A stretch of DNA of 61,848 bases, counting the filler, from a candidate division TA06 bacterium SM23_40 (GTDB lineage Bacteria; LJUI01; SM1-40), in the NCBI GenBank assembly GCA_001303705.1. It is 4 parts of 4 records of this genome, joined end to end, with 100 filler letters (N's around TTAATTAATTAA, not from the genome) between each part and the next. Parts side by side here need not be neighbours in the genome. Positions count along the whole stretch, not along the records: positions 1 to 30,138 come from LJUI01000015.1; 3 more parts are not named here. The stretch is one strand, 5' to 3'. Of the stretch, positions 1 to 61,848 are shown one piece after another; within the stretch, counting starts at the first letter, position 1; each line of letters opens with the position of its first letter. The notes beneath the pieces were generated by a model. That model saw nothing but the letters and a program-made list of their open reading frames with translations, had not been told where the DNA came from and made no database searches. A program made the position numbers and the translations under genes.

Positions 1-182
1 ACTGAGAAGAGCGGGCCCCTTAAACGTGGCCTCGAGACCTGAACAGTGAGTATCTCCGGCATTTGCCCGAACTAATGGATCCCCGAATTCCTGGTGGACA
101 GGACAGAGGGGATGATGTATTCTTGGGGCCAACCGGAAACCTAAGTGGGGCAGGAGATTGTTCATTATCTGAGAACGTGAGC

Positions 183-278
183 GGAAGCGGATAGGGGCTG
201 GTGTCCCTGCTGGACTTCAAATCCAGTTGTCCCGGTCGGTGCCGGGATGGTAGGTTCGATTCCTACACGCTTCCGCCA
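183..278 (+). tRNA. selC: tRNA-Sec (selenocysteine tRNA, anticodon UCA)
   Basis: 96 nt. Acceptor stem GGAAGCG/CGCTTCC then G-CCA; anticodon arm CTGGA-CTTCAAA-TCCAG with TCA anticodon; long variable arm TCCCGG...CCGGGA; T arm GTAGG-TTCGATT-CCTAC. Lies directly upstream of selD. Confidence 0.96.
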
Positions 279-426
279 TTCTGACTGGAAATGAGCCCCC
301 GCTCCGGGGGACAGGAGGCCCTGCGGGGCGGCAAAGGGCAGTGGCACGCATCTGACAGGTATCCGATGGGTATCAGACAGATATCGGAACGGTGAAGACC
401 ATGGATCAGCAGAAACGGAGGGCGTA

Positions 427-1470
427 ATGTCCCGAGTGCGCCTCACTCAGCTCGTCACGTGTGCGGGGTGAGCATCGAAAGTAGGTCTACAAGACCTCGT
501 GCAGGTTCTGCACGACATGCCTACTTCGGACGATCCGCACGTCATCGTCAGTTTCGATATGGTCGATGATGCCGGCGTGTACGAGCTCGACGACGGGACG
601 ATGCTCGTTCAGACCGTCGACTTCTTCACGCCGATCGTCGACGATCCATACACGTTCGGCCGGGTCGCGGCCGTGAACGCGCTGAGCGATGTCTATGCCA
701 TGGGAGGGGTGCCGAAGACCGCACTCAATATCGTCTGTTTCCCGGTGAAGACACTCGATCTGGCGATCCTCGGCGCGATCCTGAGGGGTGGAGCTGAGGT
801 GCTGGCCAGGGCCGGGGTGGCCCTGCTCGGGGGACATACCATTGAGGATGCCGAACCCAAGTACGGGCTCTCCGTTACCGGGATAGTAGAAGCGGAGGAG
901 ATGGTGACGAGCGCCGGGGTAAGGCCCGGCGACAAGCTCGTCCTTACCAAGCCGCTCGGCTCCGGCGTCATCACCACCGCGATGAGAACAGACCAGGCTC
1001 CTGAAGGAGCGGGCGAGAGGGTGATAGCCATGATGCTCGAGCTCAACCGGTCTGCCTCAGAGGCGATGTGTGCAGTCGGCGTCGATGCATGCACTGATAT
1101 CACTGGATTCGGACTGCTGGGGCATGCTCACGAGATGGCCCTTGTGAGCGGCGTGGGTCTCCGATTCTTCATGAACGCCATACCGCTCATCTCAGGCGCG
1201 AGGGAGTGTGCGGAACAGGGTTCTGTGCCCGGAGGGTCGGAGGCGAACAGGCTCTACGTAATGCCCTATCTGAAAATAGGAGAGGGGATATCCGAGATCG
1301 ATGTCGTGCTCCTCGCCGATGCCCAGACGTCAGGTGGCCTTCTCATCGCGGTCCCGCCGGAGCGGGAACAGGACCTGCTGGACGAGTTGCGGGCGCGAGA
1401 TGTCCATGCGGCAGTGACAATAGGAGAGGTGGTCGAGGGGAGGGTGGGGGAGATGGAGCTCGTCGCCTGA
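427..1470 (+). CDS. selD: Selenide, water dikinase (selenophosphate synthetase), selenoprotein form with Sec at codon 15 (TGA 469-471)
   Basis: ATG 427 with GGAGGG SD reads MSRVRLTQLVTCAG-U-ASKVG and is in frame with track ORF 499-1470. SelD motifs: DDAGVY, QTVDFFTPIVDDPY, NALSDVYAMGG, GGHTIED, TDITGFGLLGH, DAQTSGGLL. U15/K18 occupy the catalytic Cys/Sec and Lys positions. Confidence 0.96.
472..502 (+). promoter_or_regulatory. Candidate SECIS element of selD
   Basis: Immediately 3' of the UGA: stem AGGTC-TACAA-GACCT (483-497) with a possible lower stem GCA..CG/CG..TGC. The overlapping GTA-GGTC-TAC resembles the GCAGGUCUGC apex of the E. coli fdhF SECIS. Fold inferred by eye. Confidence 0.55.
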
Positions 1471-1608
1471 TGGAGTGAGCAGATCGAGTCGCGCCGGGAC
1501 TTCGCGGCGCCCGGCATATGGGCTGGGCACATGGGCTGGACAACGGGGAAACACAGGTCCTGGGGGCAGTGGCGGCGGGGGTCCGGCCTGCGGGAGCGGC
1601 GAAAACCA

Positions 1609-1638
1609 TTGACATCGCGGGTCGATTTCGGATATAGT
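1609..1638 (+). promoter_or_regulatory. sigma70-type promoter of the Omp28-like selenoprotein gene
   Basis: TTGACA (1609-1614), 18-nt spacer, TATAGT (1633-1638) in an otherwise GC-rich intergenic region. Confidence 0.65.
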
Positions 1639-1765
1639 ACTAGTCTATCCATCAGGAGCGGCCGAACCGACGCTGTGGGGAGCGGAGGCCGCTTTTGGCT
1701 GATGGGCTGCCGATTTGCGGAGCCGAACGGCGACAGAACCGATCCTGAAGGAAGTGGGCGCATCG

Positions 1766-3964
1766 ATGGACCGAGGTTGGCTGAAGATATCACGTTGGAG
1801 CTTTGCTGCAGCGAGCGGTGCCCGAGGCCCGCTGGTCGCCGGCCTTGTTGCGCTGGCCGTCTGTACAGTCGGGGCGTCGGACGCGGCTGCAGCCGACCGA
1901 GTCGTTCTGGCCGAGCTCTTCACCAACTATGCGTGAACGGGTTGCACTACCGCCAACAGGGTGTTGGACGACGTCATTGTTTCACTCGACTCGGTCTTCG
2001 CGGTCGTCAGGTACCACACCTGGTGGCCGAGCGCGAATGATCCGTTCTATCTGGCCAACATCGAGGAAAACACGGTCAGGACGCGCTATTATCAGCCAGA
2101 TACTGCGCATTACGTGCCTCGTCTGTTCATCGACGGCCTGATCGATGGGGAGTTCAGCGGGCCGTGGGAGGAGCTGATCGCGGCGCGTGATACTGTTGGG
2201 AGCCCGCTCGAGCTGGTAGGAGAGGTCATGCCGAGCGGCGGCATCGATGTCGATGTCGTGCTCGTCGGGACGGAAGAACCGCTCGACCTGGAGGGGCCTC
2301 TTCGCATACGGTATGTCCTTACGGAGTCCGATGTCTATGTCGCCTCGCCGACAGGACCGCACTGGTATGACCAGGCGATGCGCGACATGGTGCCTGACGC
2401 GGAAGGTGTTGAACTCGAGATCGGGCTCGGGGATACGATCTACGAGAGCCGGACCTTTCCGGTAGACGAGGAGTGGGATATCGAGAACCTCGAGGTCGTT
2501 GTCTTCGTCCAGAGGGATGATTCTACAAAGGAGGTGCTCCAGGCCGGGAAGTGGCCCGTGCCGGCGGATGTTCCCAACCTGAGTATCGTGGATGTGGCTC
2601 TTCTCGATCCGATGGGCGACGGCGACGGGAGGGCGGAAGAGGGCGAGGAAGTTGAGCTCATACTGAGCCTTATTAACAGTGAGCCCTGGCTCGATGCGAC
2701 GGCCGTCACTGCCACACTTCGGGAGGCCGATGCGTCGCTCACGCTCGTCGATTCCACGGCTGACTTCGGGGCTGTCGCGGCAGGGGATACGGTCGACAAC
2801 GCGGGGTCCCCGATCACCCTCTCGGTCGCAGACTACCTCGTTCCTCACCGGGCCGTGTTTACGCTCCGAATAGAGGCTGAACCGGGGGGGTATGCGGCGG
2901 ATGACACATTCTCTCTCGTCATAGGTCATCCGCAGATCCTGGTCGTTGATGATGACGATGGGGCGACGTGCGAGACGTCATACTCCGACATTATGGCCGA
3001 GAGCCTCGATCTCTTCTTCGAGCAGTGGGAAGTCGCCGAGCAGGGGAGTCCGATGGAGTGGCTTCTCAACTCCGAGCTCGTCGTCTGGTTCACGGGCGAT
3101 GACTCGACCCAGACGCTCACTGCAGATGATCGCGAGCACCTCGGTGCCTTTCTCGACGGAGGGGGGAAGCTGTTCCTCGCCGGCCAGAACATCGGCCAGG
3201 ATATCGGGGATGAGCCGTTCTATCATGACTAGGATATCGGGGATGAGCCGTTCTATCATGACTACATCCATGCCACGTTCGTCGATTCGGCGACGAGTGA
3301 TATCGCCATCTTCGGCGTGGCGGGCGATCCGGTCTGGGGGGGTGGGATCATCATCAATCAGGCCCAGCAGTCGATGGACGTGGTGAGCGCTACCGAAGAC
3401 GCCGATTCGGTCCTCGTCTACCAGAATGGGGGCGTAGCCGGTATCACCTATGAGGGGGAGTACAGAGTCATCTACTTCGCGTTCGGCGTTGAGGGTGCGG
3501 ACGAATCGTCTCCTCTCGTCCTGCACCGGCACCAGGTGCTGTCGAAGGCCCTGGGCTGGCTCGGCCTTCCCGTGGAGGTGTCAGGAGGAGAGCCTGTTGG
3601 GCCGGAATCGGCGCTGCCGCTCTGCCTTGTCCATCAGAACTACCCGAATCCCTTCGCCGAGATGACATCGCTCAGCTATGTCCTCGGCGGAGGAGAGGGC
3701 TATCTGTCGGCCCGAGGCGTGTGGGACGGCTCCGGCGGGGGGCGCGATGCCTCATATCGGGACGCTCATGTGAAGCTTGCGATCTATAACATACAGGGGC
3801 AGCGTGTGCGACTCCTCGTCGATGAGCCGCAGGAGGATGGCCGGTATGCCGTGGGCTGGGACGGCAGGGATGAGCGGGGAGAGACGGTCTCTTCCGGTGT
3901 TTATTTCATGAGGCTCGATGCGCGCGGGGAGAGATCAGTCCGGAAGATGGTTCGGCTCAAGTGA
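1766..3964 (+). CDS. Secreted Omp28-like thioredoxin-fold selenoprotein (UxxC, Sec57 at TGA 1934-1936) with C-terminal FlgD-Ig/T9SS-like domain; interrupted in this assembly by a TAG (3230-3232) created by a 33-bp duplication
   Basis: Track ORFs 1715-1936, 1961-3232 and 3317-3964 are all in one frame. Signal peptide ending ...SDAAA, then VVLAELFTNYA-U-TGC-TTAN (Omp28-like ExFTxxxCxxC), YHTWWP..DPFY, YVPRLFIDG, and WDIENLEVVVFVQ..KEVLQA. C-terminal QNYPNPF..IYNIQGQRVRLL..WDGRDERG..SSGVYF. Confidence 0.85.
1937..1967 (+). promoter_or_regulatory. Candidate bacterial SECIS element
   Basis: Perfect stem CCAACA (1953-1958) / TGTTGG (1962-1967) with a GGG loop starting 22 nt after the UGA. Spacing and apical G fit the bacterial SECIS consensus. 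Confidence 0.7.
3198..3263 (+). repeat. Exact 33-bp tandem duplication inside the selenoprotein gene
   Basis: AGGATATCGGGGATGAGCCGTTCTATCATGACT occurs at 3198-3230 and 3231-3263. The junction creates an in-frame TAG. Confidence 0.95.
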
Positions 3965-4150
3965 CGCAGGGGAGCCGGCGGACGATATAATCGACATTCA
4001 TGTTGGAGTTGGACGAATTGGTGTTCCTCCGGGAGCAGAACGAAAGCAAAGGGAATCGTCTACCTGCCGACGTGGCGCGGCGGATAGGACTCAGCGGTCC
4101 GGGAGTTGTGTTGGTTGTCTGAGGTGGTTTACAGGAAAGGGAGAGAGGCT

Positions 4151-6880
4151 ATGCGACGGTCATGGGTGAGCGCAGTATTCGAAACGGTGCATGCTCACAC
4201 CAAGGTGAAGGCGCGGCATGTCAGAGCGTTGCCGGTGGTGCTGGTCGCATCAGTGACGGCGATCGCCATCCTCGGTGCTGCGACCGTTTCGGCAGGTACG
4301 GGGATGCTCGCTTCGATCGAAGTTGGGGAAGACGGAATCGGCTCCCTCGGCTGGCTGGCCGACGAGCCGGTGGAGATCTACTACTGGACCCTGGAATATC
4401 TTCTTGTCGGCGCCGATGAAGGTACGGCGGAGAGGATCCGGGAGCGCGGGAACGAGGTCGAGGTTCTCGACCTCGTTCCGTGGAGTGAGCCGTACTATGT
4501 CATCTCGCGCCCGCAGGGTGAGCCACTCGGGGTGCTGCCTGCGGTGGGACTGGTGCTGTACCGCACGGAGCGCGAGGCAGTGGTGAAGGTGCAAGACGGA
4601 CTCGTCGAGGAATTCGGGGAGGCCGGATTCATGTTCGCCCGGATCTTCCAGCAGCCGCTGCCGTGGCCGCCGCGCCACGTTGAGCGGCTCGGCAGGATCG
4701 AGCAGTTCGGGCCCCTGGAGAGCGACACGCTGATAGCGCGTCTGGTCGGGGAGATCTCTGCCGATACCATCGAGGCGTATATCCAGCGGATGCAGGACTA
4801 CCAGACGAGGTACACCCCTACCGACTCGTGCTGGGCCTCGGCTCAGTGGATTCAGGATAAATTCCTCAGCTACGGGTATGTCGATGTCGAACTCGACTCG
4901 TTCTGGGTGAACTACAATCCGTGGTCGAGCTGGGCCGTCGATGTCGTGGCCGTCAAGTCCGGCACCCTCTACCCGACCAAGTACATCGTCATTGGAGGTC
5001 ACTACGACTCGGTCACCTATGGGTGGGAACCTGGTCCGTGGGAGTTTGCGCCCGGGGCCGACGACAACGCGACTGGTGCAGCCTCGACCATGGAGATCGC
5101 CAGGGCACTCGCCGATGAGGATATCGGCACCTCTGTCGTCTTCATCGCCTTCAGTGCCGAGGAGCAGGGCCTGTTCGGGAGCTGGCACTACGCCTCCTGG
5201 GCAGCGGGTATGGGCATGGACATCGTTCTGATGCTCAATATGGACATGACCGGTCGCTATGTGAGCGGGCCCAGATATGTCGACATGGGCGTCGGCCCGA
5301 CAGCCGAGGTCTTCGGAGAGCTCTGCGAGGCGATGGCCCTCGAGTACACGGACGCCATCCCTCTGGCAGGACCAGCCGGCGCGAACAGCGACCACTGGCC
5401 GTTCATTGCGAACGGCTTCGATGCGCTCATGCTCATCGAGAACGACTTCAACTACTTCGGCTGGCACTCGAACCATGACTCGCTCCACTATCTCGATATG
5501 ACGTATTGCCAGGACGTCGCGCAGACAGTTGTTGCCACGGCAGTAGCGCTCGGTGACGGGCGGGTCGGACTGGTCTCGGCATCTGATCACATGATCGACG
5601 AGGCAGTCGGCGACGGCGACGGGCGCGCCGAGCCGGGTGAGACGATCAATTTCATCGTCATCCTCGACAACGACGCGACGTGGACAGGGGCCACGAATGT
5701 CTCGGCCGTGCTGCGAACCGACGACCCGACGATCACGATCACTGACTCGATTGCCACATTCCCCGACATCCCGATCGGGGGTTCGGTCGATAACTCGCTC
5801 GATCCGTTTGTAGTGGAGATCGGTGCGAGCGATCCGCATATGGCCGAGTTCACGGTCGAGATCACGTCGACGCCTCCGAGCTTCGTGAGCGAACATACGC
5901 TAGAGGTCATCATCGGCCACCCCGCCATCATGGTCGTCGACGACGACGAGGGCGACGAGTACGAACATCGGTACCAGGCGGTACTCGGCGACTCGTTTGG
6001 GCTGTTTGTGGAGATCTGGGAGGTCGCGACCCAGGGATGCCCGGAGGATTGGCTCCTGAATGCTGAAGTCGTCATCTGGTACACGGGCGATGCGACCGAG
6101 AACACACTCACACCGGACGACATCACTGCGTTGAGCAACTTCCTCGATGGCGGAGGTAAGCTCTTCATCACGGGAGAGAACGTGGCTGAGGATCTGGATG
6201 GGTCCAACTTCCTCTCGGACTATCTGCACACCGCGCTCATCGATCCGAACTCGCCCGATTACTACATGGAGGGCGTGCCGGGTGACACGATCGGAGACGG
6301 TCTGCTCGTCATCGACGATACGCAGACGTCGATGGACATCATCTCTCCGGTCGGTGCGGATAGCGTACTCACCTATTCTTCGGGCGGCGCCGCGGCCGTG
6401 AGGTATGAGGGTGCGTACAAGGTCGTCTTCTTCGGATTCGGGTTCGAGTGGATCAATGACCAGGTCCCGACGTCCAGCCATCGCCACGAGGTGATGGCGA
6501 GAGTACTCAACTGGTTCGGCATGCCGGTGGTAGGAGTGAGCGACGGCGATGACGATGCCATCCAGAGGGATGCTGTCTTCTGGCTGGGGCAGAGTTATCC
6601 CAATCCTCTGCGCGGGTCGGCAGCGATCCGCTATGTCGTGCCCGGGGCGTCAGCGGCAGCAGGTGAGACCGCATCCGGGCAGCCGGTTACGCTGAAGGTG
6701 TACAACGTCCTGGGGCAGGTGGTGCGCACTCTTGTCGATCGGACTGAGGCGCCGGGTGACCACGTTGTAACCTGGGATCGGCGCGGTGACTCCGGCCGCG
6801 CGGTTGCACCGGGGATCTACTTCTATCGGCTCGAGGTTGGAGACGAGTCTGCGACACGCAAGGTTGTCGTGCTGAGATAG
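4151..6880 (+). CDS. Secreted M28-family zinc aminopeptidase with C-terminal FlgD-Ig/T9SS-like domain
   Basis: M28 motifs GGHYDS, PGADDNATG, FSAEEQGLFGS, LNMDM, SDHWPF, WHSNHD; hydrophobic N-terminal signal; C-terminal QSYPNP..VYNVLGQVVRTL..PGIYFYRL. ATG 4151 follows a purine-rich SD. Confidence 0.9.
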   Translation: MRRSWVSAVFETVHAHTKVKARHVRALPVVLVASVTAIAILGAATVSAGTGMLASIEVGEDGIGSLGWLADEPVEIYYWTLEYLLVGADEGTAERIRERGNEVEVLDLVPWSEPYYVISRPQGEPLGVLPAVGLVLYRTEREAVVKVQDGLVEEFGEAGFMFARIFQQPLPWPPRHVERLGRIEQFGPLESDTLIARLVGEISADTIEAYIQRMQDYQTRYTPTDSCWASAQWIQDKFLSYGYVDVELDSFWVNYNPWSSWAVDVVAVKSGTLYPTKYIVIGGHYDSVTYGWEPGPWEFAPGADDNATGAASTMEIARALADEDIGTSVVFIAFSAEEQGLFGSWHYASWAAGMGMDIVLMLNMDMTGRYVSGPRYVDMGVGPTAEVFGELCEAMALEYTDAIPLAGPAGANSDHWPFIANGFDALMLIENDFNYFGWHSNHDSLHYLDMTYCQDVAQTVVATAVALGDGRVGLVSASDHMIDEAVGDGDGRAEPGETINFIVILDNDATWTGATNVSAVLRTDDPTITITDSIATFPDIPIGGSVDNSLDPFVVEIGASDPHMAEFTVEITSTPPSFVSEHTLEVIIGHPAIMVVDDDEGDEYEHRYQAVLGDSFGLFVEIWEVATQGCPEDWLLNAEVVIWYTGDATENTLTPDDITALSNFLDGGGKLFITGENVAEDLDGSNFLSDYLHTALIDPNSPDYYMEGVPGDTIGDGLLVIDDTQTSMDIISPVGADSVLTYSSGGAAAVRYEGAYKVVFFGFGFEWINDQVPTSSHRHEVMARVLNWFGMPVVGVSDGDDDAIQRDAVFWLGQSYPNPLRGSAAIRYVVPGASAAAGETASGQPVTLKVYNVLGQVVRTLVDRTEAPGDHVVTWDRRGDSGRAVAPGIYFYRLEVGDESATRKVVVLR

Positions 6881-7124
6881 TATCATATGGCCCTGTGAGG
6901 CAGCAGATCGAGGCTTTTCCGGCAGTCACGTGATGGCCTCCATGAGAAAGGGTCCACTCTTCACAGTGAGCTCACATAGCACGTGCCTTCCGTGGGGTCA
7001 GATGATAGGAACATAGGCAATCAGGGATGTGATGCGCGTCGACACAGGACTTGTTGTGTGAGAATCGTGGCTCCAGGGTGACGCCCCGAATGGACAAACA
7101 TGGGTGGTTCGCAAGGAGGGTTCG

Positions 7125-7763
7125 ATGTTAGCCAGCGGCAAAAGGTTGCAGGTGGACGTTGGGTGGAGGCGTACTATCAGCGGTGCGGCAGTGCTGGGGG
7201 TTCTTCTTACGTTCGCGGCAGGATGGGTCGTAGCAGGCGAGCCCGGCGACGGCGAAGAAGACAACCCGAAGGTGGAGTTGATAGACGCAGCGGATGCATG
7301 TGTCGTCTCTGACTTCACGATGGAGAATGTCGATGGTGAGCGGGTGTCGCTCGATGATCTGCTCGAAGATGGGGTCGTTCTCATCGATTTCTGGGCACTC
7401 TGGTGTCGGCCGTGCCTGAGGGAGCTCGACTACCTCAATGATTTCAATAACAAGCGTGGGAAAGATGGGTTCGCGGTAGTGACTGTCAATATCGACACTC
7501 CTGAGTCGATAAGTCGGGTGAAGAGCTACGTCCAGAGTCGGGGATATGGCTTTGAAGTCCTGCTCGACCCGGAGAAGGAGCTGTACTACGATCTGAATGT
7601 TCCTGCAATCCCGTACTCCGTTCTCATCGATAGGGAGGGGCGGATCCGGTCGGTGCACATAGGGTTTCAGCTGGGCGATGAGAAGATCATGGAGAGAGAG
7701 ATAGCGGCCCTGATTGAGGAGGGGGTGGCCAATGAAACGGGAGAGGAGACGAGTGGCGAGTAG
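7125..7763 (+). CDS. TlpA/ResA-family thiol-disulfide oxidoreductase (exported)
   Basis: LIDFWALWCRPC motif, cis-Pro loop VPAIPYSVLID, N-terminal hydrophobic segment; AAGGAGG SD before ATG 7125. Confidence 0.9.
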   Translation: MLASGKRLQVDVGWRRTISGAAVLGVLLTFAAGWVVAGEPGDGEEDNPKVELIDAADACVVSDFTMENVDGERVSLDDLLEDGVVLIDFWALWCRPCLRELDYLNDFNNKRGKDGFAVVTVNIDTPESISRVKSYVQSRGYGFEVLLDPEKELYYDLNVPAIPYSVLIDREGRIRSVHIGFQLGDEKIMEREIAALIEEGVANETGEETSGE

Positions 7764-9216
7764 ACGTAGCGTCAAGGAGGCCTGTCCGTTCTGTCGGCGC
7801 ACGATCTCTCTGCTCCTTGTGGCGATCGCCGTCTCAGTGCTCGCACGGCCGGCAGGCGGGGAACCGGCACCTCCGCGCGGGAGCGAGGGGATTTCGCTCA
7901 GGTCGATCCGCGGCAGCAACGAGATGATCTTCTCACGCGATGTCGAGGACACGCTCGATGAACTGGAGAACTGGTTCGACGTGTCGATCGACATGGGTGA
8001 GGTGACCGCAGGGTTTCGCTATCAGATGTATGAGACATCGGCGCGGGGTGCAAACGAGTCTGCGGGATTCAGTCAGCGATTCGCAGAATTCCGTCGCGAT
8101 TGGCTGACGCTCCGGGCGGGAAACTACTACGAGACCTTCGGAAGAGGGCTGGTGCTGCGGGTGTTTGAGGATCGGGAGATCCGGCAAGAGACGTCGCTCG
8201 ATGGGGTCGCGCTCGAGGCCAGACTTGAGGACTTCATGGACCTGAAGATGACCGGCATCACGGGCAGGAGTGGCGACGACTTCGTGCGGGGCGGAGATGT
8301 CGAAGCTACCCTGCTGCCTGGTGTTAAGCTGGGGGCGGCATACGCGATGAGCAATCGGAGCTACACGGATCGCACCGAGATGGGCGGGATCAGGAGCGAC
8401 GTGTCGCATGGCCCATTGGGCGTGTACGCGGAATTCGCCACGCGCGACGGGTTCCACGAGTTCGAAGGTTCCGGGTTCTACCTCTCGACGACTCTGTCAG
8501 TACCCAAGCTGGGGGTGGTGGCGGAATACAAGGACTATGACGACTTCGAATTCGCATATCACAATCCTCCTGCTGCGCTGAGAGACCATAGTGTCAACCT
8601 CCTGGCGCGTCATCCGAGGGTCGTCCAGCCGGACGACGAGCAGGGATTCCAGGTGGAGGCGACCTACTCGCCGTCATTCTCGACGACTATTATCGGGAGC
8701 GACAGCTATACGGCACAGCATTCGGGTGATGCTCCGTTCCACGAACAGTACCTGGAGATCCGTCAGGATATCGGAGACCGTCTGTTCACGATCCTTGCGG
8801 GGGCCAGGAGTCGAGAGATCCCTTCCGGCCGCGATGAGGCCAACGCGGTCTATCGCTATACGGGAGCAGGCGAACTGGACTTCAGGATCACGGATGAGAG
8901 GAGTATATCGCTCATATACGAACATCAGCTGACGGAATCTGCCTACGGGGATGTGACTGATCAGTACGGCGTGGTAGGGTTCAGCTGTTGCAGCATCCTC
9001 ATGTTCAGTCTGCAGGCAGAGAGGACCTCGGAAAAGGACCCCGTCACCGATAAGGACTTCTGGCTGATGGGGTCGCTCGGGCTCAAGTTCGCACGACGAC
9101 ATGACGTCTCTCTGAGCGTGGGCACGAGACGGAGCCGGTTCATCTGCTCCTCCGGTATGTGCCGGTTCGAGCCAAAGCTCGAGGGGGCGGAGCTGCGCAT
9201 CGTCTCGACGTTCTAG
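7732..9216 (+). CDS. DUF6029-like outer-membrane beta-barrel protein with C-terminal CxxxxC
   Basis: Signal peptide, LRAGNYYETFGRGLVLR motif, amphipathic beta strands, C-terminal GTRRSRFICSSGMCRFEP and a terminal Phe. Overlaps the end of the TlpA gene. Family assignment is from recalled motifs. Confidence 0.7.
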   Translation: MKRERRRVASRRSVKEACPFCRRTISLLLVAIAVSVLARPAGGEPAPPRGSEGISLRSIRGSNEMIFSRDVEDTLDELENWFDVSIDMGEVTAGFRYQMYETSARGANESAGFSQRFAEFRRDWLTLRAGNYYETFGRGLVLRVFEDREIRQETSLDGVALEARLEDFMDLKMTGITGRSGDDFVRGGDVEATLLPGVKLGAAYAMSNRSYTDRTEMGGIRSDVSHGPLGVYAEFATRDGFHEFEGSGFYLSTTLSVPKLGVVAEYKDYDDFEFAYHNPPAALRDHSVNLLARHPRVVQPDDEQGFQVEATYSPSFSTTIIGSDSYTAQHSGDAPFHEQYLEIRQDIGDRLFTILAGARSREIPSGRDEANAVYRYTGAGELDFRITDERSISLIYEHQLTESAYGDVTDQYGVVGFSCCSILMFSLQAERTSEKDPVTDKDFWLMGSLGLKFARRHDVSLSVGTRRSRFICSSGMCRFEPKLEGAELRIVSTF

Positions 9217-9289
9217 CACACGGATGTCCCCGCAGCATAGATGCATTCCGCCGGGAGGTTGCTCTGCCGGCGGTTTGGCGTGATGTCTA

Positions 9290-9318
9290 TTGACAGGGCC
9301 GGGGCGGGGATGTAGAAT
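9290..9318 (+). promoter_or_regulatory. sigma70-type promoter 1
   Basis: TTGACA-17 nt-TAGAAT. Confidence 0.65.
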
Positions 9319-9491
9319 CCGGGCTGAGGATTATGGCCTCATGCCCCGAGGGCTTCCCTACACCTCCCAGCCACTCTTGAGCCGACCTCCGGGTGGCTGT
9401 GGGATGTCTGGCTACCCCGGTGGCCTTCTCGGGGCTTGTCTCCCGCGGCACTCCATCTTCGGGGTTCTTGCCGTTCGGGCGTTTTTGCGAC

Positions 9492-9519
9492 TTGACAGCG
9501 TAGCGATATTGGCTATATT
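9492..9519 (+). promoter_or_regulatory. sigma70-type promoter 2
   Basis: TTGACA-16 nt-TATATT. Confidence 0.55.
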
Positions 9520-9580
9520 TATGTAGGCAGGTGGGGGGAGTCTGGGTTGGCGGACTGGCGGAGAATCGCGCAGACCTGGT

Positions 9581-9609
9581 TTGACATGCTCACACAGCAG
9601 GAGTAAAAT
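9581..9609 (+). promoter_or_regulatory. sigma70-type promoter 3
   Basis: TTGACA-17 nt-TAAAAT. Confidence 0.65.
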
Positions 9610-9708
9610 TGGGGGGCCCACTGCATATTGTGCTGGGCCCTTATCTGTACCTGGCCCTCTGGCTCGACAAAGCTCGGCTCGATGAGCGCTGGCGTTCGAC
9701 GCGCCCGA

Positions 9709-9793
9709 GTGGCGCGGTCGGGCGCGTGGCTCAGCAGGCGGCGTGGGTCGGCAGGCGGCGTGGCTCGGTCGGGCGCGTAGCGCGACAGGCCGC
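9709..9793. repeat. Degenerate 17-bp tandem repeat, 5 copies
   Basis: gtggcgcggtcgggcgc / gtggctcagcaggcggc / gtgggtcggcaggcggc / gtggctcggtcgggcgc / gtagcgcgacaggccgc. Confidence 0.8.
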
Positions 9794-9963
9794 CCGGCGC
9801 GATTAATCCCTGTCGCCTGATGAGCTCGCTCACAGAAGAGCTCCGGGCGCCATCGGTCGGCGGAGTGTTGAGCCCAGCATGGGTGCGGGTTCTCGACCGA
9901 GATGTGCGGCGAGATGAGCCGCCGCAAGTGGCTGACGGCCACGCGGACGCGAGAAAGACAATC

Positions 9964-11490
9964 ATGCCTGCACGGCGTTCCATTCTCTGGCCCGTTTTCA
10001 GTATCGTCGCAGTATTCTGGATACTGATGATGGGGACTCTCGTCCAGCGGATGAGATCAGGTGTCCCGTCTATGATGCCGGAGCGTCCTCCCGGGGTATT
10101 CGAGGGCATCGGCAGAGAGACGAGATGGATGGGGGTCTATCTCAGGGGTAAGAAGATCGGGCATGCCGTCACCTCGAGCGAGAGACGCCCTGATGGCACG
10201 GTGCGCCTATTCGACCGATCGGTGATGAGACTCACGGTGCAGGGGACGGTCGAGGAGATCACCACTAAGCTGGATTGCGTTGCGCGCGGTGATTACTCGC
10301 TCGAATCGCTCTCCTTTGAGATGAAGAGCGGGGATCACCAGCTGGAGGTAGAGGGGCGGGTCGAGGGGGGACGCCTGTTCGTTACGCTCATAACTGCAGG
10401 AGATACATCAGACCTGACGTTTACCCTTCCCAAAGAGACCTTTCTGCCCGCCTCCATGGAGCTCCTTCTCGGGGGGAAGGACCTCCGCCCGGGGGAGACG
10501 TATGCCTTCCCGCTCTTCGATCCGATGACGCTCACTCAGGAGCAGGCTCGCGTCACAGTGATCGGCACCGAACCACTTTCCATCGAAGGAGAAGAGGTCG
10601 TCGCGACTAAGCTGGATGTCTGGTTCCTCGGGATCAGCCAGTCGGTCTGGCTCGACGATCTCGGTCGGATCCTCAAGGAAGAGGCGCCCATGGGCCTGGT
10701 GATGGTGCGGGAGTCACCGGAATCCGCGGTAGCCTGGGGTCCTGAGACCGGTTCGGTCGATCTCCTCACACTCTACTCAGTCCCCGTCGATGAGACTATT
10801 GCTGTACCCCGGGATCTCATCTATGTTAAGGCAGAGATGTCTGGGTGCGATCCTGATCGTCTTGAGCTCGAACGGGGGAGACAGCGGGTCCTCTCCGAGG
10901 ATCCCTGCGTGGTGGAAATCACGGCGGCGCAACCATCGAGCGTGGACGGTCCGGAGGCGAAGTACAGTATCCTTCTGTACGGGGACGCTCTCAGGCCAAC
11001 TCCCCTGATTCAGGCGGCTCATCCCGAGATCGTGGCGCGCACGATGGCGATCCTCGCCCAGGATCCTAAGACCCAGGGGCTGGCAACGCCGGCTCTGGAC
11101 CCGTGGTCCAAATCGAAGCGATTGGCGACCTGGGTGCATCGTCATGTCCGTAAGATTCCGACTGCATCGATGCCTTCTGCGCTCGATGTGCTCCACACTC
11201 TGGAGGGCGACTGTAACGAACATGCTGTGCTTCTCGCTGCTCTGACCCGCGCCGCCGGGATACCGGCCAAGGTCATCCTCGGTGTTGTGTACCAGGACGG
11301 GGCATTCTACTATCATGCCTGGAATCGAGTCTATGTCGGCGAGTGGGTCGATATAGATGCAGCCTTCGGGCAAGAGGTTGCCGATGCGAGCCACATCGCC
11401 CTGCTCGAAGGTGATGCGGAACAGCTCCCGCAATTGCTCGGCCTGATCGGCCAGCTCGACATCGACATTCTGGAGTACCGTTACCGATGA
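9964..11490 (+). CDS. Membrane-anchored transglutaminase-like (Cys-His-Asp) protein
   Basis: N-terminal TM segment after ATG 9964; catalytic motifs EGDCNEHA, YYHAWNRVY and WVDIDA. Confidence 0.85.
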   Translation: MPARRSILWPVFSIVAVFWILMMGTLVQRMRSGVPSMMPERPPGVFEGIGRETRWMGVYLRGKKIGHAVTSSERRPDGTVRLFDRSVMRLTVQGTVEEITTKLDCVARGDYSLESLSFEMKSGDHQLEVEGRVEGGRLFVTLITAGDTSDLTFTLPKETFLPASMELLLGGKDLRPGETYAFPLFDPMTLTQEQARVTVIGTEPLSIEGEEVVATKLDVWFLGISQSVWLDDLGRILKEEAPMGLVMVRESPESAVAWGPETGSVDLLTLYSVPVDETIAVPRDLIYVKAEMSGCDPDRLELERGRQRVLSEDPCVVEITAAQPSSVDGPEAKYSILLYGDALRPTPLIQAAHPEIVARTMAILAQDPKTQGLATPALDPWSKSKRLATWVHRHVRKIPTASMPSALDVLHTLEGDCNEHAVLLAALTRAAGIPAKVILGVVYQDGAFYYHAWNRVYVGEWVDIDAAFGQEVADASHIALLEGDAEQLPQLLGLIGQLDIDILEYRYR

Positions 11491-12344
11491 ATACATCAAG
11501 AGAAGTCCCCATCGTAGAGTTGAAACATGTGACCAAGAGATTCGGAGATACCGTTGCCGTTGACTCGCTCGATTTGTCGCTCCCGCCGGGGACGCTATTC
11601 GGCTTCATCGGGCCGAACGGAGCGGGGAAGACGACGACCATCAAACTGATCACGGGGCTGCTGCAGCCCACGGCCGGCCGCGTCTTCGTCAACGGGATTG
11701 ATATCCGGCACGAACCGGAGCGGGCGAAGCGTCTCATTGGCTACGTGCCGGATAACCCATTCCTCTATGATGTCCTCACCGGCCGCGAGTTCCTTCGCTT
11801 TGTGGGTCGACTCTATCGTATGGATGCGTCACTCGTCGAGCGGCGTATTGGCGAGTTATTCGAGCTCTTTCAGGTTGGATCATGGGGCGACTTCCGGGCC
11901 GAGGAATACTCACACGGGATGAGACAGAAGATCGTGATCTCGGCCGCGCTGCTCCACCAGCCGAAGCTCATCGTGATCGACGAACCCATGGTGGGACTCG
12001 ATCCGAAGTCGATCCGCCTGGTCAAGCGGATACTGGAGTATCAGAGCCGAATGGGCACTGCGATCTTCATGTCGACCCACACTCTGGCAGTCGCGGAGGA
12101 GATATCGAGTCTGGTCGGGATCATCGATCGAGGTCGTGTGATCGCGCAGGGGACGGTCGCGGAACTGCGTCGCCTGTCGCGAGAACGGCACCGGACGCTC
12201 GAAGATCTCTATCTCGAACTGACGACCTCCCCGGAGGAGTCGCAGCGTGAGGTGGAAAGGTGGCTCAACATGGCGCTTCCTCCCTTGTTGAGGGAGATGC
12301 TGAGACCGGAATCGCGGAATGAACGTGTCCTGCTCGATCAGTAG
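11487..12344 (+). CDS. ABC transporter ATP-binding protein (exporter type)
   Basis: Walker A GPNGAGKTT, signature YSHGMRQK, Walker B IVIDEP, H-loop STH; ATGA overlap with the upstream gene. Confidence 0.95.
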   Translation: MNTSREVPIVELKHVTKRFGDTVAVDSLDLSLPPGTLFGFIGPNGAGKTTTIKLITGLLQPTAGRVFVNGIDIRHEPERAKRLIGYVPDNPFLYDVLTGREFLRFVGRLYRMDASLVERRIGELFELFQVGSWGDFRAEEYSHGMRQKIVISAALLHQPKLIVIDEPMVGLDPKSIRLVKRILEYQSRMGTAIFMSTHTLAVAEEISSLVGIIDRGRVIAQGTVAELRRLSRERHRTLEDLYLELTTSPEESQREVERWLNMALPPLLREMLRPESRNERVLLDQ

Positions 12345-12365
12345 GTTGAGACCTGCAACGAGGGG

Positions 12366-14054
12366 ATGATGAGCGAGTTCCTGACTCTGATGCGGCTCGC
12401 CGTGAGCATGGCGGCGAAGCGCATTTTCGATCGACGACCCCGGTCGGTAATCCAGCACATCAGCTACGTGGTCGTCCTCTCGATATTCTTTTCGGGCGCG
12501 TTCTTCTTCTTCTATCGGATCTTCCTCTACCTCTATGCCACTCCGCCCGTGGGCCCGGCCCTGGTGGATCGTATCTTCTCGGCTGCCTTCATCGTCTTCC
12601 TCACCATGCTCTTCATGAGCGCTGTCATCGCCTCGCTATCGACATTCTATCGGTCGGAAGAGCTCGAGTTCCTCATGTCGCGCCCCCTTGAGGTCAATGC
12701 GATCTTCATGGGCAAGTTCGTTGAGAATACCGTCTATAGCTCGTGGGCGACACTGCTGGCCGGCGTTCCTCTCGTGGCCGCCTACGGCATAGCGAGCAGG
12801 GCGGGGTGGGTGTTCTATCCGGTAGCGATGGTCGGACTGCTCCTGTTCGTACTCATTCCCGGAGCCCTGGGAGCGTCGTGCCTGCTCGTCCTTGCCAGGT
12901 TTTTCCCGTTGCTCAAGCGAAGGGAAATCGTTCTCATTCTGGGTGGCCTGGTCGTCATCGGGCTCTTTCTGTTCGTACGTGTCGTCCAACCGTACGGGTT
13001 CAGCATCGCAGAGACCGAGGACATCGTTCGGCTCGAACAGTACCTGAGCGGCCTCAAGGGCATGTCGTCGCCCTATCTTCCCAGTACCTGGATGGTTCGC
13101 GTGGCCGTCAACGCCAGGAGCGGATGGTTTGGCGAAAGCCTGTATCACATCCTTCTCCTCTTCAGCTCAGCTGCTATGGCCATCGCAATTGCCGCCGCCA
13201 CGGCGTCCCTGGTCTACTACACCGGATGGACCCGCTCTCTCGAATCCTCATCAGAGCGGCGCGGGTCCCGCCCTCAGAGAGCCGCCTCGCCGGGGGTGGT
13301 AGATCGCCTCTGTCGCGAGGTGGGGTCGGTCCTGTTCGATAAAGACATCCGGCTCTTCGTGCGCGATCCGAGTCAGTGGGCCCAGGCAGCAATACTCATC
13401 GTTCTCCTCGGTGTATACGTCGTCAGTCTGCGTGACGCACGTTTGCACTTCTATAGCATCTTCTGGCGGACAGTCATCGCCTTCGTCAACTTGGCATTCA
13501 CCGGATACATCATGGCAACGCTCGCTATCCGTTTTGTCTTCCCTGCAGTGAGTATGGAGTCGCGCACATTCTGGATCCTGCGCTCCTCCCCTCTTTCGGC
13601 AAAAAGATTTCTGACAGAGAAGTTCCTATTGAACGGAGGGATTTCACTTGTGCTGGTGGAGATTCTGGCGATCTGCTCGAACCTGTTGCTCGGAGTGGAG
13701 GGACTGATCATCGTAATCTCGGCGATCGCTGTCTTCTTCTTCGCCGTCTCGCTGACGAGTGTCTCGATAGGTCTGGGCACGCTCTTCCCCATGTTGGGAG
13801 AGCGAAACGCCTCGAAGATCGCGTCCGGACCTGGGGGCATCCTGGCAGCTATCGCGAGCCTGGCCTACGTGGCTCTTGCGGTGAGCATCCTGGCGAGGCC
13901 TGCGTACATCTACTCGATGGCGAAGCTGCTCGGCCGATCGCTGCCCTTGTCAACCTTCGGAATCTTCGCGCTGCTGTTTCTCGCGATCAATGCAGTTGCG
14001 ACGACTATGCCATTGACACTGGCTGTGCGTTCGCTGAAATTCCGAGATCTGTAG
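12366..14054 (+). CDS. Putative ABC exporter permease (multi-TM)
   Basis: About 12 hydrophobic segments; ELEFLMSRP, KDIRLFVRDPSQW and SMESRTFWILRSSP motifs; follows the ABC ATPase. Confidence 0.8.
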   Translation: MMSEFLTLMRLAVSMAAKRIFDRRPRSVIQHISYVVVLSIFFSGAFFFFYRIFLYLYATPPVGPALVDRIFSAAFIVFLTMLFMSAVIASLSTFYRSEELEFLMSRPLEVNAIFMGKFVENTVYSSWATLLAGVPLVAAYGIASRAGWVFYPVAMVGLLLFVLIPGALGASCLLVLARFFPLLKRREIVLILGGLVVIGLFLFVRVVQPYGFSIAETEDIVRLEQYLSGLKGMSSPYLPSTWMVRVAVNARSGWFGESLYHILLLFSSAAMAIAIAAATASLVYYTGWTRSLESSSERRGSRPQRAASPGVVDRLCREVGSVLFDKDIRLFVRDPSQWAQAAILIVLLGVYVVSLRDARLHFYSIFWRTVIAFVNLAFTGYIMATLAIRFVFPAVSMESRTFWILRSSPLSAKRFLTEKFLLNGGISLVLVEILAICSNLLLGVEGLIIVISAIAVFFFAVSLTSVSIGLGTLFPMLGERNASKIASGPGGILAAIASLAYVALAVSILARPAYIYSMAKLLGRSLPLSTFGIFALLFLAINAVATTMPLTLAVRSLKFRDL

Positions 14055-14076
14055 CAAAAGAAGGGGCCCTAGTCTC

Positions 14077-14676
14077 ATGGCAAAGAAATCAGACTCAGAG
14101 AAGACAGATGTGACAAGAGCGCTCCAGAGGAGGAGGGTCTGGAAGATCAAGCCGTTCACTCGAGTCAAGGATGATGAGAAGCGGTATGAGCGTCTGTCGC
14201 GGCGCAAGGTCATGGAGCGCGCGCAGGACGATCTCGATGAGCTGGATGGTACGGAGGAGCGCGTTCTAGCCGTCGATCTCGGCACCAAACGCTGCGGCCT
14301 CGCGATCAGTGATCCGCTCGGCGTCATCGCCTCCGGCCTTGGTACGCTCGAGCCGCAAGACGAAGAGGAACTGTTGAAGCGGCTCGGCAAGATCATCCGG
14401 GACAAAGATGTCGGGAGACTCGTCGTCGGGCACCCGCTCATGCTGTCCGGGGATCGGGGAGAACGTGCGCTGGATGCTGAGCGATTTGCCGAAGAAGCGG
14501 GGAAGCATCTCCGGATTCCGGTCGAGCTGTACGATGAACGACTCACTTCTGTCGCTGCTGAGAGGTCGCTCCGGGAGATGGGTATCGAACCGAGTCGCGC
14601 CAAGGGCAAAGTCGACGAGATATCCGCCGTGCTGCTGCTTCAGAGCTATCTCGACCGGCGGGCGAGGGAAGAATGA
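14077..14676 (+). CDS. ruvX: YqgF/RuvX pre-16S rRNA nuclease with a basic N-terminal extension
   Basis: VLAVDLGTKRCGLAISD, LVVGHP, YDERLTS and VDEISAVLLLQSYLD motifs; upstream of mltG. Alternative start at ATG 14212. Confidence 0.9.
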   Translation: MAKKSDSEKTDVTRALQRRRVWKIKPFTRVKDDEKRYERLSRRKVMERAQDDLDELDGTEERVLAVDLGTKRCGLAISDPLGVIASGLGTLEPQDEEELLKRLGKIIRDKDVGRLVVGHPLMLSGDRGERALDAERFAEEAGKHLRIPVELYDERLTSVAAERSLREMGIEPSRAKGKVDEISAVLLLQSYLDRRAREE

Positions 14677-15704
14677 GCAGCCGAGAGCGAGAGCGGGTGA
14701 GACGAGCCGGATCGAGGTTGATAGGTGGATTCCTCGGCGTCCTCACGGTGTCCGTACTTCTGGTTGGAATGTACGAGGTGTTCATTGCACCGCCGAGGAA
14801 TGTTAACGACCTGAGCGAGGTTGAGATCATTATACCTCCAGGGCTTGCGGCCGATGAGATCGGCAGCCTGCTCGATCGGGAGGGGCTGGTCGATAACGCC
14901 TGGGCATTCAAGCTGCTGGGCAAGGTGGGTGGATATGAGCGCCGCCTCCAGGCCGGGCGGTACTGCCTGGGGCCGGAGATGCGCGACCTGGACGTGCTTA
15001 AGGTGCTGGCCCGCGGCCGGACCGGAGAGGAGCGCGTCACACTGCCTGAGGGGCTGACGGTCGCGCAGATCGCTCGGCTACTGGCGGAGCGGGCGGGCAT
15101 CGACGGCGACAGGTTTCTGACGTTCGCCAGGGACCCCCGTCTCGCAGACAGCCTGAGGGTTCCCGCGGGATCCCTTGAGGGATATCTGTTTCCTGATACG
15201 TACAATATCTTCTGGCAGATGGACGAGAGAACGATTCTACGGCAACTGGTGCAGAACTTCTGGAACCACTTTGAGGCATCCCGGGATGAGCGCGCCGCCG
15301 CCCTGGGTATGAGCGTGCATCAGGTTGTCACTCTCGCCTCCCTCATCGAACGGGAGGCGAAGAGCGAGGAGGAACGTGTACTCATTTCAGGTGTCTTCCA
15401 TAACCGGCTCCGGTTGAGGAGACCCCTGGAATCGTGCGCCACGGTCGCGTTCATTCTTCCTGAGCGGAGAGAGAGACTTACGTATGCCGATCTGCGCACA
15501 CCGTCTCCGTACAACACCTATCTCCGCCCCGGTCTGCCTCCGGGACCGATCTGTAGCCCGGGGATCTCCTCTATTGATGCGGCGCTCTATCCGGCCGAAA
15601 CCGACTATCTCTACTTCGTCTCTCGCGGAGATGGGACGCATGAGTTCACGAAGACAGCGCGGGAGCACATTAGGGCCAAACGCAAGTATGGTGCGACTCC
15701 ATGA
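14673..15704 (+). CDS. mltG: Endolytic transglycosylase MltG
   Basis: N-terminal TM; TLPEG, LEGYLFPDTY, LASLIEREA, SGVFHNRL, SPYNTY..GLPPGPI and YLYFV motifs. Confidence 0.95.
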   Translation: MSSRERERVRRAGSRLIGGFLGVLTVSVLLVGMYEVFIAPPRNVNDLSEVEIIIPPGLAADEIGSLLDREGLVDNAWAFKLLGKVGGYERRLQAGRYCLGPEMRDLDVLKVLARGRTGEERVTLPEGLTVAQIARLLAERAGIDGDRFLTFARDPRLADSLRVPAGSLEGYLFPDTYNIFWQMDERTILRQLVQNFWNHFEASRDERAAALGMSVHQVVTLASLIEREAKSEEERVLISGVFHNRLRLRRPLESCATVAFILPERRERLTYADLRTPSPYNTYLRPGLPPGPICSPGISSIDAALYPAETDYLYFVSRGDGTHEFTKTAREHIRAKRKYGATP

Positions 15705-18532
15705 AGGCAGGAACTACAACTCTCGACACTATAGAGCGAGCTGCTGAGTCGGTCAGCAGGTACACCAAGCGCCTGTCCAAGACGTTTGGCCAGAAGGAAG
15801 CTTTCTGCCGTCACCTTGCACGTATTAGCGAGTTTGCTCGTCTCAGGCGACTCTCCGATGCCTCATACGAAGTCCTCAGGGAGCACGAGCCGTACGGTAT
15901 CATATATGTCGAGGTGGAGCGGCGATTCCGCGACCTCCACCACACGGCTGCGGCAAACCTGCTTCAGCTGTTGCTCGACACAGTGAGCGATGAGCCGAGT
16001 GAGGCGAGCTATTCACGCTGGCGACAGTTCTTCCAGAGCGAGTTCGCCCCCGCGATGCGGAGCGCCTATGAGCGATGGGTCAAGCGGAAGCCGAGCTCGG
16101 CGCTTGTGTTGGAGATCACCAGCCGCAAGCTCCTGGCTGAGGGAGCACAAACCTGGTGGCGCCAGGCTCCAGGCTGGGCCGCTCCTCTGCGGGAAGAGAT
16201 CACACGTCGTTTCTCACGTGAGCTCAACGGGTACTTCCACCACATCAGGAGTTCAGTCTGCGCGAAGCTCCCTGTGAACGATGCACTCATCGCAGAGAGC
16301 ATCGGCAAGACCTATATTACGGCCATCCCTCTGGAAGATATCAAGATCCAGACCATCGCCGGAGAGATCAGGCAGTGTGGGATCCCCGCGCTGCTCTTCG
16401 AACGCACATCAGCCCTTTTCTTCCAGACCCTGCGCGACCGAGTGGAGGCGGACTTGCTGGAGTCCATCAAGAGAGCAACCGTCGCCTCACGGTCCGATCT
16501 GGCGAATGTCTCGTCGACACGACTCGTCGATCTCTCCGATAGGGCCGCGGAGCGGATAGAGACGGAGCTGCAGGTTCGCGGTCGGCTCATGGCTGAGCAG
16601 TGCACAAAGCGAATTGCCGAGCTGTCGCAGGAGTTGGACGACGGGAGGAAGCGTCTGCGGCACGAGCTGCGGAAGGGCTTTCACGACGCCGAAGAGTTGC
16701 TCGCATTTGTCGACGAGTCCCGGTCCCTCGAGAGCCTGGCGCAGAGGGTGCGGCAGAGATCGACATGGCTTGGTGAGTCGCTGGCGAAGGAGCTCGCATC
16801 GTTGGAGAACGTGAGGCGCTCTCTGGACACGGCGAAGCGATCACTCGCCAACGCCGAAAGCCTGGAGCGCATCACCGCTGCCGACGTCAGGGAGCTGCTT
16901 CTCGGCAGCGCCCGTTCTCGTGAGTCTGATCTCGGGGCCTTCATTGACCAATTTGGCATGCTCCTTCAGACCGTCGGGTCGTCGTTCGAGAACATCCCTG
17001 AGGAGACGCTCAAATCGCTCGAGAACCTGATCGCCAGCACGCAGAAGGAAATTCGTCTTGAACTACGGAACCTGACCGATCTCAATCGGAGTTCGGGAGC
17101 TCTGCGTGCTACAGTCGTCTCGTGCGAGCAGGACATACAGCTGCTCGAAAATCTTGGAGGGGACCGAGATTTTCTGGGGAGAAAGAGATACCATATCCGC
17201 ACGCTGCTCGATAGATGGCGACATGTGATGGAGGAGGTCGTTGCACCGTTCGTCGTCTCACGGGTCCTCGATGAGATGGTCAAGTTCTGGCCTCCCACGA
17301 TACGCGGGCTCGAGACGTTGACGGGATCGGCGATGATGGACGAGGCGCGCTACGTAGGGGAGGCACTGGAGTACAACAATCTCTTCTATCGACTGACGCT
17401 CGATGGAGAGGGAACGCCTGAGCCAGGTGCAAAGGTGGCGGTGAAGGTCAAGGAGCCGGCCGAGACGAGTGAGGAGAGAGAGCAGTTGGGCGGGATGCTC
17501 GTGCGTCATTTCTCGCGTACTGTCGCCGTCATCGTGTACGACATTCGTGGTTCGTCGTTCATGGGTGCGAAGCTGTTCGATGCAGACAAGGAGAGTCAGA
17601 TCAGGATACAGTTCAACAGGCTGATGATGAAGATCGCGCGCCGAAACAACGCATTCGTCCTGAAAGACACTGGTGATGGTGGGATACTCTGGTTCGGTGG
17701 GAACTCGAGGGAGCTGTACGATGCATCGTATGAGATGAAGCAGACGAGGTCAGGGGAACTAGTGCGGCAGGCGACTGGTGAGCGGAACGAGGTGGGGATC
17801 GAGCCGTCCGAACGCAGTGGAGAGTGGGCTCTTCGCTGCGCCCGCGATATGGTGCTTGGAGCTGAGGAGTTCGTTGCAGTCAATATTCAGAACTATGGGG
17901 ACTGGTTCAAGGATGTAGATAAGCGTGAGCTCAGCTTCGCCGGCGTCGCCTTCGCCTCGCTCCCGCCCGAGTACAAGCGGATATTCCAGATCGGAGTCGG
18001 CATTGCCTCGGGTCAGCCCGGCCGCGACCTCACATTCCACTACAACGCTTTCGGCGATCCCGATCTGACGGGCCAGCTCGTGCGAGAAGCGAATGTCTAC
18101 TCGACAGCGCGGGATCCGTCGCGATCGGTGATCCTCTGCGATGGGGCAACGTTACTCAACTTCTTGCTCAACTGCGAGGAGTTCGCAGCCCGTGACGTGA
18201 AGTCCGTGAGGCTCGAAAACCTGCCTCCACAGCACATCGAGGACCTGTTGAAACGTGAGGTGACGAGGCGGGCGGAGATCAAGAAGACGAGTGTCGGCTA
18301 TCAGTTCGAGTCGCTCGGCATCGGTGTCGATCGCATCGGCCTTCGGCTCATCTACCAGGGAAAGCACGAGAGCCCGTACCGACTGACCACGGGGACCGAT
18401 GATATCCAGATCGACGAGTACGCCAAGTTGTACGATGCAAGTGGCGGCACTACCAAGCTCCTGTACGAAGTGTACCCCATACGGCGCGGCCCTCAGGACC
18501 GCACAACGAGGGACGGGGGGCCCTCGACGTAG
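15701..18532 (+). CDS. Large coiled-coil protein with a C-terminal class III nucleotide cyclase-like domain
   Basis: 943 aa, helical N-terminal two thirds; VIVYDIRGSS, VLKDTGDGG, IGVGIASG and GDPDLTGQLVREA resemble adenylate/guanylate cyclase motifs. ATGA-coupled to mltG. Confidence 0.6.
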   Translation: MKAGTTTLDTIERAAESVSRYTKRLSKTFGQKEAFCRHLARISEFARLRRLSDASYEVLREHEPYGIIYVEVERRFRDLHHTAAANLLQLLLDTVSDEPSEASYSRWRQFFQSEFAPAMRSAYERWVKRKPSSALVLEITSRKLLAEGAQTWWRQAPGWAAPLREEITRRFSRELNGYFHHIRSSVCAKLPVNDALIAESIGKTYITAIPLEDIKIQTIAGEIRQCGIPALLFERTSALFFQTLRDRVEADLLESIKRATVASRSDLANVSSTRLVDLSDRAAERIETELQVRGRLMAEQCTKRIAELSQELDDGRKRLRHELRKGFHDAEELLAFVDESRSLESLAQRVRQRSTWLGESLAKELASLENVRRSLDTAKRSLANAESLERITAADVRELLLGSARSRESDLGAFIDQFGMLLQTVGSSFENIPEETLKSLENLIASTQKEIRLELRNLTDLNRSSGALRATVVSCEQDIQLLENLGGDRDFLGRKRYHIRTLLDRWRHVMEEVVAPFVVSRVLDEMVKFWPPTIRGLETLTGSAMMDEARYVGEALEYNNLFYRLTLDGEGTPEPGAKVAVKVKEPAETSEEREQLGGMLVRHFSRTVAVIVYDIRGSSFMGAKLFDADKESQIRIQFNRLMMKIARRNNAFVLKDTGDGGILWFGGNSRELYDASYEMKQTRSGELVRQATGERNEVGIEPSERSGEWALRCARDMVLGAEEFVAVNIQNYGDWFKDVDKRELSFAGVAFASLPPEYKRIFQIGVGIASGQPGRDLTFHYNAFGDPDLTGQLVREANVYSTARDPSRSVILCDGATLLNFLLNCEEFAARDVKSVRLENLPPQHIEDLLKREVTRRAEIKKTSVGYQFESLGIGVDRIGLRLIYQGKHESPYRLTTGTDDIQIDEYAKLYDASGGTTKLLYEVYPIRRGPQDRTTRDGGPST

Positions 18533-18548
18533 CTTCCCTACCTAGGGT

Positions 18549-18662
18549 GCAGTCCTCAGGCTCCAGATGAGGGCGGGTGATCCCCGACATACCATCACTC
18601 CTCAGGACGCAGTCCTCAGGTTCCGGATGAGGGACGGGTGATCCCCGACATACCATCACTCC
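18549..18662. repeat. Two near-identical ~53-bp direct repeats (60-bp period) with internal hairpins
   Basis: GCAGTCCTCAGGYTCCRGATGAGGG(A)CGGGTGATCCCCGACATACCATCACTCC at 18549 and 18609. Confidence 0.85.
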
Positions 18663-18769
18663 ATACGACACGGTCATCGGGCAACTAGACACAGTCCGGC
18701 CACGGCCGATTGCGTCTCCACTTCATGCCGGTCGGCCCCCTAGTGGCCCCTTTATCAGAAGACGGATCG

Positions 18770-21703
18770 ATGACAACTGGTGCAGGACAGTCAGGATCGG
18801 CCGGCCTGTTGGATGACCTCAGTCCGCTCCAGCGCCAGGCTGTAGAGCACACCGAGGGTCCGCTACTCGTCATCGCAGGAGCTGGCACGGGCAAGACTAC
18901 TGTCATCACTAGACGGATCGCCTACTTGATCGACGTCCGGAAGGTACACCCGGACCAGATCCTTGCGCTGACGTTCACGGACAAGGCGGCGGGGGAGATG
19001 CAGGAGCGGGTCGATCTGCTCGTGCGCTATGGCCTCGTCACCACATGGATCAGTACATTCCATGCATTCGGCAACCGGATCCTCAAGGACTACGCGCTGG
19101 AGATCGGCCTGACGCCCGATTTCCGGGTGCTTACCAGAGCTGAGCAGGTCGTCTTCCTTCTCGATCACCTGTTCGCGTTCCCGCTCGACTACTACCGCCC
19201 GCTCGGGAACCCCGCACGCTATGTCGGCGCCCTCGTCTCACTCTTCAGTCGGGCCAAGGATGAGGACGTCAGTCCGCAGGAGTATATCGCCCACGCCCAC
19301 GTTGTCGGATCACGATCTAAAGCGGATCCCGACAACAGAGAACTTGAGGATCTCGCCAGCCAGCAGATGGAGATCGCCCAGTCCTATGCCGTATACCAGG
19401 CGCTCAAGGCAGAACACGGGTTCATCGATTTCGGCGATCAAGTCATGCTCACTCTCAAGCTCTTTCGTGAGCGACCGGCGGTTCTGGCACGATACCAGGA
19501 ACGGTTCCGTTACATCCTCGTCGATGAGTTCCAGGATACGAATATCGCGCAGTTTGAACTCGTCAAGCTGCTCGCCGGGCAGCACCGCAACCTCGCGGTC
19601 GTGGGGGACGACGACCAGTCGATCTACAAATTCCGCGGCGCGGCGGTCAGCAATATTCTGGGGTTCGCCGAGACATATCCCGATGCGACGACGGTCGTGC
19701 TGACGGAGAACTACCGTTCACCGCAACCGGTGCTTGACGCCGCATATCGGCTCATCTGTCACAACAACCCTGACCGTCTCGAGGTACAGCAGAAGATCGA
19801 TAAACATCTCGTAGCGCAGCAGAGAGATTCCGCGCCGCCGCAGCATCGCCACTACGACACGCTCTCTACTGAGGCTGACGAGGTGAGCAGCCTCATCGCG
19901 GAGATGGTGACTTCCGGGAAGAGGCGATACGGCGACATTGCGGTTCTCGTGAGGAGCAACAATGATGCCGAACCGTTCCTCCGCTCATTCAACATGTGCC
20001 AGATCCCGTGGCGATTCTCGGGCAGCCAGGGGCTGTATAGCCAGGAGGAAATCCGGCTCCTCATCTCGTTTCTCAAGACAGTTGCGGCTCCCGATGACAG
20101 TGTGAGCCTATTCTACCTGGCAGCGTCAGAGATATACCAGTTTCCTATGCTAGAGCTGACACAGATCATGAGGTTCGCCGATCGTCGGAACCGGCCGCTC
20201 TTCTACGTTCTCAAGGATCTCGATGATGTCCCCGAGCTGGGCGAGATCGATGAGGAGACGCGTGCGCTGGCGAAGCGATTGGTAGAGGAAATAAGATCAT
20301 ACGTCGAAGCTTCTCGCACCGTGGGGACCGGCCACGTTCTGTATGACTTCCTGACGCGAAGCGGGTACCTGGACCGGCTTGCCCGGTCCGAGGTTCCGCA
20401 GGCCGAGATGAGGATGCAGAACATCGCGCGGTTCTTCGACATCGTGGCGAATACTGGGCCGCTTCTCGTCCACGACAGAGTGCCTCGATTCATTGATCGG
20501 CTCGATGCCCTGATCGCCGCGGGTGATGATCCGGCCACAGCTGCGCCCGATCTGGAGGCCGAGGCAGTGCACGTGCTGACCGTACACAAAGCGAAGGGAC
20601 TGGAATTTCCGGTTGTGTTCATGGTGAGTCTGGTCGATGGGCGGTTCCCCTGGCCGAGGCGTCGTCATCCGATCGAACTCCCCGATGAGCTGATCAAAGA
20701 GATCCTGCCGACGGGGGACTACCACATCCAGGAGGAGCGGCGACTCTTCTATGTGGGAATGACGCGGGCAGAGGAGGAGCTCTATATGACGAGTGCGTAT
20801 GACTACGGGGGAGCGCGCTCGCGCAAGGTGAGTCGATTCGTGCTTGAGGCACTCGATCTCCCGCGTGCGGATCGGATCACTGTTCGGCCATCGGCCCTGG
20901 AGACGATCCATCGCCATGCTCCTCAGGTACGAGAGTCGGTTGCCGAATACGAACCGATCCCCGACGATCAGATAATCAGCCTCAGCCACTATCACATCGA
21001 CGACTATCTGACATGCCCGCTCAAATACAAATACGTCCACATACTGCGGGTGCCGGTCATGCAGCACCACAGTGTGATCTACGGGAAGGCCATTCACGAC
21101 GCGATCAACGCCTACCACGTGCGGAAGAGAGACGGCCGGCCGATGTCGAAGGAGGAGGTCATCGATGTCTTCTACGCACACTGGCTGAGCGAGGGATTCC
21201 TGAGCCTGGAGCACGAGGAGCGGAGGAAGCGTGAGGGGGAGGAGCTGCTGTCGCGGTTCTATGACGAACAGGAGGCGTCGGGCCTGATCCCCTGGGAGGT
21301 TGAGAAGGAATTCAGCTTTCTCCTCGGGACAAACCGTGTGATCGGTCGCTGGGATCGCATCGACCGGGAGGGTGAGGACGCCGTCATCATCGACTTCAAG
21401 TCATCGGACGTGCGGCGCCTCGAGGATGCGGCGAAAAGGGCGAAGGACAGCATCCAGCTCGCGATCTATGCCCTCGCCTACCAGCGGGTGTACGGCGTAC
21501 TCCCGGCACGCGTCGAACTCCACTTCCTCGGGTCCGGTCTCGTCGGCTGCGCCGAGAAGACAGCCGCCGACCTCGCCAATACAGAAGAGCGGATACTACA
21601 GGTTGCCCAGGAGATTAGAACCCGCCGGTACGAACCCCGACCCCGGTACCAAGCCTGCCAGTACTGCGCCTACAACCAGATCTGCCCCCACACCGCCCGC
21701 TAA
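18770..21703 (+). CDS. UvrD/PcrA-like SF1 helicase fused to a PD-(D/E)XK nuclease with an Fe-S cluster (AdnB/AddA-like)
   Basis: AGAGTGKT, LVDEFQD, VGDDDQSIY, NYRS, TVHKAKGLEF, EERRLFYVGMTRA; nuclease motifs GRWDRID, IIDFKS, QLAIYA; four Cys (TCP...CQYCAYNQIC). Confidence 0.9.
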   Translation: MTTGAGQSGSAGLLDDLSPLQRQAVEHTEGPLLVIAGAGTGKTTVITRRIAYLIDVRKVHPDQILALTFTDKAAGEMQERVDLLVRYGLVTTWISTFHAFGNRILKDYALEIGLTPDFRVLTRAEQVVFLLDHLFAFPLDYYRPLGNPARYVGALVSLFSRAKDEDVSPQEYIAHAHVVGSRSKADPDNRELEDLASQQMEIAQSYAVYQALKAEHGFIDFGDQVMLTLKLFRERPAVLARYQERFRYILVDEFQDTNIAQFELVKLLAGQHRNLAVVGDDDQSIYKFRGAAVSNILGFAETYPDATTVVLTENYRSPQPVLDAAYRLICHNNPDRLEVQQKIDKHLVAQQRDSAPPQHRHYDTLSTEADEVSSLIAEMVTSGKRRYGDIAVLVRSNNDAEPFLRSFNMCQIPWRFSGSQGLYSQEEIRLLISFLKTVAAPDDSVSLFYLAASEIYQFPMLELTQIMRFADRRNRPLFYVLKDLDDVPELGEIDEETRALAKRLVEEIRSYVEASRTVGTGHVLYDFLTRSGYLDRLARSEVPQAEMRMQNIARFFDIVANTGPLLVHDRVPRFIDRLDALIAAGDDPATAAPDLEAEAVHVLTVHKAKGLEFPVVFMVSLVDGRFPWPRRRHPIELPDELIKEILPTGDYHIQEERRLFYVGMTRAEEELYMTSAYDYGGARSRKVSRFVLEALDLPRADRITVRPSALETIHRHAPQVRESVAEYEPIPDDQIISLSHYHIDDYLTCPLKYKYVHILRVPVMQHHSVIYGKAIHDAINAYHVRKRDGRPMSKEEVIDVFYAHWLSEGFLSLEHEERRKREGEELLSRFYDEQEASGLIPWEVEKEFSFLLGTNRVIGRWDRIDREGEDAVIIDFKSSDVRRLEDAAKRAKDSIQLAIYALAYQRVYGVLPARVELHFLGSGLVGCAEKTAADLANTEERILQVAQEIRTRRYEPRPRYQACQYCAYNQICPHTAR

Positions 21704-21732
21704 CCCCACCCAACCCCGAGGAGGGAATGCGC

Positions 21733-21760
21733 TTGACACCCGTCATAGGGGTTATATACT
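21733..21760 (+). promoter_or_regulatory. sigma70-type promoter upstream of rmuC
   Basis: TTGACA-16 nt-TATACT. Confidence 0.6.
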
Positions 21761-21822
21761 CTTACCTGTGAGTGTGATACGTGTAGATCACGTACCGATC
21801 GGGGAAATCGGAGGATAGACTC

Positions 21823-23001
21823 ATGTCCGTTTGGGTGGCGATTCCGCTCGCGTGCTTGGCCGCGCTCGTCATCTGGATTCTCCTGGAGACGAGGCGCCAG
21901 CGTCAGGTCCTGAGAAGGGCGCAGGAACGGGAGCAGGCGGCGCTTCTGATGAAGCAGGAGATCGACGCCCTCCGGGGGGAGTTGCGCACTAACCTGGACG
22001 GGAATACCCAGTTGATCAACCAGCAGCTGGGGCATGTGATGACGAATCTCGTCACCCAGTTGGGCCAGATCAGCACTCAGGTGAATCAGCAGCTCCAGGC
22101 CAGCAATGAGCTCATGGCGCAGGCAAACCAGACCATCGGCGAGCGCCTCGACAGTGCAAGTCAGGCGGTGGGGCAGGTCCAGAAAGGATTGGGCAGACTG
22201 GAGGAGGTCAACAAACAGGTATTCGAAGTTGGGAAGGACATCGCGAGTCTCCAGGAACTGCTGAAGGCGCCGAAGCTGAGGGGAGCGATCGGTGAATTCC
22301 TCCTCGGCGATCTGTTAGGTCAGATACTGCCGCCCGATCACTACACGCTGCAGCATACCTTCAAGAGCGGGGAGCGCGTCGATGCCGTGGTCAGACTGGG
22401 CGACCATCTCGTGCCCGTCGATGCCAAGTTCCCCCTCGAGAACTTCCGCCGGATGGTCGAGGCGACAAACGATGAAGACCGTCTTGCCAACCGTAAGCGA
22501 TTCAGCAGCGATGTCAAGAAGCACGTCGATGCGATTGCAGATAAGTACATCCTTCCGGACGAAGGCACATTCGACTTCGCACTCATGTATATTCCCGCCG
22601 AGAACGTGTACTACGAGACGATCATCAAGGATGAGCAGTTCGGCGAGGAGAAGAGCATCAATACATATGCTGTTTCGCGAAGGGTGATCCCCGTCTCGCC
22701 GAATTGCTTCTATGCATACCTCCAGGCGATTGTCCTCGGGCTGAAGGGCATGCGCATCGAGGAGCGAACTCAGGAAATTGTTGCCACCATCGCACGCCTG
22801 TGCGAGGATTTTCGACGACTTGAGGGTGACTTCCGGAAGCTCGGCACCCATCTCACGCATGCGAAATCGAGCTATGATGCCACTGACCGCCGGATGGAGC
22901 GGTACGCCGGCCGCCTGGCACAGATCGAGTCGCTCGAGGATGAATCAGCTCCCGAGGCGCTGCCCGGCGGCACCACACCTGATGACGAGGATTCCGCCTA
23001 A
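21823..23001 (+). CDS. rmuC: DNA recombination protein RmuC
   Basis: N-terminal TM, coiled coil, PKLRGAIGE, VDAKFP, KYILPDEGTFDFALMYIPAE motifs. Confidence 0.92.
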   Translation: MSVWVAIPLACLAALVIWILLETRRQRQVLRRAQEREQAALLMKQEIDALRGELRTNLDGNTQLINQQLGHVMTNLVTQLGQISTQVNQQLQASNELMAQANQTIGERLDSASQAVGQVQKGLGRLEEVNKQVFEVGKDIASLQELLKAPKLRGAIGEFLLGDLLGQILPPDHYTLQHTFKSGERVDAVVRLGDHLVPVDAKFPLENFRRMVEATNDEDRLANRKRFSSDVKKHVDAIADKYILPDEGTFDFALMYIPAENVYYETIIKDEQFGEEKSINTYAVSRRVIPVSPNCFYAYLQAIVLGLKGMRIEERTQEIVATIARLCEDFRRLEGDFRKLGTHLTHAKSSYDATDRRMERYAGRLAQIESLEDESAPEALPGGTTPDDEDSA

Positions 23002-23016
23002 CGGGTCAACCTGCCG

Positions 23017-23946
23017 ATGGATCATCCCGAACACCTCTCCCCCGAACATATGCCGTCTGACCAGCCATACCACCGAGGGTATGTCGCCATCATCGGCAAG
23101 ACGAATGTCGGCAAATCCACTCTGATGAACCGTCTTGTCGGGGCCAAGCTCTCGATCGTCACCTCCAAGCCGCAGACAACGAGGCGCCGCATCATCGGCA
23201 TTGCGAGCGGCCCGTCCCATCAAATCATATTCCTCGATACACCGGGGATTCTCACGCCCCGGTATGGCCTGCAGAAGCGGATGCTCGTTGCCGCGACGCG
23301 GGCGATAAAGGAAGCCGACCTCGTTCTCTGGATGATCGATGTGTCTGCCGGGACTTCCGCTGCCGAGGAGTGTGGTCTCGTTCTGCCCAGAATAGGAAAG
23401 GGGAAGGCCGTCGTCCTCGCCCTCAACAAGATCGATCTTGTCCGAAAGGAGAAACTTCTCCCCCTTATCGACGAGTATCAAAAACGCGTGGGTCCTGAAT
23501 CGATCGTTCCCATGTCGGCACTCACAGGGGACGGGGTGGATCGGCTCGTCGGTGAAATGGTGGTTCGTCTCCCGATCGGCCCTCCCTACTATCCGCCAGA
23601 CACACTCACTGAACATCCGGAACGGTTCTTCGTTTCCGAGATCATTTTAGAAAAGATCTTCGAGCGTTATGGCGAGGAGATACCGTACTCCTCGTGCGTC
23701 GAGATAGAGGAATTCAGCGAGCGTCCGGAGCGCAAGGACTTCATCCGCGCCAACGTGTATGTAGAGAAGAAGTCACAGAAGGCGATCCTCATCGGGAGGG
23801 GAGGCACGGCCCTCAAGAAGGTAGGCGAGCTGGCCCGCCGTGACATCGAGGAGCTTCTCGGGCGGCCTGTGTATCTGGAGTTGTGGGTCAAGGTGAGACC
23901 GGGCTGGCGGAAGTCAGAACGGGATCTGCGTCGGCTTGGGTACTAG
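23017..23946 (+). CDS. era: GTPase Era
   Basis: GKTNVGKST, KPQTTR, DTPG, NKID; KH domain EEIPY..SQKAILIGRGG. Confidence 0.96.
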   Translation: MDHPEHLSPEHMPSDQPYHRGYVAIIGKTNVGKSTLMNRLVGAKLSIVTSKPQTTRRRIIGIASGPSHQIIFLDTPGILTPRYGLQKRMLVAATRAIKEADLVLWMIDVSAGTSAAEECGLVLPRIGKGKAVVLALNKIDLVRKEKLLPLIDEYQKRVGPESIVPMSALTGDGVDRLVGEMVVRLPIGPPYYPPDTLTEHPERFFVSEIILEKIFERYGEEIPYSSCVEIEEFSERPERKDFIRANVYVEKKSQKAILIGRGGTALKKVGELARRDIEELLGRPVYLELWVKVRPGWRKSERDLRRLGY

Positions 23947-24020
23947 GCCAGCACTGGGTTGCTTCTCTTGTCGGAAAAGGGAACATCCAGCAGGAACGGG
24001 CGTATAGAGTCACGGAGGCT

Positions 24021-24240
24021 CGAGTCGGAAAGTCAACCCTCCAGTCAGGAAGCTTAACCTGGAGCCGAGGAGGGGAGCTCCGATCGGGGAGGAGAGCCGT
24101 CAGTCATGGAGGGGACAGCCGGTCAGGGTGGTGAGTCTCCAGTCAGGCAAGGGAACCGGCAGTCAGGGAGGCGAGCCTTCGGGCCGGGAGATGATCCTGC
24201 GATCAGGAAGGGAAGCACCTAGTCAACGAAGGGAGCACCG
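24021..24240 (+). repeat. Degenerate 19-20-bp tandem repeat, about 11 copies, GGA-rich
   Basis: Units such as ccagtcaggaagcttaacct, agtcaggcaagggaaccggc, agtcagggaggcgagccttc, gatcaggaagggaagcacct and agtcaacgaagggagcaccg. The last unit abuts ATG 24241. Confidence 0.7.
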
Positions 24241-24561
24241 ATGCTTGTTGTCACAACGCCGAACATCGAAGGGAAAAAGGTCGCCCGCTATCTCGGGATC
24301 GTGACGGGCGAGGCGATTATGGGTGCGAACCTGTTTAAGGATCTCTTCGCCTCGATCACCGACGTGATCGGCGGGCGCGCGGCCGCGTACGAGCGAGAGC
24401 TGACTAAGGCGAAAGAGATCGCAGTCAAAGAGATGGAAGGACGGGCGGCAGAGTTGGGGGCGAACGCCATTCTCGCTGTCGATCTCGACTATGAGGTATT
24501 AGGTGACAAGGGATCGATGCTCATGGTGAGCGCGAGTGGAACGGCCGTAGTAGTGCAGTAG
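24241..24561 (+). CDS. YbjQ/UPF0145 family (putative heavy-metal-binding) protein
   Basis: [51 protein letters not shown]. Confidence 0.92.
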
Positions 24562-24606
24562 TCCCGGCGGGACAGGAGACGAGCGTCCGCACCAGCGCGC
24601 CGGGAC
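24561..24606. terminator. Inverted repeat between convergent genes (possible terminator)
   Basis: GTCCCGGCG (24561-24569) / CGCCGGGAC (24598-24606); no U-tract. Confidence 0.3.
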
Positions 24607-24607
24607 A

Positions 24608-25453
24608 TCAGCCGCCCTCGCCTACGCAGCGCGCGATGAACTTCGGCAGTTTCGTATGGTACTCCTCGCCAGCCGTGGCGGGGCTGTCGTTGTGATAGCC
24701 GTAGGTGGTGATGAACTCCTTCGGAGGTGCTGCCACATCGAACAGGCGCTGCCCGTGCGCATAGGGGATCATCTCGTCATTTCTGCTGTGGATGATTAGG
24801 ACCGGCATCTCAGTCTGACCGATCTTATTGATCGCCTCATAGCGGTTTGATGCAAGGCGTGCGACGGGAACGAAAGGGTAGAGCTTCCTTCCCATTTCGA
24901 CTATCGATGTCGGACAGCTCTCGGAGATCAGACCTGCACATTCCACGCGCGTGGCCAGATCAATCGCTATCGCACCTCCCAGCGACCTGCCGTAGATGAC
25001 GGTCTTGCGGGCGTCCACTTCCTGCCGTCCACAAACGTAGTTGAACGCAGCCAGCGCGTCCCTATACGTCCCCTCCTCATTGGGCGAACCCTCGCTCTGC
25101 CCATAGCCACGATAGTCAAATATGAACGTGTTGAACCCAAGACGGTAGAGGAACTCGATCATCTCGAGCCGATGGCCGATGTTACCGCCGTTTCCATGGC
25201 AGAAGAGCACTGTGGCCAGGGGATCGTCTGCGGGGATGAACCAGCCGTTCAGCTTCAGCCCATCAGATGTGAGGAAGTAGATATTCTCGTAGGGGAGGCC
25301 GATCTGGCCTGGGGTAGCGTCGATGGCGCGGATGGGGAAGTAGAGCTGCCGCCTCTCGAAGGCGCGAAACAGGATTCTCACGGCTGGCCGTGCGAAAACG
25401 AGGAAGAGTACAATCGCTACAAGGGCGATGATGGCTATGGTTGAGCGCGGCAC
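24608..25453 (-). CDS. Membrane-anchored alpha/beta hydrolase (ABHD13/BEM46-like)
   Basis: HGNGGN, DYRGYG, nucleophile GRSLG, HSRNDEMIP, GYHND motifs. Confidence 0.9.
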   Translation of the reverse strand: MPRSTIAIIALVAIVLFLVFARPAVRILFRAFERRQLYFPIRAIDATPGQIGLPYENIYFLTSDGLKLNGWFIPADDPLATVLFCHGNGGNIGHRLEMIEFLYRLGFNTFIFDYRGYGQSEGSPNEEGTYRDALAAFNYVCGRQEVDARKTVIYGRSLGGAIAIDLATRVECAGLISESCPTSIVEMGRKLYPFVPVARLASNRYEAINKIGQTEMPVLIIHSRNDEMIPYAHGQRLFDVAAPPKEFITTYGYHNDSPATAGEEYHTKLPKFIARCVGEGG

Positions 25454-25661
25454 GATCGGGTCATCTCCGTGTCAATTCGGACGGGACCTGGCGGTTTGAG
25501 GTTGCGAGCATAGGGCGATAGCGTCGGCACTCCTCGGGCGCCAGGACGCTCCGGAGAGCGTCTCCCATGCTCGTGTGATTGTGCGCTACTCGTGTGCCCG
25601 TATGCGCCGCCCACGAGTCGGTGTAGCGGCTGGCGCCAGGTGATCTAGCGCCACCCCCCCG

Positions 25662-26855
25662 TCAGCCGGGAACGATGATCATTTCTGTCGGATATTCGGT
25701 GAGCTTCTCGCAACCGGTGGCCGTGACGACGTAGGTATCCTCGATGCCGACGCCGCCGGTGTCGGGATAGAAAAATTTCGGCTCAACCGCCACCGTCATA
25801 CCTGTCTCGAGCGGGGCATCGAAACCATGCGCGAGCACAGGGAGTTCATCGATCTCGAGTCCGATCCCATGGCCCACGAACCCTACTCGATTCTCGTCCC
25901 ACCCCATGAAGTGGTCGGCATAGGGAGTCTCGGCCACCAGCTCGATCGTCTCATCATAGATGTCGCCCGGGACATTTCCCGGGCGCAGACGTTCTTCGAT
26001 GTGGCGCTCGACCGTGAGGGCAAATTCGTACAGCTCCCTGAGCGCAGCATCCGGCTCGCCGATACAGAAAATCCTCGTCTTGTCGACGAGGTACCCTCCA
26101 TGCCCGCCTACGATGTCGATGACGATAGGTTCCCCGGCGTTCACGTGCCGCTCTCCTCCGCTCTGTGGCACAGCGGGATAGAGGCCGGTCACGCCGACCG
26201 GACCCTCGAAACTGATCGGGTACGACGCGCTTGCCCCGGCCGATACCGCTCCGTACCAGAGTTCCATGTTCCACCGCCGGGCGCGAACGATTCCCTGATG
26301 ACCTTCGCGTCGGAGAATGCCTTCCAGCTGGGCACAGATGTCTATCTCTCTCATTCCTTCGCGGATCGCGGTCCGGAGTGCATCGAAGCCGGCCGCGAGT
26401 TGCCCCGCAGCCTTGCGCATCATCTCGATCTCATAGGGGGATTTGCTCGCACGCACCTCCCGTACGAGGCCTGAGGCGTCGACGATGCTGGCATTGCCGA
26501 ATGCCTTGCGTGTCCGGTCGTACAGGGACACCGGCAGGACGTCGAGTTCCATGCCGAACCGTCCATCTACACGATGCCCATGAGACTGAATAAGGTCGGG
26601 GGCCTTCCGTACGCTTTCGAGGGGGACAACCTGATCAAGGGGAGATTCGATGCGGGCGCGCGTCACACTCTTCTTTACCATGAAGAGTGGTTCGCCGGAT
26701 GATGGTATGAAGAGGATTCCGTTCTGTGCGGTCCCCGTGAAGTAGAAGATATCCACGTTCTGCATGAGGAGCACGCCGTCCAACTCACCCCTGCGTAGTT
26801 TTTCCTGAAGGGCATGGGTCCGCTGGCTCAGCTCCTCGCGTGCAACGAATTCCAT
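25662..26855 (-). CDS. M24B Xaa-Pro peptidase family protein
   Basis: KSPYEI, DKTRIF, GHGIGLEIDE, AVEPK and GIEDT metal-binding motifs. Confidence 0.9.
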   Translation of the reverse strand: MEFVAREELSQRTHALQEKLRRGELDGVLLMQNVDIFYFTGTAQNGILFIPSSGEPLFMVKKSVTRARIESPLDQVVPLESVRKAPDLIQSHGHRVDGRFGMELDVLPVSLYDRTRKAFGNASIVDASGLVREVRASKSPYEIEMMRKAAGQLAAGFDALRTAIREGMREIDICAQLEGILRREGHQGIVRARRWNMELWYGAVSAGASASYPISFEGPVGVTGLYPAVPQSGGERHVNAGEPIVIDIVGGHGGYLVDKTRIFCIGEPDAALRELYEFALTVERHIEERLRPGNVPGDIYDETIELVAETPYADHFMGWDENRVGFVGHGIGLEIDELPVLAHGFDAPLETGMTVAVEPKFFYPDTGGVGIEDTYVVTATGCEKLTEYPTEMIIVPG

Positions 26856-26877
26856 CGCGTGCCCCAGCGGCGAGCGC

Positions 26878-27927
26878 CTACTCTTTGATGTTCATCGCCT
26901 TGATGAAGTCTTCCGAATCGACACCGGGGGATTCGACTCGTTTGCGCTCATAGAAGTCGTCGATCTTCGGGATCAACTCTCCTTCCCTGCGGACCGTCTC
27001 CCTGAGGTCGTCCTCCAGTTCTGAGAGCGATCTCTTCGGGTAGAACGTGAAGTCGCCGGAGATCCCGATCTCCTTGATCCGTTCCTCGGCGACCTCCTGG
27101 ACCGTGCGTATCAGCCCGCCGCGCGCTTTATGCATTCCGTAGTGGAGTTCCACTCCTTCTCTGATCTTGACGCTCGTGGGCGTATGGTGCCGCTTCATGA
27201 GAAGGAACTCATCAGTACCCATCACGCCATTGAGTTCATCCATCTTCTGACGGAGGGATGACGTTATCGTTGCGGGTTCGAGAGGTCCGAGAAGCTTGCG
27301 AAACTCCTCGATGAGTACCCGTACAATCTCTGAACGCGGAGGCGGCTCTCCCAGCTCTCGCCGCATCGTAGTCAGGTTCTCCTCCATCGTCTTATACACT
27401 TTGTCCCGGAACTTCTCATCCGGGACCTTGAGGAGTTTTGCCATCCGCTCATAGTCGAAATCCATGAGAATCCCGCCGACGAAGACAAGACATTCGCCGA
27501 TATCCCCCCCTCCCTCACCGGCGATCTTCCGTCCTTCCTTTGTGACGATGTCGTTTATCGGCCGAAAGTCTGTCTCGATGCCGAAACGCGAGTACGTTCT
27601 GACGGGGGCCTGAGAGAACCATTGATAGATATCGGCGATCTTCCTCGGAGCAACAGGATTGTCACTCCGCATGATTATCTGGTAGAAGATCTGGTTCTTG
27701 TCCAGGTACGTAGCGCCGCCTCCGACCTCGCGACGCATCACTGGCAGCGCGGACTCCCTGCAGTAGTCGAGGTCAACCTCTTGCTCTGCATCCTGGAAGT
27801 ACCCGACGCTGGCCAATGGGATCTGTGGAGAGACGATGACCAGTGCCTCCTGACCTATGCGAGCCAGGGCGTGGAATATGAGCATCGAATCTTGATCGGG
27901 GAGCATGCCGAGATTGAAGAGGTACAT
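26878..27927 (-). CDS. lplA: Lipoate-protein ligase (fused catalytic and C-terminal domains)
   Basis: RREVGGGATYLD, INDI..GRKIAGEG, HKARGGLIR, ISGDFTFYP motifs. Confidence 0.85.
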   Translation of the reverse strand: MYLFNLGMLPDQDSMLIFHALARIGQEALVIVSPQIPLASVGYFQDAEQEVDLDYCRESALPVMRREVGGGATYLDKNQIFYQIIMRSDNPVAPRKIADIYQWFSQAPVRTYSRFGIETDFRPINDIVTKEGRKIAGEGGGDIGECLVFVGGILMDFDYERMAKLLKVPDEKFRDKVYKTMEENLTTMRRELGEPPPRSEIVRVLIEEFRKLLGPLEPATITSSLRQKMDELNGVMGTDEFLLMKRHHTPTSVKIREGVELHYGMHKARGGLIRTVQEVAEERIKEIGISGDFTFYPKRSLSELEDDLRETVRREGELIPKIDDFYERKRVESPGVDSEDFIKAMNIKE

Positions 27928-28477
27928 AGTGAAGCTCCTGTCGGGGTCGGTATGGGGCTATCCGATAATCTGAAGCTACGGAATCGGAGTCTTTGCCCTG
28001 CATCCAGGATGGTCCAGGGGCGTGGGGAGCGATCGTCCAGCGGGCACCAGCGGGCATCCTTCCAGACATGATCTCCGTCTTCAGGGGGAGTCCGAGATCT
28101 GCTTCTGCCCCCGCCCGCAACTGCTTGTATCTTTCTGTGTCGTTCCGGTATCGAACAAAGGTGTAGCCGGTGACGACGAGCGCAAGTGCCGTCGTTCCTA
28201 AACCGATATTTCTCCACGTATCGAACTTCTCGGTATCATTGCGATATTCCTGAGCATCTGCGTAGGTCGTCGCATTTTGATACTTGTTGTAAGCGTCGTT
28301 GCCGGCCCTGTGGAATAGCAGAGTGATGGCTCCGCTCAACAGTGTAACCGCACCAGCAATGATGACGCCGTACACATTCGGCTGGGGCGCGGGGGTCGTC
28401 CCATCATCCTCCTGTGCGAAGACGGGGCAGGCGGTGAGAAGATGAACCACTATTATAGCGAGAGCCAGCGGCTTCAC
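27773..28477 (-). CDS. Hypothetical exported/membrane protein
   Basis: GTG 28477 with AAGGAGG SD; signal peptide (..PVFA), two hydrophobic segments around AYNKYQNAT. The C-terminal tail runs 155 nt into lplA and is doubtful. Confidence 0.6.
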   Translation of the reverse strand: MKPLALAIIVVHLLTACPVFAQEDDGTTPAPQPNVYGVIIAGAVTLLSGAITLLFHRAGNDAYNKYQNATTYADAQEYRNDTEKFDTWRNIGLGTTALALVVTGYTFVRYRNDTERYKQLRAGAEADLGLPLKTEIMSGRMPAGARWTIAPHAPGPSWMQGKDSDSVASDYRIAPYRPRQELHYVPLQSRHAPRSRFDAHIPRPGSHRSGGTGHRLSTDPIGQRRVLPGCRARG

Positions 28478-28731
28478 TATACTATCCCTCCTTGGCGGGG
28501 CGAATGGAACGGGGATTCGCTCTTGGTCCCGGGAGTTGAGCGACGAGATGAGAGTCTTCTGTCCATCGATGGTATCGGAAGTCAGAGGCGATGTCAAGGG
28601 TGCCGCCGAGATCCCCGCGACCTGTCGCTCAGGGCGACCGTCGCCATGGCCTGTACCAGACGGGCTCCGTCAGTTCGGCGCCAGATGCCCTCCAGGCCGC
28701 AGGGCGTCGGAGGAGGAGATCCGTGGGACTG

Positions 28732-29208
28732 TCATTCCTCGTTTGCGCCGCTCCCGAACTCCATTCCCAGCAGTACGTGTTCCTCGTCGAAACCGCACCG
28801 CCTGTAGAAGGTCCGCGCGTCCTGATTGTCCGTCTCAGTTGAGACCTCCAGTTCATCGAGGCCTCGGGATTGCGCCTCCTCCTTTGCCCGCTCGATCAGC
28901 ATCCGGCCAACGCCGCGGTCCCGATGGCGGCGCCCCACCACCAGCTCGCTCACGAGGGCCGTACCAGCTCGATGGAAGAGCGAACGATAGAAAACGATAG
29001 AAAGGAAACCTGCAATATCTCCCTCGCAGGTGGCTACCAGGTTGAGATAGAAGTCCGTGAATCGTTCCATGTGCCCGAAGATCTCTGTCAGATGGTCGAG
29101 TGATAGATCGGGCTCCGGGCCGTGCGTCACCTCGACAAGTTCCGAAAGAAGCTCCCTGATCGCCGGTAGGTCCTCCTGTCTCCATAGTCGGATATCGAGA
29201 TCCATCAT
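28732..29208 (-). CDS. GNAT-family N-acetyltransferase
   Basis: ELVVGRRHRDRGVGRML (motif A) and NQDARTFYRRCGF (motif B); ATG 29208 with SD. Confidence 0.9.
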   Translation of the reverse strand: MMDLDIRLWRQEDLPAIRELLSELVEVTHGPEPDLSLDHLTEIFGHMERFTDFYLNLVATCEGDIAGFLSIVFYRSLFHRAGTALVSELVVGRRHRDRGVGRMLIERAKEEAQSRGLDELEVSTETDNQDARTFYRRCGFDEEHVLLGMEFGSGANEE

Positions 29209-29671
29209 CTCATCCTCTGGACAGTATCTGGTGGATAACATGTGGCCCGGCGGCCACCGCCCCGGCAGGAACCCGACTCGCCGGTGCGGTGATGCGATGC
29301 CGTCGTCCTCTCCGGCTGACCGCACATTCGCATGGCCGTTCTCGGTCTAACACGACGAGCCTGATAGATGCCCGTACAGCGAGTCCGGCTGAAGCCCGCG
29401 CAGCGAACCTGCCGGATTCCTGGGCGGCGAGCCCGAGCGGTGGATGCGCGATCATGCCGATAGATGCCTGAGCATGAGTCCGACAGATGTACAAGCGATG
29501 AACGGTGGGAGTGTAACCCAAAACGAACTTTCTGCCAACCCAGAATCTGGCTCCTCAGAGATCCCGGGGGCCGAAGAGATGTGCACAATCGGCGCCCTCT
29601 CTGCCTGCTCGAAACTGCGTGTCCGGCGCGGGGGCCGAAGATACACAGGAATCCTCATGCACATCGGGAGT

Positions 29672-29992
29672 GTTCCTGTTCCGAATCAGGCCGTGGTTAT
29701 GGGAACCGATCGCTCCAGCTTGGAATGAGCCCACGTCCATGGGGACCGATGGCTCCAGCTTGGAATGAGGCCAGGTTCATGGGAACTGATTGTTGCTGTT
29801 TCGAATCAGGCCACGATCCCAGGAATCGATCGTCCCTGTTTCGGATCAGGCCGTGGTCACACGGATCGATCGTTTCTGTTCCGGTTGAGGCCACGGTCGA
29901 GGGCACCGGTCGTTCACGTTTCGGGTCAGGTCACAGTCGGAGGCACCGATCCGGGACATTTCCGGGGCCGGTCACCGTCGAAGGTGCCAATC
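29672..29992. repeat. Degenerate 40-bp tandem repeat, 8 copies, non-coding
   Basis: Seven units of exactly 40 nt and one of 41 nt; approximate consensus GTTCCTGTTTCGRATCAGGCCACGGTCATGGGAACCGATC. Confidence 0.85.
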
Positions 29993-30138
29993 GTTTCGGT
30001 TCCTGATGCGATCACACGCAAGGCGCGACCAGTCGGGTGCGGATTGTAATTGTGGGTAGCTCATGCTGCCCTTCTTCGGTTAAGGCGACGCCATTGCCGG
30101 AACGATTCCCAGTGTTCATTCAATATGCAGATGCGCAG

Positions 30139-30238
30139 NNNNNNNNNNNNNNNNNNNNNNNNNNNNNNNNNNNNNNNNNNNNTTAATTAATTAANNNNNN
30201 NNNNNNNNNNNNNNNNNNNNNNNNNNNNNNNNNNNNNN
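30139..30238. other. Artificial contig linker (N-run with TTAATTAATTAA)
   Basis: 100 nt; six-frame stop linker at 30183-30194. Confidence 0.97.
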
Positions 30239-30404
30239 AGGATCCTTCTCGACGGTGTTCTCCTCTCACCCAAGCGCGAGGACGGATGCCGGGAAGTCCG
30301 TATCGAGTATGCGCTTGGCGATTATGGGTGAAATCTTCAATACGCTCCAGCCCGCAGACCGCTTCCTCAATGGGTGCTGTCCGTCCCGGCGCCCACTTCT
30401 CCCA

Positions 30405-30420
30405 TGCAACATTCGTGCCA
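30405..30420 (-). promoter_or_regulatory. sigma54 promoter (-24/-12) pointing at a gene beyond the contig end
   Basis: Minus strand TGGCAC-GAATG-TTGCA is a perfect consensus match. Confidence 0.75.
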
Positions 30421-30765
30421 AGACAGTCGTGCCCGACTGCCAGGACCGCTCTGTTGTCGGAACTTGCGCTTTCGCCGAACGTTAGCGTGCAGCCCCATAA
30501 CCGAGGAACCGAATCGAAGATCGAGCAGCCGGACCACGAAACGGCAACTCGATTTCCAGGACACGAGAGGCCGCCCCATAACCGACCGCTCTGGCGGGTG
30601 TTCCACGAGTGACAATGTACTTTGCTCGGGGGTACGACGTTGGCCTTTTCCAAAGACCAGTGACCAACAACGAAGTGAGGCGGTGACCTTTCAGGCTGAT
30701 AGGAGGTGTTAGAACCCTGGTCGAGGCGAAAATCTCTGGTAATTCTGGGGGGGGATCTGAACAGG

Positions 30766-31293
30766 TCAAAGACTGGTTATCGTGCCGAGCGCATCGAGAA
30801 TGCGGGGAACGAGCGCGTCGCGGTTGGCCTCTGTAACCCGCACAACCGTCACATCGTCTCGCCGGCGGATGTCAGCAAGGAAGGGGTCTTTCCTCTCCTG
30901 GATAGTGCCCAGGACCGGCTTCGGAGAGTCGAGACAGCATATCACCATCCTCTTGAACGAAGGAGCATACAGCTCCATTCGTGCGATTTCGTCTATCACG
31001 ATAAGGTCGGAGTCTCTGAGCGCGCCCTCCAGTGCCCGCACCCCGATCCTCTCGATATCGTCGACATTGACGCCGTATCGTCCGACGCGCGAGCGGCTCT
31101 TGATGTCGACGTGAGCGAGTATGCCACGATCACCCGCGAGGGAGACGATACCGAAACCTACGCGTCTCCTCCCCTCACGGATCTCATCTGTGTAGAACCC
31201 GCCACAGCGGACGTCGAGTCTGTCCAGACTCTTTCGGATCAGGGTCGTCTTGCCGACGCCGGGCGTACCTGTGAGGAGAACATTTGTCCCCAT
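30766..31293 (-). CDS. THEP1/NTPase_1 family nucleoside triphosphatase
   Basis: LTGTPGVGKTT, GGFYTDEIRE..RVGF, RVGRYGVN, IVIDEIARMEL motifs. Confidence 0.92.
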   Translation of the reverse strand: MGTNVLLTGTPGVGKTTLIRKSLDRLDVRCGGFYTDEIREGRRRVGFGIVSLAGDRGILAHVDIKSRSRVGRYGVNVDDIERIGVRALEGALRDSDLIVIDEIARMELYAPSFKRMVICCLDSPKPVLGTIQERKDPFLADIRRRDDVTVVRVTEANRDALVPRILDALGTITSL

Positions 31294-31324
31294 AGCCGTT
31301 ACTTGAATGCGGATAGGGGCCACG

Positions 31325-31396
31325 CTCGTCCGTCTCGTCCGTCTCGCTCGTCTCGCCCGTCTCGCTCGTCTCGTCCGTCTCGCTCGCCTCGCCCGT
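31325..31396. repeat. 9-bp tandem repeat, 8 copies (CTCGYYCGT)
   Basis: ctcgtccgt ctcgtccgt ctcgctcgt ctcgcccgt ctcgctcgt ctcgtccgt ctcgctcgc ctcgcccgt, between nadB and the NTPase gene. Confidence 0.9.
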
Positions 31397-31501
31397 TTCT
31401 TCTCGTCTCACCGTGACCGTGTCTGCAGACGAAGATCCGCCGCCTGCGCAGGTGCCGCAGTCTCAGAACTCAACCTCGGCCACCGCGCCAGCGGCACAGG
31501 G

Positions 31502-33136
31502 CTAACTCGGCAGCCAGACGGGTAATCGAGCCTCTCCCTCGATCACAGAGTCCCGTTTCCACCTCTTGTCATCGAGATCGAGGTGATCCTCGTTCCAGTG
31601 GAGGCCACGGGATTCCTTGCGGTCTATAGCGCATCTGGCGACGAGCTCGGCGACGGTGGCGACAGACCGCAGCTCGATCGATTCCAGGCTGAGAGGCCAC
31701 CGCCGGTATATCTCTGCCACCTCCTCTTTGAGATCGCTGATCCGGCGCATCGCCCTGTCCAGCAACTCGTCGGTCCGGACGATGCCGACGTAGTCCCACA
31801 TCAACCGTCTTGTCTCTTCTCTGTTGTGGGCCACCACGACGGCCTCGACCTCATCGCGCTGGCGTAACGGATAGACGGGCACGGCGGACGGCGTGTCCCG
31901 TTCGAACGCTTTCGTGCGAGCTATTCCTGACGCACGGTCCGCTGAGACAAGAGCCTCGAGGAGGGAATTCGATGCCAGTCGGTTCGCCCCGTGCACTCCA
32001 GTGCACGCGCACTCACCACATGCGTACAGCCCCTCGATGTCAGTGTGTCCGTCGAGATCGGCACGTATTCCACCACAACAGTAGTGGGCCCCCGGAACGA
32101 CGGGGATGGGTTCGCGCGTGACGTCTATGCCGAATGAGAGCGAGGTCCCGTAGATGAGTGGAAACCGCTCGCGAATTCGCCCCCTCCCGATGGGAGAGAG
32201 ATCGAGTAGCACAAACTCATCACCGCGGCGCTTCAGTTCGCTGTCGATGGCGCGTGCTACCGTGTCTCGCGGCGCCAGGCCGCCCGACTCATGATACCGC
32301 TCCATGAATGTCTCGCCATCCTTCGTCTTGAGGACGGCGCCCTCCCCCCGAACCGCCTCGGAAATGAGGAAGGCACGATCATCGACGTGGTGCCCGAAAA
32401 GCGTGGTGGGATGGAATTGGACGAACTCCATGTTCGCTACAGACGCCCCAGCCCTGAACGCCATCGCGATTCCGTCGCCGGTTGCGATCGGCGGGTTCGT
32501 TGTATGCAGGTATCCCCGCCCGGTCCCTCCCGCCGCCAGCAACGTCGCTCTCGCCGCAACCGATTTGATCTCGTTCTCCAGCCGATCGAGCACGTACGCT
32601 CCGAAGCACCGGCCCGGCTTGCTCTGATCGACGATGAGGTCGACCGCCAGGTGATTTTCGAGCACGGTGATGGAAGACATGCTCTGGATCTTCGCGAGCA
32701 GGGCGCGTTCGATCTCCCGCCCCGTCAGGTCGCCAGCGTGAACGATGCGCGAGCGAGAATGCCCGCCTTCACGCCCGAGTGAGAGCCGACCGGCGCCCCG
32801 GATAGCTTTCTCTTTTGAGAACTCAACGCCTATCTCTATGAGCCTCTCCACGAGCTTCGGACCCTGTTCGACCATCATGGTCACTGCTTGCTCGTTGCAC
32901 AGGCCTGCACCCGCCCGTAGCGTATCCTGAATATGAAGATCATAGCTATCGTCGAGTCCAAAAACCGCTGCGATACCTCCCTGAGCGTAGTTCGTATTGG
33001 ACTCGCTATCTTCCTTCTTGGTCACCAACACGACCCGCCCGGCATCCGCGACTCCCAGCGCGAATGTCAGCCCGGCGATGCCGCTGCCGATGACGAGAAA
33101 ATCGGTATCGATGAACGGTGCCTGCAGCTCCTGCAT
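31502..33136 (-). CDS. nadB: L-aspartate oxidase
   Basis: GSGIAGL, SNTNYAQGGIA, EGGHSRSRIVH, EFVQFHPT, SEAVRGEG, GVHGANRLASNSLLE, ESRGLH motifs. Confidence 0.95.
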   Translation of the reverse strand: MQELQAPFIDTDFLVIGSGIAGLTFALGVADAGRVVLVTKKEDSESNTNYAQGGIAAVFGLDDSYDLHIQDTLRAGAGLCNEQAVTMMVEQGPKLVERLIEIGVEFSKEKAIRGAGRLSLGREGGHSRSRIVHAGDLTGREIERALLAKIQSMSSITVLENHLAVDLIVDQSKPGRCFGAYVLDRLENEIKSVAARATLLAAGGTGRGYLHTTNPPIATGDGIAMAFRAGASVANMEFVQFHPTTLFGHHVDDRAFLISEAVRGEGAVLKTKDGETFMERYHESGGLAPRDTVARAIDSELKRRGDEFVLLDLSPIGRGRIRERFPLIYGTSLSFGIDVTREPIPVVPGAHYCCGGIRADLDGHTDIEGLYACGECACTGVHGANRLASNSLLEALVSADRASGIARTKAFERDTPSAVPVYPLRQRDEVEAVVVAHNREETRRLMWDYVGIVRTDELLDRAMRRISDLKEEVAEIYRRWPLSLESIELRSVATVAELVARCAIDRKESRGLHWNEDHLDLDDKRWKRDSVIEGEARLPVWLPS

Positions 33137-33169
33137 GGCCTTCCCCCGCGGGTTGGTGGCTCATGATTA

Positions 33170-36100
33170 TCAGAAGTAGGCTCGAACCTCTGCCGATAGA
33201 TTGTGTGAGACTGCGGTACCCGGGCGTCGCTCACCGCTGTAACTGAGAGAAGAGATCACGGAGCCCGATACCCGGTACTCAGCCAGCATATCCCAACTGG
33301 AGGAGACCCCCAGCGGATCGCTCGCCTGCAGATCTGGCGGCAACAGCGGCACCACCGCGTCCGTCGTCCGCTCCACCAGCTGTATGCCGCCGGACAGTCT
33401 GGCATGACGCACGAGGTGGTAGATGACACGAGGTTTCAGCGAAATGCGACTCACGTCTATCTTACCCAGATATCCGTAGAATGCCGGCTCCTCTACCCAC
33501 TTCGTGCCCATCCCAAGCGTGATCGTGAGATCCAGACCGGCTGAGGGTGTATGTCTGATCGAAAGGCTCGCGGCGCGATCGTGCTCCTGACGTTCCAGTC
33601 CATGTTCCAGACTCGCTCTCCTCTCGTCATTGACCGCGGCCTCACCCTCGAACCACAGACCCGGAGCAGGAGTGAGGCGCACTCTGAGAGAACGATCTCT
33701 GGACAGTTCCTCTCGGTGCCGTCCTCCAATCCTGTTGTCTTCCCGGTTGGCCTCGCGGTAGCGGAATCGAATCGACAAGAGATGCGGTATGGGAAAGAGA
33801 CTGATATCATGGCGCCACACGTTCCGACCCTCGATGGTGACGTCATTTTGTTGAAGAACGTGGGGACGAAGCAGGTACAGGGAGAGGAGATCTGGCTCCT
33901 GTGACAGCTCCTCGACTGACACTCTACTATCGACGGCGAACATCTCGGACGGAGCATAGCTGGCGTCAGCAAGGAGAAAGACCCTCCTCGCCATCACGCT
34001 CTCTCCACTGCTATCGACGTCCCGCTCGTAGTCGCCCCGCTCATATGGATAGTACAGGCCCGTCTCCGGATCGAACCCATAGGAGCCGGTGCCCTCCTCC
34101 ACTTTCACATATCGCTCTCCTGCAAGCGGGGCGTCCTCGGCGCCGATACCGTACCGAGCATCGAAGCTCGCCCCGAGACTCCGCGGGCGGCAGGCCAGCC
34201 GGACGTCCGCAAGGTCAGTCTTCGAAATACGCGCACTGCCTCCAGTCATGCGGGCGCGTCGGTGGCGAGAAAGGTCGATGTGACCGGTGAACGAACCCGC
34301 CTCACGCGCGGCAAGATGGATCTTGTCGATCGTTCCTGTCGATTCAAGGTGCCGGCTCTCGCCGGACTCCCCGAACACCCAGTCTCGGCGATCCTGATGG
34401 TCGACCGACAACTCGAGTGGCTCCCCCTGTCCGAGCGTCAGGCCTGCTCCCCATTCCCGCACGTCCCGCCCGCTCGGGGTTGATGCGCGGCGCCCCTCAC
34501 GCGCGTACTGGAATCTCGGCGTCGCAATCCCTCTGCGATACTCGACGGCGTACTCATGCCTCCATCGCTCAAGGAAGGATGGTCCATCCCCATTCTGGCT
34601 CCCACTCTGATGGCGAGCTACATGCTCGTATCCGTACCGCAACTCCGGAGCGCCTCCCGGGGATAGCGCCGCCCCGAAGGCCATACGACGTGAGGAAGCA
34701 TCACCCGGACGCGTCAGCCGCCCGATCCCGACATCCATGGTAAGAGCATCGATGGGAGTGTAGGCGAGAGACACCTCACCTGCTCGCTCGTCATAGTGGC
34801 CAGCATCCTTGTCTATGTTCCATCGATACGCATAATCGACATCGCGCCTTCTGCCCGGGAACCGGAACCTGCTGCCGACTGAGCGGTAGGATGCGTCAAG
34901 ATCGAAATGGCCCAGGTCGTGCCCTCCGAATCCCGCACGCCGGTCTTCGACCCGCAGGGCCGCGGCGTAGGCGTCGCCGGCGTTGTCGCCATCGTCACGC
35001 GAAGAGACTCTGTTACGATCCTCGCGGCTCTGAGCATATTCCACGTCCACCGACACGCCGTCCGCCAGCGCCATCCCTCCATCTACCCCGAGCAACCACC
35101 GCTCCTCGGGCAACGAGAGCAGGCGGCGAGGGGCAAACCGACCCTGCCCCTCTCCTACATAAGAGTATCCGCCAATGAGCGGGTCGTACTCGTACGCACC
35201 ACCCTCTTCTCCGACATCGAAAAATGAAACCTGATAATCGCCCTCGTGGGGACCGACGTAGACGAAATGGTCCACGTCGAACAGATAGTCACCGTTACCC
35301 TCACCCACTTCGACCGCGGTATCCACCCAGGCCTGTCTCGGATCGTCCCCCGCCCGGGAGAGGGCGGATCGATCGAAGCTGGCCACGCCCTCTGATCGCG
35401 GACGGTCCACGTCATCGCCCTCCCAGAAGCAGGTACCCCCGAGCCGGAAGGACTCATCTGGCGCGGTGACGACAGCCCGACTCACATAGAGGTTCTTCTC
35501 ATAACGCTCACCCGAATACTGGAAGTCGACCTCGATACGCGACTCGGAAGTGATGAGCCGGCGAGACGTGAAGCTGATCGTCCGGGCGGCATAATCGATG
35601 GTGTAGTCGTTCCCTTCGCCCCTCACGAGATCCTCTCCGTCTAGCCATACACGCTCCGATCCAGCGAGTATCACGAAGTCCCCCCCCGAGCCGGCTGGAC
35701 ACAGGTCATACGGCCCCTGCTTGCCGTCAACCCCCACCAACTCCAGTGTCGCGAATTCCCCTCTCGGCACAGCTCCGGCGACGAGAACGCGGCCACGAGA
35801 GAACCGACCCTCTCCCATGACGCCCTGAAGACGGCGCTCGATGGAACCGAAGGCGCTCTCCCCCAGTGCCAGATCGTAGTCGCCCAGCGTGCCGCGCGCA
35901 CCGCCTCCCTCGATCTCAACGAATATCCGTTCCAGCTGATCGAGCTCCCGCGTTGTCCCATCTGGCTGCAACGGCGATGACTTGTCTGCCAGCACCGCAC
36001 GCACCGACAGATCGTTCGAAATCATCCCCTCGATGCTGAGCTCGAGCGACTGGTCCAGGGATGGCTGACGATTAGAGCCCAGCGTCACTGCCAGGGTCTT

Positions 36101-36832
36101 ACTTCCACCCAGAATGAGAAATGAACCGGGAGTGCCAGCCGAACGCGCCCGGTTCCCGGCCTCGCTCGCCGACCCTCCCGTCCCCCTGGAATGACCGGTG
36201 CCGTGCTCATTCTCCAGTCGGGGTGATCCTGTCGAACCTCCCCCGTACAGCGGCTGACTGCCCCCGCCGCCCGCTGTCTCGGCTGCGTACGCTCCCCCCT
36301 CTCGAGTCATCACACCCGGTGACGATCTGTGCTCCGCAGTCGCCACACCCGGCAGTGATCTGTGCGAATAGACATCCTGTAAGGCGTACGGGTAGAATCT
36401 ATACCGGACAGTCAGCGGTTTTGAAGAGGGAATGGCGTCAGCAAATGAGATGAGTCCAGCTCGACAGTCGACCGTGAACTCTCTTCCTGGATCGAGAAGA
36501 CGCCCATCCATCGAGATCTCGACGGAATGGGCGAAGAGATTCCGGTGCCCCAGCCGATAGGGGCCGGCAGTGCCGTCGCCGATGAGAATCATTTCGTATC
36601 GCGATGCTGTAGCGCGTAAGGAGGGAAATACAGAAGTGTCGGGCGTCGCACTGTCAGGCGCATCAGGATCGGGCGCGCCGGCCTGCCCCGCAGACAGGCA
36701 GACCCCTGTGAAGATGAAGATCAAGAAGAGGAGTTGAGGGAGCAACCGTATCGCCTGCCACGGATAGATGCGCGCGGACAACGCCTTATGATTGAGAGTG
36801 CGCATAGTCATAGTATGACAACGATCCGCCAC
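33170..36832 (-). CDS. Large (about 1200 aa) outer-membrane protein of unknown function
   Basis: Signal peptide, repeated (D/E)Y/FTIDY..G.ISF Ig-like motifs, long amphipathic beta-strand C-terminal region ending in Phe. The start is uncertain. Confidence 0.7.
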   Translation of the reverse strand: MADRCHTMTMRTLNHKALSARIYPWQAIRLLPQLLFLIFIFTGVCLSAGQAGAPDPDAPDSATPDTSVFPSLRATASRYEMILIGDGTAGPYRLGHRNLFAHSVEISMDGRLLDPGREFTVDCRAGLISFADAIPSSKPLTVRYRFYPYALQDVYSHRSLPGVATAEHRSSPGVMTREGGAYAAETAGGGGSQPLYGGGSTGSPRLENEHGTGHSRGTGGSASEAGNRARSAGTPGSFLILGGSKTLAVTLGSNRQPSLDQSLELSIEGMISNDLSVRAVLADKSSPLQPDGTTRELDQLERIFVEIEGGGARGTLGDYDLALGESAFGSIERRLQGVMGEGRFSRGRVLVAGAVPRGEFATLELVGVDGKQGPYDLCPAGSGGDFVILAGSERVWLDGEDLVRGEGNDYTIDYAARTISFTSRRLITSESRIEVDFQYSGERYEKNLYVSRAVVTAPDESFRLGGTCFWEGDDVDRPRSEGVASFDRSALSRAGDDPRQAWVDTAVEVGEGNGDYLFDVDHFVYVGPHEGDYQVSFFDVGEEGGAYEYDPLIGGYSYVGEGQGRFAPRRLLSLPEERWLLGVDGGMALADGVSVDVEYAQSREDRNRVSSRDDGDNAGDAYAAALRVEDRRAGFGGHDLGHFDLDASYRSVGSRFRFPGRRRDVDYAYRWNIDKDAGHYDERAGEVSLAYTPIDALTMDVGIGRLTRPGDASSRRMAFGAALSPGGAPELRYGYEHVARHQSGSQNGDGPSFLERWRHEYAVEYRRGIATPRFQYAREGRRASTPSGRDVREWGAGLTLGQGEPLELSVDHQDRRDWVFGESGESRHLESTGTIDKIHLAAREAGSFTGHIDLSRHRRARMTGGSARISKTDLADVRLACRPRSLGASFDARYGIGAEDAPLAGERYVKVEEGTGSYGFDPETGLYYPYERGDYERDVDSSGESVMARRVFLLADASYAPSEMFAVDSRVSVEELSQEPDLLSLYLLRPHVLQQNDVTIEGRNVWRHDISLFPIPHLLSIRFRYREANREDNRIGGRHREELSRDRSLRVRLTPAPGLWFEGEAAVNDERRASLEHGLERQEHDRAASLSIRHTPSAGLDLTITLGMGTKWVEEPAFYGYLGKIDVSRISLKPRVIYHLVRHARLSGGIQLVERTTDAVVPLLPPDLQASDPLGVSSSWDMLAEYRVSGSVISSLSYSGERRPGTAVSHNLSAEVRAYF

Positions 36833-37773
36833 TACTTATTTCTGGCCTTATACACGATCCGGAATACCTGAATGCGATCATTCCCTTTATCGGCGACATA
36901 TATGAACTCGGTGCCGTCGAAGGCGATCCCTGTCGGCTGTCGCAAGCCGCCCGAACGTAATCCCTCGGTACCGACAGAGAAGAGGAACTCACCATCAGCA
37001 CCATAGACGCAGACCCGATCGCTCCCCGCATCAGAGACGAAGAGATTGCCCATCCCATCGGCACACACGTCCCAGGGCATCACCAGATCGCCGCCGACAA
37101 GCGAGCTTTCCCAGGCACCGAGGGCATCGAAGATCTCGACACGCCCGTTGCCCGAGTCGGCGACATAGAGTCTCTGATCATCGGTTACTTCAACGCCCCG
37201 CGGATCGTCGAGCTGTCCGTGCCAGTGGCCGAACCCACCGATCTCGAACGCTATCTGTCCCGCACGATTCAGCCCAACGACACGGTCCCTCTCCCCGTCG
37301 GAGAAGTAGAGAGCGCCTGCGCTTCCGAGGACCAAGCCCGCTGGCCTCCACGGCCCTCGCTCATCCGGTATAGAGACTGATCCCCGCGGGTCACCATCTC
37401 TCCCAAAGGTCTGGATCCGCTCATTCCCCCAATCAACTACGAAGACGAGATCACTCACGACCGCTACATCGATCGGCGCATCGAACTCTCCCTCTCTCCA
37501 TCCCCGGTGGCCGAATTCATACAGTAGATCGCCCTGGCTCGAGAAGACGACGATACGATCGTTACCTGTGTCTGCAACATACACCCGTCCGCGGAGATCA
37601 AGACACACCCCCTCGGGACCCGCCAATCCCGCCATCTCGCCGTGCCGGGCGCCGAGGATCCGTACAGCCTCGAGTGCTTCCGGTGCCTTAGCCGGCATGG
37701 AGGAACGCCTGACGAGGTCCGGAGAACATGACACGAAAAGCAACGAGACGATACCCACACAGGCCCTCAGCAT
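36832..37773 (-). CDS. NHL-repeat beta-propeller lipoprotein
   Basis: Six repeats of P.G(V/I)...(V/L)YVAD.GN.R(I/V)QVF; lipobox-like LFVSC after ATG 37773 (an upstream start is possible). Confidence 0.88.
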   Translation of the reverse strand: MLRACVGIVSLLFVSCSPDLVRRSSMPAKAPEALEAVRILGARHGEMAGLAGPEGVCLDLRGRVYVADTGNDRIVVFSSQGDLLYEFGHRGWREGEFDAPIDVAVVSDLVFVVDWGNERIQTFGRDGDPRGSVSIPDERGPWRPAGLVLGSAGALYFSDGERDRVVGLNRAGQIAFEIGGFGHWHGQLDDPRGVEVTDDQRLYVADSGNGRVEIFDALGAWESSLVGGDLVMPWDVCADGMGNLFVSDAGSDRVCVYGADGEFLFSVGTEGLRSGGLRQPTGIAFDGTEFIYVADKGNDRIQVFRIVYKARNK

Positions 37774-37941
37774 ACGGTCCCGCGCCTCCGGCGAAGGGAT
37801 CTGCCGTATGTCACGTGCGCAGGCCATCTTCTCCATTATCTCACGCCCAGGGGAAGCTGGATATATCAGACGAAAGTGAAGGCGAAGAAACACTGAACAG
37901 ACAAGCAGGAAAAACAGAAGATGCGATCAGCAATCGAATGG

Positions 37942-38832
37942 CTAGTACGTGTAGCAGATACCGACTCGGATCCCCGGCTCTGCTATCGTTGGCTCTACCT
38001 CCAGGCGCAGTGAAGATGGTTCTTCGATGCCCCGGTTGAACATCCGAACCGTCATCACCGCATCGACAGCGCTGATGAGACGATTAGCGAGGGCAGCAGC
38101 CGTGCAGTACGCAGCTCTGTGGAACGCTTCGCGGCTCCGCCCCCTCAAGGACCGATATTCTCCCCAGGCGGCAGCGCCCTTCCACTCCCACCAGTCTTCC
38201 TCTCCGAACAGATGCTCCGTGATGTACGCCTCGCGAGCATCGTCATCGTAGGGATAGAGCTTCCTCGCCTCCCGCCTGACATCTTCATTGTACTCCTCGG
38301 TTGTGCGGTACTCCTCGATAGCGCGGAAATAATCTTCGTCCCCTCGTCCCGAGTTCGCACCAGCGTGCGCGATTGAGAAGAGGCGGCAGTCATCCTGCAG
38401 CAAGCGGCCCTGGACCAGGAAGACCGTGTACGTCGCCCACACGGCCGCCTCGGCGATCAGGAAGGTCCGCGCCTTTCCTGGATCTTCGCCGTACCACTCA
38501 CCAGCCCCCGGCAGGATGGCTGAGAGGACGGCAGCCTTCGCAAGCGACTTCTTCGCTTTCTTCTGTGTATCCTCGAGGCCATCGTGAACAGATACCTCGC
38601 CCGGGGTGGAAGGCGTGGAGGAGTCCAGTGAGAGAGACGGAGGGAGCTCAAGCGATCCCGCGTTCGATTCCGCGAGCCGACCTCTAAGGGAGGTCTGCTC
38701 AGCGAAACCAGAGCCTCCGGGAGATCCTTCCCGACAATGGGATATCCCGACGTCCCAGACGACCGCCATGTGGGTCGCCAACACGAACCATATCAAACTC
38801 CGATAGCGCAACGGTATCCTCCACGGCCCCAC
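37942..38832 (-). CDS. Hypothetical envelope protein (DUF5683-like)
   Basis: KSLAKAAVLSAILPGAGEWY and NRLISAVDA motifs; co-directional within the envelope operon. Confidence 0.65.
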   Translation of the reverse strand: MGPWRIPLRYRSLIWFVLATHMAVVWDVGISHCREGSPGGSGFAEQTSLRGRLAESNAGSLELPPSLSLDSSTPSTPGEVSVHDGLEDTQKKAKKSLAKAAVLSAILPGAGEWYGEDPGKARTFLIAEAAVWATYTVFLVQGRLLQDDCRLFSIAHAGANSGRGDEDYFRAIEEYRTTEEYNEDVRREARKLYPYDDDAREAYITEHLFGEEDWWEWKGAAAWGEYRSLRGRSREAFHRAAYCTAAALANRLISAVDAVMTVRMFNRGIEEPSSLRLEVEPTIAEPGIRVGICYTY

Positions 38833-38838
38833 GTGGCC

Positions 38839-41557
38839 CTATCGTACCACAGCGATCTTGTGGAAACGGACCTCCTCTTCCCCCGCTCCCCTCGCTTCGA
38901 CGCGGCAGATATACACTCCACTCGCAACATCCGATAGATCCCAGACGGTCTCACACTCCTGAGGCGGCTGTGCCGCCTCCCCGTCCATCTGGGCAACGAG
39001 ATCCCCGGCTAGGTTGTAAATGGTAATCGTCACTTCTGCCGGCCTGCCGAGGAAATATCTAATCGTCGTCTCATCCCCATACGCCGGGTTTGGATAGTTG
39101 AAGAGGCTCTCGCTCGGCAGGAGGTCCCCGGCATAGGCAGGCGGGTCCGGAGTGAACCGCCCGTGCAATATGCCCCGGTGACCCGGGTCGGCGCGATACA
39201 TCCCCCACGGGAGGGTCAGCGTGTCTTCTGTGACACCGAGGTCCCAGGCGTACACCCAGCCACTCTCGGTACAGGCGACAAGCTCCCGTACTCCATCCGC
39301 ATCTATGTCGCCCAGAATCGGACAGGACGTGACGGCGCCGCCCGCTGCCACGGGGAACCCGCTCACCTCCCGTCCATCACTCCGCCAGGCATGAATCTCC
39401 CCTGAACTGGTGCCGCAGACCAGGTCCACCTCTCTATCCCCATCCACATCTCCGATCACGACGGAGGAGCCAAAGACAATGCTGTCGGCCTCTACCACCG
39501 GCCAACCGCTGGCAAACGAGCCGTTGTGATTCAGGACGACGATCTCGTTCGGCGTCGTCAACGCCACCTCGAGATAGCCATCTCCATCGACGTCGGCCAG
39601 CGCAGGATCTGTCTTCACGTTTTCTTCGATGCCCATAGGCCAGCCCGCTCTCAGATCCCCGCTTACTGAGAGACTATAGACACGACCCCCGCCAGTGACG
39701 GCGATCACTTCAAGCGATCCATTCCCGTCCATATCTCCCACCACCGTCGATGATTGAGAAAGCAATAACGACGGCGCTATTGCGGGCCAGCCGTCGAGAA
39801 CCGTTCCGTCGGCGTCGATGAGGAAGAGACGGCCATCCCCTGACAGGACGGCCACCTCGAGTTCCGGATCATCATCCACATCGACAACTGTGGGAGAGGA
39901 ACGGACTTCACCCCCCAAATCGACAGGAAAGCCAGGTACAGCTCTCAACGTATCCACCGGCTCCAACTCCCAGACGTACAGGCGCATGTCGTCGGCACCC
40001 ACGACGATCTCGTCTCTCCCGTCGCCGTCGATATCGGCCAGTGCCGGAGAGGACCGAACCGCACCGAGACCGATGGTAGCGATAGGAAATCCTGCGACGG
40101 GATCAGCGAGCGTATCGCCGTCGGCATCGAAGCTATGCCAGGCATACACACGTCCCTGCTCCGAACCGACCACAGTCTCGAGAAGCCCGTCTCCATCGAG
40201 ATCGCCCAGGGCGACAGATGAATAGATCGAGTCTCCGATCCCGGCCTGGGCGAACCACCCTGTCGGCCTCTCGGAGAAATAGGGTGATCCGTCGCCCTTC
40301 CACGCATAGGTCGCTCCATCGACTGAGGCCACGACGATCTCGAGAGTTCCGTCCCCGTCGATGTCAGCCAGATTGGGCGATCCCATGAATGACGCCGAAT
40401 CCCCGGCGGCCACGGGGAAGCCCGGCTGTGCCCACCGCCGTTCGATCAGACAGTCCATCGTGACACCAGATCGGCCGATGTCGGTTATCGAGACGTGACT
40501 GGCAGCGCCGCTGTAGCTATCGCTATTCGGCTGGGTGCTCGGAGCAAAGGACGTGTTGTTGCCCTCGCGGTAGGGATCTTCGGGACTGCCGAGGAACTCA
40601 TAGGAAGAGAACGTCACCCAGCCGTCGAAGTCCTGGATACCGTCCGCCTCCTCGAGATCGACGCCTTTGTGATCGGGATATGCATTGACAGTATTCGTCG
40701 CGAATCGCTCCTCGATCGCTTGCTCGTCAATGTGCCATATGAGCACCCCTGATCCCGGCAGGAGGTAATCGTACTCGCCGTAGAAACTGATGATTACCCC
40801 ATTCTCCATGTTGCCGATAACGATGCCGTCTCCGTCGATGTCCTCCTGACGATTCTCGACGAGGAAGTACTCGTGCTCATTGATCGGTACCTGCACCACT
40901 CTCACATCGCTCGGATCGACGATCGGCTCATAGGTCACGGTGTCCACCGGCACAGCCGCGGCCACGATCTCCAGCGCCTGGGACAGGTCCTCCGCAACGA
41001 TAGGCGTCTCCCATCCCATGTACATCCGGCACCATGCCGACAGATAGGGCGGAATGATCCCAGCCGGGATCCCGGCCGCGCTCAGCCAGTATCCGGTCGA
41101 CATCTCACACCAGCCCCCGATGCCAGAGGACCATCCGTACACATCGTACAGATCGGGGAGGCCGATCATGTGGCCGAACTCGTGCGCAACCAGCCCCTGG
41201 ATCCCGTTCGTCACCCCATCCTGAATTTGCGATTCTGCCACGATCGAGATCTCGTAGACCGTATCGGTGCCGGCGTTGGCAATGATCGGATGCTCTAGAT
41301 AGTACTCGATCGCACCACCCGGTATGAATGCGCTCGCGATGTCATAGGGGCTGTCCCACATGATATCTGACTGCCAGCTCGCTCCCGCATGGAAGACGAT
41401 GAAGGCGTCGAATCCCGTCGTATCCCCGATGTAGTCAGGTGTGAAGTTGACGTTTGCAATAGTGTCGGCATCCGCAGCCGCGACTGCGTCGCGCACTAAT
41501 ACGACGAGGCCCCGCTCCCTGTTGCTGGGATCTCCGTAGTAGAGCATCGTGTGAGGG
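38839..41557 (-). CDS. M6 (immune inhibitor A-like) metalloprotease with FG-GAP repeats and C-terminal FlgD-Ig/T9SS-like domain; 5'-truncated by the contig end
   Basis: HEFGHMIGLPDLY, EYFLVENRQ, GVLIWHIDE, VDLEEADG; multiple (A/G)DIDGDG..E(I/V)VV repeats; FNYPNP..IYNLAGDLV..ASGVY. Confidence 0.9.
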
Positions 41558-41657
41558 NNNNNNNNNNNNNNNNNNNNNNNNNNNNNNNNNNNNNNNNNNN
41601 NTTAATTAATTAANNNNNNNNNNNNNNNNNNNNNNNNNNNNNNNNNNNNNNNNNNNN
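41558..41657. other. Artificial contig linker
   Basis: 100-nt N-run with TTAATTAATTAA at 41602-41613. Confidence 0.97.
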
Positions 41658-41999
41658 GCCCGTCTGCGTGAACCCCACGATGTTGTTCAGGCCTGGATAC
41701 CCGCCCTGCTTCACGCTCTCGATCACCTCCTGGGCAAGCTTGGTGGCGACCTGGCGATTCCGCGTCACGTTCGTCGTCCGCAGCCCCGAAGTGAAGAAGA
41801 CCACCGTCCCCATGATAAGAAACGCCAGAATCACGAGCGCGACGATCACCTCGATCAAAGTGAACCCGGCCGACCTCTCGTGCCGCCGACCGACCGGGCT
41901 CCATTCTCCGTATTGCGCCGCCATGTCGAACTCCTGTCGTGCCAACCTCCAGCGCCCTGCCTCACGTGCCTCGTGATCTGTATCCGATCTTGTGGTCAT
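41658..41999 (-). CDS. Minor pilin (PilV-like prepilin); 3'-truncated by the contig end
   Basis: Class III signal G|FTLIEVIVALVILAFL. Start is ATG 41999 or 41924. Confidence 0.8.
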
Positions 42000-42016
42000 T
42001 ACCCACTCACAAATAC

Positions 42017-42032
42017 AGCAAGATGCATGCCA
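42017..42032 (-). promoter_or_regulatory. sigma54 promoter of the minor pilin gene
   Basis: Minus strand TGGCAT-GCATC-TTGCT. Confidence 0.7.
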
Positions 42033-42246
42033 CGCCCGGACAGAAAAATCGCACCCTTCGGCAGTCTTAAGGTGCGATATGATAGTGACTTATTGGCGGG
42101 CAAAAGTCCGCTCGCACACGGTGTAACGATACGTTAGAGCCGGCCTCTGTATTACCTCACCCGATGATGTGACCCGGCCTTCCTAGCACATTATATCGCA
42201 GGCGGGAGCGCCGCCTGCGGACAGGAAATATGGGACCGCGGCCGGC

Positions 42247-43611
42247 CTACGTCAGGCCATACTTCCTTGCTTTCGTCAGCAGGGTCTTATACGTCACTCC
42301 CAGCCGCCGTGCCGCTTCGCTCTTGTTGCCGCCTGTCTCGGCAAGCACCTTCCTGAGCACCTGACTCTCCGCCATCCGGGCACCGTGCTCGGCAACCTCC
42401 TTAAGCCCACCGAGCATCCCCAGATCGTCCCCGGGCAACTCGATCGAATCCTCTCGCACCCAGATGTGCTCGGAACAGATCTCGCGATCGACCGCAAGTA
42501 TCGCCGCCCTCTCGATCGCGTTCTCGAGCTCCCGCACGTTGCCCGGCCACGAGTAGTGCTCCAGCTTACGCAGAGCCTCGGGCGTAACGGTCAGCTTCTC
42601 CCTCTTCAGCTCGCCACGATACTTCTCGAGCAGATGATCCACGAGCAGCGGAATGTCCTCGCGCCTCTCGCGCAGAGGTGGAATGTGGATCGGGAAGACG
42701 CTCAGCCGGTAATAGAGGTCCTCCCTGAAGCTCTTCTCCTTCATCTCGCTCAGGAGGTCCTTGTTCGATGCAGAAATGACGCGCACCTCTACGCTGATCG
42801 TCTTCGTGCCTCCCAGGCGCTCGAACTGCCGCTCCTGGAGCACCCTGAGAAGTTTCGCCTGGAGCGCGAGATCGAGGTCGCCCACCTCATCGAGAAAGAT
42901 CGTCCCTTTATCGGCCAGCTCGAACTTCCCGATCTTCTTGCCGACCGAGCCGGTGTACGCCCCCCGCTCGGAGCCGAAGAGTTCGTTCTCCAGCAGCTCG
43001 TGGGGTATGGCGGCACAGTTGATCGGCACGAACGGAAACTGCTTTCGGAGACTCATCGTATGTATTGCGCGGGCGAAGAGCTCCTTCCCCGTCCCGCTCT
43101 CGCCCATCAGCAGGACGTTCGCGTCGCTGGGCGCGACCTGACGCACGAGCTCCATCACCTTCGTGATGGCAGGGCCCTCGCCGATGATCGTCGGCAGACC
43201 CTGTGTATCTGAACACGCCTCCCTCAGCAGTATGTTCTCTGTGAGGAGGTTCCGCTGCTCCAGGGCGCGCCTGATCAGGAGGAGGAGATGATCGGCGTCG
43301 AACGGCTTTGCGAGAAAATCGTAAGCTCCCTCTTTCATCGCCTGCACAGCAGTCTCGATCGTGCCGAACGCGGTCATCACGATGACGATGGTGAGCGGAT
43401 CTTGATCGCGTACCGCACGCAGAACCTCCAGCCCGCTCTTCCCGGGAAGCTTGAGATCGACGAGAACGATGTCATACGAGCGACTCTTCGCTTTCGCGAT
43501 CCCTTCCTCGCCATCCGCGGCGGTATCGACATCGAGCCCCTCGGCACGCATGGTATGCATCAGCATGCGGCGCATGCTCTCTTTGTCTTCGATGATGAGG
43601 ATCGAGTCCAT
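42247..43611 (-). CDS. pilR: sigma54-dependent (NtrC-family) response regulator, PilR-like
   Basis: REC domain, GESGTGKE, ELFGSERGAYTG (GAFTGA variant), FLDEVG, WPGNVRELEN, Fis HTH; located in the pilin locus. Confidence 0.85.
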   Translation of the reverse strand: MDSILIIEDKESMRRMLMHTMRAEGLDVDTAADGEEGIAKAKSRSYDIVLVDLKLPGKSGLEVLRAVRDQDPLTIVIVMTAFGTIETAVQAMKEGAYDFLAKPFDADHLLLLIRRALEQRNLLTENILLREACSDTQGLPTIIGEGPAITKVMELVRQVAPSDANVLLMGESGTGKELFARAIHTMSLRKQFPFVPINCAAIPHELLENELFGSERGAYTGSVGKKIGKFELADKGTIFLDEVGDLDLALQAKLLRVLQERQFERLGGTKTISVEVRVISASNKDLLSEMKEKSFREDLYYRLSVFPIHIPPLRERREDIPLLVDHLLEKYRGELKREKLTVTPEALRKLEHYSWPGNVRELENAIERAAILAVDREICSEHIWVREDSIELPGDDLGMLGGLKEVAEHGARMAESQVLRKVLAETGGNKSEAARRLGVTYKTLLTKARKYGLT

Positions 43612-43614
43612 GGA

Positions 43615-44784
43615 CTATTCCCTCTCTTCGCCTTCTTCTCTCCCCTCAACCGGGAGCAGGATTACAACCGTCGTACCCCTGCCCAGCTCACTCTCGACGT
43701 GTATCTCCCCTCCGTGTGCCGATACGATCTTGTGCACGAGGCTGAGACCGAGTCCGACGCCATCATCCTTGAGCGTGAAGAACGGATTGAAGATACGCTC
43801 AAGATTCTCGGGGGCAATCCCGACCCCTGTATCCGCGAAGCGGACCGTCACTCTGTCCGTCGCCTGTCGCTGGTAGCAGGAGACGACGAGCCGGTCGCCC
43901 TCGGCCATTGCCTCGATAGCGTTCTGTGCTACGTTGGTGAACGCCTGTCTCAAGCGCAGCGGATCTCCCATGACGGGCGGCAGTGTCGGTTCGGAATTGC
44001 ACTCCAGCGAGACTCCGGCATCGGCAATCCGCGACTCCAGCAGGCGGAGTGCTTCCCCGACGATCTCCGGAACAGAGACCGATTCGGGCATCAGCCCGGC
44101 CGGCTTTGTGAAGTCGAGAAACTGCTGGAGCACACCCTCCATGCTCTTGCACTCGCGCACGATATCGCCGAGAGGTTCGGCCCCACGTCCGGGCCTGGGA
44201 TCGAGCTGGCACTCGAGCAGCCTGGCAAATCCCAGAATCGTCCCCACGGAGTTCCGGAGCTCGTGCGCAATACCCGCCGACATCTCCCCCAGCGCAGCAA
44301 GGCGCTCCTTGGTCGCCACTTCCTCCTGGAGCCGTCTCACCTCTGTGATATCGCTGAGAATGAATGTAGCACCATCAACCGCTCCGGCCGCATCCCGGAG
44401 CAGGGATGTGGAGATCCCGAGCCAGACTTCGCGTCGTCCCCCCAATCTCACGGGGAGTTCCACCCGAGAGCGTACACGTTGCTCATCAAGTGCCTCCCTG
44501 ATGAGGTTGATGATCCTGACCTCACCACAGAAGACGTCGGCGGCGTCGCGGCCAAGCGCCTCCCCCGGCTTCAGGCTGAAGATCTCCCGTGCTGCACGAT
44601 TGGCGTAGGTGATGCGACCAGCGCGGTCGAAATTCATGACCCCGGATGAGATGGACTCCAGGATATCAAGATGGCCCCCTACGAGCGTCGATGCGCGATG
44701 TGCGTCCTCGACAGACTGCGATCGCATCACATCGCCCCCTGCTCCTGCCCTCCCTTTTGTGCTACCGCCTTGGCCGACCGTCAC
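43615..44784 (-). CDS. PAS-domain sensor histidine kinase (PilS-like, no obvious TM)
   Basis: PAS domain, AGIAHELRN (H-box), NVAQNAIEA, DTGVGI, FNPFFTLK, GVGLGL. Confidence 0.88.
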   Translation of the reverse strand: MTVGQGGSTKGRAGAGGDVMRSQSVEDAHRASTLVGGHLDILESISSGVMNFDRAGRITYANRAAREIFSLKPGEALGRDAADVFCGEVRIINLIREALDEQRVRSRVELPVRLGGRREVWLGISTSLLRDAAGAVDGATFILSDITEVRRLQEEVATKERLAALGEMSAGIAHELRNSVGTILGFARLLECQLDPRPGRGAEPLGDIVRECKSMEGVLQQFLDFTKPAGLMPESVSVPEIVGEALRLLESRIADAGVSLECNSEPTLPPVMGDPLRLRQAFTNVAQNAIEAMAEGDRLVVSCYQRQATDRVTVRFADTGVGIAPENLERIFNPFFTLKDDGVGLGLSLVHKIVSAHGGEIHVESELGRGTTVVILLPVEGREEGEERE

Positions 44785-44796
44785 TGATCGATCCTC

Positions 44797-45603
44797 CTAT
44801 CCTCTGAGTAGGATCCCCACGTAGCGGAGAAGATGTTCCCCCCAGAAAAGTGCAACAATACTCGCCACTGCAATGAACGGACCGAACGGGATCGATGATC
44901 TCCTCCCCGCGCGGCCGGCCATGAGGAGGGCGAGCCCCCACAGGGCGCCCACGGCGAACGAGAGGTACAGCGAGATGAGCGTCAGGCGCCACCCGAGGAA
45001 AGCACCCACCATCGCGGCCAGCTTGACATCACCCAGACCCATCGCCTCCTGCCGGTACACGAGGCGGCCCACCAGGACGATGATGAGCAGCAGGCCGCCG
45101 CCGAGCAACAGACCCACAAGGTACTGCAGCATCTCCGCCCGGTCGAAGACCACGTGCCAGATGAGCGCGATGCCGATCCCCGGCAATGTGAGCCGGTCGG
45201 GAATGAGCATCGTGGCGAGGTCGATGAAGAAGATGGCGAGCAGGATGAGCGCAAAGATCCCGTACAGAACGAGCGCTGGTGAAAGGCCGACCTTCAGATA
45301 GATGCCGACGACCAGCAGGCCGGCGGCCAGTTCTACTAAGGGATAGCGGGCCTCGATCCGCGCTCCACAGTCCCGACATCGTCCCCGCAAGAGGAGATAG
45401 CTGAGCAGGGGGATATTGTCGCGCGCCCGAATGGGCGTCCCACACTCCGGACAGAGGGATCGCGGGCGGACGAGCGACATCCTCCTCGGAAGCCGGTAGA
45501 TGACGACGTTGACGAAGCTCCCGAGCGCGAGCCCGAAAAGAAAAGCCAGTGTCGCCGTCATCGGCCAGGCCCATATGGCCAGAACTGCCGACGTCGCGCG
45601 CAC
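44797..45603 (-). CDS. pilD: Prepilin peptidase / N-methyltransferase
   Basis: GSFVNVVIYRLP, CPEC..CRDC zinc site, IDLATMLIPD, MGLGDVKL, IPFGPFI motifs. Confidence 0.95.
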   Translation of the reverse strand: MRATSAVLAIWAWPMTATLAFLFGLALGSFVNVVIYRLPRRMSLVRPRSLCPECGTPIRARDNIPLLSYLLLRGRCRDCGARIEARYPLVELAAGLLVVGIYLKVGLSPALVLYGIFALILLAIFFIDLATMLIPDRLTLPGIGIALIWHVVFDRAEMLQYLVGLLLGGGLLLIIVLVGRLVYRQEAMGLGDVKLAAMVGAFLGWRLTLISLYLSFAVGALWGLALLMAGRAGRRSSIPFGPFIAVASIVALFWGEHLLRYVGILLRG

Positions 45604-45645
45604 CGGCTTATCGTCGAGAGATCGCTCCCCTTCCCCTGGAGCAAC

Positions 45646-46071
45646 CTAGGTGCCAGTCGTAAGCGTGAGGGCGAGCAGCGTCCCTCCTCTGCCTGCCCCA
45701 CGGATCCTGTACACTCCTGATCCGTAAGTGTCGTGGTCATACCCCACCTCTCCCTCAGTCAGACTGTCGTAGTTCCCGAGCGCGTTCCCTCCGGAAAATG
45801 GATTGGAGAAGTTGCGTGGCGACTCCACTGTGAATGTATAGGTATCCGCCGCGTAATTGCCGTCGTGTGCGGTGCAGTATTCTTCCACCATTATCTGGAG
45901 TGTGTGCATATTCGCCTTGACCGACGCCTCACGCGCATTGTTCCGGAGATTGATGTGACCCCCGATGGCAATCGCTGCCAGAATGCCCATTATCACCAGG
46001 ACCACCATCATCTCCACGAGCGTGAAGCCGAATTCATCCTTCAGTCTGACAAGGCGCAAACGTTCTGACAC
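45646..46071 (-). CDS. Second type IV pilin (paralogue of pilA)
   Basis: G|FTLVEMMVV; shares EASVKANMHT, DGNYA, F.NPF.G and YDH.TYG with the upstream pilin. Confidence 0.88.
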   Translation of the reverse strand: MSERLRLVRLKDEFGFTLVEMMVVLVIMGILAAIAIGGHINLRNNAREASVKANMHTLQIMVEEYCTAHDGNYAADTYTFTVESPRNFSNPFSGGNALGNYDSLTEGEVGYDHDTYGSGVYRIRGAGRGGTLLALTLTTGT

Positions 46072-46274
46072 AGCACGTTACTCCTGTCACCTCTGAAATG
46101 GTCGACCCTCTCTGAACTGAGGGGCACACTCCAATCAAATATGTGCACCATCCTCATGTAGCGCAAGGGCTACCAGAGTTTTCGCTTGTTAGGCCCCCCA
46201 CTGACCTCAAGCGCTACAGGACGACTGTCCCGGGAAGGACCACACGACGATCACGCCAGACCGCGCGCACGTGT

Positions 46275-46309
46275 GAGGGGCGGCAGGCCCATCGGCCTGC
46301 CGCCTCCTC
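46275..46309 (-). terminator. Strong hairpin downstream of pilA
   Basis: GGCGGCAGGCC-CATC-GGCCTGCCGCC stem with flanking GAGG/CCTC pairing, about 28 nt after the pilA stop. Confidence 0.6.
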
Positions 46310-46336
46310 TGCGCGCCATCCGCCAGGAATGCTCGA

Positions 46337-46753
46337 TTACTGGCCAGACGTGAGCGTGAGGGTAAGAACCGAGCTCTTGCCGTAGCCCTGGATCGTGTAC
46401 CCGGTGGCTCCGTACGTGGCGTGGTCGTAGTAGACAACGCCCTGAGCGTTTGCAGTGCTGCCTGATGTGATCGCACCGCTGCCCGTGGCGCCGGTGAACG
46501 GATTCTTGAAGTTCGTCGGCAACATGGCCGCGAGCGTGGTGTGAATGTTGGTGTGACCAGCATAGTTGCCATCATTCATCACCGCGTAGTCCTCGACAGC
46601 GAGTTGCGCCGTGTGCATGTTCGCCTTGACCGATGCCTCCTTGGCACGGTCCTGCATCCTGATGAAGTTCGGGATCGCGATTGCGGCCAGGATCCCGATG
46701 ATGACCACGACGATCATCAGCTCGATCAGGGTGAAACCACGTTCGCTACGCAT
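46337..46753 (-). CDS. pilA: Major type IVa pilin
   Basis: MRSERG|FTLIELMIVVVIIGILAAIAIPNF; strong SD AAGGAGGTGA; own sigma54 promoter and downstream hairpin. Confidence 0.9.
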   Translation of the reverse strand: MRSERGFTLIELMIVVVIIGILAAIAIPNFIRMQDRAKEASVKANMHTAQLAVEDYAVMNDGNYAGHTNIHTTLAAMLPTNFKNPFTGATGSGAITSGSTANAQGVVYYDHATYGATGYTIQGYGKSSVLTLTLTSGQ

Positions 46754-46836
46754 TGTCCTCTCACCTCCTTACCTGTGGGTTTTTTGTGACTCTCCATCGA
46801 TATCGCGAGCGGGTAGCTCGCTCACCTATGACTAGT

Positions 46837-46852
46837 AGCAAATCCTGTGCCA
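46837..46852 (-). promoter_or_regulatory. sigma54 promoter of pilA
   Basis: Minus strand TGGCAC-AGGAT-TTGCT is a perfect consensus match. Confidence 0.85.
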
Positions 46853-46992
46853 ACAGGACGGATGCAATCTCGATGCTCATAAGCCAATGTCATGGTGGAA
46901 GTTGCGCGCCGATGCTCATGCGCCTGCTGATCATCGATCTGCCCACAGATGTTCGCATCATGCGAAAATCTATCGCAGCGTGCGAAACAGCA

Positions 46993-49218
46993 TCACTGGA
47001 ACGACCAGTGATGAAAGGAGTGAAACCGACCGGAGAGCTCGATGGTCGTCTCCTCCCCGTCGATCATAGACCCGGGGATCCGTACCATCCGCTCTTCCCA
47101 GGTCTCGGCCTGGCGCGGCGGCAGCCACTCACCGACCTTCTCTCCAGCTACGAAGACCTGAATTGGCTCTTCCTCGGCACTTCCCAGCCCCCGTAGTATC
47201 AACGTACCGTACACGAGCGTCAGCAGATTCGCCCTGGCTGCAACTCGTGTCACGAGCACGAGATCGCGGCCGGGAACGGTGCGCATGGTGAACCGCTCGG
47301 CGCCCCAGACATATCTCCCGCCATCGGCGACCGGTACGTCCCCGTGCGAGGGGCTCGCCAGCAGGGCCAGCGAAGTCCAGAACTTCGTCCCCGGAGCGGT
47401 GACGTAGTTCTCATACGAATGGCCCGCCTCGCTGGGGAGGTAGGCCGCATCCAGCTCATCCGTCAGATCGAGGCCCTCCACCTCCCCCGAGATGTAGGGA
47501 TCGAGGGGCATCGTTCCCGAGCCGATGTTCAGCCAGTCAGCGCGGTACAGCGCAAGGTGCGTGTGAAACGGCTCTCCTGCTACGCAGACCTGTGTGGACC
47601 ATATACGAAGCAGGTCGTCAATGCCGGGGAAATTCACCTTTGCCACGTCCTGGATAGCCAGGTATGCGGGGCGGTCTTTCATCGGCATGTGCTCGAACAC
47701 CTCCCAGACCGTGCCCCAACCGGTCGTCATCGCCCCCATGAACGGCCGGGAGACGAGGCCGACGATATCGACGATGGGCCGGTTCCCATAGTACTTCAGT
47801 ATCCCCACGTCTACTACCGCCACCGCACGCCCCAGGGGGAGGTTTCCATCGATCCAGTGGGCCATTGCCTCATACTGTATCAGGCTCGTCCCGCTTTCCG
47901 CGACATGCGCTGAAATCGCCGGCGCGATTGAGCAGACCGAAAAGAAGATGAAGAATGACATGACCGCCCAGAATATGTGGTAGTCCCGGAGGCCGGAACG
48001 TTCGCCGAGGACCCGCGCCACCCAGCTGATGCCGATCGGCACGAAGGCGAGGATGATCGGGAAGTAGGGCAGGATGTAACGGTGGCGCTGGAATCCCCGC
48101 GCCGTGGTGAATGCGACCAGCCCGATGCCTCCCACAAGCCAGAGGGCCGAAATGACCGCCCACCCGGCCCGCTTCGATGTGAGCTCGTGCAACAGGACAA
48201 AGACGATGCCGAGGAGGAAAAACAGGAACGTGAGCGGAGGAAAGTAGGTCGACACCCCCTCCCCCAACAGCCCTACAGCAACGTTGTCAGGATAGGAGCC
48301 CGCGAAGATACCTTTCATCACATCGGCGAGGTACTGAAAGGAGGTTCGAATCGACTCGAGGGGCGGGACCCACTGATGGATCATCTTTGTCTGGCCGGAG
48401 CTAGGCGCCAGCCGGCCGGTCAGCAGGAGATTGAGGGCGAGTGTGGCAAGGCCCGCGGCCACGGGAATCGCCAGCCAGACGAGAGCTCTCGTCGAGCGTC
48501 TCGGCCCCGCGGCCACATCCGGCGCCCGGGAGAAGAGATGATTCCACAGAAGTGCGCCCACCATGAGCAGCACGATGAAGAACCCCTCGGGCCTCGTGAG
48601 AGCCAATCCGCACGCGAGGAAGGATACCGGCCATCGTATCTCACCACGGGAGCCGGCGATTGTCGCCAGAATACCGACCACGAACAGCGTGTACAGCCCC
48701 ACCTCCATCCCGCTGAAGAACCCCCATGCGATGGCCCCGTTGGCAATGAACAGGATGCCGGCGGCCATGCCGATCCGATGCCCTCCGAAGGCGACGCCCA
48801 GACGGAAGACATAGAGTGTGGCGATGACGAAGGTGAGGACGCCGAAGAGGTAAGAGAAGGCGACAAGCCCCTGTCCTTTGAACCCGACGAGATACGCCGC
48901 AGCGAGCACGAGTTGATAGAGGAGGCTCGTTCCGCCGGTGCTGGGAGGGTCGCCCGTGTTGTACTGGAACGGATGGCCGGTGGCGAGCTGCCGCGCGTAC
49001 TGGAAGGAGACATACGAGTCGTCGAGCGGTGCGACCCAGCGCCCTGCGGTGTACGTGAGCATCTCCTGGATGAAGAGGATAGAGACCAATAGACAGATGC
49101 AGACGAGAAGAACGCGAAAGGCCGCAGGCGATATCTTCGTCCCTTCCGGCGGCGGCACTCCACTAGACTGGCTATCTTTCGATGCGGACCTGACCGCTGC
49201 GGGAGCAAGTGGACTCAT
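46993..49218 (-). CDS. GT-C fold membrane glycosyltransferase (arabinofuranosyl/mannosyl-transferase-like)
   Basis: First-loop LDDSYVSFQYARQLATG, GGTSLLY, SGMEVGL, LTRPEG, RYILP; many TMs and a C-terminal soluble domain. Confidence 0.72.
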   Translation of the reverse strand: MSPLAPAAVRSASKDSQSSGVPPPEGTKISPAAFRVLLVCICLLVSILFIQEMLTYTAGRWVAPLDDSYVSFQYARQLATGHPFQYNTGDPPSTGGTSLLYQLVLAAAYLVGFKGQGLVAFSYLFGVLTFVIATLYVFRLGVAFGGHRIGMAAGILFIANGAIAWGFFSGMEVGLYTLFVVGILATIAGSRGEIRWPVSFLACGLALTRPEGFFIVLLMVGALLWNHLFSRAPDVAAGPRRSTRALVWLAIPVAAGLATLALNLLLTGRLAPSSGQTKMIHQWVPPLESIRTSFQYLADVMKGIFAGSYPDNVAVGLLGEGVSTYFPPLTFLFFLLGIVFVLLHELTSKRAGWAVISALWLVGGIGLVAFTTARGFQRHRYILPYFPIILAFVPIGISWVARVLGERSGLRDYHIFWAVMSFFIFFSVCSIAPAISAHVAESGTSLIQYEAMAHWIDGNLPLGRAVAVVDVGILKYYGNRPIVDIVGLVSRPFMGAMTTGWGTVWEVFEHMPMKDRPAYLAIQDVAKVNFPGIDDLLRIWSTQVCVAGEPFHTHLALYRADWLNIGSGTMPLDPYISGEVEGLDLTDELDAAYLPSEAGHSYENYVTAPGTKFWTSLALLASPSHGDVPVADGGRYVWGAERFTMRTVPGRDLVLVTRVAARANLLTLVYGTLILRGLGSAEEEPIQVFVAGEKVGEWLPPRQAETWEERMVRIPGSMIDGEETTIELSGRFHSFHHWSFQ

Positions 49219-51467
49219 GGTTCTACCCTCTCTCGATCCTCGGGAGGTGGCATCTCCGACCCCTGTCCTGACAAACCGCCGGGGGGCGCGTACTGCTCAA
49301 CGCCCCTCATCCGCGCCCGCTCGAACAGCACCCTCGCACGTTCCAGTTCAGGATCGAGTGCCACAGCTCTTGTGTAGGTGGCGTATGCCTCATCGAGACG
49401 GCCCAGCGCGGCATTGGCCAGGGCAAGATTGAATAGAGCGCTTGGGTCATCGGGAGAACGAGCAATGACCCACACAAAGAGCTCGCGTGCCCGCGCATGA
49501 TCCCCCAGCCAGCCGTAGGCAGAACCGAGATTGTACCGCACGTCGATCGACGAGGGATCGAGGCTGAGTGCCCGCTCGAGCGGCCCGACCGCGGCACCGG
49601 GATCGTGCTGCTGGAGCCGCGCCAGGCCGAGGTTGTAGTAGTAGTCGGCACGGGGAAGGCTCGAGCTGGCGATCGCTCCTTCGAAGTAGGGCACTGCCTC
49701 GCGCACCCAGCCAGCATCGAGGAGATCCGTACCCACGCTGTTCATCGCCCAGGCGTTCCCGTCGGCGAGCCTCCCAGCCCTTCGGAATTCGAGGTGCGCT
49801 CCCGTCGTGTCGTCCCGCAACAGGAGCTGCGCACCGCGCCGCAGATGGTACGTGACGAGCAGGTCCCGGGACATGAAATCATGGACAGCGTCTTCGTCTC
49901 CCAGATTGCGGAGCCCGGGCAGCCGGGGAAGTTGCGAGATCTCGACCTGCTCTGTGGGGCGAATCACGCGGTAGACGAGCCCCCAGGGGAGCAGCCCATA
50001 GCCTCGTTCCGCGAGATGGCGGTACACCCCATCAGTCACATAGTAGACCGGGACGTCGGTCGTGTCGATGAAGCCCGTCTCCACCGCGGCGCGGACACGG
50101 TCCCGATCCTCACCGCGGGCGTCCCGCGGTATTGAAGCGTAGAACGCCCCGTCCACGACTCCCTCGCGTTCGCAGATCGTAACGTCAGCCCGCTCACCCT
50201 CGACCATGGCGAGGTAGTACAGAGGGAAACTGATGTTGTCGCCCTCGACGAAGAGGACGGCCCGATCCTCGAGGGTCTCGAGTACTCCNNNNNNNNNNNN
50301 NNNNNNNNNNNNNNNNNNNNAGGCAACGTAATCCTGACTCCGGTCGGCACGGGCCCAGTTCGCCAACAACGAATAGATCGGTATGAATACGACGATCACC
50401 GAGACGAGCGCCGGCCTGATTCTCGATCCTCCCCTGCGCGAGTAGGAGAAGAGCGTGCCGATGCCGATCCCCGCCAGGACCACGAGGAGGAGTGTCGTAA
50501 TGAGGAGGAACGGGGTCGCCTCCAGTGGCACGACATTCAGCCACAGCGCATAGACGAGATCGAACAGGATGAAGATGGCAAAGGCGCGCACGAGCCACCA
50601 CTGGCGGCTCTTGACGAGCGACCAGAGGCCGATCGCGGCCAGCGGAACGGCAAGAGAGAGGTCGTTCCACAGGGCGAGCAGGAGGTGGGTGAGCCGCCTC
50701 ATGAGGGCGCCCCCCGCAAGCAGACCGACTGCCGCCGATCGATGCGCCCTCCCGGAGACGAATGCGAGCAGACGGGAGGGCGTCTCCGGATCACCCCAGT
50801 CGAGCGGGGGATCGTGGAGCGACGCGAACAGAGGGTACAGATACGCCGATATCGCAAGCACGACGAGGAGAAGCGCTGCCACCTGGCCTCCCCTTCCCGG
50901 CCTCCTCACATCTTCGCTCCCGCGCCCCGCCACAGCCATCATGAACAACCCGGGAACGAGCATCAGCGAGCCGAGGTGAGCGACGAGGGCGAGGCCGAAG
51001 ACGTATCCGAGAAGAAGGAAGGAGCGCGGGCTCCTTCGCTGTACCCAGTGGAGCGACACGAGAAGGACAAGCGATGCGGAGAGCACATAGAGCGCGTACA
51101 CCTCGGCAACGGAGGCCTGCGACCAGATGCTCCCCGAGAATGCAAAGATGAGCGATGCCGCGGTCGCCGCCGTGAGTGGCTGTCCGAGAAGGAGGACGAT
51201 GAAGAAGACTATCACTGCCGAAGCCGTCATCGCCACGGCGGACATGAGATTGAGGCGGAAGGCCTCGTTCCCGAACGGGAGGAGCGTAAAGAGCTTCCCG
51301 ACGACACAGAAGAGCGGATATCCCGGAGGATGAGGAACTCCCTGGTGAACCGCCGCTGTGATGAGCTCTCCGCTGTCGCCCGCGATGACCGTCGGCGCCA
51401 GCGTGAGGCGGTAGACGATAAGGGAAAGGACAACAACGACTGCGAGACAGGCCAAGCGTTTCTTCAC
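49215..51467 (-). CDS. DUF2723/TMEM260-like GT-C protein glycosyltransferase with C-terminal TPRs (32-N gap at 50289-50320)
   Basis: TLAPTV..GDSGELI..GVPHPPGYPLF, WSQA..AEVY, DWGDP, GDN..FPL.Y motifs; TPR repeats. GTG 51467 with SD (track start 51512). Confidence 0.85.
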   Translation of the reverse strand: MKKRLACLAVVVVLSLIVYRLTLAPTVIAGDSGELITAAVHQGVPHPPGYPLFCVVGKLFTLLPFGNEAFRLNLMSAVAMTASAVIVFFIVLLLGQPLTAATAASLIFAFSGSIWSQASVAEVYALYVLSASLVLLVSLHWVQRRSPRSFLLLGYVFGLALVAHLGSLMLVPGLFMMAVAGRGSEDVRRPGRGGQVAALLLVVLAISAYLYPLFASLHDPPLDWGDPETPSRLLAFVSGRAHRSAAVGLLAGGALMRRLTHLLLALWNDLSLAVPLAAIGLWSLVKSRQWWLVRAFAIFILFDLVYALWLNVVPLEATPFLLITTLLLVVLAGIGIGTLFSYSRRGGSRIRPALVSVIVVFIPIYSLLANWARADRSQDYVAXXXXXXXXXXXGVLETLEDRAVLFVEGDNISFPLYYLAMVEGERADVTICEREGVVDGAFYASIPRDARGEDRDRVRAAVETGFIDTTDVPVYYVTDGVYRHLAERGYGLLPWGLVYRVIRPTEQVEISQLPRLPGLRNLGDEDAVHDFMSRDLLVTYHLRRGAQLLLRDDTTGAHLEFRRAGRLADGNAWAMNSVGTDLLDAGWVREAVPYFEGAIASSSLPRADYYYNLGLARLQQHDPGAAVGPLERALSLDPSSIDVRYNLGSAYGWLGDHARARELFVWVIARSPDDPSALFNLALANAALGRLDEAYATYTRAVALDPELERARVLFERARMRGVEQYAPPGGLSGQGSEMPPPEDRERVEP

Positions 51468-51937
51468 AGCCCTCTTCTCCGGGGGATTTCTGTTAATGCA
51501 CCTCGGGAGCACGGAACAGCCAGATGAAGGGCAGCCACAGACCTCTCCTCGATGCGCGGAGATGTCGTGCCCACGGCGAACGGAGCAGCATCCTGCTCAC
51601 AGAGGGAAGATTGCTACCCGTGTGTCGGATTCTCCGCCTGCCCTAACATACTGTGAAACGGCAACAACGTCAAGCTCGCCCCGGATGTGAGAGCAGAACC
51701 GCGTGTGCACACGAGCAGGCCTGCAGGCTTCAGACCGGCCGATTGGTTCGCTCCACGCCCGGAACCTCTCCCGCTCTGTCACGATCGGGGCATCCCGGAG
51801 GCGAACTATGGTCCGTATGGGCCCTCACCGGAAGGCGTGCTGCGATGGCCCGGCCAGTGGCTCGCGCGATGATCGGCAGTGTAGCGGATCACTCGCAGTA
51901 TCGCATGTTGCCCGAGAGCCGCGGGCGCGTGACTGCC

Positions 51938-52251
51938 CTACGGGTGAAGCGAGCCGATGCGCGCTTCGACGTCGGCGTAGCCGGGCGCTATGTCTAATAG
52001 GGTCTCGTACGTGCGGTATGCCTCGTCCACCCTGCCGGTCAGCTCGTGGATGCGGCCCAGCAGGTACAGCGTCTCGGGGTGGACCCGCAGGGTCAGGCTC
52101 CTTTCCAGTTCCCGCTCGGCCTGCCCGAGCTCCCCGGCGAGCATATGTGCGTATCCCAGATCGCGGCGGAGCCACCAGCTTTCGGGGTACCGATCGGACG
52201 CCGCGCCCAGCGCTGCTATCGCCTCCCCCATGTCAGTGCCCCCCGTCTGGA
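51938..52251 (-). CDS. TPR-repeat protein, 5'-truncated fragment
   Basis: LGYAHMLAGELGQAERELERSL..LYLLGRIHE..EAYRTYE TPR pattern. Confidence 0.7.
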
Positions 52252-52351
52252 NNNNNNNNNNNNNNNNNNNNNNNNNNNNNNNNNNNNNNNNNNNNTTAAT
52301 TAATTAANNNNNNNNNNNNNNNNNNNNNNNNNNNNNNNNNNNNNNNNNNNN
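52252..52351. other. Artificial contig linker
   Basis: 100-nt N-run with TTAATTAATTAA at 52296-52307. Confidence 0.97.
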
Positions 52352-53449
52352 GCCCTCGAGGGCTATCGCGTCACGATCTTCGAGGCGCTTCCGGTTGCCG
52401 GCGGTATGCTCGCGACTGGGATCCCGGACTATCGGTTGCCGAAGGATATCCTGAACTACGATATCGATCTCATCAAGAAAGTGGGCGTCGAGATCAGGAC
52501 GAACACGGCGGTAGGACGGGACGTGCAAATCGCTGATCTAAGGCAACAGTACAAGGCCGTCTTCGTCGCCACGGGGGCTCATAAGGGACTGAAGCTGAGA
52601 ATCGAGGGCGAGGAGTCTCCCCAGGTGATGGATGCGGTCGAGTTCTTACGTGCGATCAACCTTGGGCAAGAGGTCGAGATCGGACAGAAGGTGGCTGTGA
52701 TCGGCGGTGGGGATGCCGCGGTCGATGCAGCGCGAGTCGCCAGGCGTCTGGGCAAGGATGTCAAGGTACTGTATAGGCGAACAAGAGGGGAGATGCCCGC
52801 GGCGCAGGAGGAGATCGAAGAGCTGGACCGGGAAGGAATCGAACTTCAGTTGCTGGTCGCCCCGGTCAAGGTGCTATCGGACAATGGGACGCTGAGGGGC
52901 ATCGAATGCGTGAGGATGAAGTTGGGCGATTTCGACCAGAGTGGCAGGAGGCGGCCGGTTCCGATTGAGGGATCGGAGTTCACGGTCGAGATCGACACCT
53001 TGATCCCGGCGATCGGCCAGGAGCCTGACGTGATGTGTGTAGCAGGGGAAGGCGGACTTCAGCTCTCCCGCTGGAACACCATCGAAGTCAATCCAGAGAC
53101 GTTGTACGCCGGAATGGAGGGAGTCTTCGCCGGCGGCGACGTGGTCACGGGACCATCCACGGTCGTGCAAGCAATGGCTCATGGAAAGACCGTCGCCCGA
53201 ATGATACAGAGACACATCGAGGGACGGCCAGTGCAGAGGGAGTACAGCGTGACACGGCCGGTGATGGACGTCGACGCGGTCGAACTCAGCGACGCTGAGG
53301 TGGCGAAACTGCATAAGCCGGCAATGCCAGAGCTACCGGTGGTGGAACGGGAAGGCAGCTTCAGGGAAGTGCAGTTGGGCTTCACTGAGGAGATGGCGGT
53401 GGCGGAAGCGAGGCGCTGTGTCAGGTGTGACAAAGAGGCCAGGGGATGA
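52352..53449 (+). CDS. GltD/NfnB-like FAD/NAD(P)H oxidoreductase domain; 5'-truncated
   Basis: Open from the contig start (ALEGYRVTIFEALPVAGGML); GIPDYRLP, VIGGGDAAVD, YRRT..MPA, FAGGDVVTGP, EARRCVRC. Confidence 0.9.
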   Translation, partial: ALEGYRVTIFEALPVAGGMLATGIPDYRLPKDILNYDIDLIKKVGVEIRTNTAVGRDVQIADLRQQYKAVFVATGAHKGLKLRIEGEESPQVMDAVEFLRAINLGQEVEIGQKVAVIGGGDAAVDAARVARRLGKDVKVLYRRTRGEMPAAQEEIEELDREGIELQLLVAPVKVLSDNGTLRGIECVRMKLGDFDQSGRRRPVPIEGSEFTVEIDTLIPAIGQEPDVMCVAGEGGLQLSRWNTIEVNPETLYAGMEGVFAGGDVVTGPSTVVQAMAHGKTVARMIQRHIEGRPVQREYSVTRPVMDVDAVELSDAEVAKLHKPAMPELPVVEREGSFREVQLGFTEEMAVAEARRCVRCDKEARG

Positions 53450-53881
53450 ATGGAGAGGATAGTGACTACGGAACGTGTAGTGACAGGTGAGACATCGGTC
53501 GGTTCTGAGGTTGGTGCTGAGAAGATGACGCTAGAAGAGGTGAGGGATATCCTCGGCGCGGAAGTGCTGGCGGGGGCACACCTGCTGTCGCTAGAGGTGA
53601 GCATGGGCTGTGGGGCGGACCTGATGAGCGATGTGCTCGCCTACGGTAAGCCGGGTTCGCTTCTGCTGACAGGGTTGACCAACCAGCAGGTAGTGCGCAC
53701 GGCGGAGATGGCGGACATCGTGGCCATTTGCTTTGTCCGGGGCAAGAGGCCGGATGAGGAGACCGTCGAGATGGCGAAAAGACAGGAGTTGCCCCTGTTG
53801 TGGACCAGGCTGCCGATGTTTGAGAGCTGCGGCCGTTTGTACAGGCGTGGACTCATTGGGGTGTCTGAGTCGACGGACTAG
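53450..53881 (+). CDS. DRTGG-domain protein
   Basis: GADLMSDVL..LLLTGLTN.QVVRTAEM..FVRGK. Confidence 0.85.
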   Translation: MERIVTTERVVTGETSVGSEVGAEKMTLEEVRDILGAEVLAGAHLLSLEVSMGCGADLMSDVLAYGKPGSLLLTGLTNQQVVRTAEMADIVAICFVRGKRPDEETVEMAKRQELPLLWTRLPMFESCGRLYRRGLIGVSESTD

Positions 53882-53899
53882 CAGCGGTGGTGCAGGATA

Positions 53900-54811
53900 A
53901 TGCCGTTCACCAGGGTTCAGGAGCTGGTCTATGAGATGAAGGTCAGCCAGGTGATGAGCCGGAGCGTCATCACCGTTCGACCGCAGATGCCGATGAGCGA
54001 GCTGAGGGAGATCTTCCGCGACAAGCGGATCTCGGGAACCCCCGTGGTGGATGGGGATCGGCTGGTGGGCATCATCAGTCTCGAGGACTTCATCAAGTGG
54101 CTCTATGATAGGGAAGGGGACTCGCTGATCGAGAATAAAATGACGAGGAACGTCGAGACTCTTTACGATGACGAGCCGCTAGTGCACGCGGTCAGCAAAT
54201 TCGAGACATCGGGTTTTGGGCGATTCGCGGTGGTCGAGCGGCGGAGCGGCAAGCTGGTGGGTGTGATCACCAAGGGCGATATCGTTGAGGGGCTGCTGAA
54301 GAAGTTGGAGATCGACTATCACGAGGAGGAGATACATCGGTACCGCGCCAGTCACATCTTCGAAGACATCGTGGCCGACAGGACCACGCTGGCATTCGAG
54401 TATGACGTCGTCGGGCGTGATTTCGAGCGAGCCGGGGAAAGCTCAAGTCGACTGAAGCGCACGTTGAAACGTCTCGGCTTGGACCCCGGGGTGGTCCGCC
54501 GTGTGGCGATAGCCACTTACGAGGCGGAGATGAACCTCATCGTGTTCACAGAGGGGGGAAGGATCTCGGTCAGGCTCGAGCCAGGGCGGATAACCGTGCA
54601 TGTGACGGATTCGGGCCCGGGAATCCCCGACGTCGAGAAAGCCCTTCAACCCGGGTACTCGACGGCCCCGCAGTGGGTGAGAGAGCTCGGCTTCGGTGCC
54701 GGGATGGGCCTGGTCAATATGCAAAAGTGTGCGGACGAGATGGAGATCATCTCGGCCCCGGGCAAAGGCACCCAGATCAAAATCGCGATCCTGACGGGGA
54801 GGAAAAGGTGA
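53900..54811 (+). CDS. CBS-pair plus anti-sigma-factor-type Ser/Thr kinase (HATPase) fusion
   Basis: Two CBS repeats; AIATYEAEMN, DSGPGIPD, GYSTAP..RELGFGAGMGL. Confidence 0.88.
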   Translation: MPFTRVQELVYEMKVSQVMSRSVITVRPQMPMSELREIFRDKRISGTPVVDGDRLVGIISLEDFIKWLYDREGDSLIENKMTRNVETLYDDEPLVHAVSKFETSGFGRFAVVERRSGKLVGVITKGDIVEGLLKKLEIDYHEEEIHRYRASHIFEDIVADRTTLAFEYDVVGRDFERAGESSSRLKRTLKRLGLDPGVVRRVAIATYEAEMNLIVFTEGGRISVRLEPGRITVHVTDSGPGIPDVEKALQPGYSTAPQWVRELGFGAGMGLVNMQKCADEMEIISAPGKGTQIKIAILTGRKR

Positions 54812-55152
54812 GGCTGGCCGAAATAGTCGAGAAGCTCGGTCTCGCGGTCCGAACCGCGAGCGGGCATTTGGATACGGAGGTCACTGCAGGATACGCAAGC
54901 GATTTGATGAGCGATGTGATCGCCCACGCCAAGAAGGGAAACCTCTGGGTCACACTGCAGATCCATCAGAACATCGTTGCAGTGGCCAGCATGAATGAGC
55001 TCGCCGGAATCGTGCTGGTGAACGGAAGAGAGCCGGAGGCAGAGACTATCGAGAAGGCGGAGAGCGAAGGTATACCGATCATGGTGACGCCACTGCCTAC
55101 GTTTGAAGTGGCTGGCAAGCTCTATGAGTTGGGGATCGGCGGGATCCCCTAG
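54808..55152 (+). CDS. DRTGG/HPr-kinase N-terminal-like protein
   Basis: GTG overlapping the previous stop; GYASDLMSDVIA..WVTLQIHQNIVAVA. Confidence 0.85.
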   Translation: MRLAEIVEKLGLAVRTASGHLDTEVTAGYASDLMSDVIAHAKKGNLWVTLQIHQNIVAVASMNELAGIVLVNGREPEAETIEKAESEGIPIMVTPLPTFEVAGKLYELGIGGIP

Positions 55153-55178
55153 CAAAGCCGGGTGCCACGCGGGGCGAC

Positions 55179-55898
55179 GTGATGAGGCAGCTGCGAGCGG
55201 ACCTGCACTTGCACACCTGCCTTTCACCCTGCGCTGAGCTCGAGATGGTGCCGACGGCGATCGTGAAGCAGGCGAAATGTATAGGCTTAGATGCTATCGC
55301 GATATGTGACCACAACTCGGCCGAGAACGTCGGTGCTGTGCTGCGAGCTGGGCAGAGGGAGAGCCTCACCATCATACCCGGAATGGAGGTCACCACTCGT
55401 GAGGAGGTGCACATTCTCGGTCTCTTCGCTGATGAGGGACAGGTAATGCGCCTTCAAGACCGCGTGTACGAGAACTTGGCGGGCGAGAATGATCCGGATG
55501 TTTTCGGGTTCCAGGTGGTCGTTGACGAGTGCGATAACGTTGTGGACTGCACCACGAAGCTTTTGATCGGTGCGACGAGTTTCTCGCTGGAAGAGACCGT
55601 GAGAGTGATCCATGACTGTGGAGGCTTGGCCATCGCAGCTCATATCGACCGCGAGCGGTTCGGCCTCGTCGGACAGCTCGGCTTCATCCCCGAGGGGCTT
55701 CCACTGGACGGTGTGGAGCTGTCGCCGTACGCGTCATTCGACAGCTGGGGGGATCTCCCGGTGGTGAGGTCCTCTGACGCCCACTCGTTGAATGACATCG
55801 GCAAGACCTCTACGTGCTTTCGCGTCGCGGAGGTAACGCTCAGCGAGATTGCGATGGCGCTCAGGGGCGAGCACGGTCGGCTGGTAGTACGTGGATAG
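55179..55898 (+). CDS. PHP-domain phosphoesterase
   Basis: DLHLHT, ICDHN, GME, AAHIDR and SSDAH metal-ligand motifs. Confidence 0.9.
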   Translation: MMRQLRADLHLHTCLSPCAELEMVPTAIVKQAKCIGLDAIAICDHNSAENVGAVLRAGQRESLTIIPGMEVTTREEVHILGLFADEGQVMRLQDRVYENLAGENDPDVFGFQVVVDECDNVVDCTTKLLIGATSFSLEETVRVIHDCGGLAIAAHIDRERFGLVGQLGFIPEGLPLDGVELSPYASFDSWGDLPVVRSSDAHSLNDIGKTSTCFRVAEVTLSEIAMALRGEHGRLVVRG

Positions 55899-56363
55899 AT
55901 GGAGGATCTCGCGCTTCATGTCTTGGACATAGCAGAGAACTCGCTGGCTTCGTCGGCGCAGCGCGTTGAGATTCTCATCGTCGAGGACACGACAGAGGAC
56001 CTGCTGGTAATCGAGATCAGGGACGACGGCGCGGGAATGGATCCGGAGACTCGGGAAAGAGTCCTTGATCCTTTCTTCACGACGAAGAGGACACGGCAAG
56101 TCGGCTTGGGCATTCCGTTGCTGGCACAGGCCGCGCGAGAGAGCGAGGGACAGTTCGAGATCGTATCTGAGCCAGGGAAGGGAACGACGGTCAGGGCCAC
56201 GTTCCGTCACAGTCATCCGGACCGCAAGCCTTTGGGAGATATGTTGGAGACGATACGCACGCTGATGGCGGGAAGGCCGGAATTGCAGCTCCGATACGAG
56301 CACAGGACAGACGACGCTGTGTATCGGTTTGACACGCTAGATACGGAGCGAGACGAGGGCTGA
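55899..56363 (+). CDS. Stand-alone HATPase (histidine kinase-like ATPase)
   Basis: LHVLDIAENS, DDGAGM, DPFFTT, VGLGIP, HPDRKPLGD motifs. Confidence 0.88.
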   Translation: MEDLALHVLDIAENSLASSAQRVEILIVEDTTEDLLVIEIRDDGAGMDPETRERVLDPFFTTKRTRQVGLGIPLLAQAARESEGQFEIVSEPGKGTTVRATFRHSHPDRKPLGDMLETIRTLMAGRPELQLRYEHRTDDAVYRFDTLDTERDEG

Positions 56364-56415
56364 GGCTGGGCCCGAGCGGACGTTAGCTAGTCATACTCTG
56401 CACAGGGTATATGAC

Positions 56416-59400
56416 ATGGTGAGACTGACGATTAACGGGATCGAGGTCGAGGTCGAGAAGGGATCGACGGTCATCGAGGCTGCGGAGAAGCTCGGCATCA
56501 AGATCCCCACTCTCTGTCATCACAAGTCCTTGGAGCCTTACGGCGCTTGCCGTGTGTGTCTTGTGGAATTGGAGACGCCGCGGGGCTCGAAGATCGAGGC
56601 GTCTTGCGTCTATCCGGCGCAGGAGGGCCTCGTCGTCAAGACCGACACGGAAAGGGTGCTCAAAACTCGCCGGATGATGGTCGAGTTATTGCTTGCGCGC
56701 TGTCCGGATGCAGTGGCGCTGAAGCAGCTCGCGAGCAGTCTGGGACTCGAGGACACTCGTTTCCCGAAGAAGAACGAGGACTGCATCCTCTGCGGACTGT
56801 GCGCCAGGGTGTGTCAGGAACGAATGGGCGTTGGCGCTGTCACTTTCCTCAACCGCGGTGCAGACCGGAAGATCTCGACTCCTTATGACAAGCACTCTCC
56901 CATCTGTATGGCCTGCGGTGCCTGTCAAGTCGTCTGTCCGGTTGACGTAGTCGATCTATCCAAGGTCACCCTGAGGGAACCCAGGCCGATACTCGCTGAC
57001 TACGATGCGGGCCTGGCACCGCGATCTTCCATCTATGTACCGTTCCCTCAGGCGATACCGAAGGTGGCGACGATCGACCCCCATACCTGCATGCACCTGC
57101 TCAACGACGTATGCAGGTCGTGTGAGAACTTCTGCGACGCTGGGGCGATTGACTTCGACCAGGAGGATCAGACCGAAGAGATCGACGTTGGTGCGGTTAT
57201 CCTGGCCCCAGGATTCGAGCAATTCAATCCTGAGCTCAAGAAGGAATTCGGCTACGGCAGATACCCGAACGTCATATCGAGCCTGCAGTTCGAGCGCATC
57301 CTCTCCGCCAGCGGGCCGTATGTTGGGAAGGTGCTCAGGCCATCTGACCTGAAGCATCCCAACAGGATCGCGTGGATCCAGTGCGTCGGATCGCGAGAGG
57401 TAGACAGGAACTACTGTTCCTCGGTCTGCTGCATGTACGCCACGAAAGAGGCTGTGATTGCCAAGGAGCACGAGCCAGACCTCGAATGCACGATCTTCTA
57501 CATCGACATGCGTGCATACGGCAAGGGGTTCGATGCGTACTACAATCGTGCCAAGGAGTTGGGCGTCAGGTACGTGCGTTGTTCGCCCTCGTCGATCAAG
57601 GAAGTCGCCGAAAACAACAACTTGAAGATCACCTATCAGGGGGAGGATGGCGAGCGCGTCACGGAAGAGTTTGACATGGTCGTGCTTTCCACCGGTCTTG
57701 GGCCTCCTCAGGACGCGCATGACCTGGTGCGGATGTATGGCATTGACCTCAATCAGCACGGTTTCGCGGCCACACAAGGCCTCGCTCCCGTCGAGACGTC
57801 ACGACCTGGGGTCTATGTTTGTGGCCCATTCGCTGGGCCTAAGGACATCCCGGAGACGGTGATGGAGGCCTCGGCTAGTGCCTCCAAGGCGATGGCGCTT
57901 CTGGCAGAGGCACGAGGCTCGTTGATCAGAGGCAAGGAGTATCCGCCCGAAAAGGACGTGACGGGCCAGGAACCGCGTATCGGTGTGTTTGTCTGCCACT
58001 GTGGCAAGAATATCGGCGGAGTCGCCGATGTGCCGTCGGTGGTCGAGTATGCGAGGACACTGCCCGACGTCGTCTACGCAGAGGACAATCTCTATACCTG
58101 CTCGACGGACACTCAGGAGGGGATCAAGCAGATGATCGCGGAGCACGACCTCAACCGTGTGGTTGTGGCGTCGTGCAGCCCGAGGACCCATGAGCCTCTC
58201 TTCCGCAACACCTGTCGGGAGGCGGGTCTCAACGAGTACCTGTTCGAGATGGCGAATATCCGCGATCAGTGCACGTGGGTGCACATGCGTGAGCCCGAGA
58301 AGGCAACCCAGAAGTCGAAGGACCTACTGCGGATGGCGGTGGCTAAGGCGAGGACTCTGGAACCCCTGCACAAGAGCAGCCTGAAAGTGAACAACGCAGC
58401 CCTTGTGATCGGCGGAGGCATGGCGGGCATGACGGCCGCTCTCAACCTCGCCGACCAGGGGTTCCAGGTGCATCTGGTTGAGAAAGAGGAAGAACTGGGA
58501 GGGAACTTCAGGCACATCCACAGCCTGCTTAACGGCGGAAATCCTCAGCAGACACTGACTCAGACTATCGAGAGGATCGAGTTTCATCCGCGGATAACCG
58601 TCTATGTGGGAAGCACGCTGTCGGAGGTTGAGGGGTCGGTGGGGAATTTCACGTCCACGATCTCGCGTAACGGCACGCAGAAGCGGGTGGGGCACGGTGT
58701 GGCTATCGTCGCCACGGGCGCGACGGAATACGAACCGACCGAATACCTCTACGGAGAGCATCCGCGGGTGCTGACACAGGTTACCCTGGAGGAGTGGATC
58801 TCCAGCAACAGGGTGGAGCTGCAGGAGCTGAAATCGGTTGTCATGATTCAGTGTGTCGGCTCGCGAGACGAGGAACGGCCCTACTGCAGCCGAGTCTGTT
58901 GTTCGCAAGCGGTGAAGAACGCGCTCGCCCTCAAGAAGTTGCGTCCGGACATGGCCGTAACCGTACTCTATCGTGACATCAGGACGTACGGCTTGTACGA
59001 ACAGTACTACAGAGAGGCTAGGGAAAGGGGCGTCCGCTTCATCCGCTACGAGGAGGATCGGAAACCTCGGGTATCCTCGAGCGATGGTGGGCTGCGTGTC
59101 TCCACTCTGGACCCGGTTCTGAATGCTACCGTTCACATAGACTGTGACATGGTGGTTTTGGCTGCTGCCATTGTGCCCAGGGGCGATACCGAGGAAGTGA
59201 GCAAGCTGTTCAAGGTAGCCCTTAATCAGGATAGATACTTCCTCGAGGCGCACATGAAGTTGCGACCGGTGGACTTCGCTACGGACGGTGTCTTCATGTG
59301 CGGCCTGGCTCACTGTCCCAAGTCGGTGGAGGAGAGTATCGCTCAGGCGGACGCCGCCGCTGCCAGGGCGGCTACCCTCCTCTCGAAGGACGAGATCGCG

Positions 59401-59661
59401 CTGGAGGCGACCATATCCGAGGTGGTGGATGAGAACTGCGACGGGTGCGCCTACTGCATCGATCCTTGCCCGTACAACGCGCTGTCGCTGATCGAATACA
59501 TGTATGAAGGGAGTATCAAGAAGGGCATAGAACGAGATGCAGCGCTCTGTAAGGGCTGCGGCGTTTGTCAGGCAACATGCCCCAAGAAGGGCATATACAT
59601 CCGCAGCTTCAGGCTGGAGCAGTTGAGCGCGATGGTAGACGCTGCTTTGGAGGTAGCCTAA
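56416..59661 (+). CDS. hdrA: HdrA-like flavoprotein fused to an N-terminal NuoG/HydA-type [2Fe-2S] plus 2x[4Fe-4S] module
   Basis: IPTLC..GACRVC..ASC; CILCGLCARVC; two IQCVGSR..YCS.VCC modules; GVFVCHCG; VIGGGMAG; EAHMKLRPVDF; C-terminal 2x[4Fe-4S]. Confidence 0.88.
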   Translation: MVRLTINGIEVEVEKGSTVIEAAEKLGIKIPTLCHHKSLEPYGACRVCLVELETPRGSKIEASCVYPAQEGLVVKTDTERVLKTRRMMVELLLARCPDAVALKQLASSLGLEDTRFPKKNEDCILCGLCARVCQERMGVGAVTFLNRGADRKISTPYDKHSPICMACGACQVVCPVDVVDLSKVTLREPRPILADYDAGLAPRSSIYVPFPQAIPKVATIDPHTCMHLLNDVCRSCENFCDAGAIDFDQEDQTEEIDVGAVILAPGFEQFNPELKKEFGYGRYPNVISSLQFERILSASGPYVGKVLRPSDLKHPNRIAWIQCVGSREVDRNYCSSVCCMYATKEAVIAKEHEPDLECTIFYIDMRAYGKGFDAYYNRAKELGVRYVRCSPSSIKEVAENNNLKITYQGEDGERVTEEFDMVVLSTGLGPPQDAHDLVRMYGIDLNQHGFAATQGLAPVETSRPGVYVCGPFAGPKDIPETVMEASASASKAMALLAEARGSLIRGKEYPPEKDVTGQEPRIGVFVCHCGKNIGGVADVPSVVEYARTLPDVVYAEDNLYTCSTDTQEGIKQMIAEHDLNRVVVASCSPRTHEPLFRNTCREAGLNEYLFEMANIRDQCTWVHMREPEKATQKSKDLLRMAVAKARTLEPLHKSSLKVNNAALVIGGGMAGMTAALNLADQGFQVHLVEKEEELGGNFRHIHSLLNGGNPQQTLTQTIERIEFHPRITVYVGSTLSEVEGSVGNFTSTISRNGTQKRVGHGVAIVATGATEYEPTEYLYGEHPRVLTQVTLEEWISSNRVELQELKSVVMIQCVGSRDEERPYCSRVCCSQAVKNALALKKLRPDMAVTVLYRDIRTYGLYEQYYREARERGVRFIRYEEDRKPRVSSSDGGLRVSTLDPVLNATVHIDCDMVVLAAAIVPRGDTEEVSKLFKVALNQDRYFLEAHMKLRPVDFATDGVFMCGLAHCPKSVEESIAQADAAAARAATLLSKDEIALEATISEVVDENCDGCAYCIDPCPYNALSLIEYMYEGSIKKGIERDAALCKGCGVCQATCPKKGIYIRSFRLEQLSAMVDAALEVA

Positions 59662-59679
59662 GAAAGGACTCTGCGGGAT

Positions 59680-60096
59680 ATGGCGAACGAGGAACTCGAA
59701 CCGATCATCATCGCCTTCTGCTGTAACTGGTGTTCGTACGCAGGGGCCGATCTTGCAGGTGTGTCCCGAGTTCAATATCCTACGAATCTGCGGATCATCC
59801 GGGTCATGTGCTCCGGGATGGTGCATCCGAACCTGGTCATCGACGCGCTCACGAAAGGCGCCGATGGCGTCTTGATTTTGGGCTGTCATCCCGGAGATTG
59901 TCATTACCTCGAAGGCAATTTAAGAGCGGAGGGCCGAAAGGAAGCCATCGAGCTCATGCTGGAGGATTTCGGCGTGGAGCCCGAGCGATTCAGACTGGAA
60001 TGGGTGTCGGCGTCCGAGGGTCCGAGGTTCGCCGAGGTGGTTCGGGAGATGACCGAGACTGTTCGTGAGCTCGGCCCCAGCCCCTATAAGGCCTGA
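59680..60096 (+). CDS. mvhD: MvhD [2Fe-2S] subunit
   Basis: FCCNWCSYAGAD, RVMCSG, GCHPGDCHY, WVSASEG motifs. Confidence 0.95.
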   Translation: MANEELEPIIIAFCCNWCSYAGADLAGVSRVQYPTNLRIIRVMCSGMVHPNLVIDALTKGADGVLILGCHPGDCHYLEGNLRAEGRKEAIELMLEDFGVEPERFRLEWVSASEGPRFAEVVREMTETVRELGPSPYKA

Positions 60097-60161
60097 GGCT
60101 CTGGCTGGGCTCCCCCTGTCTGAGGCTTTGGATAGCGGAGATCTTTCAAAGGATTCGAGAG

Positions 60162-60359
60162 ATGCCAGAGAGAGTGCGGTATTTCGAGGGCAAGAAATAC
60201 TTCTGGGACGGGGAACAGTACGACAGGGAGGAGAGCGCCAGGGCGAAGGAGAAGGAATACCGAGGCAAGAGTTTCGATGTGCGCGTCTGGCCGGAGGAGG
60301 GTACAGTGCTCCTCTACACGCGGAGGGTCGTTAAGGAGGTGGTAGTCGAGGGAGGTTGA
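60162..60359 (+). CDS. Small hypothetical protein
   Basis: 65 aa, co-directional within the operon; FEGKKYFWDG..LYTRRVV looks like a real protein. Confidence 0.65.
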   Translation: MPERVRYFEGKKYFWDGEQYDREESARAKEKEYRGKSFDVRVWPEEGTVLLYTRRVVKEVVVEGG

Positions 60360-60416
60360 GAAGAGGGGCTGGGTGGAAGGAGACGTGCGACAGCAACTGC
60401 TAGTGGCGCGAGGACA

Positions 60417-60827
60417 ATGAGTAGAGCTCGGATACTAGTCATCGATGATGATCCGGATTTCGTGGACGCCACGAAAGCGATCCTCGAGACGGGACAGTAC
60501 GAGGTGAGCTGCGCTTACAACGAGGACGAGGGGCTGAAACGCTTGGAGGAAGAGATCCCCGACCTCATCATCTTAGACATCATGATGAGGAGGTTCGCCG
60601 AAGGCTTTACCTTCGCACGGGGGATCAGGAAGGATCCACGCTACCAGAGGATACCCATCATCGTAGCGACATCGGTACGTGAACAGACGGGGTTCGATTT
60701 CCCGGGCGACCCCAAACACCCGAAGTTTTTCCCCATAGACGAATTCATGGAGAAGCCTCTCGAACCGCAGCTTCTCTTAGAGACAGTCGAGCGGCTACTT
60801 GCCGAGAAAGCCGACGATCCTGTGTAG
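60417..60827 (+). CDS. Single-domain response regulator
   Basis: ILVIDDD, PDLIILDIMM, IPIIVATS, FMEKP motifs. Confidence 0.9.
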   Translation: MSRARILVIDDDPDFVDATKAILETGQYEVSCAYNEDEGLKRLEEEIPDLIILDIMMRRFAEGFTFARGIRKDPRYQRIPIIVATSVREQTGFDFPGDPKHPKFFPIDEFMEKPLEPQLLLETVERLLAEKADDPV

Positions 60828-60861
60828 GTGATCGAGTCTCCGATAGAGGGAGGAGGGTATC

Positions 60862-61780
60862 ATGCCAGTAAAAGTGGCAGAAGAGTGGCTGAACATCTGT
60901 GGAGGATGTGAGGTCACGATCCTGGCTCGACTTTGTCCATATGCCCGTGTTGATGGACCACAAGTACTACGGGCAGACGGGGGAAGGAGAAAAGCTCGAA
61001 ATCCCCGAGGCGGATGTGGGGATCATCTCCGGAGGTGTCAGGAACGAGAAGGAGAAGCATGTCACCGAGGAGATGAGGAAGAAGTGCGGCACGCTGATTG
61101 CCCTCGGTTCATGTGCGTGCTACGGAGGGATCCCCGCCCTCGCGAACATGTTCCCTCTGGAGGCCCTGTATCAGAAGGTGTACAGGGAGTCGAAGACGAC
61201 GGAGCCCGGCGACACTCCTGCGGAGAACATCCCGCCGCTGCTGGACAGGGTGTACGGCGTCGATGAGATCGTCCCCGTGGATGTCTACATTCCAGGCTGT
61301 CCCACAAACCCCGATCTTATTGTCAAGGCACTGACTGCGCTCCTGGAGGGCAAGTCCTTCAAGCTTCCCGAGCGCAGCGTCTGTGACGAGTGTCCGCTGA
61401 AGCGCGAGAAGAAAGCAGCGGGCGGCGCGATCAAGAGGACCCTGGACTCGGTGGACTTCAAGCTTGGGGAACCCTACGAGCACACAAGGTGCTTCATGGA
61501 GCAGGGGTACCTGTGCCTGGGGCCCGTGACTCTGGCAGGCTGTGGCCACAAGGAGGGAGATAACGGTGTGACCGTCCCGCGTTGTATCAAGGGGCATATG
61601 CCGTGTCGTGGGTGTTTCGGTCCGATCCGCAAGGGCGCTAATCCCATGGTCGACATGATGAGCGCTATCTCATCGATCGGGCTGGACGCCAAGCAGGTAG
61701 AGGATAGGCGCGCTCTGTTGAACAGGTACATCGGCGCTCAGAATCGGCTCAGGCCGCTACCTGAGCGGCCCAAGAGATAG
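60862..61780 (+). CDS. mvhG: MvhG [NiFe]-hydrogenase small subunit; frameshift/deletion at about 60925
   Basis: Frame A MPVKVAEEWLNICGGCEVTIL (60862-60924) joins frame B LDFVHMPVLMD..GSCACYGG..PGCP..VCDEC..CLGP..PCRGCFG (60926-61780). Confidence 0.85.
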
Positions 61781-61792
61781 GGGGCTGGACAG

Positions 61793-61848
61793 ATGAGAAC
61801 GATCACGCTTGCTCCAGTAACCAGGATTGAGGGCCACGCCAAGGTTAC
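61793..61848 (+). CDS. mvhA: [NiFe]-hydrogenase large subunit (MvhA-like), 5' fragment
   Basis: MRTITLAPVTRIEGHAKV contains the RIEGH motif; follows mvhG; cut off by the window end. Confidence 0.85.
   Translation, partial: MRTITLAPVTRIEGHAKV

Follow-up and report, generated by a model that had tools for sequence, protein, structure and literature searches.

A predicted secreted Omp28/HBP35-like selenoprotein encoded beside selC and selD in a candidate division TA06 bacterium

Omp28-related selenoproteins, HBP35, DUF1223 proteins, and the Omp28 lipoprotein are the closest known systems to the gene analyzed here. GOS_C was predicted in 2008 by Zhang and Gladyshev as a thioredoxin-like UxxC selenoprotein represented by 74 Sec and 312 Cys sequences (available excerpt of PMC2398784), and the table excerpt of a 2026 review equates the “Omp28-related selenoprotein” with “Hypothetical protein GOS_C” (PMC13188914). 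The type is also catalogued in NCBIfam as NF045500, and the novelty hoped for in a preliminary description of the locus could not be upheld. HBP35 from Porphyromonas gingivalis (5y1a) combines a thioredoxin fold carrying an N-terminal CxxC with a β-sandwich and a type IX secretion (T9SS) tail. According to the available excerpt of its characterization, C48 and C51 are required for insulin reduction, a thioredoxin activity in vitro, the M135–P344 part binds hemin, and the protein supports growth at low hemin (PMC2907840). DUF1223 proteins (PF06764; 2axo, which is Atu2684) are about 250 aa long, and the solved piece of the Omp28 lipoprotein of P. gingivalis (PF11551, NF033782; 2r2c) comprises the sandwich domain only.

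The gene is located in the window, which is the whole stretch of 61,848 nucleotides (filler included) that was analyzed from the candidate division TA06 bacterium SM23_40. The features of the locus are the following.

183–278, plus strand: tRNA-Sec (selC), anticodon TCA (ARAGORN; Rfam RF01852).
427–1470, plus strand: selD (selenide, water dikinase), itself a predicted selenoprotein (TIGR00476).
1609–1638, plus strand: match to a sigma-70-type promoter, TTGACA-18 nt-TATAGT (11 of 12 positions agree with the consensus).
1766–3964, plus strand: whole gene of the predicted secreted Omp28/HBP35-like selenoprotein (reading frame, homologs, contigs).
1766–1894, plus strand: probable Sec-type signal peptide, residues 1 to ~43 (read from the sequence).
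1883–2590, plus strand: predicted thioredoxin fold (UxxC, cis-Pro loop VPRLF) and β-sandwich, the “Omp28-like” region (AlphaFold2, Foldseek).
1934–1936, plus strand: TGA predicted to be read as selenocysteine (U57), first position of U-T-G-C (Sec/Cys column in homologs).
1953–1967, plus strand: SECIS-like hairpin CCAACA-GGG-UGUUGG, extendable to 1951–1970 (−6.7 kcal/mol; register in homologs).
2591–2905, plus strand: middle region of ~105 aa between the N-domain and the amidotransferase-like domain.
2906–3589, plus strand: predicted class I glutamine-amidotransferase-like (ThuA-like/GH42 trimerisation-domain-like) α/β domain (structure model, Foldseek).
3198–3264, plus strand: perfect 33-bp tandem duplication whose junction creates TAG 3230–3232 (TRF).
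3641–3952, plus strand: type IX secretion C-terminal sorting domain (FlgD_ig, TIGR04183).

The interval 1766–3964 is one continuous gene. Its three ORF pieces (1715/1766–1936, 1961–3232, and 3317–3964) share one frame, which is interrupted twice, by the TGA at 1934–1936 and the TAG at 3230–3232, and comprises 732 codons as written or 721 aa once the 11 duplicated codons are removed. The preliminary description had joined the three pieces into a single gene without accounting for the TAG; the common frame stands, but the third piece is cut off by this TAG from the duplication, which is probably an assembly artefact and not recoding. Its expectation that annotation would split and miss the gene was borne out by the public entries, which are a 422-aa piece and forms of 655–656 aa that start after the TGA, every one of them named “hypothetical protein.” The 656-aa entry P0001 (98% identical) covers residue 66 to the end and is free of the duplication. 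The start codon is the ATG at 1766, with GAAGGAAG located 10 nt upstream. The promoter match is a consensus match only, with one site found against 0.7 expected from shuffles. Taken together, it is likely that the locus encodes one exported product of ~721 aa that decodes UGA as Sec and acts as a disulfide oxidoreductase, and that the TAG is not biological.

The protein is predicted to begin with a signal peptide, followed by a thioredoxin fold harboring U-T-G-C with a β-sandwich and by an unassigned middle region, and to end with a glutamine-amidotransferase-like domain and then a T9SS tail. By inspection only, the N-terminus shows the basic residues R3, K7, R10, and R20 followed by the hydrophobic stretch PLVAGLVALAVCTV, and homologs carry ordinary signal peptides of 20–25 aa ahead of the same motif. 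The AlphaFold2 model of the N-domain is confident (pLDDT 91.6, pTM 0.90) and takes on the proposed thioredoxin fold together with a β-sandwich. Its best Foldseek match is HBP35 (5y1a, E = 1.1e-13, TM 0.80 over 253 columns at 13% sequence identity), the second-best fold match is DUF1223 (2axo, TM 0.64), and the β-sandwich half matches Omp28 (2r2c, E = 5e-5; profile E = 4.3e-8). U57 is placed right before helix 1 of the modeled thioredoxin fold. In a weak alignment with the Methanocaldococcus thioredoxin 1fo5, U falls on the first Cys of CPHC, and VPRLF on the cis-Pro loop.

The middle region may resemble CARDB-type Ig-like domains; it matches no Pfam family at E ≤ 1 (2561–2941 searched) and has relatives in 17 of the 171 proteins compared. 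The amidotransferase-like domain was modeled from the undisturbed copy in the sister contig L003 (L003:1054–1704, pLDDT 91.9). The model resembles GH42 structures (5e9a/5xb7, TM 0.64–0.66), STM3548 (2gk3), and ThuA-like proteins (4jqs/1t0b) in Foldseek, and the domain has no Pfam match. A search of a protein atlas with the C-terminal domain gave only unnamed Bacteroidota clusters (scores 0.91–0.93, 156–159 shared features), which are leads only. The tail reaches 35.1 bits for FlgD_ig (cut-off 27) and 25.5 bits for TIGR04183 (cut-off 23), with Pfam Por_Secre_tail at 20.3 bits under its cut-off of 27; both ends of the protein agree with the signal peptide and FlgD-Ig/T9SS-like tail described before, the former as judged by eye. 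Two other proteins with T9SS tails are encoded in the window.

In the proposed mechanism, the Sec pathway would carry the protein across the inner membrane and the T9SS across the outer membrane, which would place it at the cell surface or release it. The selenol of U57 may then attack disulfides or related oxidised sulfur substrates, with C60 as the resolving residue. A function as selenol/thiol-disulfide oxidoreductase would be analogous to the activity of the HBP35 CxxC in vitro. Against this, a reductase outside the cell would have no evident electron donor. Alternatively, the protein could serve in binding or uptake of haem or a metal at the surface, in which case UxxC would serve as metal or chalcogen ligand and not in redox catalysis. 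The β-sandwich is common to HBP35, with its hemin-binding part and its role at low hemin, and to the window's protein, and the alignment consensus of the amidotransferase-like domain shows no conserved Cys that could be catalytic. The residues conserved throughout the family, however, are those of the thioredoxin type (E11, T14, C18, C21, and P79 in domain numbering), and sites at which Sec stands in for Cys are typically catalytic redox sites; no haem-binding motif was seen. A binding role is considered unlikely, and the oxidoreductase function is preferred.

The TAG at 3230–3232 is a stop that selenocysteine cannot explain, and as written it would remove the secretion tail. TRF reports a period of 33 with 2.0 copies and a 100% match. 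If the duplication and the TAG were real in the strain, the product would be a selenoprotein of 488 aa lacking the tail, either recently inactivated or retained in the periplasm. The window and the contig L001, which are identical over 6229 bases, both carry the duplication, and in L003 this gene has a lesion of another kind, namely a deletion of 5 nt. Contigs also drop rare variants and cannot prove a variant absent, and one of the four sequencing runs compared may be the source sample. Against a real duplication, only one copy is present in L003, in P0001, and in the contigs of all four runs, which come from four studies; each run contig skips from 3197 to 3231, and none with two copies is listed. 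P0001 and four other members of its cluster (655–656 aa) are intact, and the two copies in the window are 100% identical. The polymorphism A3266C, which occurs in all four runs, lies 2 nt from a repeat of 33–34 nt. From this pattern we infer that two graph contigs were joined with their overlap untrimmed, by which a 33-bp overlap would have been written twice at assembly. Because the duplication is absent from the four other assemblies, it is, like the TAG, probably an assembly artefact; a genuine tailless product is quite unlikely, and the tailed form of ~721 aa is retained in the following.

The TGA at 1934–1936 occupies the first Cys position of CxxC (..VLAELFTNYA-U-TGC..), just as first noted. 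The corresponding column was read in 35 homologous ORFs from 26 loci other than those of the window's own species, with total lengths of 340–915 codons and some ORFs reaching the locus end. It contains TGA in 19, TGC or TGT in 14, AAC in one, and GGG in one, and never TAA or TAG. Homologs from the first search that cover the column have Cys in nine of 10 cases and Arg in one. The search matched 2275 cluster representatives with E ≤ 0.001; among the best of them, CxxC is found in 114 of 119 covering rows, and 34 more rows start right behind the motif, where a gene caller would be expected to begin a Sec form. The flanks are conserved across homologs (ExFTxxx-[U/C]-xxC), and the distribution of TGA forms on the tree requires at least two separate switches. 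The codon is also unchanged in two 99%-identical contigs and reads TGA, not TGC or TGT, in the contigs of all four runs. As judged from the aligned codons, Sec and Cys alternate at the U57 column, which supports the assignment of the TGA to a selenocysteine in the predicted active site.

If the TGA were instead a true stop, the locus would be a pseudogene, or the gene would start with GTG at 1961 and the 57 upstream codons would not be cotranslated. The public records do call the gene from just past the TGA, and the hairpin behind it is not significant on its own. A protein starting at 1961, however, would be devoid of a signal peptide and of half the thioredoxin fold, yet would still carry a secretion tail, and the upstream codons align to the signal peptide and the ExFTxxxCxxC motif of the homologs. 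Given also the composition of the column, its repeated switches on the tree, and the retention of TGA in related contigs and runs, termination at this codon is very improbable, and decoding as Sec is the reading that is carried forward. A reassignment of the genetic code is ruled out, since TGA terminates 17 of the 39 large ORFs in the window. In a scan of the window for other in-frame TGAs of the UxxC/CxxU type, only selD and the present gene were credible. The sequencing runs listed for the gene include no RNA run.

The hairpin at 1953–1967 starts after 16 nt (+17 to +31) and leaves 22 nt between the TGA and the loop. It is present as the preliminary description had it, but taken alone, it does not exceed chance. 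The 71-nt region around the TGA has z = +1.9 with 198 of 200 shuffles folding at least as well, and hairpins at least as stable as −6.7 kcal/mol occur in 55% of 350 random 47-nt stretches of the window. Its weight therefore comes only from the comparison with homologs. In an alignment of 14 sequences, the hairpin stands in the same register as those of 13 other Sec forms. The helix columns 20–24/30–34 after the TGA form base pairs in each of the 11 distinct Sec sequences, the five core pairs in 55 of 55 cells, compared with at most 46.8% of cells in slid controls. Pair 23–31 is A-U in six sequences and G-C in five with no unpaired intermediate, and its 3′ side corresponds to a synonymous TTG/CTG Leu change. 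The covariation check yielded a single compensatory pair for these 11 sequences, which reflects few independent events among related sequences. In two genomes, the hairpins of the Sec paralogs are stronger than that of the Cys paralog; the overall energy contrast between Sec and Cys forms (p = 3e-5, L019 excluded) is confounded by G+C content and near-duplicate loci. The apical loop, where bacterial SECIS elements have G/U, is mostly xGUGx among Sec forms and AGGGU in the window's gene. In Rfam, no SECIS family was matched at E ≤ 1 over 1–4200, where tRNA-Sec is the sole match. The hairpin probably binds SelB.

The position of the gene directly downstream of selC and selD was confirmed. The tRNA-Sec scores 77.7 bits at 183–274 (RF01852; gathering score 47, E = 2e-15), and selD reaches 380.7 bits for TIGR00476 (cut-off 125) when its own in-frame TGA is read through. 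This TGA at 469–471 (..TCAG-U-ASK..) is followed by an 8-bp hairpin with a GUU loop. The 37 large ORFs of the window include neither selA nor selB, and selB was found over its cut-off in all three genomes of relatives with TGA forms. The tRNA-Sec adjoins the gene in only one of 25 loci scanned, the same-species locus L002, so the adjacency to selC and selD is not a trait of the family. The UGA at 1934–1936 would be decoded by the organism's own Sec system. Insertion of Cys or Trp by a near-cognate tRNA, which the lack of selA and selB among the large ORFs of the window would allow for, is hardly credible beside the adjoining tRNA-Sec and selD with its in-frame UGA, the hairpin conserved at the SECIS position with a compensatory change, and the many ORFs that end in TGA. 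Decoding as Sec is thus strongly preferred. The earlier claim was that of an exported selenoprotein of ~720 aa whose thioredoxin fold is Omp28-like and in which Sec replaces the attacking Cys of CxxC; it is supported by the Sec/Cys homology, the SECIS-like hairpin kept among homologs, the tRNA-Sec and selD next to the gene, and the public records.

The gene corrects the annotation of public “hypothetical protein” pieces that lack the active site. It also adds a multidomain branch with a T9SS tail to the Omp28-related/GOS_C selenoproteins, one that is common by the number of matching cluster representatives given above and that is missed by gene callers and by the curated NF045500 model. The sources of the relatives are named TA06, Zixibacteria, and Fermentibacteria, which are uncultured sediment bacteria, and about half of the readable copies are predicted to use Sec. 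A surface-displayed bacterial selenoenzyme is a testable idea. A wider and more speculative proposal, which may well prove wrong, is that the gene and its many relatives constitute an extensive radiation of selenoenzymes, nearly all of it unannotated, that the T9SS displays outside the outer membrane. In the long form described here, the amidotransferase-like domain would serve surface assembly and the selenol would reduce extracellular substrates. If so, the substrates in sulfidic sediment could include polysulfides, metalloids, or proteins rich in disulfides, and selenium would have a distinct extracellular role in bacteria.

Compared with the known systems, the protein shares partial features with each. 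HBP35 is similar in its thioredoxin fold, β-sandwich, and tail, but contains Cys instead of Sec, is 344 aa long compared with ~721 aa, and has neither the middle region nor the amidotransferase-like domain; its C48 would correspond to U57 according to a weak profile match in which the ranges are offset by 11. The ELFTSxGCxxCP motif aligns to the motif of DUF1223 (profile E = 2.7e-6), and the protein scores 15.6 bits for Pfam DUF1223 (cut-off 30.7); DUF1223 proteins differ in their shorter length, in the absence of a T9SS tail, and in having no Sec in the sequences examined. For Omp28, the protein scores 31.6 bits in Pfam, just under the cut-off of 34.9, and 20.6 bits for NF033782, far under 150. 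Its Cys ortholog P0005 (44% identical), named “Omp28-related outer membrane protein” by one source, reaches 55.3 bits for Pfam Omp28, and P0019 reaches 43.9 bits. NF045500/GOS_C, as described in the available excerpts (PMC2398784, PMC13188914), resembles the window's protein in being thioredoxin-like, in its UxxC motif, and in its many Cys homologs. NF045500 is the best NCBIfam match of the N-domain (residues 40–262; 22 bits, cut-off 200, E = 8.7e-5), and other Sec forms score 34–53 bits. These scores, far under the cut-off, indicate a separate branch that is not curated and that carries a T9SS tail and additional domains. The gene is a divergent, unannotated relative of the catalogued Omp28-related/GOS_C group, real and not new in kind.

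On the + strand, frame 2 is open from ATG 1766 to TGA 3962-3964 and is interrupted by only two stops, TGA 1934-1936 and TAG 3230-3232. The preliminary description was correct in placing the ORF fragments in one shared frame with TGA 1934-1936 at the redox motif, and reading through this codon yields ..DRVVLAELFTNYA-U-TGCTTANRVLDD.. When intact, the protein is 721 aa long (~720 aa had been predicted). The proposed upstream selC and selD and the T9SS-like/FlgD-Ig tail were also recovered:

183-278: tRNA-Sec (selC), detected by ARAGORN and Rfam (77.7 bits)
427-1470: selD (TIGR00476, 380.7 bits), with its own in-frame TGA at 469-471
1766-3964, + strand: selenoprotein gene
C-terminus of its product: type IX secretion sorting domain (FlgD_ig, 35.1 bits; TIGR04183, 25.5 bits, cut-off 23)

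selD is a selenoprotein gene too. An 8-bp hairpin (GUU loop) lies ~26 nt downstream of its TGA (..TCAG-U-ASK..). The interval that separates selD from the selenoprotein gene contains a near-consensus sigma-70-like promoter (TTGACA-18 nt-TATAGT, 1609-1638), which suggests that the latter has its own transcript.

Several lines of sequence evidence agree that TGA 1934-1936 is a selenocysteine codon. The TGA is unaltered in assembled Logan contigs of all four matched sequencing runs. A first search returned proteins of 85-98% identity that are all annotated as starting directly past it; among ten more distant homologues spanning the column, nine carry Cys in CxxC and one carries Arg. In related DNA (29 loci, of which the three from the window's own species are left out of the count), the column of 35 homologous ORFs is occupied by TGA (19), TGC (9), TGT (5), AAC (1), and GGG (1), and never by TAA or TAG, although many of these ORFs are near-copies from sister genomes and represent fewer independent cases than counted. 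TGA-bearing ORFs are 340 to 915 codons in total length where the locus holds the whole ORF. A HMMER search of the whole library yielded 2275 cluster representatives at E ≤ 0.001; when the best 153 were aligned, 119 spanned the column, 114 of them with CxxC, and another 34 started immediately past the motif. At the aligned position, Cys and TGA alternate among homologues. On a tree of 36 N-domains (L002 and L003 from the window's own species and three partial hits omitted), the Sec label has to change six times; at least two changes are required by branches with good support.

The Sec machinery was recovered in part. selC and selD are both present in the window, among whose 37 large ORFs neither selA nor selB was found; selB scores above cut-off in eight of nine relatives' genomes, including all three with TGA forms, and the sole genome without it has Cys forms only. 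Reassignment of the TGA code is rejected because TGA also terminates 17 of the 39 large ORFs in the window.

Individual loci depart from the common motif. One variant reads SGGGG-TGA-PQG and has no second Cys (L019:2998-3114), and in another Asn replaces the first Cys (N-A-G-C, L006:3118). The database homologue P0018 has Arg at the column, its near-twin P0019 Cys. Two sister genomes with the source names Zixibacteria and Ignavibacteria (L026:389-5315 and L028:2409-7237) each harbor four Omp28-like T9SS paralogues in tandem (~345 aa; three TGA forms and one Cys form); in L007 and L008 the arrays comprise two to three TGA paralogues.

The hairpin CCAACA-GGG-TGTTGG lies at 1953-1967, with the described 22-nt spacing from TGA to loop, and its register is kept in Sec forms, but by itself it means little. 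Folded alone, the region shows no advantage over shuffled sequence (z = +1.9). Of 350 random 47-nt stretches taken from the window (60% G+C), 55% form a hairpin of equal or greater stability. What weight the hairpin has derives from the proposed covariation check across homologues. In 14 Sec forms of common register (11 distinct), aligned over 48 nt from the TGA, helix columns 20-24/30-34 are paired in every sequence, compared with at most 46.8% pairing for a slid-partner control. Pair 23-31 is compensatory among the 11 distinct sequences, being A-U in six, G-C in five, and unpaired in none; on its 3′ side the change falls on the first position of a Leu codon and is silent (TTG/CTG). Most loops of the Sec forms read xGUGx; that of the window is AGGGU, or GGG with one extra closing pair. 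The hairpin of Zixibacteria-type copies is another one, AGUU-looped and ~12 nt farther downstream. The energy of the best hairpin is lower in 20 Sec than in 15 non-Sec forms (−7.9 versus −4.2 kcal/mol, p = 3e-5, L019 omitted), a comparison confounded by G+C content and duplicates. No SECIS family match was found in Rfam. The hairpin is likely a SECIS element. Within a mostly-Sec Fermentibacteria-type clade, one Cys form (L021:3109-3160) keeps the hairpin (−9.0 kcal/mol) but has lost GUG from the loop, a state that a recent Sec-to-Cys switch would be expected to leave.

The second stop is most likely an assembly error. TAG 3230-3232 forms the junction of a 33-bp tandem duplication (3198-3264, 100% match between copies) that translates as DIGDEPFYHD*DIGDEPFYHDY. 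A single copy without the stop is present in the protein P0001 (98% identical, 656 aa), in the 99%-identical contig L003, and in Logan contigs of four of four runs from four studies, where 3197 is joined to 3231; such contigs could miss a rare real variant, and the source sample may be among the runs. L001 matches the window exactly over 6229 bases and does not count as independent evidence. The first part of the window equals L001's 30,138-bp contig; a run of N starts at about 30139, so the window joins at least two contigs. Two bases past the repeat, position 3266 is A in the window and C in all four runs. A perfect repeat of 33-34 nt beside a polymorphic site resembles an untrimmed overlap of two graph contigs, and the duplication is very probably an assembly artefact. 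In L003:1-1379 (window 1848-3231), a 5-nt deletion at a strain-variable spot near window 2670 shifts the frame of the selenoprotein gene, which is entered in public records as two hypothetical proteins.

Structure prediction bears out the proposed Omp28-like thioredoxin fold. In the model of residues 40-275 (pLDDT 91.6), a thioredoxin fold leads into a beta-sandwich, and U57 sits immediately ahead of helix 1. Among solved structures the N-domain comes closest to 5y1a, the P. gingivalis protein HBP35 (TM 0.80); next come DUF1223 (2axo), whose CxxC is aligned to the motif by the family profile, and the Omp28 domain (2r2c). In a weak match to thioredoxin 1fo5, U falls on the first Cys of CPHC and VPRLF on the cis-Pro loop. 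HBP35 is reported as a T9SS cargo whose insulin reduction requires C48/C51 (PMC2907840). No family was found for the middle region of ~105 aa. The C-terminal 217-aa domain is modelled (pLDDT 91.9) with a class I glutamine-amidotransferase-like fold that resembles GH42 trimerisation domains and ThuA-like proteins (TM about 0.6-0.66) and shows no conserved Cys. It occurs in 49 of 171 relatives and 3 of 21 locus ORFs; besides the window's, L012 is the only Sec form with DNA that bears it. The product is most likely a surface or secreted selenol/thiol-disulfide oxidoreductase. Also encoded in the window are a T9SS-tailed aminopeptidase-like protein (4106-6880), a ResA/TlpA-like thiol-disulfide oxidoreductase (7104-7763), and a T9SS-dependent M6-like metalloprotease (38839-41547); these proteins and the selenoprotein might act jointly in extracytoplasmic protein processing.

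As anticipated, standard annotation splits or misses the gene, which appears in public records in 'hypothetical protein' pieces (215-422 aa) or in 655-656-aa forms without the first 65 residues. A NadB of 100% identity is assigned by its source to candidate division TA06. The suggested novelty of an Omp28-family selenoprotein does not hold. No paper pairing 'Omp28' with 'selenoprotein' was found in full-text literature, and NCBIfam already contains NF045500, 'Omp28-related selenoprotein'. This is the top match of the window protein, yet its 22 bits fall short of the 200-bit cut-off, as do the 34-53 bits of the other Sec forms. Judged from sequence, the selenoprotein gene is real and mis-annotated, and its kind is already known: a table in a 2026 review treats NF045500 and 'Hypothetical protein GOS_C' as one (PMC13188914), and the 2008 account gives 74 Sec and 312 Cys sequences for GOS_C, a Trx-like protein with a UxxC motif and no known function (PMC2398784).
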